DNA from: Octopus vulgaris
Lineage: Eukaryota
DNA length: 64,000 nucleotides
Direction of reading: 5' to 3'
Assembly: GCA_951406725.2 (NCBI GenBank)
Contig: OX597822.1
Span: forward strand, 35,402,001-35,466,000
Shown here: positions 1 through 64,000 of the stretch, one piece after another
Layout: each line of letters begins with the position of its first letter
How positions within the stretch are numbered: position 1 is the first letter of the stretch
Program-made: the position numbers and the translations under genes
Notes under the pieces: generated by a model
The model's database searches: none
Told to the model about the DNA's origin: nothing
Seen by the model: only the letters and a program-made list of their open reading frames with translations

Positions 1-340
1 TGGTTCCGGGTTCAGTCCCACTGCGTGGCACCACAGGCAAGTGTCTTCTGCTATAGCCCCGGGCCGACCAATGCCTTGTGAGTGGATTTGGTAGACGGAA
101 ACTGAAAGAAGCCTGTCGTATATATGTATATATATATAAGTGTATTTGTGTGTCTGTGTTTGTCCCCCTAGCATTGCTTGACAACCGATGCTGGTGTGTT
201 TACGTCCCCGTCACTTAGCGGTTCGACAAAAGAGACCGATAGAATAAGTACTGGGCTTACAAAGAATAAATCCCGGGGTCGATTTGCTCGACTAAAGGCG
301 GTGCTCCAGCATGGCCACAGTCAAATGACGGAAACAAGTA
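1..340 (+). mobile_element. SINE family A (tRNA-derived, CORE-like), cut by window start
   Basis: B-box ggttcagtccc, CORE-like ggcaagtgtcttct, internal TA/TG linker and a 3' body matching the other family A copies in the window. Confidence 0.9.
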
Positions 341-459
341 ATATCCAGAATATCCATATCCATATGTGTGTGTGTGTGTGTATACACATATATATATATG
401 TATGTATATATTATATATAAATTATATAAATATATATGTATGAATGTATATATACAGCA

Positions 460-501
<42 letters not shown>

Positions 502-527
502 GGAGTTAAACGCAGGTGTTATTCAAA

Positions 528-629
528 TTCTTCTACTTCCGACACTTGTTTCGAAGATACCACTGGTATTATTCCAAAGGAATAAAATGGTGTAAAACAA
601 TGTAAGCTTCTCTTCAGGGAAGTGAAGAA
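528..629 (-). ncRNA. Type I hammerhead ribozyme motif inside a (TA)n-flanked insert (~499-670)
   Basis: Minus strand reads ttcttcacttcc CTGAAGA gaag..cttc GAAA caagtg TC ggaagtagaagaa: intact core, stem I about 11-12 bp, stem II gaag/cttc with a long loop, minimal stem III. Confidence 0.8.
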
Positions 630-667
630 ATGAAACACGTCAATAAGGCATTTTAACAGAAAATTAT

Positions 668-717
<50 letters not shown>

Positions 718-881
718 CGATTAACTGAGCGCTATTAAGATTGTTTTCTACCTTTAAAAACAAGGAGTTGCAACCGTTTTACTTGTGCAATTTTTTGCTT
801 CCCTGGTAACTATTTATATATTTTTCCCTGTTAATTGTTAACAAGGGGAAAATACACACATCTATACATCTATTTTAAGAT

Positions 882-913
<32 letters not shown>

Positions 914-1873
914 CACACACATATATAATACTTTTATTATAGCTATAACATTAATATCAACGATGGTGCTTAACAAAGTTTTGCATTTTCTCTTTTTTAT
1001 AATTTTACATTGGTTTCAATACGTTCTATGTAATGCATGCTTCTTTATCTCAGGTAGTATTCTCTAAAGAATATAAAGTTTCATTCATAATACCACTATG
1101 CTTGATCAAGTCATTAACTTGCCTGTAACCTTCAGTAGCTAATCAATAGCTAATCAATCTGAATAACATATTTTTTATATCTTACACTATCGAAAACACT
1201 TCATCGGTTGACGATATAAGAGAATATAAGATTACATGAGTTGATTAGTTTAACATTTGATATCTTCTGCAGATTCCCATATTGTACTTTATAAATCCTG
1301 ATCTCTAATCATGTGGTATTTTATCTAACAAGCCAAATTCTATGCTACGTATTTTACTTCAATCGCTGTTGTTGTTATATCTCTCGTGAATTTATCGAAT
1401 CACATAGCAAGGCTTTATTTTCATAAATATATCCTATCCTTAGGCAGTTATAAAAAAAAAAGTTACGTTGTGTTCTCTCGGTCTGCTAGAGGAAACACCC
1501 AAATCCCACTCAAACTGAATGCAATATTCTTTATTTGCTTCTTTACTTTCCGAACCTACTGAGGGGCCCATGGAACCGAACTTTATTTAGACTTTCAAGG
1601 CATTTAGGCTAATATCCAGTTCATGGCTGTCTTAACTATCCCACCTAAGGGTGCTATTTTCCCCTGTGCATACTTGAACAACAAGGGAAAATGGCATGCT
1701 GTGTTCAAGGACAAAACACATCACCCGGTCCGAGAAACGAACCCACCATCTAGAGACTTTAAGTCCAACATCCTAGTCACTAGGCCACGCGCCTGCACAA
1801 GACACACACTACCAATTTTAAATGTGTAATGTGCTCTGCAGTCTACCATTCCCTGAACAAATATAATGAAATA

Positions 1874-2104
1874 TATTTCTTTACTACCCACAAGGGGCTA
1901 AACACAGAGGGGACAAACAAGGACAGACAAAGGGAATAAGTCGATTACATCGACCCCAGTGTGCAACTGGTACTTAATTTATCGACCCCGAAAGGATGAA
2001 AGGTAAAGTCGACCTCGGCGGAATTTGAACTTGGAACGTAACGACAGACGAAATACGGCTACGCATTTTGCCTGGCGTGCTAACGTTTCTGCCAGCTCGC
2101 CGCC
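1874..2104 (-). mobile_element. SINE family B (Meta-domain-like) with Tx1-like tail and TSD
   Basis: Head ggcggcgagctggcagaaacg, domain cctttcatcctttcggggtcgataaattaagtacc, tail tttgtcccctctgtgtttagccccttgtgggtagtaaagaaata; about 15-bp direct repeat aaatataatgaaata on both sides. Confidence 0.9.
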
Positions 2105-2824
2105 AAATATAATGAAATAGTTTATTCTTTGAGTGACTTTCGCACCGTTAGCGTTGACCTGCGGCTCAACATCAACGACGGCATTTCGTCTATCTTTACA
2201 TTCTGAGTTCAAATGCGTTTCATCCTTTTGAGATCGATTAAATAAGTAATCGACTAGCCTTCCCCCCACCTCAATGGGATGAATGTAATCGATTAGCCTC
2301 CTCGCCCAAATTTTCCGGCCTTATGCCTATAGTAGAAAGGACTATTACTGTTGTTAACAACAATAATGGTTTGCGAGTGAATTTGCTTTACAGAAACTAT
2401 GGGGAAACAAGTCGTGTTTATATATGTGAGTCAGTGTGTGTGTGTGTGTGTGGACTGAAGGTGGTGCCCCAGCATGGGCACAGTAAAATGACTGAAACAA
2501 GTAAAAGAGTAAAGAGTACTATTTTCAGAACTGTATGCAAATTATTTTCGGGTGTGTGACCTCATTGATATTTCAAAATTTATGATTTTAAAGTTAAGAA
2601 TTCTACTGAATATTGAATATTATTGAATTGTTTACCAAGAAAAATAAAATCAGACTCAATCTGTCGCCTGGTTCAATACCACCTCCGACCAACTTGGGTG
2701 TGTTTGAACCTTTGTCGCAGTGTTCCTTGTTGCAAGCATTCGGTGTCAGGTACGAGAATACCATTTTTACTCTTCATACCGCAATTCTTGGAGGCTCTGG
2801 AAGCAGCTGCAGACAATGCCTTCC

Positions 2825-3236
2825 ATTCTTTTATTCTTTTAGTTGTTTCAGTTTTTTGACTGCGGTCATGCTGGAGCACCACCTTTTAGTCGAACAAATC
2901 GACCCCAGGACTTATTCTTTATAAGCATCGTACTTATTCTATCGTTCTCTTTTGCTGAACCGCTAGGTTACGGGGACGTAAACACCAATATCGGTTGCCA
3001 AGCGATGGTGGTGGGGGGACAAACACAGATACACAAACATAAACACACACACACACACACACAAACATATACACGACAGGCTTCTTTCAGTTTCCATCTA
3101 CCAAATTCACTCACAAGGTTTTGGTCGGCCCGAGGCTATAGTAGAAGATACTTGCCCAAGGTGCCACGCAGTGGAAGTGAACCTGGAACAATGCAGTTGG
3201 GAAGCAAGCCTCTTACCACAATGCCACTCCTCCATC
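2825..3236 (-). mobile_element. SINE family A, near full length
   Basis: Reverse complement of the family A consensus from head to tail. Confidence 0.9.
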
Positions 3237-3280
3237 TAAACTAAAAGATAAAAAATAGTTCTCAGGTAAAAATGTGCTTT

Positions 3281-3353
<73 letters not shown>

Positions 3354-3659
3354 CGAAAATATAGGACAGGGAGACGGCTAAGAATCATACGGAAACAACA
3401 CGTAAACGCACATACAATCAACGCAGACATGCTTCAGCCATGTCGATGAAATATCATCACAATTTCGACACCTTCCGTCAATGTTGTTCGATTTGGCGTA
3501 ACAACCATAGACAAACATAAACAGGAAAATACGATCTTGTGTGTTTGTGTATGTGTTTGTTTACTAACAACGTTTTCATTCTGGGCTACTTTTTAAGATG
3601 ATCCGTTGTTTTTGTTTCTTTTTATGAAATTAATCCGGAAAATCTGTTCCAACTTTGTA

Positions 3660-4038
3660 TCTCTCTATATAAACGGCAGTTTGTCTGTCTGCGTGTCTGT
3701 GTGTCTGTAAGGTTGTACCCTCACCCTGACCACTGCTTTCAACCGATTCTGATGAAACTTGACACACACATGGCCCAATGTCATAATTCAAAACTAACGC
3801 AGCGAAAATTTTGAAAAGTTTCCCAGTTCTGAAAAAATCGATAAATTCGACATGGGGTCGAGAATCAGAAACACAAATCACAGACTGTCTAGGGGACGCA
3901 ACTCGACCTTTTTAACTCTCAAAAAAATTTACCATCATTTGTTTTCCATTTTTTTGCTATTTTTTGGATATAACTCTCTAAAAATGTTCTATAGTTATTT
4001 CCCTTACAAACCCGAGCAACGCCGGGCGATACTGCTAG
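3660..4038 (+). mobile_element. Non-autonomous Helitron
   Basis: Starts TC after A and ends CTAG before T, with subterminal GC hairpin cccgagcaacgccggg; no TSD. Confidence 0.8.
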
Positions 4039-4488
4039 TAAGTTAATAAATACTTAAGTTAACAAGCATCTTGGAAATAACCTTGGAATGAACATCAAAT
4101 TTTAGCTTGCATTCAAATATATGATATAAGATTATGGAACTTGTCGTTGTTGTTTAACGGCGGGTGAGACTTGATCGAACGGATCTACGATAAAAGATGT
4201 CTCATCCATGTCTATGATCCTCCAACCTTTCCAATCACACACACACACGCACGCATGTATGTATGTATGTATGTACGTAGACATATATAAGGCGATCAGG
4301 CAAAATTGTGAGTTTGTAGGACAATTAGTGGAATTTATTTCGGCAATTTACGTACCGAACTGAACTTCCACCGAGATCGACTTTATCCTTTCAGGATCGA
4401 TAAAATAGGTACAAATTCAGTACTGAGGCTAGTGTGATCGTCTTGCTCCCAACCCTAAACTTTATACATATATATGCATATATATATA

Positions 4489-4585
4489 TATATAAGAAAT
4501 TAAAAAAGGAAAATACGCACACTTATTAAAAATTATATTATAACCATGTAAGTGTGCGTATTTTCCTTTTTTAATTTCTTATATA
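4489..4585. repeat. Inverted repeat (37-bp arms, 23-bp spacer) in a (TA)n-flanked insert
   Basis: tataagaaattaaaaaaggaaaatacgcacactta ... taagtgtgcgtattttccttttttaatttcttata. Confidence 0.9.
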
Positions 4586-4634
4586 CATTACAATCCACCA
4601 CGTGGGGACAACCGAAATTCCTCTTTTCTGTTAC

Positions 4635-4916
<282 letters not shown>

Positions 4917-5175
4917 AAAACCAGTGGTCTAGCATATTAAAATCTGAAGCTTCAGAAAATTATATTACGTAGATATAAGAGGGATGACCACTACGTGGAC
5001 AACCCTTATGCTAGAAGTCAAAACCCCAATGGTCTTACCACAATGAAAGGAATGTTCTTCAGAAATTTAGCAAACGCCAGAACGTAAGTGAGCAAGAAAA
5101 TGAAAAGAAACAAAAATATAGATTAATCATAGACATGTTTCGCTACCAACAGTTACGCAATTTTACTTACGCAAT
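4917..5175 (-). mobile_element. Penelope-pLTR/retrozyme-like fragment with the 3' half of a hammerhead and a conserved stem motif
   Basis: Minus strand CGAAACATGTC at 5132-5142; ctagcata...tatgctag-accact motif similar to 37933-38024. Confidence 0.5.
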
Positions 5176-5325
5176 ATGTATATATATGTGTGTGTGTACT
5201 TACTCTATCGGTCTATATTGCCGAACCGCTAAGTTAGGGGGACGTAAACACACCACCGTCGGTTGTTAAGTGATGTTGGGGGGAGGGGACAAACACATAC
5301 ACACAAACATATACACACACACACA

Positions 5326-5392
<67 letters not shown>

Positions 5393-6191
5393 GACGGGTA
5401 TTTTTCAGTTTCCGTCTACCAAATCTACTCACAAGGCTTTGGTCGGCTCGAGGCTATAGTAGAAGACACTTGCCCAAGGTGCCACGCAGTGGGAATGAAC
5501 CCGTAAGCAAGCTACATACCACACCGCCACTCAAATGTTCTGGATTGTCTGTAATTGTAGTTTTTGTAGCTGCGGTTGTGTATATCTAATCTTTAAATTT
5601 CATAATTAAATATCACGGTCTTTTGTCAGACCTTGAACAAAGTCTACCTTCTAGTCAACAATAATAAATAACAGGCTTCAGATCAAATGCATTCCAATCG
5701 TGGCCATCTCATCATATTTTAAATATATCATATTCCTTTGTTTCTTGTTTTTTTTTCTTTTCTTTTTTTTTTTTGCTTGTTTCAATCATTTGACAGCGGC
5801 CATGCAGAAAACACCGCGTTGAAGGGGTTTTAGTCGAACAAATCGACCCTAGGATTTATTTCTTAAGCCTAGTACTTATGCTATTGGTCTCTTTTGCCGA
5901 ACTGCTACGTTACGGGGATGTAAAACACACCAACACCGGTTGTGAAGTAGTGTTGAGGGAACAAACACTGACACAAAGACACTCATACATACATAAATAC
6001 ATACATGCATACAAAAATTATAGATATACTATTAAAATTATAATTTAGGGTATCTAAGAGATAACCACGCTGGAAAAAGCAGCCAAACCTAAATTATAAT
6101 TTTAATAATATTATTACCTTCCAAGGTATTTTATTCCCATGCTAGCCACTTGATAAGATCGATAATTAAATTAAGGATCTTATTCTTATTT

Positions 6192-6300
<109 letters not shown>

Positions 6301-7104
6301 TTTACGACGAGCTTCTTTCAGTTTCCGTCTAGGAAATCCACTCACAGGGCTTTGGTCGGCTCGAGGCTATTTCAGAAGACACTTGCCCAAGGTGCCACCT
6401 AATGGGACAGAACCCGGAACCATGCGGTTGGGACGCAAGCCTCTTACCACACAGTCACACCTGCGCCTTAAATCTAGGATTTCATTGTCGTGCAGTATAT
6501 TGTCCAATGTCTGAGTGTGTAGATTCGATTTGATGGTGATTTTGGTGCTATTTCTAGCATGTCGAGTAACCATCCAAAGGCTTCTCTGCCAGTTTCACCT
6601 GTATTCTTTGATATATAAATAAATATTTAACGATGACTTCCTTTTCAAAGCACTTGAAGCCTTTTCTCTGTTGAGATGTTTATATGAGATATGACGTCAT
6701 TTTCCTATGGCAACACACCTGAAGTTATAAATAGCATCATCATAAGTGTATGCATAGATGTGTAGTTAATATGTTTAGTTTTGAAACAACTATGTTCTGA
6801 GTTCGAACCCACTTCACGGCACATTTGACAAGTGTCCTCTGTAGCCTTACGTTGTGAGTGGAATTTGGTTCTCAAACACTTCGTGGAACCCCCAAGTTAA
6901 TATATTTTTCCAAGTAAAATGTTGACAGTGACTTCAAAGTTTTGGCTTACTTGGCATCGTATGAACGACTTAAAATCGTTTGGAAGCTTGGAATCATTGA
7001 AACTAGTAAAAGAGTAAAACGTAAATGAATTTTTTTTTTTTTTTTGCAGGAATAATGAATGCAATACCTTAGCTGTATATTTACATCACATATTGGTATT
7101 TCTG

Positions 7105-7473
7105 CAGGCACAAAGCCCGAAATTTTGGGGGAGGGTCTAGTCGATTAGATCGACCCCAGTACTCAACTGGTACTTAATTTATCGACACCGAAGGGATGAA
7201 AGGCAAAGTCGACCTCGGTGGAATTTGAACTCAGAACATAACGAAGGACGAAATACCTATTTCTTTACTACCCACAAGGGGATAAACGCAGAGGGGACAA
7301 ACGGATTAAGTCGATATATCGACCCCAGTCCGTAACTGGTACTTATTTAATCGACCCCGAAAGGATGAAAAGCAAAGTCGACCTCCGCGGAATTTGAACT
7401 CAGAACGTAACGACAGACGAAATACCGGTAAACATTTTGCCCGGCGTGCTAACATTTATACCAGCTCACCGCC
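7105..7473 (-). mobile_element. SINE family B dimer
   Basis: Two Meta-like domains joined at tail-aaagaaatag|gtatttcgtc. Confidence 0.85.
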
Positions 7474-7879
7474 TTGGTAAAGATTTCAATAATGGTCCCA
7501 TAATGACTTTCAGATTGTATAGTTTCATTTATATTTATAAAAAGAAATCACCATGCTTTTCCTTATTAATGCCCTCAGTTTGAAATATATAATGGGACCA
7601 CTGTTCTTATCTTTTAGTATAGAATTTTCTAGCAGAAAGCTGTGGTTTAGTAGAATTGTTAACTTGTTTGGTAGAGTAGTAATCATTTACTTCGATGGGG
7701 GTTTGGTACTTTCTGAGTTCAGATCATTCTGTGTCAACTGTCATATGCACGTTGACCACGGGTCAATAAGTTAAAGTATCAAGCAACCAACACCGTCAAT
7801 TTTATTGGCTGGTTTAGGCTTCTCTCGTGTTTCTTGAAGCCTGGGTCTACATTTGAGAATCCTGAACATTATATGTGCT

Positions 7880-8720
7880 CGTTCTTTCATTGTAGACAAG
7901 AGTGAAAACCCAAATGACCACAGTATTCTTCAGTATTCCTGTAAGGAGCAGTGAGCAAATGCATTATTGGATTGAAGGTCATTGAATGGAGAGTAGAATC
8001 GATAGGCTACCCGCCAATCTGATTAGAAATTAGCGCCAATTGCTCTTGATTCTTCACTATAACTTTTGCTACATGCGATTGTTCGCTATTAGTTCGCTAT
8101 TCGCTATTAGTTTGCTATTAGTTCGCTATAATACGGTGTAATATGAAAAATTAGAAGAATTTGGATAATTTTAAATGCCAGAAAACGTGGAATATCAAAT
8201 GGTTCCTCTCTTGCCAACACCTCACGGCAATTAAACAAATCGCTATTTTAATGAATCTCTTTTAGTTGAATTTTGCTGATATGTGCCTTCACTAATTACT
8301 CCTGATCCTATACTTTATACCCATAGCACAATTATCGATAACAACAACATCGTAAAAGTGAATCCTTCTAGATTGCAACACTTTGGCTTGAATCGGCTTC
8401 TGATACCTAGGGAGCAGAAGAAAACTGAAATAGCTTCAGTATATGACTACACACAGCTTAAGATGATAAAGAACTACGACGATCAAACAATTAATATTAG
8501 CTTATCAAACAATTAAACCTTCATCGGAGAAGGCTTCTGGTAACTACTAACAAAGATCGAAATAGAGAGACGTATATAATCTTCACACATCATTCCTAGA
8601 GATCCTCAAAGGTCATTCGAATTGCTACAAAGAGCAGTAATTTTCTCCAGTAATATCAATCATGCAATTATTGACCCTAAACAAAAGAGATTCAGAGCAT
8701 CGATTTATTGGTAGAACATA
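7880..8720 (+). pseudogene. Highly decayed Penelope-like reverse transcriptase
   Basis: Frameshifted fragments in the expected order: FSIPV (FTNIPV-like), KRGISNGSSLA (G.AMGS.L.P-like), PILY..IIDN (Y.DD-like), LLQRAVIFSS (L..RA..ICS-like). Confidence 0.45.
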
Positions 8721-9555
8721 TTTACGGGGAAAAGTATAGCTAAATTAATCGGCCTCTGTATATTACTGGTACATATGTTGTAGATTCTGTAGCGATAAAG
8801 AAACTAATTCAAATCAAGTAGAATTTTGAGCAAAAAACAATCTGGAACAAAATAACTTTTTATTTCTTTAAGTGCAACAACAAAGGTAGAATTTTATTCA
8901 ATTATAATTGCACAAATAATGACGATAAAAAAGAAACCGTTAGTGTTAATGAAAATAATTTGTATCAAGGTAAAGGGAGATAATACCGAAATCTAAAAAG
9001 CTTATAGATTGAATCAGTGGATACAGGCAAACTTCCAAATTGACACTTCCAAATTGCAGTTACAACTCTGGACATTTTCAAACCTATAAGTCTTACTCGG
9101 GGAAGGAGTTTCAAATTACTTAGCAGATCACACAAAGAGTGAGATTTCCAAGCAATGCGCGTGATTGCATAGTTAGAGAATGAATTACTACCTTCTAAAA
9201 ATAAATATGCTTTACAATAAGTATTACGCACTCTTTTGATTGTAGAATTTATATACATACACACACACACATACACACACGCGCACACATATGTATATAT
9301 ATGTACATGTATGTATGCATATATGTATGTATGGTGAGTGTATGTATTTTTGTACGTAAATATATATATATATATCAGTTTGCGTACATACATATATGTA
9401 AATATATACACATGATTCTTTCTATATACACGCTACTTGCTTATGTAAATAAATATATATATTTATATTTATACACGCACACATATCTATATACATACAT
9501 ACAAACACACATACATAGACTCATGCATACATACATACATACATACATACATACA

Positions 9556-9591
<36 letters not shown>

Positions 9592-9818
9592 CAGAAGTCT
9601 GTGTGTTTGTAGGTACATGTGTGTGTTCTTTAATTTATATCTTGAGTATTTTTTCTCTCTCTGTATAAACAAAAATTCATAGGTCCACACATATACACAA
9701 TACACTTTCACACACATATACATATACACACATATACATACATATGTACACATATATATGTGCATGAAAAAAAAAATATATATATATATATACACATGTG
9801 CATGCATATGTGTGTGTG

Positions 9819-9869
<51 letters not shown>

Positions 9870-10889
9870 TTGTCTATGTTTCTGTATTTCATGCTAAATC
9901 TTATTCTTTCTATCTCCATTCTTTCCCACCTGCCACCCCTCTGCCCGTGCATGAATTCCACTGCACTAACAAATAACCACTATAACATACATTTCCTCCC
10001 ATTATCTCTCTAATCTCTTAAACTTACTGCTGTTCTTTCTTTTCTTTAATATAAATGTTTATATATTTTTATTCTTATGATTTGTTTTTATTTAGTTATT
10101 TATCTATTTATTTCTGTATTTTTGGCATTCTGTCTGCTATTGCAGGCAGAGTAAAAAAAAAAGTATATTACCATAGAATAGAACTAATTTTGTAGTTGTC
10201 AATGAGGCATCTATTTTTTGTCTTTTTTCTTTTCTCTCTCTCTTTCTCTCTCTCTCTATATATATATATAAATTGGTATATACACAATGCGGTTGGGTCC
10301 CGTATCTATCCCTAGATCCCATACGAGACTACTGAAGTTTGATCTTCTCTACATGCTACCATAATAGTCGTTTATTATACGGCTTTTCTACTAAGATGTG
10401 TTTGATTAATTCGATGTTGATATTTTTAGTTAAATAGGCTGAACAAGTGAGCATGTTGTCGATTTTCTGTTGGGATTTAGCAATCCGTTATTCTATCTTT
10501 TCGACCTTCTGTGGCACCCTTTTAGGGGAAGGAAGAAGAATAGTAGAGAGAAAATGTTTCGTGCATACGTACCGCCGCACCGTTTTATTTTGTATTTTCT
10601 AAGCAGTAAGTAATGTTTTAGAAACATGTTACTAAAAATTTACCTCCTGATCGAGATACGGGAGACGGGAGAAGGGAGAAGGGAGAAAGAAAGAAACAAA
10701 CAAACAGCAAACAAACAAACAAAAAGGAATAAAAAAGAAAGAAAGAAAAAGAAAGAGAGAAAGAAAGAGATGCGAAGGACGAGTGTAAGGGAAATTAAGA
10801 AAGTTGTAAATGTAAAAAATGTCAAGAACAGAAAAATATCTCAAGAGGAGATCAGAAGGAGGGGTGGCCAAAAAAAGATAAAGAAAGAA

Positions 10890-10920
<31 letters not shown>

Positions 10921-11452
10921 AAGAGTGTCTGAGCGAAGGTCAATGGAGATAAGAAAAAATCCCGAAAGCTGGCTCTCTGAAGTCTGTAATGTCAAGATAT
11001 CAACTTATAAACATGCAAAGCAAATAAACTAATATAAAATAATAAAGTGATAAAATAAAATAAAACTTGATTCCTTTTTAATCCCTCCTTTAGCTGCGTA
11101 TCGTCAGTCATAAAATTTGCTGCATTTTGGAGAATGGAGCTCAACTACTTCCGCTAAAGCCAACACTCTTCCTACATGATTACCGACGTCTGTATTTAAA
11201 ACAAAAAGAAAAAGAATACTGTTATATGCGCTTATGAAATCAGAAAAAAGTCCTCAATTAGAAAATCAAAAACAGAGCAGCTGAAGATTTAATGTTGCAG
11301 AAAATTAGCCGTAAAATTAGAACCTTGTAGGTAAATGAAGCGTAATATTACACGCTTTTAACCTTAGGACATTGAGATATAAAAGAGATTTAGAAATCCA
11401 ACTGTTTCTCCTTGATTGTCGTCCTTCAGACAATAATCATATTGTTAATTAT

Positions 11453-11633
11453 AGGCGTAGGAGTGGCTGAGTGGTAAGTAGCTTGCTTACCAACCACATG
11501 GTTCCGGGTTCAGTCCCATTGCGTGGCACCTTGGGCAAGTGTCTTCTACTATAGCCTCGAGCCGACCAAAGCCTTGTGAGTGGTTTTGGTAGACGGAAAC
11601 TAAAAGAAGCCTGTCGTATATATGTATATATGT

Positions 11634-11676
<43 letters not shown>

Positions 11677-11852
11677 TTCCCCAACATTGCTTGACAACCG
11701 ATGCTGGTGTGTTTACTTCTCCGTAACTTAGCGGTTCGGCAAAAGAATAAGTACTAGGCTTATAAAGAATAAGTCCTGGGGTCGATTTGCTCGACTAAAG
11801 GCGGTGCTCCAGCATGGCCACAGAGTCAAATGACTGAATCAAGTAAAAGAGT
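11453..11852 (+). mobile_element. SINE family A, full length
   Basis: A-box tggctgagtgg, B-box ggttcagtccc, CORE-like segment, (TG)n linker, aagtaaaaga tail. Confidence 0.92.
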
Positions 11853-12220
11853 ATAGTTTTATCAATATTATTTTTTGCATTGGCGCAAATTCACTAATTT
11901 TTCCATGGGTAATATATATAAATAACTACTACGAACCCAATATCAGTACTAATTTCATTGGCCCAAAATGAGGATAACTACATGATAACTACAATAGATT
12001 TAGTATCCAGGACTTTCTACTAAATAAAGTCTAGCATTAGAACATACTTATTTAAGCCGTCCGCTTCCGATGGAGCAGAGGTTGCCGATGCCTTTTTTTT
12101 CTACTTTTCTAAACACTTTTGCTTCTCTCTTCTTGGATTTCTGCTTTTCAGTACTTTCTCAGTATTGCACCTCCAGTAACTTTTAATATGTCCTCTCTTT
12201 TGCTTCCCTATTGACGTGTG

Positions 12221-12284
<64 letters not shown>

Positions 12285-12602
12285 CACACACATACAAAGG
12301 GGATAGCGACCGTAACCGATATTAATAAATGAAATACCGTTCTCTGCATTCCTTTGTTTGTCTACATAGACTTTACATACTTATATTCTTACTTAGGTTT
12401 CGGTCAGATTTCACTCAGACCAGGACTAACTTAATAGCTTGTGTGTGTGTGCCCGCGCGCACGCGCACAATTATATTTAACACGTTCGTGTAAAGGTCTT
12501 TCTACATCGGAGTGTATAACTCATGAAGTATACTTGTACATACCACCATTTCACTTAAGGCGCTTCGTACACCACCACTTAATTAGTCACATCTTGACTA
12601 AG

Positions 12603-12669
<67 letters not shown>

Positions 12670-12674
<5 letters not shown>

Positions 12675-13965
12675 AAATATTAGGGAATAAATCCAAACCT
12701 ACAGGGAAAAATCAGATTTAGGATTAAATCCAATTTTATAGTATAAATATATTAAATTATATTATATTAAATTAGAGATAAAACCACTATTAGTCAAATC
12801 AAACAGTGAAAAACATAAGCCAATACATAAAATTAATTTAATATATATTATTTTAAATATATATCAAAAGTATTAAAAGTTTAATAAAAGATAAAGAGTA
12901 AAACATTACGATCGTTTCATGGCTGTACCAATTCGAATAACAATAATTTAAATTCAATTAATAATTCTAGTTATGGTTACAGTCAATCTTCAGGTTAATT
13001 GAAATATTTAAGAAATAATCAGAAATATTTAAACAATATTTTTAAGATATAAATAATATAATAATTTTACTTATAATAAACTCTATTATCAAACTAGAAA
13101 CATAAAACTTAATTATGATTATATCAAAATCGACTATAATGTTAAATATTAATTTTAATTTATAAGGTAGGAAACCAACCAATAATCTAATATCGGTAAT
13201 AATCTATATCTAATTACATAAATATTTAAAAATGACTATTATATATAAATTATCAATGAAAATATATAAATGTATATAAATATTATAATTAAGATCTAAA
13301 ATAATCTCCATAAATAAATATATATGCACATATAATAAAAACATAATGAATTAATTTTTCATATTTAAAGGTGAAATAGTTAATTTCAAAAATACAAATA
13401 AACAAACTTAAACGAACTTTCGGAAATCTTATGTAAAATACTTATAGAAATAATCAATTTGTAGTAATATAGTATCGAATAAATACTATAAATACTATAA
13501 ATATAATTATCAATGGGAATAACTAGCGACTATCAATTTACAAAGACAATAACTAAGTTATGCTATTAAATTAGATATGGCCTAGACCAATCTTTAGCCG
13601 AAACAGATCTAAGTTTATCAAAGTTTATCTAATTTAATTATAAGAAATTTAAAACTACAATTAATACTATTAAAACATGTATATACAAAAGCCTGACTTT
13701 ATACACCTCGTATACTTGCTATCAAACAACAAATCTATCGCTAAGTAGTATCTTACAAATAAACTTAAATTTAATATCTAATAATATAGAAAATTACGAT
13801 AATTAGATCATTACATAAACAACGATATTTACATAAGGAAAATATTAATACACCAAAGACTTATAAAATATTAAAATTTACAATTTGAAGATCTTAAATA
13901 TCAATAAATACTTATCTTAGCGAGGTTTGCCTAATAGTGGTTTTATCTCTAATTTAATATAATAT
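12670..13965 (-). mobile_element. About 1.26-kb non-coding Penelope-like element in (TA)n with hammerhead and short inverted terminal segment
   Basis: Flanked by (TA)n; 13926-13965 is an inverted copy of about 12762-12798; a homologous second copy lies at 63117-63470. Confidence 0.7.
12901..12999 (-). ncRNA. Type I hammerhead ribozyme motif (stem I damaged)
   Basis: aac CTGAAGA ttgactgta...tacagccat GAAA cgatcg TA; in the 63345 copy TA is followed by gtt, which would pair with aac. Confidence 0.65.
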
Positions 13966-14318
13966 ATATATATATATATACATATATACATATATATATA
14001 TACGTACATATATACATATGCATATATATATATATATATACAAATATACATCTATATACAATATATATATATATATATACACATATATATATATATATAT
14101 ACATACACACACACACATATATATATACATACATATACACACACACACACATATATATACATACATATACACACACACACATATATATACATACATATAC
14201 ACACACACACATATATATACATACATATACACACACACACATATATATACATACATATACACACACACACACATATATACATACATATACACACACACAC
14301 ACATATATACATACATAT

Positions 14319-14370
<52 letters not shown>
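13965..14370. repeat. AT/AC compound minisatellite with a 30-bp period
   Basis: Repeats of atacatatacacacacacacatatatatac. Confidence 0.9.
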
Positions 14371-14372
<2 letters not shown>

Positions 14373-15530
14373 CATACACAAGAGCGCTTGCGTAACATAT
14401 GTAAGATATGTCTTTATACTTGAGTCTCATTCTTTGCGCTTATATATTTCTCATAGATATTTATCGAAGTCTCATCAGATTGCTAACCAGGTTGTATAGC
14501 ATACTCAGAATATAAATATCTTGAGTAGACTGAGGAAGGAATACCCGTGAAGTTACTGCGTCTGGTTACCCTAATAATGGCTTCGCTGCTGGATTCTTTA
14601 ATATTTTAGTCTAGATGTCTTTCTAAGTAGGGCACTCGCGTGGCATTTTCAACACCTCGTTAAAACAAGATATATTTTCCTTCTTACATACATTTTCATG
14701 CTTCGATCGTCTTGTATTTCCTGGGTGCTTTACAGTTAATAAATTGTGACCGACTGCTTGGAGCTTCGTGAGACATTGGAGTTTCGGTTACGAAACTCCA
14801 AGGTTTCACGAAAGCATGTTTCCTAAACAGCGCCCAGTAAACAAACTTGCTGCGACAGAAAAATGTAGCTGTTCTCAAAAGTGCACCATAAGGTAAATAT
14901 ACCCTCATAAATATATTCCTCATATACATATATTCAAATTGAATTCTTTTCATTTTCTTATTTCTCACAGTCAATGGTCATATCACAAAACATCTTTTTC
15001 ATTTGTTGCAGAGAACTTTATATGAGTAACAACGTCCATTCGACGAATTTATGTATGCTTTGTACGATACATGCAGTGTCGTCACCTGATCCTGCACATT
15101 GCATTTCAGATGTGCCGTGAAAGATGTCTTCGAGACCGCAGTGCGTGAGTCACTTCCGGATAAATCAGGATCTACCTTCAGGAAAACCACACCGTCAGTA
15201 TTGCTTCGCTGAACTTTTCTTGTGGAGTTGTCGAAAACGAGGAAGAGTCTGTGACGATCATTGGTTAAGTCATCAACAGAATCCGTGAAAGCAGACATTA
15301 ATCTTAATGCACTTGTGTAGTTATATTTTTAAGTATGTTTGTATGCGTGTAAATATATATGTGTGTGCTTTGGTTTGTGCGAATGTGTGTATGTATATGT
15401 ATACACACATACATACATACATACACATACATATATATATACATACATACATTTCAATATGTGACCGCGTGTATGACGTTGGCGATTTTCTTTCTCCGCC
15501 TTCCCCTCCTTGGACCTTTCCTTATTCTAT

Positions 15531-15566
15531 GATTTTGACGAAGAGCTCCGCTCAAAGCGTCAAATC
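15531..15566 (+). ncRNA. Degenerate minimal hammerhead in a pLTR-like fragment
   Basis: gattt tGACGAA gagc tcc gctc aaag cg TC aaatc: stems I and II intact, core mutated. Confidence 0.45.
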
Positions 15567-15662
15567 CTCCTTCTTTCCTTTCCTTTCCAAAGCGCATTTA
15601 ATAACACTATACTTGTTCCACGTCCTCGCGTTGCTGTATTTTCTCTTTGTTCATGTTTGGAT

Positions 15663-15694
<32 letters not shown>

Positions 15695-16859
15695 ATGTAT
15701 GTATGTATGTATATATGTATGTACATATCTACATATATGAGTGTGCATGTGTTATTTTTCCCCCTTCAACTATCAAATATGAACATAGGTATGTATGTGT
15801 ATGTTCGCACGTGCGTGTGTGTCTAGATTAATTTAAGCTCAGGTAGTTTGAAATTTAAATGAAAGAGTAAAGTGGATGTACAGAGTACAAATATTTAATC
15901 TGTTTTTCCTACGCATTATAAAGATCTCGAAATACAAATATTCTTTATACGCAAATAAACGTATGAAGATAATTATCATTATTGTCTACGAATAACCGTT
16001 GGTCGCTGGTTTTCGGTGATGCATAGTTCTTAGATAACCTTACTTTCTATCAAATATTGATTTCATTCAAGCCAGGTAGAATTTCTGATTAAGAAATATA
16101 TTCAAATAACTACATTAGTTAAGAAATGATAATTGGCCAAAAAAAAAACAAAAAAAAAAAACAAAAGACAAAAGAAAGATTCCCGCTAACGTTAATAGAT
16201 CCAAATCTAAACTTTTTTCACGCCTGGTAGACGTAACAGACACGACGAAGCTAATAAGATAAATTAATGTAGACGCTATTCTTCAGAATTAGTTTCCGAT
16301 AAATGTTGTAAAACTATTATTCATTAACACAATCAAGCATTGGCAAGATAGAATCAGAAAACATTACATGTATGTATGTATATATACATATGTGTGTATG
16401 TGTGTCTACATATTACAAGAAAATTTCATATATATATATATATGACAAGAAACTTTCAATCTTTCTCTTGTATGTAAATTATATTTGTATATATATGCAC
16501 ACATACATACGTACGTACGTACGAATATGCATACATGCAAACATACATACATACATACATAAACATACATGTGTGTCTTTGAATGTATATAGTTGTAAAT
16601 ATAAGTGTATATATCTTACACTAAGAAGCGGTGTACGGTACCAGAATTTTAGATATAGCAAATTACTTTAAGTCGTTGTTAGAGTATCCGCTGCATAATT
16701 GGAGTCTAGACAGGCGCATTTGTAATGGTATCGAGTCGAATAAGTTTTCATAATGAAGTCAAACCAAATAGTGATAGCTTGAAGCCATTTTATACGTATG
16801 TTTCAGATATGAGTAACAGATAATAGAAAAGGCCTTTATTGTTGTTTGTTCCTACTTAA

Positions 16860-17145
16860 GCTATTCCTGGCTCATTAGGGCCGGTTTCCTGGTTTCCTTG
16901 GCGTTTGGGTTCCCCACCTGGACGGGACGCCGGTCCGTAGCAGGTGAGCTGCTAGATGCAGGAGGAGAGAGTGAGATAAAGTTGTGGCGAAAGAATTAGA
17001 AGAAGTTCACCATTACCTTCTGCCGGAGCTGCATGGAGCTTAGGTGTTTCGCTCATAAACACACTTATCGCCAGGTGTGAGATTCGAACCCGCGATCCCT
17101 CGACCACGAGTCCGCTGCTCTAACCACTAGGCCATGTGCTTCTAC
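16860..17145 (-). mobile_element. tRNA-derived SINE (family E, related to copies at 62457 and 62793)
   Basis: Head tggcctagtggttagagcagcggactcg...ggttcgaatc; body gagcgaaacacctaagctcca. Confidence 0.85.
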
Positions 17146-17322
17146 AATGCATTTATTATGTAACATCTTTCTCAATCAAAACTCGGAAGATCTTACGTAA
17201 TAGATGCATTTCTTATTATAAATTACGCAGACCTGAGACGTAGATATTATATGATGACAATATCACTATTTGATTTCATTTCATTATTACTACTACTTAT
17301 ATGTATGTGTGTGTATGGCGGG

Positions 17323-17394
<72 letters not shown>

Positions 17395-17396
<2 letters not shown>

Positions 17397-17623
17397 CGGT
17401 GAGCTGGCAGAAACGTTAGCACGTCGGGCGAAATGCGTAGCCGTATTTCGTCTGCCGTTAAGTGTTCTGGGTTCAAATTCCGCCGAGGTCGACTTTGCCT
17501 TTCATCCTTTCGGGGTCGATAAATTAAGTACCAGTTACGCACTGAGGTCGATGTAATCGACTTAATCCCTTTGTCTGTCCTTGTTTGTCCCCTCTATGTT
17601 TAGCCTCTTGTGGGTAGTAAAGA

Positions 17624-17626
<3 letters not shown>
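17395..17626 (+). mobile_element. SINE family B with Tx1-like tail, inside (TA)n
   Basis: Full head, Meta-like domain and tail ending gtaaagaaata. Confidence 0.9.
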
Positions 17627-17655
<29 letters not shown>

Positions 17656-18687
17656 TATATATATAATATCTGTTGGTAGATGCGTTTGCGTATGTGTGTG
17701 AATGTATACATACATACATCAAAAGTTAGTATAGGAAACAATATCATTGAATACACAATTTGAGTATGAAAATTTGTGAGAATTCAGTTGAATATATTTA
17801 ACTTTACTGAAAATCATTTTCTTGTGCTTCTTTTACTTAAACTCGAAACTTGTTTTAAGAAATCTTTTTATCAAGAAATATTTTGATAGCCGGATATGAG
17901 ATAGTGTGAGGTGTGTATGTATATACATGCATACATACATACATACGTACGTACGTACGTACATACATACATACATACATACATACATACATACATACAT
18001 ACATACATACATACATACATACATACATACATACATACATACATACATACATACATACATACATACATACATACATACATGCATGCATGCTGTAGTATTT
18101 CCTGTATTGGTAAAGAGGTTATATGCCTCAGACCAGCAGACATCTCAGGTCACCTTTTGAGCTAAGAGCAATAATAGACGAGAAACCAATGGTAACTTTC
18201 TGACCAGCCATAACCAATAACGGCTTTCAACATATATATATATACGTTAATGTGTGTGTGTTTGTGTGTGTGCGCGCTATAAATTCGATTCAGAGAATAA
18301 GCGGAACTCCAAATGAGGAATCTACTATTAGTTCATAAGTTAGCCAAATTACTACGTTGTTTGAAACGAATATGCAATTGAAAATCTAAAAGTAATGTTT
18401 CTACTGTGGAAGCACGTCAGTAAGTCTATCATGTCTAAGACAAAATATTTCTATATTTTATGGACTTTGGAAGAATGAAAGCACTAAAAATCAACTTCAG
18501 TGGAATTTGAACTCGGCGAGTAAATGAACGTAACAAAATTTGTTTCAAAAAATATATTAATCGTTAAACCTCGTCAAAAATAATATTATATTTCAAATCA
18601 TGTTGAAGGCAAAGAACTTCGGTTTACTTTTCTGGCATGACTAGTTTAGAGTTTATTTACAGACAGAAAGCATTATGTGTATGTATG

Positions 18688-18763
<76 letters not shown>

Positions 18764-18959
18764 AATATATGTGTGTGTGTGGTGTATATATATATATATA
18801 GATATATATAGATATATATGTGTGTGGTATATATATATATATATATAGATGTGTGTATATGTATATATATGAGTGTGTGTGTATATATGTATACATATAT
18901 ATATAAATATACGCATGTATGTATATACATATATATGCATATGTATATCTGTGTATGTA

Positions 18960-18997
<38 letters not shown>

Positions 18998-19777
18998 CAT
19001 ACAGGCATGCAAACGTACATATGGGAATAGACTGCTATATGTCACTTTGTACAGTAAAAGCTACAAGTTAAGTAAATAAATAAGATTGTGAATTCAAAAG
19101 TAGTTTATGTTGCTTCCATAAAATAAAATAAAAACAATATTTGTTTACGTTTTGAGAAGAAAGCATCAATATAAACTTCTTGGTAACATACCAAAAGATG
19201 TAGCCACAAAAGAGGATTTAAGACCAGATAACTAACTAACAGGGTTTAGGATTTTGTTTTTGCTGTTGTAGTTTGTTTTTTGTTATTTGTTTATTTGGTC
19301 ACTGGTGAAGCGGGTTGTGTCAGTGGCGAAGACTAACTTATTTCTTATTTCGTTAGGTTTATATATACGTAAATATAAATAGATGCTACAGATGGTTGGT
19401 ATAATACTCTTCTATAAGCTGCACTGATGAGTTAGGGGAGGAAATATCAGGCTCAATTATAAACTAAGATAAATAGAAAGACATTTTGTTTCTATATTAT
19501 CAAGATAATGATATCTACCAGAGACACGAAACCACACAAGTGGATTACACTGAATTGATCCTACTCAAAAGTTTGCCAGATAATATCTAAAATACAACAT
19601 CTTGAAGTTAGATATCATAGAGATTGGGCGCACTAGCAGCATCGCTAGAGCGATGGTGTGGTCAAATTCCATCCTTTTTCGTTAGATCGTATTTGCGTTC
19701 AAATTCTAGCAAAGCTGGTTTTTCTTTGCAGCTTTCCTTGAATGTAATTACGGATCTAAGATATATATATATATATA

Positions 19778-19977
19778 GGGAGAATTTACGAAAAAAATAC
19801 AAAAGACGAAGACAGGTGGTGTACTAAACAAACAGATGTATTAGTATAACGCTCAGGAATAGGAAAAGTCTTTTACGTTTCGAGCCTACGCTCTTCTACA
19901 GAAAGGGACACGGAAAAAACAAGGAGAGAAACAAAGAGAGAAAAAATGTGTGTAGTGGCTAACGATTTATCATGGCG
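19778..19977 (-). mobile_element. 200-bp (TA)n-embedded element with a variant minimal hammerhead (19870-19905)
   Basis: cttt CTGTAGAA gagc gtag gctc GAAA cg TA aaag; diverged homolog at 52201-52398. Confidence 0.65.
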
Positions 19978-20776
19978 TATATATATATATATACACTGCT
20001 CAAATACCAAGATCGGAAGGATCAGTTTAAACTCCATCCATATAAAGCCTGTGATATTGTGCTTGCGTTAGAAATATCTTGACCTTATGATAACAAACGC
20101 CTCGCTACAAAGCTCAGTGTTCACCTGAGCTGCCTTACAGCATTTAGGAACTAGTTCTGAAATATAACGCCCATAATCTTTTGTCTAATTAGATATATGG
20201 GTCTATAAAATTTAAGAGAATGCAAAACAGAGATATATACATGTGTATGCGTGTGTGCACGATACATACATGCATACATACATACATACATACATACATA
20301 CATACATACATACATACATAACTTTCTTTATTGGCCACACAGGGATGAACACAAAGGGGACAAATACAAATACATAAATACATGCACAAATACACATACT
20401 CACACGTATGTTCAAATGAGACAAGTTTTTCATTGTTATCTTTGTACTAATACTTATTTTTTTCTAATGATAATTATTATGGTCCATATATCATTCGGTA
20501 ATGCTTTAAGCATGGTTAATTTTTACATTGCTTTACATTAAGTATCAGCTTCCTTTTAATAAACTCGTTAATGAGGTACCAAATTATTTGTAACGAGTCA
20601 ACATATCTTACTACATGAATGACATGTCACAACCGAAGAGCTCTCAATCATTCTATTGATAGGTTTAAATACCTAAATAGGCAATGATTTTTCATTTAGT
20701 GTATTCCTCTGTTAATGAGATTATACATGGTAATATGAAATATGCGCAATCCATTTTAATATCATATTTCATGAAA

Positions 20777-21187
20777 GGCGGCGAGCTGGCAGAACCGTTG
20801 GCACGCCAGGCGAAATGTGTAGCCGTATTTCGTCTGCCGTTACGTTCTGAGTTCAAATTCCGCCGAGGTCGACTTTGCCTTTCATCCTTTCTAGGTCGAT
20901 AAATTAAGTACCAGTTACGCACTGGTGTCGATGTCCTTGTTTGTCCCCTCTATGTTTAGCTCCTTGTGGACAATAAAGAAATAAGAAACGTTAGCACGCT
21001 GGGCGAAATGCTTAGGGGCATTTCGTCTGTCTTTACGTTCTGAGTTCAAATTCTGCAGAGAGCGACCTTGCACTTCATCCTTTCTGGGTCGATAAATTAA
21101 ATACCAATTGCGTATTGGGTCGAATCGATCTAATCGACTGGCCCCACTCCCCAAAAATTTCAGGCCTTGTGCCTATAGTAGAAAAGA
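20777..21187 (+). mobile_element. SINE family B dimer
   Basis: Tailed copy followed directly by aaacgttagcacg of a second copy. Confidence 0.85.
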
Positions 21188-22113
21188 ATATCCTCTTCAA
21201 AAATTCTTTAAACGAAATCAATTTTTTTTTATTTTGCGTATGTGTGTTTCTCTGTTATGTTTTGTATTCTTTTCTTTTGTTTGTTGTTACCTTATCCTGA
21301 CTTATGATTTTAATTAGAATTAGTACACCCAGAAATTACTCTAGCAATGTAGTAGATTAAAATTTCTTTTTCGATTATAATTGGATTCTCAATAATTAAC
21401 CATTAATGAGTATCTTGTAGCACTTCTTTATTGTGAATGCCGTCATTTTGCCATTTTTATGATGACAGAATTTCTGAATTAAATTTCTCCTTTCTTAAAC
21501 GGTCTTTAAAATGTTACCATGGCTGGAGGCACAATTTTATTTTCAAGGAACCACTATCCTATAAATAAGATTTTCCAATTCATGAAGGCTGCAATACAGA
21601 TTTAATAATAGAAACACTTAACTGGGGGATTTTTATCGGTTCTTCTTCCTTTTTTTATTTAGTTTCTTTTGTAGCTTTTTGTTTTGTTTATGTCTCTTCT
21701 GTCATGGCTACGCTGCTTTATACAGACTTTTAAATTTATTCAATAAATAAATAATGCTTACTCGAACATATTTTTAAGTCTAGTACTTCTTCCAGCGAAG
21801 TTTCTTTTTTTTTTTTTTACCAAACTGCTAAATTATGAGGAGTACAAATAAACCGACACCGGTGGTCAAACGATGGTAGGAGAAGAAACACAAACACAGA
21901 AAAATACACGTACACGTACACATACATATATTCACTCGCTTTCTCACAAAAAAAATCTAACGCTTTTAGCTGAGACTTTTTGGGGGCAACCAGATTTGAA
22001 CAGTCTCAAGTGTAACTGTCTGAAACTGTTAGGACAATCTGGAAACTTGTATCGTCTATCTGTCCGGATGTTTTATTGTCGTCTATTGCGTTTTTGTTCC
22101 ATTTTATATATCC

Positions 22114-22140
<27 letters not shown>

Positions 22141-22144
<4 letters not shown>

Positions 22145-22563
22145 GCATCCTTTTCCTCGGGAGACAATGGAGTTGCGCATAAACGAATCCAGTCTGTTTT
22201 TTACATTTCATGTCCTCTCCAGTTTCCTCTCCAGTTTAGCGCAGGCCTGGGCTAGATGTAAGAATATCCTGGGTAGCCCAATCGTCAGGATTCCTCTCTC
22301 GACCTTGCTGACGTAGTCCAAAGGAGTGCAGAGCATTACGTTTGGCACCAGCTTGGTTTCGGGAGCTGCCGGAAGAGTGTCGAGTCGAACACTAAACCAC
22401 CTACGGGGCTCCACTCCGGATTTCTTTGAAGGTTGTCTCCTTTCCGTAACCCTGGATAGAGGCCCATACCAGGTACTGTCAACCGGAGCCAGCTGAGCCC
22501 GGGACTCGTGTCAGGCAGGGTCGTCAATCCCTGAAGTAGTGAAGAAAATCGCTACCCACTACC
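22141..22563. mobile_element. GC-rich insert in (TA)n, possibly an RTE-clade LINE UTR fragment
   Basis: Sharp compositional island between TA tracts; the family call is recall-based only. Confidence 0.35.
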
Positions 22564-22580
22564 TATATATATATATATAT

Positions 22581-22745
22581 GCATTATGCCGATAACAATA
22601 AACACACGCACGGGTTCGGTCCTTTATTGTTATTGTTAGTTAATGGGTTAGTTACTCCATTAACCAATTTATCGATCAGCCATTAACTAGCAATAACAAT
22701 AAAGGACCGAACCAGTGCGTGTGTTTATTATTATCGGCATAATGC
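22581..22745. repeat. Inverted repeat with 66-bp arms in a (TA)n-flanked insert
   Basis: 22581-22646 versus 22680-22745, about 3 mismatches. Confidence 0.9.
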
Positions 22746-22959
22746 CTCTCCCAAGTTCAATAGTATGTCTTTCAACACACGAATTCACATCAAGAATCTT
22801 GCAAACCAACTACAATATATATATATATATATATATATAGATCAAAGCAATTAAGATTCAAGTCAATTCCAATGAATTTACTTTAATGTGGTACTTAACT
22901 TAGATGCACCAGAAAAAACTATATGGTGTTAACCATACAGTAATGTGGGGTGATTATAA

Positions 22960-23039
22960 ACGAGAAAGAAGCAACAAGAATGGATTAGTTTTTAGTACAA
23001 TTGTACTAAAAACTAATCCATTCTTGTTGCTTCTTTCTC

Positions 23040-23041
<2 letters not shown>
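22960..23041. repeat. Perfect spacerless 82-bp palindrome
   Basis: cgagaaagaagc...tttagtacaa|ttgtactaaa...gcttctttctcg. Confidence 0.95.
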
Positions 23042-23075
<34 letters not shown>

Positions 23076-24470
23076 TAATACACACACATCTGGGTGTGTA
23101 TTTGTGTGTTTTCCTCTTCTCTTTCTGCAACCGCGAACTTAATACCTTTTAAGTCTAACACCAAGACGGCATCAACCTCACCAGCTTTGGGGGGGAACGT
23201 GTCAAACATCTTTCTAAACATTAGAAAATATATAATAGGGAAGCACATGCCGGACGTCAGATATATACAAAAAAGACGAGGTGCGTAACACGAGAACATC
23301 TTCAAGATTATAGTTCTATACAATCGGAGGAGGGGTCAGGGATGTAGCTAAAGAACTCTACAATGCATACAAGTTCATAGGCACATTGGGAACAAAATAA
23401 CTCCAAAGCGCAATTAAGTATTTGAACGCGCATTTCATAAAAATTTAATCTGACCAACTTGCACTATAGAAGTTTGGCATATTGTCAGATTATCGTGGAT
23501 ATTGTTCAGATTATTGTTAAAGACACATACACACACACACTCACACAGATATATATATGTTCATGAAAATATAGGAGAGAGACTCCAACCGAATTTAATT
23601 AAGTTACAATCAAAGCATGATCTACGAATGTCTTTCAATAGACACAAGGTGAAGACTAATAAACCAATTGTTTAGTAACCTTTTGGACCAGAGATGCACA
23701 TTTCATTTCCTTTTCAATTACATGTGATTTCAATCGCCGAGTATGTAACAGACCGTTTCCACGTTTCCAGTTCGAAATAATCATGTTAAATATTGATGCA
23801 AAATGAGAACAGCAATTTAATCAAATGTGATAAAATAAATATCTTTTTATCAGCGTATAGTATCTCCATTGTCAAGGCGCAAGTTATTTGTATCAAAAGA
23901 CTTCTCACCTTTTGGCTTGGTTTCGTTTGGTTTGGTTAGATTTCAATATCCCCCATTTTCACTTATGCAGCATCAATATATGGTAAGCGATAAATAGAAC
24001 ATAAGTTATTATACTTAGCTCCACTAATGCATTTCAATACTGAGTATGGAAGCAACAGTAGCAACACCAAGAACAGTAGTAGTAGTTGCTGCTGTTGTTG
24101 TTGGTGGTGGTGGTAGTGGTGATGCTGTAGTGGGAATATGTAGATGTGAGAGGGGAGTGGGAGGAGTAAGTGAAAGAGCCAGTGGAGGGGAAGAATGGGG
24201 GTATAGGAGTAACAGTAATATATCCTATATTAGATGTATATATATATATATATATATATGAGTGTATATGCGCATGTTTATGCACATTTCTTTTCTCTTT
24301 TAGTTGTTTCACTCAATGGACTGCAGCCATGCTGGGGTGCTGTCTTTAAGGGTTTAATCGAACACCTCGCCCCCAATACTTATATTTATAAGCCCTGTAC
24401 TCATTATATCGAACTCAATAGCCGAATAACGAAGTTACAGGGACGTGAACAAACGAACACCAGTTCTCAG

Positions 24471-24540
<70 letters not shown>

Positions 24541-24619
24541 GGTTCAGCTGAATTAAGCACTTAAATTGAGGCACCTTGCTAGTTCGGTATAGTCCGCACA
24601 TCGCCAAGTTACTGAACAG

Positions 24620-24843
24620 AATGTAAATAAGTAACAAGTATGTTCAGGTGTTAATACATTACGGCCGTTTCAAGGGGCTCCATTTAATTAATCAATGAAA
24701 GCATTACATCAATTTGAATGAAACCGATCTCTTAAGAATCAGATCATCAAATCGATGTAATGTTTTCATTGGCCAATTAAATGGAGCCGCTTGAAATGGC
24801 CGTAATGTATTGATACGTGTACATCCTTGTTGCTTATTTACAT

Positions 24844-24845
<2 letters not shown>
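24620..24845. repeat. Imperfect fold-back (about 100-bp arms) in a (TA)n-flanked insert, carrying a hammerhead 3' half
   Basis: aatgtaaataag...catcaatttga versus tcaaatcgatg...cttatttacatt; GAAACGGCCGTA on the minus strand of the left arm. Confidence 0.8.
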
Positions 24846-24909
<64 letters not shown>

Positions 24910-25023
24910 ATAAAAATGGTAAATAATTTTCCTGTGGTTTTTCATGTAACCAACAATTATTTACCGGTAAATTTCGGTATGTAAATACGACAAATTAATT
25001 GTCAGGACCTTTGTAAGGTTCAG

Positions 25024-25681
25024 TATATAGTAAAGAAAATAAGATGGCTAGCAGCAGGCTGTTTCGCCTCATACCGAAGGAATTAGAAATGGCAGTCAAA
25101 GACCGTTTTTTCCATTTTCTATAAGTGGAGATTCCAAAAAACGAAGGCCCTTACGGCTCACATACACAAAACCGGAGTGGCAAATAGACGAAAGCAATCA
25201 CTTACCGTTAATAGCGAACACGTGTTTCTGGATCACAAACATAGAAAAAGTAGTTTGAATTCCGTCATCGGCGCTATATTCGATAGCTTTACCAAATGCC
25301 ACCAGCCCTCACTTCTGACCCAGCGACATCAGATAGTGGGGGGAAGTGCGCAGATGTTAAAACTAAGTAACGACTGGGAACGTAAATTTTCCCTCCAAAA
25401 TTGTGGCATTTGGTAAAGCTATCGAATATAGCGCCGATGACGGAATTCAAACTACTTTTTCTATGTTTGTGATCCAGAAATACGTGTTCGCTATTAACGG
25501 TAAGTGATTGCTTTCGTCTATTTGCCACTCCGGTTTTGTGTATGTGAGCCGTAAGGGCCTTCGTTTTTGGAATCTCCACTTATAGAAAATGGAAAAAACG
25601 GTCTTTGACTGCCATTTCTAATTCCTTCGGTATGAGGCGAAACAGCCTGCTGCTAGCCATCTTATTTTCTTTACTATATAT
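25024..25681. repeat. Near-perfect inverted repeat, 279-bp arms and 100-bp spacer
   Basis: 25024-25302 versus 25403-25681 with one mismatch seen; ends run into TA. Confidence 0.95.
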
Positions 25682-26680
25682 ATATATATATATATATATG
25701 CTGTATACGAAGGGCTTCTTTCAGTTTTCTTCAACCAAATCTACTCATCCACTCACAAGGCTTTGGTCGGCCTAGTGAAATAGTTGAAGACAGTTGCCCA
25801 AGGTGCAATACTGTAGAACTGAACTCGGAATCAGGTGGTTGGGAACCAAATTCTTAACTACACAGCCACCTCTGCACCGATATGTGTCTGTGTCTACACT
25901 CTCACACACACACATAAATGTATATATGTATCATGCAATGTGTGTATGCGTTCAAGATACGTATTAAGCAAAAGAGCAATATAAACCGAAAGGAGAAAGA
26001 AGAAGCGAAGGAAAAGAAAACAAGGGAAACAGAAATAGGAAAGAGTAGGGGCGATGTAGGACAGCAGAAGGTGGAAATGGTAAAAGAGAGAGAGAGAGAA
26101 GCTTGTTTGTTGGAAGGTCTTTGTTAGTGGTGAAGACAGAAAAGAACAGAAGAAAAAAGAAAGAGTGGGGGCGGATCACTCAACCGTTTTTGCTATATTT
26201 TCTTTATTTATTTAATTAATTAATTATTGTCTTTATTTTGTGAAGGAGCTGTAAATTCAAGGATCTGATTCCAGTTTCGAAAGTGCAGTAGTAATTATCT
26301 CAGAAAATGTTTTTCATTAAAACATATAAGAAACATTAGAAGATAGCGATGCAAAGGGCAAAGTTAATTTGATTATAATAATACACAGACGTGCTTTGTT
26401 TGTGTATCCTGCCACCCTACGCGCTGCAATGTTGTAGATTTCAAAACAGAGGAATTAACCCTATAACACCTATTATTAATAATTCTTGACATTTCAAATA
26501 CTACGCCCTGTGCTGCCGAAATACGGAATGTTTGGCATCACTATGAATTATATACGTTTGAGCAACATTATTGCATGCGAGCAATTATATTATCTGACGT
26601 TCGTTGCAGAATTCTTCACACTTGAATTTTATAATTTTTGCACAAGCACACACGCTCACACATATCAGACACATACAAGA

Positions 26681-26713
<33 letters not shown>

Positions 26714-26915
26714 TGCACACACACACACACACACGTACAAATGCAGACATACACACACACGCGCACAGATGCACTGCACGCATGCACATACATGCGTGCG
26801 TATGTTGATAGATAGATACATAGATAGACAGACAGACAGATAGCTAGATATATAGCTACACAGACAGATAGCTAGATATATATAGCTAGACAGACAGACA
26901 GACAGACAGATATAC

Positions 26916-26982
<67 letters not shown>

Positions 26983-27117
26983 GAGATAGAGAGATAGATA
27001 GATAGATAGATAGATAGACAGACAGATACATAGCTAGATAGACAGATAGCTAGATATATAGCTACACAGACAGATAGCTAGATATATATAGCTAGACAGA
27101 CAGACAGACAGACAGAC

Positions 27118-27186
<69 letters not shown>

Positions 27187-28559
27187 TACATGTGTATGCT
27201 TGTATGTGTTTAAAATATATGAAAATTAATATTTATGCACCGGTAAAATATAGCCACGGAACTGAAGGCCATATTTCAAAGCAATAGCAACAGAAGTAAT
27301 GAGAATACATAAAGTTAAAATGGGTTTAGAGGAATGTACAGATCATAATATTTGGAAGGATTGCAAACAAAAGTTCTCATTAAGATCTTCAGTATGTGTG
27401 TGTGTGTGTAAGTGATGTGTGCGTGTGTGATATATATAAGAACATGGTGACATTGTAAAAGGACGGGATTTTTTTATTTCCTCTACAAAATTGCATGGAT
27501 AACAAATATTAAGAAAAAATGATCTGCACTCCTAGTATATTATATGTCCAATAAGTTTATTACACAAAGGTATGTTTAACTTGAATGTGTTCTTTTCGGT
27601 ATATTTTCCGTAACGTTAATATCGTAAAAATGAAACCTCTCAACGCGTGCTTTTATGATAATAATTTTCATTTGTTTTCACACCAGTCTGAAAGTAAGTC
27701 ATTTCTTTTTTTTTTTTCCTTCAAGAAAAGGTAAGAAATTCATTTTAACTTTTAATAGAACCTAAGTATGCATCTCACCGCAAGTTATAAAGTTAAATAT
27801 TTCAATTTTATTTATTACTCAATTACAAAACATTCTCTTCTATCTTCCGGAAACATCATGACTTCTCAACTTCTTTTGCAACAAACCCAGCTTTTATCTA
27901 TCCGAAAAATTTAATTTATTACCTCAAATAATAGCTCGTTCTCTTTAATCTCTCTTTCTTTCTTTTATATCGCTTTATTTTTTTAGAGATTGCTTCTTTT
28001 TTCTTTCTCTCTTCACCCTGCAAACTCGACAATCTTTTGAACTATCTTTATATACAGTACTAATATGTATATATTTTTTTGCCTAATCATTCTTTCCTTT
28101 CTAAACTTCCCTCTTGTCTTCGTTTTATACTGTTCTCTTCAGAGGGCGTTTACACTGTATCTCTATCTTCGTAAACACTTTTTCCTTCCTTCTAATTTTT
28201 TTTGTTATATCTCTATTCTCGTAAACACCTTTTCCTTGCGATTTCTCAAATAATCATGCTTTCATTCTAATCCATCTCTATTTTATATTGTTCCCTTTTG
28301 GAAACCATTTCTTCTTTTTTTCTTTTCTATATTCCACCTTAGCAAACTCATTGCGTTATTACTTCTCTTTTATAACGTTCTTCTTAGAAATCATTTTTTT
28401 TTCTTTTTCTTTAGTAACTCTCCTATGTTCGCAAGCATTAAAAACCTTAAATATTATCTCCTTCTTTATATCTCGAAATATCAACAGATGAACTCCAACA
28501 GACGCAAATTTGTACTAAACTAGATAGAGGCCAACAAAATACAAAAGATGCATCGAAAT

Positions 28560-28770
28560 TGGCAAATTGGGGGAATTTCGTCTCTTTCTTCAAGCATGGA
28601 TTATGGTTGAGTTATCAAATGAAGGGTAGAGAAAGGTATAACTTAAGACGGACACTCCTAGGAATTGAAAGCAGAATCAAACACTTCCATGAAAAGAAAA
28701 GAACTGTGGAAGGCCTAAAAACAAATTCTGAAGCTTTCTATAAATCTGCATGCCAGAGACATTCAAAATG
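28560..28770 (+). pseudogene. Decayed CR1/L2-type LINE ORF2 fragment
   Basis: LKTNSEAFYKSA resembles the K.NPK.FYKY linker between APE and RT. Confidence 0.3.
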
Positions 28771-29692
28771 ATAAATTTATCAAAGAAAACATTTTCAAAA
28801 ACAAAAATTAAAATACTAGCAAAAAGACTAAAATTTACCTCAGCCACATGCAGATCTAATCAGTACGAAAACGAAAACTATATTACAGAATATTTCAGAA
28901 AGCTGTGACGTACAGATGTAGCTCTTAACTACAATAATGATGATGGATCACTTGCTTAAACAAAAGCCATTATCTTTCACCTAAATGCAGGAATGTATTT
29001 ACCTGTCGATTCATTTACATAATATCCTTCCTCCTACTAACATAGAATAAAACCTTATTATGATAGCATGAAATTATAACATTACCATTGACTACTCTTT
29101 CATGATTAGCATAAGCGAAACCGGTCTACTATGTAAATAATTCATTTCATAAATGCACATTTTTTTTCCAACATAAAATTTTTGTGCATTTTCCTTCTTT
29201 TGATATTTGTCACAATTAATCACGTGGAAATTTTTTTGTCGTATACATGTGTGAGTGTGCGTGTGTACATACATAGACGCACGCACACACACACACATTT
29301 ATACATATAATCGATGAACAGGCCTTTACAGCATGTAGTAAATCTAATAAATCCACTTTACAAACGCAGTGACGGTTAAAAATCTGCAAGCTCGCCAGTA
29401 ATTTATGCAATGGAACAAGCATCCGAATGTTGTGTCTGCTATTCAAAACTATGTATCTCATATAGTTAAAAAGCGTAACAGCAGTAGCATTAAATATTAT
29501 TACGCAGTGGCTCTAAAATGTAGGGCATTTGATTGCTGGTGAAGGGTAATGAACCAGTAACTACGAGCTTCACGTGGTCCATGTTTTTCGGACTCACGCA
29601 TCTAGAAATTCATTAAACAAAGGAACGTAGTGACTGCCATGTTTTTAAGTATATCCCCCAAGTAGGCGTAGGAGTGGCTGTGTGGTAAGTAG

Positions 29693-30293
29693 AGGGAAAC
29701 CATCTTGCACGCATTCGTGGAATGTCCGGAATTATCGGGATTGATAGCTTTCACGGAACAACTGTTGTCATCGATGGGAAGCGTACAGCTATCAGCTGAG
29801 TCCATTATGGAGATTGAGCCGCTTTCTTCCCTTAGCGGGGAAAGGAAGGCCTGATTCACTGCGTGGTAGCCATTTTAGGAAGACACGTGTGAAAGGGATT
29901 GTGACGAGTACCTTTGTATCCGTCCAGGGGTTGGTCAACTTTTTTAGCTACCAACTCAGAAGCAAGATCAGGCTCGAGAAGCAGTACTTCTCACGTGAGA
30001 AATTCGAGAAGAGATGGAAGCCTGTGGTAAAAAAAGCTGGGAGCGATTGGCACCAAGTAAGTGGAGCCCTGGAAGAAAAGCAAAGGCCCTACCCTGATGT
30101 CGGATGGCTTTCTTTTGGTGTCACATTGCATAACGCAATGTATTTTATTTTGTTTTATTCTTAATTATTCACCTTTTACATATTTCTAATCGATTCATAA
30201 CAATGCTTTAAGCTACTTCACCATTCTATGTTTGTCTGTCCATGTTTGTCCCCTCTGTATTATGCCTACATGGCAAATTTATTGAAATAAAGA
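29693..30293 (+). mobile_element. Tx1/L1-like LINE 3' fragment (ORF2 C-terminus plus 3' UTR) inserted in a SINE-A head
   Basis: ETILHAFVECP (zf-RVT-like) and LRSKIRLEKQYFSREKFEKRW; SINE-A head at 29665-29692 resumes at about 30294. Confidence 0.8.
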
Positions 30294-30844
30294 AGCTTGC
30301 TTACGAACCACATGGTTCCGAATTCAGTCCCACTGCGTGGCACCTTGGGCAAGTGTCTTCTACTATAGTCTCGGGCCGACTAAAGCCTTGTGAGTGGATT
30401 TGGTAGACGGAAACTGAAAGAAGTCCGTCACATATAGGTATATATATATATATATATATTTATATACACACACACATATATGTATGTGTGTGTGTGTATG
30501 TTTGTGTATCTGTGTTTGTCCCGCCAACATCGCTTGACAACCAATGGTGGTGTGTTTACGTCACCGTAATTTAGAAGTTCGGCAAAAGTAAAAAATAATT
30601 ACGATAGAACATAAACTCAGGATGTAGAGAAATACAGAAATGTACTTTGGGTAAACTACATATCCAGATTTTGCTATTTTGGGAAACATAATCCATAGGA
30701 TTAAGACCAGGCTTGCGCTGGTATTTATACCAACGAGTAACCTCCACTCCGATGGAATTTTGATTCGGTTTACACGGGACAACATTCACAGAGTTTTAAA
30801 AAATTGTTACATTGGTACAAAATGATAGTCTTCAACTTAGAACA

Positions 30845-30992
30845 AAAACCAGATAAGAGGAAGCTAATTCGAAGTCTACAGATCCAATCCCTCATAGGAA
30901 CTGTAAAAATCTGTAAAACTTTCCAGAAGTTTATCATTTAAATATATATGAGCATGTCTAGATATACAACTATATGCATGAAGCTACTTGAG
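30845..30992 (+). mobile_element. 3' end of an RLE-type non-LTR retrotransposon
   Basis: RKLIRSLQIQSLIGTVKICKTFQKF-stop and 3' UTR catgtctagatatacaactatatgcatga shared with 55810-56240. Confidence 0.6.
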
Positions 30993-31709
30993 GCTATGCT
31001 GGAAGTCAATGTATTCGATCTAAAACCCTCCTTGGATCACGTACAACGCGATTAGTTGGGAAACGAACTTTTTACTATACAGCCTGTGTGTGTACACACA
31101 CACATATGTATGTATACATATATGTGTGTGTGTGTGTGTGTGTATACATATGCATATATATATATACATATATAAACATACACACACATATATATATATA
31201 CATACCTACTTATAAACATACATACATATGCGTGTCTATACGCGTGCATATAAATGTATGAGTGTTACGTATTAATTATCTATGTTTGTATGTACATGGG
31301 GACCCAATGATTGATCAAAGATGTGTAAAACTTAATAAAAGCCAAATCCATTCCAAGTATGTTTCCATCCCTCGAATAACAAATAGCTGGTCAATAGTTC
31401 AAATCGAAATCAATTCTCCAATTCAGATTAATCACAAGATGGATACTGCGTTATTAACAGCAACAACCAAACTCTCTCGTTTTATTTATATATCTTATTA
31501 TATTATACATATTTTAGTTCACCTCATCAAGTTTGCTTTCGTTTGCGGAATCAGATTTAGATTGTATCTTTTGCTGTTTCTCACTTTTCCTCTTTCTACC
31601 TATTCTTTTTCTTTCTTTCAGCTTTTTTCCCTCTATTTTCGCTTTCTTTTTTGTATTAATACTGTTCTGTAAGAAGGCGCGAGTTAATTTAGCTAATTTA
31701 ATATATCGA

Positions 31710-32090
31710 CATTTCTTATTTCTTTATTGCCCACGTGGAGCTAAACATAGAGAGGACAAATTTTCCCTTTCATCCTTTTGGGGTCGATTAAATAAGTACC
31801 AGTTTCGGGGTCGATTAAATAAGTACCAGTTACGCACTGGGGTCGATATAATCGACTTAATCCGTTTGTCTGTCCTTGTTTGTCCCTTCTGTGTTTAGCC
31901 CCTTGTGGGTAGTAAAGAAATAGGTATTTCGTCTGTCGTTACGTTCTGAGTTCAAATTCCGCAGAGGTAATATTGCCCTTCATCCTTTCAGGGTCGATAA
32001 AATAAGTACCCGTTGAGCACTAGGGACGATTTAAATGACTTAACCCCCTACACTACCGAACTTTCTTACCTTCTTCCGTAATTTGAAACT
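31710..32090 (+). mobile_element. SINE family B cluster with inverted tail fragment
   Basis: Meta-like domains, dimer junction at 31920 and an opposite-strand tail at about 31715-31760. Confidence 0.8.
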
Positions 32091-33287
32091 AATTTCTAGC
32101 GCGGCTGTATGGATAAGAAGCTTGCATCCCAAGCATTTCGTCTTAGGTACAGTCCCACTGCACGACACCTTATACAAGTCTTATCTGCTATAAAACAGTG
32201 GCATCCAAAGCCTTGTGAGTGAATTTGGTAGACAGAAACTGAAGGAAGTGTGTGTTTGCTGTGTGTATATGTGTTTGTATGAGTGTGTCTTTGTATATGT
32301 ATTTCTCCCTAGAAACAGGTGATAGTTTGTTCAGCATTAGTTCAGCATTAGTGAACGATAGAATAAGTGTCAAGTTTTAAAATAAACCCTAGGGTCGATT
32401 TGAGCTACTAAACTCTTCAGTGCCGCCCACCAGAATGGCTGCAGTCCAATGACTGAAGCACGATAAAATACTTTTTTTCTCGAAAATAATGAACAACAGG
32501 GTTTCCAATCACTGAAAATAATGAGCAAAAATGGTTTCCAATCACTGGGACATCATATTTCTGAACGCAAGGGTGACAAAGGAGTATCTTACTAGCTTGA
32601 TGCAGGACAAATATCATATAGAACTTCATTTAGAAAGTCACGTTATTTTTTTCCTTTCCGTCTTCTTTCTGCTGTTGTCTACATGTTTCATTCATTGTAC
32701 TGCAACCATGTTGAGTCCGCCGCCATATAATAATATATATGCATGGATCAGAACAGTTTAATTCAAATTGTGTGCTACTTAAAATTTAAAAGCCCTTGAC
32801 GGGACTTATTATCAGTCCCGTTGAAATTCGATATAAATACATATATACTCTCTTTTGCTTGCTTCAGTCATTTGACAGCGGCCATGCTGGAGCACCGCCT
32901 TTAGTCGAGCAAATCGACCCCAGGACTTATTCTTTGTAAGCCTAGTACTTATTCTATAGGTCTCTTTTGCCAAACCGCTAAATTACGGGGACATAAACAC
33001 AAGGCTTTGGTCGGATCGAGGCTATAGTAGAAAACACTTGCCCAAGGTGCCTCGCAGTGGGACTGAAAACAGATCCATGTGGTTGGTAAGCAAGCTACTT
33101 ACCACACAGCCACTCCTGCATCTATATACTATATATAAACTGTGAGGATTTGATAAGCGGTGCCGAATTTTATAATTTTGTAAATAATATTAATCTTTTA
33201 TAAGCTTAAAACATATAAGCAATAACTGATATTGACTAATAGTCTAATATTGGGGCATAAAAGCCCTCGACGGGAAAAAACGTGTTT

Positions 33288-33360
33288 TCCGTGTGCGTGG
33301 ACCCGAACCTACACCTCTATGTTGTCATGACAAGTGTGTTACCATTACACCAACGTATCC
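33288..33360 (-). other. tRNA-like (pol III A/B-box) sequence between 34-bp direct repeats
   Basis: tggtgtaatggtaacac ... ggttcgggtcc; repeats gatttgataagcggtgccga.tttta.aatt.tg at 33147-33180 and 33431-33464. Confidence 0.55.
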
Positions 33361-34949
33361 ACACGCTTCTTCCCGTCAGATTTAAGAACTATAATTCCAT
33401 AGTAATATTTTCATATAAACAAACCACGTTGATTTGATAAGCGGTGCCGAGTTTTACAATTCTGACGCAACTTTTCCCAATAAACGTCCCAAAAGATAAA
33501 CCCTGGATCCTTTATATGAAGATGGCTATTGCATAAGCTTTTCTTTAATGCATTAAAAACATTTCCTGTGACTATGCGCTGCTGAAAAGAAAGTGCGTCT
33601 GAAATGCCCGTGCAACTTTAATGGCCATAAGATAAATTATGCGCGTGTATGTGTGTCTTTATATGTGCGCGTTTCGTGTGTGCTTACACACATTTACGCA
33701 CACATATACACACTCATACATATACATATATGGTTGCACGTGTTTGTAAGAGCATTTTATTCAGCATTCCCTGTTGTAAATAGTTCGGTTTTTGTTGAAG
33801 CAAGATTTGTACTGTGAAGCGCATGCGTATATATTTTACATGCACGTAGGCAATCACACTAAACTCTCACACATATCTACTTACTTACTCACTCTCTCTC
33901 TCTCTCTCTCTCTCACGCACTCACACATACACACCTGGTGTCTACAAATGCCATACTGCTATATTTTAAAAGTATATTTAGTTTCAAATTTTTCCACAGG
34001 GCCAGCAGTTTCGGGGATGGGATTAAGTCGATTACATCGACTCCATTTCACAACTGGTACTTATTTTATAGATCCCCAAAGGCTAAAAGATAAAGTTGAG
34101 CTCCGGGGAGCGATAGACGATATACCGCTAAACAGTTCGCCCAGCGTGCAAAAAAGTTCTGCCCGCTCACCGCCTTAGACTTGGGTGCGACAAACAAAAC
34201 CTCTGCATAAAGACATTTTGTATTACAATTATTACGCTCGAACTCTTAGCACTTGTGCTTATGACAACACACAATAATGATTTTCCGATAAGCAGCATGC
34301 ATTTGGGTGTTATTTTTATGAAATGTGCAACTCGTTCGTATGAAAAACTCGCATGGAACTCTTCAAGAATCTATTTTCATCAATCTGTTAATGTTTCTTT
34401 TATTTTAATTGGCTGTGAATTCAACAGGCAATATTTGTGATAATATTCGAATTGTTTCACTGTTCTTTTTTAACAGCGAATAACACCAAATTATCACTTT
34501 CAACAAAGAAAAATTCATTTTATAAAAATTGCTGTATGTGCGTAAATATACTTAAGTGTGTTTTCTCACTTATTTTAAACATGTCGGAAATGATTATACT
34601 TCCCAAATGTATGTGTTTAAATATATACATACATATATATATATATATATTTGTGTGTGCGTACAAAATTATGATGTTCTGATAACTTAGCATTCATTTT
34701 TTTGCATTCATTTGTAAATATACGACTTTCTTGTATAGTACTGAGCATACACATCAGTGCAAAGTTTTGCATACTGAAATTGATGTTACATAAGTATGTC
34801 ACGAAACGGTTGTAATCGTAATCAAGCCATATGGATAGATAACTCTTTCTTCAATTTTCACTCCCCCTGACTTTATTGCTTATTCGCACTACGCTAAAAA
34901 CTTTAACACTTGAATTTTTCAGCTATACAAACATATTACATTACGAAAA

Positions 34950-35460
34950 AGGCAGCGAGCTGACAGAACCGTTAGCACGCCGGCCAAATGCTTCGTGGCA
35001 TTTCATCCGCTGCTGCGTTCTGAGTTCAAATTCAGCCGAGGTCGACTTTGCTTTTCATCCTTTCGGGGTCGATAAATTAAGTACCAGTTACGCACTGGGG
35101 TCGATGTAATCGACTTAATCCGTTTGTCTGTCCTTGTTTGTCCCCTCTATGTTTAGCCCCTTGTAGGTAGTAAAGAAATAATATCGTCTATCGCTCCCCG
35201 GAGCTCAACTTTATCTTTTAGCCTTAGGGGATCTACAAAATAAGTACCAGTTGCGAAATGGGGTCGATGTAATCGAATTAATCCCATCCCCGAACCTGCT
35301 GTCTCTGTGCAAAAATTAAGGACCAGTCAAACACTGGGGTCGATATAATCGACTTAATCCCTTATCCCAAATTTGAGGCCTTGTGCTTCCAGTAACGACA
35401 GACGAAATACCTATTTCTTTACTACCCACAAGGGGCTAAACACAGAAGAGACAAACGGGC
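34950..35460 (+). mobile_element. SINE family B cluster including an inverted local duplicate
   Basis: Tailed SINE B at 34950-35180, then an inverted copy of about 34005-34122. Confidence 0.8.
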
Positions 35461-35678
35461 TAATTTCGTTGATTCTACGTAGATCGAAAAAAATTATGAA
35501 CAACCATATTCTTACTGGATTCTCATCAGAGGCGACTACATCAGTTTGACCAATCCTAGGAACACAGGCCACCAGTCTATTTATATACCCAACATTTACA
35601 GTAGCTACAGAAAAGTAGGGCTACTAATTTGCATACCTAAGTGCTAACACGTTAGATATGTTTTGATACACTGATATA

Positions 35679-35879
35679 TAGTAATCCCTCGCCATATCGC
35701 GGTTTATTTTTTAAGCTTACGTCGATTCCTCCGTGGTGTTGTTTTGCATTTACAATAAAATAAATATATGCATATTATAGAAATAATTTTTAAAAAGTGT
35801 ATAGTGCAGTACTGTAACTACTTCGCGGATTTTCACCTATCGCGTGAGTGTAACACCCGCGATAGTTGAGGCATTACTG
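35679..35879. mobile_element. pogo/Tigger-like MITE
   Basis: TA|(c/t)agtaatccctcg ... gaggcattactg|TA; partial copies at 40438-40525 and 52875-53029. Confidence 0.75.
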
Positions 35880-36120
35880 TATACGTGTCCTAATATGTAA
35901 CTTCGGTATTTAATTAACACATCGTTAAACTCCAATACCTTATTACAAAGCAATAAATACAAGCGTGTTTTTGCAGATTCGACTCTCATCAACCACCGTT
36001 GATGAGAGCCTTATATCTAGAATAGTAAAGTTGCATAAAAGCGTACATTTTCCCATGATTCATAATTTAATTCTTCTCGAACCATGGGTAAAATTACGCT
36101 TTTCTGCTTTTTACCATCCG

Positions 36121-36151
<31 letters not shown>

Positions 36152-37274
36152 CCTCTTTTCTTTCTTTCTCTCCCCTTTCTCTCTCTCTCCATATACATGT
36201 ATATATGTATGCGTGTTTGTCGGCAACCATTTCCTCTACGGAGTAAACAGGGACATAAAATGAAAGAAAGTAAAGGATTACTCGATGTATGTCACCCCAG
36301 AGATCTCTGAATCACAAACTCATACTTCCCAAACAAGCACTCTCAAAGTTTCATAAGTGCATCCAAGCTCACATTGATAGCACCAAATTGATCCTGGTAT
36401 TACCACATGAAACCGTTTCCATACTTTTCCCTACAAACGCAGCTACCGAATTTCTGTGATTTGGATCATTCCTTCATTATCAGTTAAGTTGGACTATTCT
36501 ATCGTGTGAAGTTAAAATGCTTTGTATATAGTTTAAAGTTCCGTTATAGATAGAATCAACAAAAAAATTACTCCATCCAGTGAGAGATAAATATCATTGA
36601 ATATATATACAATTACAAAAGGGCTACTGATAGTTTCATGCGTTAAGGTACATTAAGTTGGCAGATTTTTATAGTATACCGTGTATCTCCAAGAAATCTT
36701 TCTGACTCAGTTCATAATGGCAGATGTGTTTAAAAACCAGGACGCTGGTCTATGGCACAACATGAGAAAAAAAAACGAGGAGAAAAGAACGCGAAGAAGG
36801 TTGATGTAAAAAAAATGGAACGATAAGAAGGAAAAACAAAATAAAGATGCCAAGATTTTCGTCCTCCTTGACTGTAGAAACCATAATTTTCTTTCTTCTC
36901 GTTCCACTTTTTACATCAACTTTCTATGCGTTTTTTTTCTTCTCGTTTCTTTCTCATGCTTTCTTACATACTTTTACCCTGGTTTTTAAATACATCAAAC
37001 GTTATGAACAGAGCCCGAAAGATTGCGTGGAGATATATGGCCTGTTATATAAATTCGTTATCTAAATTTAATGTATCTTAAAAAACATGAAACTTTTAGT
37101 TGCTTTTTTGTAATTGGTAAGTAGCTTGCTTACGAACCACATGGTTCCGGGTTCAGTCCCACTGGCTGGCACCTTGGGCAAGTGTCTTCTTCTATAGCCT
37201 CGGGTCGACCAAAGCCTTGTGAGTGGATTTGGTAGGCGGAAACTGAAAGAATCCCGTCGTATATATGTTTATGT

Positions 37275-38252
37275 ATAATTAAAATCACAATAAGGGTGAA
37301 AAAAATTGAATATTAATTAATAACATCAATTTAAAACACCAAGTGGCCTAGCGTATAAAGACTGGGATACAGTAAAAATCATTAATACAAGTAATGAGAG
37401 AGAGTCCACATGTGGTCAGTCTAACGCTAGATATAGATGCACGAAGGGAATCCACCACTAAAGAAATGTTCTCAAGAATTAATTCAAGAAATGTTCTCAA
37501 GAATTAAATTGATGTAATTAATTAATATTCAATTTTTTTCACCCTTATTGTGATTTTAATTATAAATTAATATGTTCTCAAACCGGCAGTAAATTACTGG
37601 GGTAGTATTTACATCCGGTTTTTTCAACGCGTGAGAATGAGGATATTTGAACGTAACTGCAGATATAATCGACTGTGCCATTCGCCTTTATTCGGCTTCA
37701 TGTGGATGTTGGCGTTCGACTCAGCAAATTATATTTTTTGATATACTCTACTGAATATCCGAAAATGATTATGTAAGTAAAATTACACAATCTATTAACG
37801 GTGAAACAATTGTATAGAGTTAATCTATTTTTTCGTTATTTTTCATATGTCCTGCTCGCTTACATTCTTGGCGCGTTGAATTAATTCTTGAGAACATTTC
37901 TTTAGTGGTGGATTCCCTTCGTGCATCTATATCTAGCGTTAGAGTGACCACATGTGGACTCTCTCTCATTACTTGTATTAATAATTTTTACTGTATCCCA
38001 GTCTTTATACGCTAGGCCACTTGGTGTTTTAAATTGATGTTTTTAATTAATATTCAATTTTTTTCACCCCTATTGTGATTTTAATTATAAATTAATATGT
38101 TCTCAAACCGGCAGTAAATTACTGGGGTAGTTTTTACATCCGCGTTGAATTAATTCTTGAGAACATTTCTTTAGTGGTGGATTCCCTTCTTGCATCTATA
38201 TCTAGCGTTAGAGTGACCACATGTGGACTCTCTCTCATTACTTGTATTAATA
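37275..38252 (+). mobile_element. Retrozyme/Penelope-pLTR-like tandem element with a 5' inverted copy, inserted in the TA linker of a SINE A
   Basis: About 525-bp monomer (37505-38030) restarting at aaattgatg; inverted copy at 37275-37490; host SINE A at 37115-37270 and 38253-38372. Confidence 0.75.
37745..37820 (+). ncRNA. Type I hammerhead ribozyme motif (G8 to U change)
   Basis: actcta CTGAATA tccg...cggt GAAA caattg TA tagagt. Confidence 0.75.
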
Positions 38253-38422
38253 TGTTTATGTATATATATGAATGTGTGTGTGTATACGTTTGTGTCTGTG
38301 TTTCTCCCACCTCGCTTGACAACTGATGGTGGTGTGTTTACGTCCCTGTAACTTAGCTGTTCGGCAAAAGAAAGTAGTTAAGGTTTACTCGATGTATGTC
38401 GCCCCAGATATATATATATAGG

Positions 38423-38759
38423 GGTAAACTATGAAAAATCAACGAAAATGCACATTGCAAATAAAAAAAGGCTATTTATGACAGGTAACGACAAATATAT
38501 ACATTTAGATTGACTGAGGTAGTAATACGAGTCATAAAAGTCATTATTATGAGATGATTAAAAGATAACAAAGTAAGAGAACAAAACGGACCATGGTTTA
38601 CGCAAAGCTATCATCGTTTGAATCATCTCATAATAATGATTTTTATGACTCGTATTACTACCTCAGTCAATCTAAATGTATACATTTGTCGTTACCTGTC
38701 ATAAATAGCCTTTTTTTTTATTTGCAATGTGCATTTTCGTTGATTTTTCATATTTTACC
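38423..38759. repeat. Inverted repeat with about 137-bp arms and 61-bp spacer in a (TA)n-flanked insert
   Basis: 38423-38559 versus 38621-38759. Confidence 0.92.
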
Positions 38760-40139
38760 TTTACATTTCCACGTGCATTTTATATTTTCCTTTTGTAACA
38801 TATTTCTACTATATATATACATATATACAAGGGTTACGGAATAGAGTAGATAAGATCCGGGTTATATATACTTCATAGCGAACGGAAGCTGAAAACCGGT
38901 AAATATCCAAGTGAGGTGTATACTGCAGGTTAGTCTTCAGGCCCAATATATATTGATTAAATGAAATGTTACGAAAAAATACACAACCTTCCGTCTCAAG
39001 AAACCACTATTGTCCTTGAAAATTGCTTTTTATATTTACTATGGATTGCTTGAAGGTAACTTTCTTCCAACACCTCAATCCCTGGATCTTATATATATAT
39101 ATATATATATATTTCAACAACCGTTCATGTGGTGATGTACAGCAATGTATGTACATGCGAGTGTTAATTTTTGGTAATTATAAGTGAAACACGTAAACGC
39201 CAGAAAAAATAACACAAGTACATTCATATACACCCAGACATATAAACATATACACATGCCTACACATAGACGAATGTAGATGAAAAAAGATGAAAAAATA
39301 ACCGAAAGGTGTAAACGAGAATATATAATGTGTGTTTCAAATTAAAACGGTTACATTTACAAATTCCTTACGCGCAAACTTTAAACATCCACACATGTTC
39401 CTTGGTTGTTAAATAACCTTGTGTATGTCAGTGTAGTAGCTTCAAATATAGTCTTATTCGTCTTAATATGCATATCAATTTTCTTGTTAAAATTCGTTTG
39501 TAGATTCATATGTACATTTATGATATTAAAGGGACGCTCTACCATGAACAAAAAAGAGTATTTATAGTTGTTATATTTATTTAAGAAATAATTGCTGCCA
39601 CACATACATAGGATGCAATTGAAACACGTACATATAATCTTTTCAGTTTTTATTTTCTTTAACCTTATTAGAGTTATTCGATTGTGGCCATACGGGGGCA
39701 CTACCTTCAAGAGTTTTGGCGAAAAAATCGACCCCAGTACTTATGTTTCTAGCTGTGTAAGTTATAATATCAATCTTCTTTGCTGAGCCGCTAAGTTACG
39801 GAAACGTTAACAAACCATCAGCGGTTATCAAGCAGAGGAAGAGCGAACACAAGCACACACACACTCACACATACGCACACACATACACACACACATGCAT
39901 GCATACACACACACACACATATATATATACAAGGTACGATAGGTAAATTGTCGCCATTTTATATTTTTAATTTTGTACATGAACATTATTTTTGTTTTTG
40001 TCGACTACACAGTATAGCAGGGTCTGTTGGGCACCCTCTGTGAGAATATCAGCACCATGACGCTATTCACTTTGCTAAAAATTTGAAAAGGACATGCTGT
40101 ACTGCTTGACATTCGCACCGGAAATACGAACATTTCAAA

Positions 40140-40437
40140 GTGTTGGGTGTCAATCTGAATCCCCAAAACATGTTCCAAGAGTGAGAAAAATCAAACATCC
40201 AGTCAACATTATGGTGTCTGGAATGATCACTAGTGATGGTGATGCTATACTTCCATCTTCCCACATGGCCTCAAATTTAACACCGAGGCCTACATCAAGT
40301 ACTTGGAGGAGGTAACGCTACCGTCGGTCAACAAGGTGGCTGCTAGAAGACCCTACCCTATGCCTGGCAACAGGGCTCTGCATCATGCCACACAAGCAGG
40401 ACAACACAGTCATGGATGTCAGACAATTTCTGCGACC
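40140..40437 (+). pseudogene. Tc1/mariner-superfamily (DD37D/maT-like) transposase fragment
   Basis: KHPVNIMVSGMITSDGD..HGLKFNTEAYIKYLEEVTLP..RRPY..WQQGSASCHTSRTTQSWMSDNFCD, with frameshifts. Confidence 0.75.
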
Positions 40438-41200
40438 GCATATCGCGGTTCACCTATCGCGGTTTATTTTTTTAAGCTTGCGTCGATTCCTCTGTGGTAT
40501 TGTTTTGCATTTATAATAAAATAAATAAGTAAAAGAGTAAAATGAGAGAGAGTAAACCGTGTTCTATGTGAGAAATTCTACCAGTATTCGAAGTTTCAAA
40601 CTGTTTAGTTAAAAAGAAATTAATTAAAAAATCTGTGATTGAGATGGAATAGATCCAAATCTTCTCACAATGGTTTGGTTGACCAGAGGTCATAACAGAA
40701 GGTGCCAGAGGAATTGAACCTGTAACTATCAGATTGCGAAGCGAATTTTTTCCACAAATTTTATAAACGCTTTCAACATTTACAGAATGATGTTTTCTCA
40801 CATTTTTATAACTCTGCACTTTTGTAATATAAATCCCTTAACAACACGTATATAACACTCCATAAACTTGCAAAGAGTTCGCTACATTTTATGAGCATGC
40901 ACATTCTTGTACGCAATGGAATGTTTAGGCGTGAATTAATGTGTATTTTTACGTAGAAGCATATTCCTAAGTGAGGACGTGTTAATGGATGCGAGTAGGC
41001 GTGTGTCGTGTGTATTGTGCATGTGACTATATCACAGTGCACAAACACGTATGGGAATGTGTGCATATACATGTGTGTATGTATACACACGTATCTGCAG
41101 ATGCATATGCGTGTGTGCAAAAACGTGACCATACACACACCATGTTTACGCACGTACATGCATCAGTAGGTTTATCTGTATATATATATATATGTATATA

Positions 41201-41243
<43 letters not shown>

Positions 41244-41261
41244 GTATATGTATGTATATAT

Positions 41262-41904
41262 AGGTGCAGGAGTGGCTGTGTGGTAAGTGGCTTCCTTACC
41301 AACCACATCGTTCCGGGTTCACTTCCACTGCGTGGCGCCTTGGGTAAATGTATTCTACTATAGCTTCAGACAGACAGACCAAAGCCTTATCAGTGGATTT
41401 GGTAGACGGAAACTGAAAGAAGCCTATCGTATATGTATGTGTGTGTGTGTGCACGCACGCGCCTGTGTGTATGTTTGTGCGTCTGTGTTTGTCGCCCCCC
41501 CCCCCCCCCACTATCGCTTGACAATGGATGTTGGTATGTATACGTCCCCGTAACTTAGCGGTTCGACAAAGACATCGATAGAAATAAGTACTAGGCTTTC
41601 AAAGAATAAGTTCTGGGGTCGATTTGTTCGACTGAAGGCGGTGCTGCACCATGGCCGTACTCAAATGACTGAAACAAATAACAGAATAAAAGAATATATT
41701 TCGCATTTTGATGTTAATAACTCAATATACACATAGGCGCAGGAGTGGCTGTGTGGTAAGTAGCTTGTTTACCAACCACATGGTTCCGGGTTCAGTCCTA
41801 TTGCGTGGCACCTTGGGCAAGTGTCTTCTACTATAGCCTCGGGCCGACCAAAGCCTTGTGAGTGGATTTGGTAGACGGAAACTGAAAGAAGCCCGTCGTA
41901 TATA

Positions 41905-41972
<68 letters not shown>

Positions 41973-42220
41973 TACGACGGGCATATATATATATGTTTGT
42001 GTGTCTGTGCATGTATGTTTGTGTGTCTGTGTTTGTCCCCCTAGCATTGCTTGACAACCGATGCTGGTGTGTTTATGTCCCCATTACTTAGCGGTTCGGC
42101 AAAATAGACCGATAGAATAAGTACTGGGCTTACAAAAGAATAAGTGCCGGGGTCGAGTTACTCGATTAAAGGCGGTGCTCCAGCATGGCCACAATCAAAT
42201 GACTGAAACAAGTAAAAGAG
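41262..42220 (+). mobile_element. Two tandem full-length SINE-A copies (41262-41693, 41735-42220)
   Basis: Each has a complete head, linker and tail. Confidence 0.92.
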
Positions 42221-42312
42221 AAATCCTTCAGTATGAAACGTCAATCGAGTAGAAAGCGGTAATAAGAGCATGGAATGACAAAGGAAATAAACAATTAACT
42301 ACGAATTCCATT

Positions 42313-42394
42313 AACTTATAGCTGTTTCTGCTGTAAGGTGCAATGCACTCATACTTGAGTTCATGAGTATCACCTTATAGCTTCATCGGAACTT
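42313..42394 (-). ncRNA. Hammerhead-like motif with a long branched stem II
   Basis: CCGATGA agctataaggtg[actcat/atgagt]caccttacagca GAAA cagcta TA; stem I is weak. Confidence 0.5.
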
Positions 42395-42493
42395 CAAACA
42401 TGAAGTGCAGTTTATTTGTTAAAACATTTACACTTGTGTATATATACAGAAAAGCATTAGCAAATATATACAGGTGTGTGTGTGCATATATAT

Positions 42494-42878
42494 ACTCTTT
42501 TACTTGTTTCAGTCATTTGACTGCAACCATGCTGGAGCACCGCCTTTCATCGAAGAAATCGACCCCACGATTTATTTTATGTAAGCCTAGTATTCGTTCT
42601 ATCAGTCTATTTTGCCGAACCGCTAATTTACGGGACGTAAACACACTAGTATCGGTTGTCAAGCGATGTTGGGGGACAAACACAGACACACAAACATGTA
42701 CACACACACACACACATATATATATATATGTATGTATACGACGGGCTTCTTTCAGTTTCCGTCAACCAAATCCACTCACAAGGCTTTGATCGGCCCGTGG
42801 CTACAGTACAAGACACTTGTGCAACGCAGTGGGACTGAACTCGGAACCACGAGGCTGGTAAGCAAGCTACTTACCACA
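42494..42878 (-). mobile_element. SINE family A
   Basis: Reverse complement of the consensus. Confidence 0.9.
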
Positions 42879-43134
42879 CACACACACACACATATATGAA
42901 CACGTGTGTACTTAGTAACATTTAGATGCATAAGCATAGATATGTATATACGAATGTATATGTATGTGTGTGTATGTGTGCACACATACATATATGTACG
43001 TGTTATTCACATCTGTTTACCACACTAAATATTTGCAAACAGTTTGCTATACGTGACCATACATCCGCCCGTTGTTACACGTAATATATACATATAAATA
43101 TATATAATTTTTCTATATATATTTTATATATTTA

Positions 43135-43647
43135 CTAGCAGTATCGCCCGGCGTTGCTCGGGTTTGTAAGGGAAATAACTATATAAGCATTTTTAGAGAG
43201 TTACTTCCCTTATAGATGCCAATTCGGGCTTTCTTAGCCATTTCTGTTTGGGTGTCTTCAAGCCATGAAGTCGTTGTTCTAAAAGAACGCTGGTCTCCTT
43301 GACAACGCTTTACGACGTTGATTTCCTTACACTCCCTTCCCCACAGCTTCACGAAAGAGGGAAGAAGGGGGAGAAGCAAACAGGTGCAGGTGTGACCATG
43401 GACGCCAACTCCGCCGCCATCGACACACGAAAAATTATGCATTAAAATGGAATAAAAAATTATGTTAAATTATTTTTAAAATCGTAGACTCATCGTAGAC
43501 GCGCGCTAATACTCAGACGGGCTCGATATGAATCACGACTATAAGATACCCGAATTTGGTTAAACTGCACCGCAAAATGTGGGAGTAGTTAGGAATCTAA
43601 ATCGAAGGGGACATACACTCACACAACTACAGTTTTATATATATAGA
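43135..43647 (-). mobile_element. Non-autonomous Helitron
   Basis: A|TC start at 43647 and hairpin plus CTAG|T end at 43135; the last 70 bp or so nearly match 3970-4038. Confidence 0.8.
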
Positions 43648-43659
43648 TATACATAAAAT

Positions 43660-43906
43660 GATCCTTCTCGAGCCATGCCGGGCTCATAAGGGCCAGTTTC
43701 CCGGTTCCAGTGGCGTAGAAATTCCCCATCTGGACGGAATGCCGGTCCGTCGCAGGATTACTCATTTTTGCCAGCTCAGTAGACTGGAGCAACGTAAAAA
43801 TGAAGTGTTTTGCTCAAGAACACAACGCAACGCCCGGTCCAGGAATCGAAACCACAACCTTACGATCATGAGTTCAACACCTTAACCACTAAGCTACGCG
43901 CCTCCA
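43660..43906 (-). mobile_element. tRNA-derived SINE (family D); related copy at 53325-53575
   Basis: Head tagcttagtggttaagg...tttcgattcc and body gttcttgagcaaaacact...cctgcgacggaccggcattccgtccag. Confidence 0.8.
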
Positions 43907-43907
43907 C

Positions 43908-43979
<72 letters not shown>

Positions 43980-44199
43980 ATGTATGTAGTGCGTGTGAGG
44001 TTGTAGGCGGACGCATCTCAAAATTTCCAACCGTATAAACAATCCTAGAAACAAACATCAAAATAAACTGTAATCCTTCTTCACACGCCATTAAACACAA
44101 ACCCTTCTTTTACTCAGAGAACAATGTAGTCGTTGGAGTCAAGGTTTCCATGACCTTTGAAATAATTCCACTCTCTTTTGTTTCTAATCTTCTCCAGAA

Positions 44200-44820
44200 C
44201 CCTTCCTTTTCTTTCTCTTCTACTTCTCATATTTCCCGCCCTCAGCCTCATTTATCAGTCACACTTCTCTCCTCCTCCTTCTTCTGCTTCTTCTTCTCCT
44301 TCTGTTTCTTCTCCTTCTTTCTTCTTCTTCCTTCTTCTTCTCGTTCCCCTTACCCTCCTCCATCTCCTTTGTTTTTTTCTTCTTCTCCGACACCTCCTCC
44401 TACTCCTCCTTTTTCTTCTCCTCCACCGCCTCCTTCTACTCCTCCTTCTTCGTTTTTTTCTTCTTCTCCGTCTCCTACTACTCCGTCTCCTCTCCTCCTT
44501 CCCCTTACCCTCCTCCATCTCCATCTTTTTTCTTCTTCTCCGTCTCCTCTTCCTACTTCTTTTTCTTCTCATTCTCCTCCGTCTCCTTCTACTCTTCCTC
44601 CTTTTTCTTCTTCTTCCTCTCCACCTCCTTCTTCCCCTTACCCTCCTCCATCTCCTTCTTCGTCTTTTTCTTTTTTTCCGTCTCCTCCTCCCCTTCTCCT
44701 ACTTCTTCGTCTTGTTCTTCTCCGGTCGCTGCAGCAACTGCGAGGTTATAGTTGTCTTCGCCGTTCCTCTCTTTGAATTCTTTCCCTTCTTGTTCCTATT
44801 CCCTCTCTTCTCTCTTTTTT
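44200..44820. repeat. Polypyrimidine (TCT/CCT)n low-complexity tract with internal duplications
   Basis: tccccttaccctcctccatctcc occurs three times. Confidence 0.9.
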
Positions 44821-45603
44821 GCTTCCACCCACGCAAGGTCCTGGCTATGAAGTAAATAATAAGAGAGTCACAAGCATTTAAAATTATCTAATTTTAACCA
44901 GTCGGAAGGCGCCACTGCTGGACAGACCGGAAGTAATGACTATTTATTCCCATGAGAACAGCAAACAAAAACTTTACATCAGTGTTTTTCAACCATTTTT
45001 TGCCTATGGACCCCCTATTTTACTCGGATGAATCTTCATAGACATTCGATATTTAAAAAGTCTAGGTCGCTTGACGCCATCACCCCCTTCGACAAGAGTA
45101 TCATTGATAAAGAGCTGGCAAAATGTTGGCCAGCAAAAAATTATTTTGTGTCCAGGGGTGTCAGGTATGCAACGGTGTGGTTGCTATTTGACACCCCTGA
45201 GATAGCTTTATAATTATTATTAGGAACTACTTTTTTACTTGTTTCAGTCATTTTACTGTGGCCATGCTGGAGCACCGCCTTTAGTCGAGCAAATCGACCC
45301 CAGGTCTTATTCTTTGGATGCCTAGTACTTATTCTATCGGTCTCTTTTGCCGACCGGTAAGTTACGGGGACATAAACACACCAGCAGCGGTTGTCAAGAG
45401 ATGTTGGGGGGGGGACAAACACAGACACACCAACACATACACATATATATATATATATAGATACATACGACGAGCTTCTTTCAGTTTTCGTGTAGCAAAT
45501 CCACTCACAAAGCTTTGGTCGGCCCGAGGCTATAGTAGAAGACACTTGCCCAAAGTGCCACGCAGTGGGACTGAACCCAAAACCATGTGGTTCGTAAGCA
45601 AGC

Positions 45604-48120
45604 CACTTTTATTCATAAAATTGGCCAGGAAAGCCGTACACAGATGAGTAGCCGCGGGCTGGCCAAAAACATTAATGAGATGAGAATGATAATGATGAAC
45701 AAAAATGGAAGGAGCACCGGCGCCCGCTGGCCGATTACCACTCAAAATTACTTTTATTCAATTTTACACAAAAAATTCACCAAAATTACAAAATTTTTCT
45801 TAATCTTCCTCTTTCTCATCCGAGCCCCTGCATAAGTTCCCTGCCGCCTGCAGGAAAGCCTGCATCGGCACGTCGGAGTCCGGAAGAAAAGTAAATTCTT
45901 CCTTTCTAAAGGTCACCAAGACCTCAAAAAGTTCTTTTTCTGTTATGACCTCCGCAGCCACCTGCGGAGGCCAACTTGGACAGTCAATGCAGACCGAGTC
46001 GTAACGTTGTCAGTCGAGAAGTCTGTTCAAGAATCCCTCGACAGCCCCTCCTTGTGATAGAAAATGACGAGTTCCACCTCTTCGTCACGGGGAGGGGCCT
46101 CAGCCTGCACAATTTCCACTGTTTCCTCAGTGGCACAATTTCCACTGACGGAATCTTTTCTGCCGGTGGCACACATCCCATCGGCAGATCATTGGGATCT
46201 GACGGCGGCACATCAACATCCGCCGACCGTCTCCCATTTTTTTCTTTTTACTTCTTTTATTTCTCTTCTTTGGGCTTGCGGAGGTCAGGGCCTCTATCGG
46301 CTTATCCGTGAGGTCTGCCTTCTCTCCCGCAACTTGTATGTCTTTTGGTGAGCAACCATTGTTGCTCGCCTTTCTTTTCCTTTTCGGGGAGGCAACCGCC
46401 TCCACTACTTCCTCAGTCTCCCCCTCCAATGGGGTGGGGGCGGAGAGTACCTTTTCTTTTTTTCTCTGCTCCAGGGCCTTACCTCGGCCCTGGGGGCAGT
46501 TCTTTTTGATGTGGCCTGGTTCTAGACACAGGTGACACTTCGGGGGAGCCACCCTCAAGAATCACCGGCCATTACCAAAAAATTCCGGGAATACTAGGCC
46601 TCCGGCCGACTGGGTCCAAAAGATCAAAACTGCTTTTGACCCTGTCCGATCGGTCGCGGCCTCCACCCTGACACCGAGGAGCTTGGTTCCGCTACCGCCC
46701 CGACCTCTACGAATGAACTGTTCTATCAATTCATACCGAATTCTGGGCGGCATCCCACATACCCAAGCCCTCATTATTTTCTTCCCACAATAAGTGGGGA
46801 GGAACAAAATCTCATCCCCTTCTAGGTGTTGACTTTCCGCAATGCAAGCTATCTCAGGGGTGTCAAATAGCAACCACACCCCTGGACACAAAGTAATTTT
46901 TGCTGGCCAACATTTTGCCAGCTCTTTATCAATGATACTCTTGTCGAAGGGGGTGATGGCGTCAGGCGACCTAGAATAGGTCCGTAGTACCACCCTCCTT
47001 CTCTCATGGTTTTCAAGCCACTGCTTGGGTGGGACAATCTCCTACTCCAAAGCGGTGGCCTTATTTTCCTTCATATTAAAATGCCCACATAAAATAAACA
47101 ACAAACAAAAATTCTAAACACAGGAAAAATAGAGAAAACTGTTCAATAAAGGCAGAAGAAATGAAAATAATAGTTCATACCAAAAATAGTTCATACAAGA
47201 AAAAGGAAAAACAACAGTTCACAAGGAGTAAATAAAAATATATAGTTCCAGACAGAAAAAAAATTCAGGCCACAAAGGTATTCCGGCTCTATTCGATCTC
47301 GGCTCCTTTGCAGCTCTCAATTTGATGGTAAAATCCAGTTCTTTGCTTGTAACTAAGCAAAAAAAAATTTAATCTCTTCTTCAAATCCGTAATAATCAAA
47401 ACCTCTAAGTTGGTTTGAAAACAACAAAAATTCTTCTTCAGTTTTTCTCCACTGTAGAAAAACAACAATTTACATCAAATAATTCCGGTTTGCTTCTCGG
47501 GCTGTTCAAACAAGCTCACCGGCAACAAGCCACACACACTTTGCTTGCTAAACAAGCAACAAATTCACCGCCAAGAGTTAGCGAAAATGCACCAGGGCAG
47601 GGTAAAATATACCGTAATAAAAATAAGACAATAATTCTACCCAGCTCAGAAAAACCAAACCCACTCACCCTGACGTCGACCAGATACACGTCTTCAATAA
47701 AAGCGGAAGAAAAATTGTTCAATCTTCGGAGGCAAAGACACTCCCCCAAACAGCAGTTCTCACAATTATTTTAAAATTCTTCAAAATGAACAAATTTTTC
47801 GTAAGCACAATACTCCTCCAAGCAACAACTCTCATAATTAAGTGAGAAAAATATTCACTCAACATAAACCGCTAACTAGGAAGATGAATACACCTCTAAA
47901 CAAAAAATTCTCACAATTAAGCAAGAACCAGAATTCTGAATCCAGTAGGACTTCCTGTCTGTAGAAAAAAAATTCTCAACAAAAATTACCACTGGACCCA
48001 AAAAACCAGAATCCTACCTTACAATGGAGCTTCAAAATCTTTCAATTCGAGACGGCTTCAAAAGCATATCTCACCGCTTCAGTGCCAAACACAACACTGA
48101 CTCGCACATGCGCAATGAGA
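45604..48120 (-). mobile_element. Tx1/L1-like LINE (5' UTR, ORF1, possible start of ORF2) inserted in a SINE-A head with a 9-bp TSD
   Basis: TSD taagcaagc at 45595-45603 and 48121-48129; host SINE A at 45232-45603 and 48121-48152. Confidence 0.8.
45830..47074 (-). pseudogene. Disrupted gag-like ORF1 with a CCHC zinc knuckle
   Basis: ATG at 47074 is in frame, through two stops, with ORFs 46562-46993 and 46127-46558; CHLCLEPGHIKKNC knuckle followed by a basic/acidic tail. Confidence 0.75.
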
Positions 48121-48474
48121 TAAGCAAGCTACTTACCGCCTCTCCTGCGCCTGTGTATAAAAAAAATTGTCAAAACATTTTGTGCATTTTTGGGGTATAA
48201 CCAGTTTATTGCATTTAAATTTTAACAATAAATTCTTATATGGATCCTCAAGGGCCATTATATGGACCCTCAAGCACCCGTTCGAGACCCACTTTTTTAC
48301 ATGTTCTCTCAACCTGCTAAAAATAGCAGTCAAATCTTCATTAAACTACACCATAACGTTTAAAAAGAGAAACAAACAACACTTGTGCACAACACCTTTT
48401 GTTTCCTCGTTTGAGGCAGGCCTAATGGGTGTTCTTTAATAACATTTGAATTAGACTCAATCTCCAGAGATACT

Positions 48475-50070
48475 CTTTTGCTCTTTTGCTTCTTTCAGTC
48501 ATTTGACTGCAGCCATGCTGGAGCACCGCCTTTAGTCGAGCAAATCGACCCCAGGACTTATTCTTTGTAAGCCTAGTACTTATTCTATTGGTCTCTTTTT
48601 ACGAACCGCTAAGTTACGGGGACGTAAACACTCTAGCATCGGTTGGTAAGCGATGTTGGGAGGACAAACACAGACACGCAAACATATACACACACATACA
48701 ACTGAGCGCCCTTAAAACACTTACTGAGCCCCACAGACGGATATTGGTTTCAAATTTTGTCAAGGGCATAGTCCTCTGTACTGAACTTAGTACTCATTTT
48801 ATCAACTCCGAAAGGATGAAAGGCAAAAGTCAATCTCGGCGGAATTTGAACTCAGAATGTTAAGACGGACGAAATGCCGCAGTATGTTAACGATTCTACC
48901 AACTATGTTAACGATTCTACCAACTCACCGCCTTAATCAGTCCTAATAATAGTTTCAAATTTTGGTACAAGGTCAGCAATTTCCTGACAGGGATGAGTCG
49001 GTTACATCGACCACAATAGACATCAGGTATGTATTTTATCAACTCCGAAAACACTGCGACAAAATTTGAACTCAGAACGTAAAGACGGACGAAACGCCGC
49101 TGAACATTTTGTCTGGCGTGCAAACGAATCTGCCAGCAGGCCGCCTAGCTGCTGCTGCTACTACTACTACTACCACTACTACTAATACTATTGCTGTTCC
49201 TATTACTACTTTATTTGTTTCAGTAATTTGACAGCGGCCATGCTGGAGCACCACCTTTAGTCGAGCAAATCGACCCCAGGACTTATTCTTTGTAAGCCTA
49301 GTACTTATTTGCCGAACCGCTAAGTGACGGGGACGTAAACACACAAGCATCGGTTGTCAAGCGATGTTGGGAGGGAGACAAAAACAGACACACACACATA
49401 TATATACATATATACAATGGGCTTCTTTCAGTTTCAATCTACCAAATCCACTCACAAGGCTTTGGTCGGACCGAGGCTATAGTAGAAGACACTTGCCCAA
49501 GGTGCCACGCAGTGGGACTGAAACCGGAACCATGTGGTTGGTAAACAAGCTACTTACCACACAGCCACTCCTGTGCCTATACTACTACTACTACTACTAC
49601 TACTACGACTACCAATAATAATAATAATAATCCTTTCTACTACAGGCACAAGGCCTGAAATTTGGGAGAGGGGATTAGTTGATTACATCGACCCCAGTAC
49701 TCAACTGGTACTTAATTTATCGACCCCGAAATGTTGAAAGGCAAAGTCGACCTCGGCAAAATTTGAACCCAGAATATAAAGACGGACGTAATGCTGCTAA
49801 GCATTTTGTGCAGTATACTAACGATTCTGCCAGCTCGCCTCCTTAATTTGTTCTAACGATAGTTTCAAATTTTGGCACAAGGCCAGCAACTTCTGGACAG
49901 AGAGTAAGTCGATTACATCGACCCCAATACACAACTGGTATTATTTTACTGACTCCGAAAGAATGAAATGTGAAGTCGACCTCTACGGAATTCCAACTCA
50001 GAACTTAAAGACGCATGAAATGCCGGTAAGCTTTTTGCCGAGCGTGCTAACGTTTCTGCCAGCTGGCCGC
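48475..50070 (-). mobile_element. Cluster of SINE-A (48475-48700, 49212-49578) and SINE-B (48745-49145, 49633-49845, 49862-50070) copies
   Basis: Consensus matches, all on the minus strand. Confidence 0.85.
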
Positions 50071-50145
50071 TTTCCTGCAGGTCAATATTAAATGTAGTTT
50101 CGCTTTTCTTACGATAAGATTGTTTTACTTGGTTTGGTGGTGGTG

Positions 50146-50480
50146 AAGGCGTATGACTCAGTGGTTAGAGCGTAGAGCTTACGATCGTGAGGTTGTGTGT
50201 TCGAGTCCCGGACCGGGCTACGCGTTGTGTTCTTGAGCAACACACTTTATTTCACATTGCTCCAGTTCACTCAGTTGTAGAAATGAGTTGCGACGTCACA
50301 GGCGCGAAGCTGTATCGGCCCCTTTGCCTTTCCCTTGGATGTTATCGGTGGCGTGGAGAGGAGACGCTGGTATGCATGGGCGAGTGCTGGCCTTCCATAA
50401 ACAACCTTGCCTTGACTTGTGCCTGGGAAGGTAACTTTCTAGGGGCAATTCCGTGGTCAGTCATGACCGAAGGGGGTCTC
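50146..50480 (+). mobile_element. tRNA-derived SINE (family C)
   Basis: tgactcagtggttagagcg...gttcgagtccc, gttcttgagcaacacacttt, 3' end atgaccgaagggggtct; homologs at 63473-63810 and 63861-64000. Confidence 0.88.
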
Positions 50481-50640
50481 AGCGGTGGTGGTGAAAGAAC
50501 AACATCAATACCAACATTGTCATCGTCGTCGTCATGAACATTACACTTCATACGATAACAACGTTGGTAACCACTTCTTTTTCTACCAGTTTTTACTTTT
50601 AAACTTTGTTTACGATCTTATGATAGGAAAAGAGAAACTA

Positions 50641-51206
50641 TTGGGTTATCCGGAAAGTTCGTGCCAATTTATAGTAGCTTAACTTTCAACTTATTTTAGA
50701 ACATGGTTGAGTCTATAAAATAGAATTTAACTACACCTCCATTTAGAGCACAGCTTAAGCTATCTTTTCGTGGAAGAAGGTTTATGTTCCTATAATCAGT
50801 GTTAATTCTGTAACCCTTTAAAATGGAAGATAAGAAAGTTCATTTCCGGCACTTGATCCTTTGGGAACCAAACAAAAATTGCTGCAGCTCGGCTGGGATG
50901 TGTCACCCCACCTTCCATATTCACCAGATATTACTCCTTCGGATTTCCACTTATTCAGGTCTCTGCAGAATAGTCTTAATGGTAAAAATTTCAATTCTTT
51001 GGATGACATAAAAAGATATCTTGATGAATTATTTGACATGAAACCACCTCAATTCTGGGAAGAGGGTATTTTCAAGTTAAAGGAAAGATGGAGACGCGTT
51101 GTGCAACAAAATGGTTCATATTTGGCTGATTAAAAATGTAATGGCAGGTATGTATTGACCGTTTTCTTTCCTTTAAAAATCGACACGAACTTTCCGGACA
51201 ACCCAA
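50641..51206 (+). mobile_element. Internally deleted mariner transposon
   Basis: TA TSD, 30-bp TIRs ttgggtt.tccggaaagttcgtg.c.attt, N-terminal MEDKKVHFRH fused to C-terminal PYSPDITPSDFHLFRSLQNSL..GIFKLKERWRRVVQQNGSY. Confidence 0.92.
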
Positions 51207-52139
51207 TACATTTAATATCGACCTGTGGGCTTAGTAAGCATTTCAAAGGTGGTCAGTTCGATAAAAGTTTACTTCCCAGCATATATGGATTTCATTTTGA
51301 ACCTGTCTCAGACCAGTCGCACAGTTTTCGTCCCTTTTTTAATGCCTTTTGTTGTTGTTCTAAATGCTATGTTTTGTTGTAAATGTTATGTAAATGTTAT
51401 GCTTAAGCAATATTTGGCAGGTTGAGAGACCATGTAAAAGTTTCATGTGAGCTATTCGCATGCTGCTGCTGATGATGAGGATTATGATGATGGTGATGAT
51501 GATGACGACGAGGAGGAGGAGGAGAGGAGGGGGAGGAGGGGGATTCTGCAGATTGTAATGCTGTATAATTTTGCATTGAATATAATATGGATTCAATAGC
51601 ATTTACATTAGATTAAATTTAAAAAGAAAAAAAAACAGGAATGAGTGAAAAACCAGTAAATTAGAAACAATACAAGAACAGATAAAGACATTGTTTCAAG
51701 AACGAATCATTTTAATGAGAGAATATTACAATCAGAATCTTTTGCGAATTGCTTTTAAATAAAATTGACGTAAAAATTTTACATTCACTCCGGTGAGAAA
51801 ATGATAAGTATTAAACGCAAAATATTTTGCGGGTGTTATTTCTGTTTGTATTTTTAAACAAATGTTTTTTTCATTTTTTTGTAGAAACAATAAACTCCTA
51901 TTGTTTTCACAAAAAGACGTTTTTCATCCCTATTTTAAGACAAATCCATCATAAGCTAACACATCTATCCTTATAGCTACCACCTGCTGGTGGTTTAAGT
52001 GTTGTGCAGACATAGATAAACCATGTTACTATACTTGACTATGTCTGCTACTTGTGAAAAATGTACTGCGAAGATAGGACAGCATAATATATATGGGGGT
52101 GTATAAAATGTAAACAAATATATATCGCATGCATATAAA

Positions 52140-52200
<61 letters not shown>

Positions 52201-52544
52201 GGACTGTATAGAAAAACAAAAAACGAAGACAGGAGCATGATCAACATGCAAGCGTATTAGTTTAACGTTCGGGAAAATGAAAAAGTTTTTTACGTTTCGA
52301 GCCTACGCCCCTCAATAGAAGGGAATAAAAGAAAATAAGCAAAGAGAGAGAGAGAGAAAGAGTGAAAACACTTGTAAATGTCAGCGGTCCGGCTTGAAAT
52401 ATATATGTATATATCTTTATATATATATATATATATATTTCGTTTTGGGATTTGGTTTGCAAAATTCTTTATGTGAGTTCGTGTGTTGAAGCATATTCTG
52501 TTGTGTCTGAGGAGAGTCATTAGAAAGTAGAAAGTAATTTTCTT

Positions 52545-52872
52545 CAGGACTTATTCTTTGTAAGCCTAGTATTTATTCTATCGGTCTTTTTTGCCGAACC
52601 GCTAAGTTACGGGGACCTAAACACACCACCATCGGTTGTCAAGCGATGTTGGGGGGGCAAACACAGACACACAAACATATACATACATACATATATATAT
52701 ACATATATACGACGGGCTTCTTTCAGTTTCCACCTACCAAATCCACTAATGATGCTTTGGTCGGCCCGAGGCTGTAGTAGAAGACACTTGCCCAAGGTGC
52801 CACGCAGTGGGATGAACCCGGAACCATGTGGTTCGTAAGCATGCTACTTACCACACAGCCACTCCTACACCT
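52545..52872 (-). mobile_element. SINE family A
   Basis: Consensus match. Confidence 0.88.
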
Positions 52873-53728
52873 ATATTGTACTGTATCTTTTTTTTCTTAT
52901 TTTTATAATTTGTATATATTTTCATTATAAATGCTAAACAACGCCACGGAGGAATCGATGTAAGCTTAAATAATACTCCACGATAAGCGAACCGCGATAG
53001 GTGTACCGCGATATGGCGAGGGATTACTGTAATCTGAAATATTTTTCTCTTTGGAATCCGAGATGTATCTAAATAAGTAGACCAACGTTTCTATTTTTGA
53101 AGACGGTGTAGATATTGTACTGCACTGAATTGAACTAAATCCATTATAGGTTTCTGGTATCGATGAAATAGGTACCAGTAATATATTGCTATCTATTCAC
53201 ATGACCTTAGTACTCTTTGACAACGGGATATGTGCCTAAAAGAATGAATCATTATGCTTTGATGATGAAACTTGCACTTCCGACCCTCCATAGTAATATT
53301 AGCTCCCCGGAATAGCATCCAAGTTCCTTGCCAAGCCATGCTCATAAGGCCAATTTCTATGTTTCTCTGGCGTGTATATTTCCAACTGTATGGGACGCCG
53401 CTCCGTCTCAAGATTATTCATTTCAGCCAGCTGTGTAGACTGGAGCAACTTGAAATGAAGCGTTTTGCTCAAGAACACAACGGATACCCCAGTCCACGAT
53501 TAGGATTAGGATTCGAAACCACAATCTTACGATCATGGGTGCAACACCCCTAACCACTAAGACACGCGCCTCCACTTAGCTTGATGCAAGCAATGTAAAA
53601 TTAGTTTCTCTCACTTGTTGTTTGGTACGATCTCCAGAATTTTTCAGCAACCCATTTAAATGGAATGGAAATCGTTCGTTCTTTCAAAAATTTTTTCCAT
53701 AGAAATGTAGCGTTAAATAAAATTTGTA

Positions 53729-53769
<41 letters not shown>

Positions 53770-54474
53770 TCTAAATGAAAGAAGAAAAAAAATATGCTTA
53801 AGTATTTCAATAGTCAGCGATCACTCAGAATAAAGGCGACATTAGCGATATTTGTAAGAAAATTTTATGCTTTGTAAGATATTTTTTGTTAGACATTTTT
53901 GATTATTTTCATATATATATATTTGTAATTTCACCGATTTTATATATCGGAGGCATTGACATATAAACAAAGAAGATATTTTTAAACATCTCTCTGGATG
54001 TGATTTTATGATTTCTTGTCTGCTATGATATTTTGGTATCGTCGTCGGGCTATTTTCCTTCTTTTTTTGTTTCTTTTATGTTTCCAATACTACCACATCC
54101 AAATAGCACAACCACAAATTTGATCGTATGAAACGGATACTATTGATTCCATAATTAGAAATAATTGTCCTTTTCTTAATAATGGTTTCTCATAAATACA
54201 TTTCTGTATCACGCTTTCTGCTTTCATCAAATTGCCCACGCAAAAAAAACTATCTTTTAAACTATTCTCACAAATTCTGTATGGCTGCTTTTTTTTTTAA
54301 ATTCTAGCTTCCAACTTATACGAAGTGTTTTGTATCTTTCTTTGTTTTATTGTCATTGTCTTTATTTTGACGTTATTTTGTTTCTTTGCTGCTTAATTCT
54401 GTTCCATACAAAACGAAGTGGTAAATATCTGTCTAATTTGATTCAATAATTTTCATTATTTTCTACTGATTAAG

Positions 54475-55045
54475 GAGGGAGATGGCAGAAACGTCTGTCA
54501 TTACGTTCTGAGTTCAAATTCCACCGAGGTCGACTTTACCTTTTATCCTTTTTGTGTCGATTAAATAAGTACCAGTTACGCACTGGGGTCGATGTAATCG
54601 ACTTAGTCCGTTTGTCTGTCCTTCTTTGTCCCCTCTATGTTTAGCCCCTTGTGGGTAATAAAGAAATAGGTATTTTGACTGCCGTTACGTTCTGAGTTCA
54701 AATTCCGCCGAGGTCGACTTTGCCTTTCATCCTTTCGGGGTCGATAAATTAAGTACCAGTTGTGTACTGGGGTCTATCAAATCGACTAGCGCCCTCCCCC
54801 AAGATTTCGAGACTTGTGCCTAGAGTGGAAAAGATTACTTGCTGGCAGAATCGTTAGCACGCTGAGAAAATTGCTTAGTGGCATTTCATCTATCACGATC
54901 TGCGTTCAAATTCCGACAAGGTCGACTTCGCTTTTCAACCCTTTCGTGGTCGATAATATAAATACTAATTGAGCATTGGGGTCCATATAATTGACTAACT
55001 TCCGCTCCCAAAATTTCAGGCCTTGTGCCTATAACAGATAGGATT
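54475..55045 (+). mobile_element. SINE family B trimer
   Basis: Three Meta-like domains; tail-aaagaaatag|gtattt junction at about 54669. Confidence 0.85.
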
Positions 55046-55169
55046 ATTTTCTACTTATTCCTGTCTCTCACACCAACGCTATCTGAAATAGGTGCAAGGT
55101 GATACATTTGAAGGTTCGTATCGTTTTAAGAGATTGAATTAACCCTAGTATATGGCAACAATATATGAT

Positions 55170-55560
55170 CTCAACTTTCGATGGATGAAGAGCAAAGCAT
55201 ACGCTACTAACAGTAGAACGCCGGTTTTAATAGTACTATATTTCATATACGATTATGAAAACTATGTGGAAGCCCGTTGTGTGTGTGTGATGATTTTGAA
55301 TTTGAGCATACACCTGGTAGTATGCCGTTTAAAGCCTGTTCACTGTTTTCGGCTACCTGATGTCATCAATAGTATTGATGACATCAATAAATCCCGTTGG
55401 ATTTACTTCAGAAATTCCTTCGTTTCTGTTGAGTTTGTAACATACGAGAGAAAGAGAAATATAATGGGATTCATGAGTTTCATTATTAACCACAACGATC
55501 TCTTCGACACATTTTGCATCGGTCCCCATGAGGAACCAATGCCAATGCAAGATGGGACGA
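55170..55560 (-). pseudogene. Possible very decayed Penelope-like RT fragment
   Basis: GIGSSWGP, FLSYVTNS and GFIDVI fragments in the order of G.MGSPLGP, F..YLNS and PFLDV. Confidence 0.3.
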
Positions 55561-55606
55561 AGTATGTATGTATGTATGTATGTATGTATGTATGTATGTA
55601 TGTATG

Positions 55607-55637
<31 letters not shown>

Positions 55638-55809
55638 TTCAGTTTTAATTTAAGATTTGTTGCCAATTGAGAAGGAACCGATTTCTAACCTAGATTCAAG
55701 GTTCTTTCATTGAAATTTTAACATCAGTTTTCTGCATGTTTGCGTGTCTGTCTATAGTGTTTGGAGTCAGTGAATGTGCAGATTTGTATGTTCTATTTCA
55801 TGTCTGTAT

Positions 55810-56240
55810 CCTCATGCATACAGTTGCATGTCTAGACATGTACATATATTCTTCAATACTAAAATTCTGGAACGTTTTACAGTTTTAAGGTGGCTTCTAA
55901 TTAACTTTCTACTTTCTCGTTTTGAGAAAACTAAATTCTCAAGATTGGTGCTCGGGCATTTTGTTACATATTCCAGTGCCCCAATAATTACAGGTATAAA
56001 CCTGAACTTGTAATCCATAGTTCAGAGTAGGTGTATTCTTTCTCACTTATCTTTACTTTTATGTTGAAATCCGCTGGGCAGCTGATTTCCACTGTGGTAC
56101 AGAGTTTCTCTTCTCTGTCCCAAATCACTATGTCTGGTACATTAACCTTACATTTTATTGACGTTTTCCCTGGGACATTCCGTCAGTACTCTATCATAGT
56201 ATGAGTGGTTATGGCCTCTATCATAGTATGAGTGACTATG
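55810..56240 (-). pseudogene. RLE-type (R2/R4/CRE-like) non-LTR retrotransposon endonuclease fragment
   Basis: PDIVIWDREEKLCTTVEISCPAD ... FIPVIIGALEYV, a PD-(D/E)xK-like motif. Confidence 0.75.
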
Positions 56241-57371
56241 GCCACTCATCTCTATGACCTGAGGATTATCCTTAAGACCGATCTCATTATATAATGTCTT
56301 ATGTATGTATGTATGTATGTATGTATGTATGTATGTATATATGTATGTGTGTGTGTGTGTTTGTGCTTGTGCTTGTTTTTGTGCCCTTCAACAACTTGAC
56401 AACTGGCGCTGGTTTGTTTATGTCCCCATAGCTTCGTGTTTTGGGAAAAGAGACTAATAGTAGAAGTACCAGTCTTTAAAATGTATGTACTGGGGTCGAT
56501 TCTTTCGACTAAACGCTTCAAGGCATTGCTCCTACATGGCCGCTGTCCAAAGACTGAAACAAGTGAAAAGAAAGATAAAGTAAAAGGAATTATGTTCCAT
56601 GTTCACCCCTTCCATTTTATAATTTTCCTCCATCATTTCATATTCTATGATGCTCTGTTTAGCGCTCTATCAAACGTTCTTCAGGCGTTTTAACCCAAAA
56701 GACATATTTCAAGAACCAATAGCGGTCCACTGAATTCACCAATGCTTTGACTGATACTGTATTTGAGCACTTTGCAGAAATAAACGACACGTTTTGTCCG
56801 ACGCTTTACCGACTATTTCATGTAATTCTCTTTGTATTCTGTAACAAAATTAATTTTGTTATATAACTAATAACTCTTGCTGAAAATTAATATAAGTTTT
56901 GATATAGAACTTTGTAATGATCAAGATTTCTTAATATCATATGTGGCAATAATATATATATAATAACGCAACACGTAATATCGATAAAAATATCATTTAT
57001 ATTTACGAATGTAAATATGAAATCTACGGCTTTAATAAGCATTGACTGACTAGTTAATTCCAACAGATTTATTAACATAATATGTATTCGTAATTTTATG
57101 TAAATACGAAATTTTCACTTATTGGGCTTTATATGAATAAATCAAAAATTCAAATGTCGAAGAAGATATAAAACTGCACGCAAATATTTCATTAATTCTT
57201 ATTAATTACTGTACATATATATAAATATGTAAATGACACTGAATTATTACGAAATTGAGTTAGAGGCATAGAAAGCATATCTTTTTGAATTCATTGTTGA
57301 TAAACACACACACACATAGACAGAGTCACAAACCCACATACACATCATAGCTGGTATATGTGTGTCTAAGT

Positions 57372-57433
<62 letters not shown>

Positions 57434-57813
57434 CAAAGCTTCATTAAGTACACGACTATGTTCAAGGTGTATCTTTTTTTATTTGAGGCTTTTCATATAC
57501 TCTTATTAGTTTTTCCCACTTCGTCTGGAAACGTAGGAACCCTTAATCCATACTCAACGTCTTTCGACCTCCACCATCTCATTTTCAAGAATTTAAATTA
57601 TTGTATTCGACATTCTTGTTGTTTCTTAAATACTAATTGAATTCGTGTAGACCTTCCCACCAACGCTTGTTTTTTTTTTTTTGCAGCTCACATCATGCAT
57701 CAGCAGTCACATGTTTTGTTTGTTTGTCACGGTCAAATCTTTTTTGTTAGGTTTTGTAATTTTTATGTCAGTAGCTATGTGTTTATATTATATATTTATA
57801 CTTATATTATACA

Positions 57814-58710
57814 CAGGAGTGGCTGTGTGGTAAGTAGCTTGCTAACCAACCACATGGTTCCGGGTTCAGTCCCACTGCGTGGCATCTTGGGCAAGTGTCT
57901 TCTGCTATAGCCCCGGGCCGACCAATGCCTTGTGAGTGGATTTGGTAGACGGAAACTGAAAGAAACCTGTCTTATATATGTATATATGTATGTGTGTGTG
58001 TGTTTGTGTGTCTGTGTTTGTCCCCCTAGCATTGCCTGACAACCGATGCTGGTGTGTTTACGTCACCGTCACTTAGCGGTTCGGCAAAAGAGACCGATAG
58101 AATAAGTACTGGGCTTACAAAGAATAAGTCCCGGGGTCGATTTGCTCGACTAAAGGCGGTGCTCCAGCATGGCCGCAGTCAAATGACTGAAACAAGTAAA
58201 AGAGTAAAGAGTAAGAGTATACCTTTCCATAAATTATCTTTACAACTTGCAAAATAATATTGTGAAAGTGGGCACAAATAGTAATATCATAGGTGCAGGA
58301 GTGGCTGTGTGGTAAGTAGCTTGCTTACCAACCACATGATACAGGATTCAGTCCCACTGCGTGGCACCTTGGGCAAGTGTCTTCTACTATAGCCTCGGGC
58401 CGACCAAAGCTTTGTGAGTGGATTTGGTAGACGGAAACTGAAAGAAGCCCGTCGTATATGTGTATATGTATATATATATGTGTGTGTGTATATATGTTTG
58501 TGTGTTTGTGTTTGTTCCCCCCAGCATCGCTTGACAACCGATGCTGGAGTGTTTAGATCCCCATAAATTAGCGGTTCGGCAAAAGAGACAGGTAGAATAA
58601 GTACTAGGCTTACAACGAATAAGTCCTGGGGTCGATTTGATTCGACTAAAGGCGTTGCTCCAGTTTGGCCGCAGTCAAATGACTGAAACAAGTAAAAGAA
58701 TAAAAGAATA
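57814..58710 (+). mobile_element. Two tandem full-length SINE-A copies (57814-58215, 58291-58710)
   Basis: Consensus matches. Confidence 0.92.
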
Positions 58711-58961
58711 AAATGGATAATTATAAACACGCTGTATATACACAGACGCACAAGCACGCACACACTCACACACATACACATACACACACACATATTATAT
58801 ATGTGTGTGCGTGTGTGTGTATATATATATATATATAAGGTGCTTGCCATAAGTGTTTAATATTGTATAAGAACGAGCTTCTCTGTCCGCACAAAATCAA
58901 AGTATGATATATGTAAACAGATGTGTTGTAAGAAGCTTGCTTCCCAACCACATGATTCGGC

Positions 58962-59448
58962 GGTTACTTTTGGGTTATCTCACCCCCATTAAAAAATTGC
59001 CATTAAAAAATTGCGTTATCTCCGCACTAAAACGTCGAGATTGAATTAAAAGGGGTCGATCGTTTTAATTCAATACTTCAACACATTGTTGACGTTTGGC
59101 CTCCCCATGAGGCATGGCATGATTTGTTATAAAAATATTATTAGATTCAATAAGATGTTTAATTGTTTCAGGTTTCATGTTTATTAACTTATTTTGCTTT
59201 GTAAGATTTGATATAAAAACATTATCAGATTCGATAAGCTGTTTAATCTTTTCGCTTTCATGTTTATTAATTTTTTTCAGTTTTGTATGATTTGTTATAA
59301 AAATATCAGATTCAATAAGATGTTTTATCTCTTCACCTTTCATGTTTATTAATTTATCAGTTTTTTTTTTTTGTTTTATTGAGGGTTAAACAATTTTATT
59401 TTAGGGTGGGGAGATAACCCAATATTTTAATGGGGGCAAGATAGTACC
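58962..59448. mobile_element. Unclassified TIR element with internal ~84-bp tandem repeats, inserted in a SINE-A head
   Basis: Imperfect TIRs (ggttac..tatctcacccccattaaaa / ttttaatgggggcaagatagtacc) and flanking (a/g)ttcggc duplication. Confidence 0.6.
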
Positions 59449-59993
59449 GTTCGGCGTTCAGTCCCACTGCGTGGCGCCTTGGCCAAGTGTCTTCTATTGG
59501 CTCGGGCTGAACAATGCCTTGTGACAAAGTCCGTCGTATATATGTGTGGATTTGGTGGACAAAGTCCGTCGTATATATGTGTGGATTTGGTGGACAAAGT
59601 CCGTCGTATATACGTGGGGTGGGGGCTGTGTGTGTGTATACGGCAAAACCACAATTTCAACTGCTGTTCAAACTGGAATTCTGGTATCGCACGTATGTGA
59701 GCACCCAGAACGCTTACTTATAAATTTGGGTCTTCCTGACGAAATCTTTTCATATCCTTTACACATATGTGTATGTTTGTGCGTGTATGTGCGTGCGCGC
59801 ATTTTTATATGTGCGTGTCTGTGTTTATTCTTCACCACTGCTTTACAACCGGTGTTGGTGTATTTATGTCTCCCGTAACCTAGCGGTTCGGCAAAAGAGA
59901 CTCATAGAATAATTACAAGGCATAAAAAATCAAGTCCTGGGGTCGATTTGTTCGACTAACACGAGATATAAGCAGCCAATATGTTTATAATAA

Positions 59994-60165
59994 GCGCAGG
60001 AGTGGTTGTGTGGTAAATAGCTTGCATACCAACCACATGGTTCCGATTTCAATCCCACTGCGTGGCACCTTGGGCAGATGTCTTCTACTGTAGCCTAGGG
60101 CCGACCAAAGCTTTGTGAGTGGATTTGGTAGACGGAAACTGAAAGAAGCCCGTCGTATATATGTG

Positions 60166-60211
<46 letters not shown>

Positions 60212-60312
60212 TGTGTTTGTGTGTGTCTGTGTTTGTCCCTCAACATCGCTTGACAACCGATGTTAGTTTGTTTACGTCCCCGTGACTTAGCGGTTCGGCA
60301 AAAGAGATCGAT
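59994..60312 (+). mobile_element. SINE family A, 3' truncated
   Basis: Consensus match. Confidence 0.88.
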
Positions 60313-60830
60313 AGTGGTAGGGGTTATTGTTGTTATCGTTTTCTAATTCCGGTTGAGTCCTCAAGGAGCATTCCCACCTTTTTTTTTTATTGTTTCAGGA
60401 ATTCTATATCAATGATTATTTAATTAATATTTTCATGTTTGTTTACGAAGTTTGTTTGTGTAATTCCAAAGAGATTCGGCTGCTATTTCTCGCAGTGTGA
60501 ACAATGCATAGTTATTATTAATTTGGCTCGTGATGTTACCAATGTTCAGCACCGAATCGGCCAATGGGGTGCGTCTATATATAAGCCATACATAACTAAT
60601 TATGATGTATACAGGATGTGACGTTATTTCCATGAATAAGAAAACTTCTCTGTAAAAATAGGTCACGACAGGAGTGTAGAGATTTCGTAGATTCTGGAAT
60701 ATGAAATCTTGGCTCATACCCTGGTATGAGTCAAAAAAGGCTTAAGAAAGACGCTTAGTTATAATGGTTAAAAATCTTAATTATGCGCTCATATGAAATG
60801 CACGAGATTATATTTACATTAACAGTGTGA

Positions 60831-60876
<46 letters not shown>

Positions 60877-61132
60877 ATATGCTGATATATGTGTGCTTGT
60901 GTGCGTGTGTGTGTGAGAGAGACAGAGCGCATTGTCGATTGCTTGAAGTATTGTAATATCGAAGAAGGGAAAAAGAAAAAATAAGAAATGCAGAAAGTTT
61001 CACAAAACTTTTATATGTCAGGCGGAAAGGCCCATACTCAGAAGAAAATAGTCTGGGAAATGTCTAGTTACGCAGGTTCCGTAAACCTGTTCAAATTCCG
61101 TGGTGGTGGTGGTGGTGGTTGTGGTGGCTACA

Positions 61133-61430
61133 GCTCAACTCCGATCGGCTGTTAATTTTCAGATAGAGGTGGTGGATCGATAGAATTTCTTTTATATGTA
61201 GATTATCAGTGTCCCTCTCTGAAGCCAGTATGGAGGCGTTTATTTCCTTGGTGGTGCTGTCGCATCTGGTCATGTGTTTGCGATACTCCTTAATTCAGAC
61301 GTGGGTTGGTCGTGCTGTGCTACCGATGTAGTAGTTGGTGCATTTGAACCACAGAAATAGTGCATTTGAATCATACTATGCACTACGTAGGCACATGTTA
61401 GTGTCGCGAACGAGGCAGTTCGTTAGTGTA
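61133..61430 (-). pseudogene. Penelope-like GIY-YIG endonuclease remnant
   Basis: FKCTNYYIGSTARPTHV*IKEYRKHMTRC...ILASERDTDNLHIKEILSIHHLYLKINSRSEL. Confidence 0.75.
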
Positions 61431-62009
61431 CAAGGCTGTCGTACTGCACGTGACCACCTTTTTGATAGGTGTTAACATAGGAATGGGTCTGAATTGGCCA
61501 ATAGAATGTCGAGTCCTTTCCAGCGGATAGCCCTGTAAATAGAGGAGATGGTCTTCTCATTGACTTCCATGTTTTGAGTTGAGTATCTTTATCAGGCTGT
61601 TTCATTTTCCAACCTTTACACACACAAACACACAAACACACACACAGAGTTCAATATAAGGAGTTATTTTGGAAAATGATGGAAATAAGTATAAAGGGAA
61701 ATAAGAGAATAAAAGTAAAAATAAAAATATATGTAGGATGTTATAGTTGCAGTTCCATTATTCAAGGAAAGTGGAGGGCAGAAGTGGTAGAAATGGTGCT
61801 TGTCCATGTATGAACATTCTGATAGTTCATATTTTGTCATTACAAATGAAAAGTGTGGAGACATAAATTCCATATTATATATATATATAAGTCGGCGTGC
61901 TAGGAGAGTCGTTAGCACGCTTGACAAAATGCTTAGCGAACGCATTGTGACCAGCGGTGTGTAACTACATCTGATGGACTGGTCGGTCACGTGATGATGA
62001 TGATGATGA

Positions 62010-62043
<34 letters not shown>

Positions 62044-62182
62044 TAAAGAGTTAGCGGTTACAATAACAGACTAAGGGATAAAATATACGTATATAACCCC
62101 GGGCATTGGTGTGTAGGCACACTATACACGTAGAATGCAGATAGCAACAGGATAAACAAGAGTTTATCGGGAACAAATGCAA

Positions 62183-62381
62183 ATAATCAGAAAATGGAGA
62201 AAACCTCATCGATTGGACTGCATTTATAGTTTTTATTAATATAAAGTATGACATAACAAAATAGGTGACGTAACGTAATACGTCATCTATTTTGTTATAT
62301 CATTCTTTGTATTATAAAATAAGCTATAAATGTGGTCCAACCAATGTGTTTGTTAATCTGAGATTTTCTCTATTTTCTGAT

Positions 62382-62384
<3 letters not shown>
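62183..62384. repeat. Imperfect fold-back (about 95-bp arms) in a (TA)n-flanked insert
   Basis: ataatcagaaaatggagaaaa...ggtgacgta / tacgtcatc...ttttctctattttctgattat. Confidence 0.8.
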
Positions 62385-62456
<72 letters not shown>

Positions 62457-62463
<7 letters not shown>

Positions 62464-62753
62464 AATGGCCCAGTGGTTAGGGCAGCGGTCATAGGATCGC
62501 GGCTTCGATTCCCAGACCGGGCATTGTGAGTGTTTATTGAGCGAAAACACCTAAAGCTCCACGAGGCTCCAGCGGGAGGTCGTGGCGATCCCTGCTGTAC
62601 TCTATTGCCACAACTTTCTCTCACTCTTTCTTCTGTTGGCCTGCTCGCTTAGCCAGCGGGGTGGCATCATTTGAAGGCTAAAGCAATGCAAAGTGCATTG
62701 TGACCAGCGATGAATAACATCTGATAGCCTGGTCGGTCACGGTGATATATATA

Positions 62754-62794
<41 letters not shown>

Positions 62795-63065
62795 AGGCGC
62801 AATGGCCCAGTGGTTAGGGCAGCGGACTCGCGGTCGGAGGATCGCGGCTTCGATTCCCAGACCGGGCGTTGTGTGTGTTTATTGAGCGAAAACACCTAAA
62901 AGCTCCAAGATGCTCCGGCAGGGGGGGGGGCGACCCCTGTTGTACTCTTTCGCCACAACTTCCTCTCCCTCTCTCTTCCTGTTTCTTGAGTAACGCTGGA
63001 GGGAACACAAACGCCACAGAAACCGGGAAACCGGGCCCATGAGACTGGCTAGGCTTGAAAAGTGG
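62457..63065 (+). mobile_element. Two family E tRNA-SINEs with different 3' parts
   Basis: Shared head caatggcccagtggttagggcagcgg...ttcgattccc; the tails diverge after ctctttc/ctcttcc. Confidence 0.85.
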
Positions 63066-63069
63066 GACG

Positions 63070-63116
<47 letters not shown>

Positions 63117-63122
<6 letters not shown>

Positions 63123-63470
63123 TAGGGAATAAATCCAAAAATACAGGGGAAAATCAGATTTAGGATTAAATCCAATTTTATAGTATAAATATATTATATT
63201 ATATTATATTAAATTAGAGATAAAACCACTATTAGGCAAATCAAACAATGAAAAACATAAGCCAATACATAAAATTAATTTAATTTATATTATTTTAAAT
63301 ATATATCAAAGGTATTAAAAGTTTAATAAAAGATAAAGAGTAAAAACTACGATCGTTTCATTACTAAACCACGCTAAGATAAGTATTTATATATATTTAA
63401 GATCTTCAAATATTGTATAAGTCTTTGGTGTAATAATATTTTCCTTATGTAAATATCGTTGTTTATGTAA
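63117..63470. mobile_element. Second copy of the 12670-13965 element, rearranged as an inverted junction
   Basis: 63117-63360 matches 12675-12920; 63365-63470 is the reverse complement of about 13812-13928. Confidence 0.85.
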
Positions 63471-63472
63471 AG

Positions 63473-64000
63473 GGTAAAGACCCCCTTCGGTCATGAATGA
63501 CAATGGGATTGCACCTAGAAAGTTACCCTCCTAGACACAAGTCCGGGCAAGGTTGTTTATGGAAGACCAGCAGTCGCCCATGCATACCAGCCTCCCCTCT
63601 CCACGCCACCAGTGTTATCCAAGGGAAAGACAAAGGTCGATACAGCTTGGCACCAGTGACGTCGCAACTCATTTCTACAGGTGAGTGAACTGGAGCAACG
63701 TGAAATAAAGTGCTTTGCTCAAGAACACAACACGCAGCCCGGTCCGGGATTCGAGCTCACAACCTCACGATCGTAAGCTCGACGCTCTAACCACTGAGCC
63801 ATGCGCCTTCACATAAGAATTTCGCTCGGCGTGCTAACGCTTCTGCCAACTCGCCGACTTGAAGGCGCATGGCTCAGTGGTTAGAGCGTTGAACTTTCGA
63901 TCGTGAGGTTGTGAGCTCGAATCCCGGACCGGGCTGCGTGTTGTGTTCTTGAGCAAGGCACTTTATTTCACGTTGCTCCAGTTCACTCAGCCGTAGAAAT
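63473..64000. mobile_element. Head-to-head pair of family C SINEs (63473-63810 minus, 63861-64000 plus)
   Basis: Near-identical inverted arms separated by about 50 bp containing a SINE-B head fragment. Confidence 0.88.

Follow-up and report, generated by a model that had tools for sequence, protein, structure and literature searches.

A candidate RNA start region for a Penelope reverse transcriptase downstream of the hammerhead in non-coding elements of Octopus vulgaris

Short elements of the Penelope type in Octopus vulgaris carry, downstream of their hammerhead ribozyme, an RNA motif that we regard, with somewhat more confidence than doubt, as a candidate binding site from which a Penelope reverse transcriptase provided in trans would begin its copying, at two internal points. 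A sequence-only reading of the window (the whole 64,000-nucleotide stretch analysed here) had offered three guesses at its function: a signal recognized by reverse transcriptase, a switch or pseudoknot, and a second ribozyme. The first is the best fit of the three, because insertion ends map into the motif and just beyond it. In the mechanism that we envisage, the Penelope protein of an autonomous element would bind the transcript through a short box (GUGGUY..UCYCU) and the surrounding fold; the endonuclease would nick AT-rich DNA on both strands; one nick would prime at an AU-rich site inside P1, the outer stem, while the second would prime some 90-105 nt 3' of it. Two such priming points would lead to an inverted arrangement with a 'tail' at one end.

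Template choice by Penelope-like proteins and the origin of the 'tail' are known from one element in vitro, in which the binding site was bracketed by truncation only. A fold that brackets insertion ends offers a concrete, mutable candidate for template choice and for the mobilisation of retrozymes in trans, a question on which the motif bears, and it also provides a descriptor for tracing the autonomous partner element. A bolder version, possible yet doubtful in our estimation, makes the motif the template-recognition RNA of a Penelope-like reverse transcriptase, that is, a multi-helix domain, possibly a nested/pseudoknot switch, that would set two start sites and let non-coding retrozymes hijack the enzyme. 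If true, it would be the first structurally defined domain of this kind for such an enzyme. Penelope-like reverse transcriptases form the sister group of telomerase, so that the motif would then be a natural counterpart to the structured telomerase RNA.

The two motif strings first reported were found where they had been placed, on the minus strand at 5016-4921 (element A) and on the plus strand at 37933-38024 (element B; Table 1). The hammerhead cut sites, 5132 and 37814, were also right, and the outer stem lies at a like distance from them, 118 and 119 nt. An upstream GUGG follows the cut by 91 nt in both elements, and the inner GUGG by 141 nt in A and 140 nt in B. The motif is larger than first described, in that pairing reaches upstream of the outer stem. 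Nor are the two copies the full set: another full one lies in the inverted arm of B and a partial one at 38202-38252, and what had been taken for a weaker single copy at 6058-6150 is in fact an inverted piece plus a direct piece of a third family, C. A and B are homologous, with 73% identity over 139 nt of upstream sequence (E 3e-11) and 96 of 131 aligned letters identical across the motif. The pattern GCTAGN{0,1}CCACTKG, derived from the copies, has four matches in the window and none in 100 shuffles.

Table 1. Features of the four families, in window coordinates; box distances in nucleotides
Feature	Position	Strand	Remarks
Element A, 5'-truncated hammerhead-bearing Penelope-type non-coding copy	4916..5178	minus	ends in (TATC)n microsatellite
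A hammerhead, 3' half	5127..5174	minus	CUGANGA half missing
A distal helix II hairpin	5174-5153	minus	GUAAAA loop
A hammerhead GAAA	5141-5138	minus	
A helix III		minus	palindromic ACAUGU; predicted cut after 5132
A P0, 5' strand GUGGU	5037..5041	minus	predicted partner ACCAC 4928-4924
A P0a hairpin	5020..5036	minus	forms with P0 enforced, 3 kcal/mol above minimum-energy fold
A P1, outer stem	4929..5014	minus	5014-5007 with 4936-4929
A helices inside P1		minus	P2 5006-4980; P2b 4978-4960; P3 4956-4943
A box GUGGUY..UCYCU	4980..4991	minus	3' arm of P2
Family C, inverted piece	6030..6095	minus	box 6068-6057; small hairpin; end at +39
Family C, direct piece	6088..6193	plus	P3-like hairpin; AUGCUAG CCACUUG (6139-6152); end near +125
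Family D (tentative)	12672..13000	minus	hammerhead-like CUGAAGA ... GAAA CGAUC GUA; end near +115
Family D box	12787-12774	minus	
Family D, inverted piece	13811..13965	plus	ends 26-30 nt after box
Family D, second copy	63117..63470	minus	box 118 nt after predicted cut; end near +113
Left 14-bp target-site duplication	37264..37277	plus	in microsatellite of split SINE
B inverted arm with second full motif copy	37274..37487	minus	ends 132-136 nt after box
Second full motif copy, in B inverted arm	37430-37340	minus	
Element B, one 522-nt unit	37620..38141	plus	head-to-tail in public contigs
B type I hammerhead	37745..37820	plus	predicted cut after 37814
B hammerhead parts		plus	helix I 37745-50/37815-20; core 37751-57; helix II 45 nt; GAAA 37803-06
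B full motif	37904..38021	plus	
B helices		plus	P0 37904-09/38016-21; P0a 37910-28; P1 37933-39/38009-15; P2 37941-64
B further helices		plus	P2b 37968-85 (weak); P3 37990-38002
B partial tandem copy	38141..38252	plus	stops inside motif, 28-30 nt after box
Right 14-bp target-site duplication	38251..38264	plus	

On the features tested, the carrier of A and B is a short non-coding hammerhead-bearing Penelope-like element of the retrozyme type. Between its 14-bp direct repeats, B has one full unit preceded by an inverted arm and followed by a partial tandem copy, and the direct repeat 37508-37617/38033-38142 is evidence of a head-to-tail tandem. The B unit has matches in 477, 308, 253 and 60 public read contigs from four runs and three organisms (the four are among 24 runs listed). 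A joint that steps back 522 nt was found in two of the four and near-equivalent joints in the other two; B is therefore one copy of a repeated head-to-tail 522-nt unit. One of the four runs, X9, may be RNA and is given no weight as a sign of transcription. No open reading frame of 75 aa lies inside 37620-38141, and one 76-aa frame begins at 38096 and extends into the flank of B; an 84-aa frame over A has no Pfam match. Pfam detected no reverse transcriptase or GIY-YIG domain in the 47 frames searched of 196 listed, nor in a relic at 61.3 kb. The inverted and partial-tandem arrangement, with AT or microsatellite targets, is seen in B, in C and in one copy of D. Helitron/Helentron ends were also weighed and dropped, since the target duplication, the tandem unit and the hammerhead oppose them.

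The sequence-only reading had the cut sites of the two ribozymes right, but the ribozymes themselves call for correction. Of the A ribozyme just the 3' half is left, and in the window copy of B the core is mutated to CUGAAUA (T at 37756, the G8 position), the family core being CUGAAGA: G is found at 37756 in 430 of 578, 4697 of 4697, 594 of 607 and 52 of 52 depth units in the four runs. In B, the core sits upstream of where the local sequence would place it; helix III is the palindrome ACAAUUGU. CUGUUGG/CUAUUAA, tried as a decayed core, was rejected, the true core being found at 37751. In the read contigs, two helix II pairs (37759/37801 and 37767/37792) show variants in both partners, whether on the same or on different molecules, and a variant at 37788 repairs a helix II mismatch. 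Counting against this, core position 37752 is C in about half of the X4 depth, and variants at 37800 and 37819 have no partner among those listed (40 of 65).

It is likely that the motif has a real, conserved RNA fold, on evidence that is suggestive and short of the R-scape standard. When A and B are folded separately, both form P1 (the outer stem), P2 (the inner hairpin) and, on the 3' side, a further small hairpin, P3, which bears out the earlier statement that outer stem and inner hairpin keep pairing; the covariation claimed for them is suggestive, 16 of 17 pairs being kept in P1 and P2 alone (P = 0.08). The upstream addition, P0, joins GUGGU, 91 nt after the cut, to the (A/G)CCAC that follows P1. 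In B it is part of the minimum-energy fold, with a pair probability of 0.75; in A the fold with P0 lies 3 kcal/mol above one with a different, A-specific outer helix. The consensus given by unguided RNAalifold contains both P0 and P1, and the hairpin P0a, between them, shows two double-sided changes. The predicted order is P0-P0a-P1-(P2, P2b, P3), with P0 stacked on P1. Over the motif, A is clearly more stable than its shuffles (z -3.2). The decayed B copy in the window has no such advantage over its own shuffles (z -0.3), which counts against the reading of the motif as a start site for reverse transcriptase.

In all, 35 of the 39 pairs of A are kept in B, despite differences at 25 of the 78 paired letters; against a null mean of 24-26 this gives P of about 1e-4, a value inflated by the alignment of P0a and P2b by eye. 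For the better-anchored P0, P1, P2 and P3, the count is 25 of 27 pairs (P 0.014), and only 2 of 1000 neutral descendants of A refolded P1, P2 and P3. The pair count on the three-row alignment did not exceed that of its shuffles (154/500). Since the whole fold is carried by two families only and the alignment is partly hand-guided, the covariation is suggestive only. Eight family substitutions are listed within 37904-38021 (among 40 of 65 variants), six in loops or linkers and two in stems, and both stem variants (37924 and 37958) give Watson-Crick pairing where the window copy has a mismatch. G-U pairs assign the fold to the hammerhead strand. A letter-free descriptor of P0, P1 and P2, drawn afterwards, finds A and B only in the window, on that strand, and nothing in three shuffled windows. 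The covariance model proposed as a check, built from three rows, recovers its three source copies and the partial B copy and misses C and D. The two full-motif arms and the partial copy of B share mismatches in P0a and P2, which points either to the copying of a template whose fold was already weakened or to later homogenisation of the arms.

Insertion ends were counted from the G of the GUGGU box. Near ends fall at +28 to +30 on the right of B, at +39 in the inverted piece of C and at +26 to +30 in that of D. Read contigs leave the element at 37978 (+25) into (AT)n, at least 4 in X1 and at least 6 in X4; this exit is not among the loose contig ends listed (24 of 173) for X10 and X9. Far ends fall at +132 to +136 in B, about +125 in C, and +113 and +115 in D. 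Two clusters, +25 to +39 and +113 to +136, cover 8 of the 9 ends examined (eight in the window and the read end at 37978), a small number, clustered partly post hoc; the end of A, at +76, is outside both. In B, in C and in one D insertion, near and far ends are on opposite sides of the inverted arrangement, and the distance from end to box is similar in three families. Microhomology with (TA)n alone could also account for ends in AT-rich stretches.

The box itself recurs in families that lack the whole fold. The inverted piece of C carries GUGGUUAUCUCU and overlaps the direct piece by about 20 nt. In D, the box is GUGGUUUUAUCUCU, 118 nt after the D cut, and hammerhead-like halves are present; P0, P1 and the downstream CCAC are missing. 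Neither C nor D is picked up in the window by profiles built on A and B. As D is missed in this way and has neither P0 nor P1, its relation to A-C is tentative. The pattern GTGGWYN{0,3}TCYCT, chosen after the copies had been inspected, matches 12 times in the window, where 0.51 matches would be expected. Every match lies in A, B, C or D, and three of them are the upstream GUGG of B. Since D has the box and the same end spacing without P0 and P1, the signal may be the box rather than the whole fold. About 70 nt upstream of the D CUGAAGA, a GUAAAA-loop hairpin (minus 13075-13055) resembles the helix II tip of A and B; in very AT-rich DNA it may occur by chance.

The closest parallel is PAc, a Poseidon element of Anolis carolinensis. 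According to the available part of the source (PMC11167929), reverse transcription begins at two internal sites that follow the hammerhead, it depends on RNA lying 3' of the first of them, and the ends of genomic copies coincide with these sites. The octopus elements likewise have an RNA region downstream of a pseudo-LTR hammerhead, what may be two points where copies end, and AT-rich targets. The region is protein-coding in PAc, whereas it is non-coding in the octopus window; the PAc start is in an AC-rich stem-loop 85-92 nt after the cut, whereas the first end here comes about 164-170 nt after it; and the PAc tail measures 30-40 nt against about 90-105 nt here. The comparison is one of position. 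The motif probably works like the PAc initiation region.

Among the rival explanations, the switch or pseudoknot is one that we hold to be unlikely, though it is compatible with a start site for reverse transcriptase. The inner GUGGUY would leave its hairpin and pair with the CCAC after the outer stem, as a toggle, for example, between an RNA open to translation or cleavage and one serving as a template. Such a helix, as the sequence-only reading had noticed, can indeed form. It has 8 bp in A, where its -13.0 kcal/mol exceeds the -7.5 of P0; in B it has 6 bp if 37958 carries the family letter; in C it has 7 bp, a C-G pair being replaced by U-A, and no full 5' arm of the inner hairpin is seen beside the C box. 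The upstream GUGGU is, however, the simpler partner: it is the one given to the CCAC by unguided RNAalifold and in the minimum-energy fold of B, which makes a switch unnecessary, and all four boxes are already engaged in the nested fold. When enforced under nested folding, to which the scoring is confined, the alternative helix raises the energy by 14 kcal/mol in A and by 4 in B. About a third of the X1 depth at 37958 keeps the letter that shortens this helix, and D lacks the downstream CCAC. A general scaffold, rather less likely still, would be a domain of a self-paired, possibly circular retrozyme RNA serving stability or insulation of the hammerhead and making no specific contact with a protein. 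The available part of PMC7229834 presents retrozyme circles as highly self-paired and stable, the whole 522-nt unit folds better than its shuffles (z -2.5), and covariation occurs in other parts of the unit too; but the stems CUAGC/GCUAG and GUGG/CCAC are conserved as letters, beyond pairing, and three families have a similar distance from copy end to box.

The motif might also act as DNA, as an endonuclease site, an internal promoter element or a cruciform in the pseudo-LTR, which we judge improbable. The Penelope endonuclease is reported to require the tail sequence in DNA (cited in the part of PMC11167929 available), promoters reside in pseudo-LTRs (PMC6765202, likewise in part), and the opposite strand folds about equally well. 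The G-U pairs and the U-A/U-G changes seen in P0, P0a and helix II make sense on just one strand, however, and P0 is asymmetric, the structural scan finding it on the hammerhead strand alone. Least probable of all, in our opinion, is a second self-cleaving ribozyme of a new class, a guess for whose activity nothing in the analysis speaks. The carrier is already a ribozyme-bearing retroelement, and P1 runs directly into a short helix, in what we take to be a loose echo of the P1/P1.1 geometry of HDV. Against this, there is no Rfam match at the gathering or E-value level, the helix order, compared by eye, presumably does not fit HDV, twister or pistol, and the conserved letters sit in stems while the junctions vary freely.

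The motif had been said to belong to no known RNA family, and Rfam 15 indeed gives no match in the window, the best E values on the two elements being 2.6 and 3.4. Three motif patterns gave 0, 7 and 0 matches in viral contigs, the seven without the outer stem, and three in metagenome contigs, none with the inner hairpin or hammerhead context; two of these three look like the same coding sequence. None of the 10 viral and metagenome loci scored with the covariance model, and these matches do not exceed chance. No such fold is described in the open-access literature covered, Repbase and subscription papers lying outside it. The structure of the motif thus appears undescribed so far, and its mode of action is probably of a known type, that of PAc.

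The carrier, too, has relatives, for which the sources were available in part (further ones for retrozymes and Penelope: PMC4209133, PMC6765202). In Penelope-like elements, partial tandems are accompanied by an inverted copy truncated at its 5' end and by a tail at one end (PMC8557442); the arrangement of B matches this layout, with a tail longer than the 30-40 bp described there. Like metazoan non-LTR retrozymes (PMC7229834; bioRxiv 10.64898/2026.07.22.740005), A and B have a short non-coding tandem unit, low GC and a type I hammerhead, and the unit size of B is within the 51-972 bp reported for Penelope-derived retrozymes. The accessible parts of these two sources describe no conserved domain of metazoan retrozymes besides the hammerhead; the octopus elements differ from them in a 45-nt helix II, a palindromic helix III, an inverted arm and a target duplication. 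With Hydra-clade elements they share (TA)n targets and ends downstream of the hammerhead (PMC8557442) and, with several Hydra elements, the form CUGAAGA-U-[helix II]-U-GAAA with a palindromic helix III; many entries in the hammerhead table of that clade have the U-[helix II]-U style (PMC8557442 supplement). The helices II listed for the clade are short, 3-7 bp, in contrast to the 45 nt of B. A Naiad origin was rejected, as no exact motif words occur in the Naiad/Chlamys/Hydra consensus set of the supplement; one 9-letter exact-word match lies in a Chlamys sequence. In the same supplement, the Hydra-2_Amil consensus stops shortly beyond TAGCCACT, by a few letters. This sequence, about 90 nt downstream of the Hydra-2_Amil cut, agrees over 8 letters with the 3' strand of family C, which may be due to chance.

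Several observations concern the surroundings of the hammerhead. The strand at the tip of helix II (GYGUAAGU-like, with a GUAAGU splice-donor match) can pair either inside helix II or with a downstream CUUAC. In A the strands are minus 5172-5165 with 5160-5155 and about 5090-5083, and in B plus 37770-37778 with 37783-37788 and 37858-37866; all three change together between A and B, and a related family in the reads retains CUUAC (loose end at 37845). A real switch or an intron signal around the hammerhead is possible. In the 522-nt fold, a long-range helix (plus 37624-37631 with 37872-37879) encloses the hammerhead, and contig joints lengthen it. At 37768, unlike sequence is joined in two contigs of X1 and four of X4, and copy A starts at the equivalent position; the helix II hairpin may be a hot spot of 5' truncation.

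Elsewhere in the window, the broken frame at minus 61375-61121 has no Pfam match and presumably resembles a Penelope-type GIY-YIG endonuclease (YIGST...R...IKE...KIN). A young inverted repeat at 25030-25674, with 273-nt arms 99% alike and a 100-nt spacer, has the palindromic GAAACACGTGTT and GTAAGT nearby and is perhaps another Penelope-type insertion. A zinc-knuckle match slightly below the Pfam cut-off (E 6e-4), in a frame at minus 46130-46561, is probably a LINE ORF1 relic, and the window as a whole looks microsatellite-rich, with tRNA-type SINEs.
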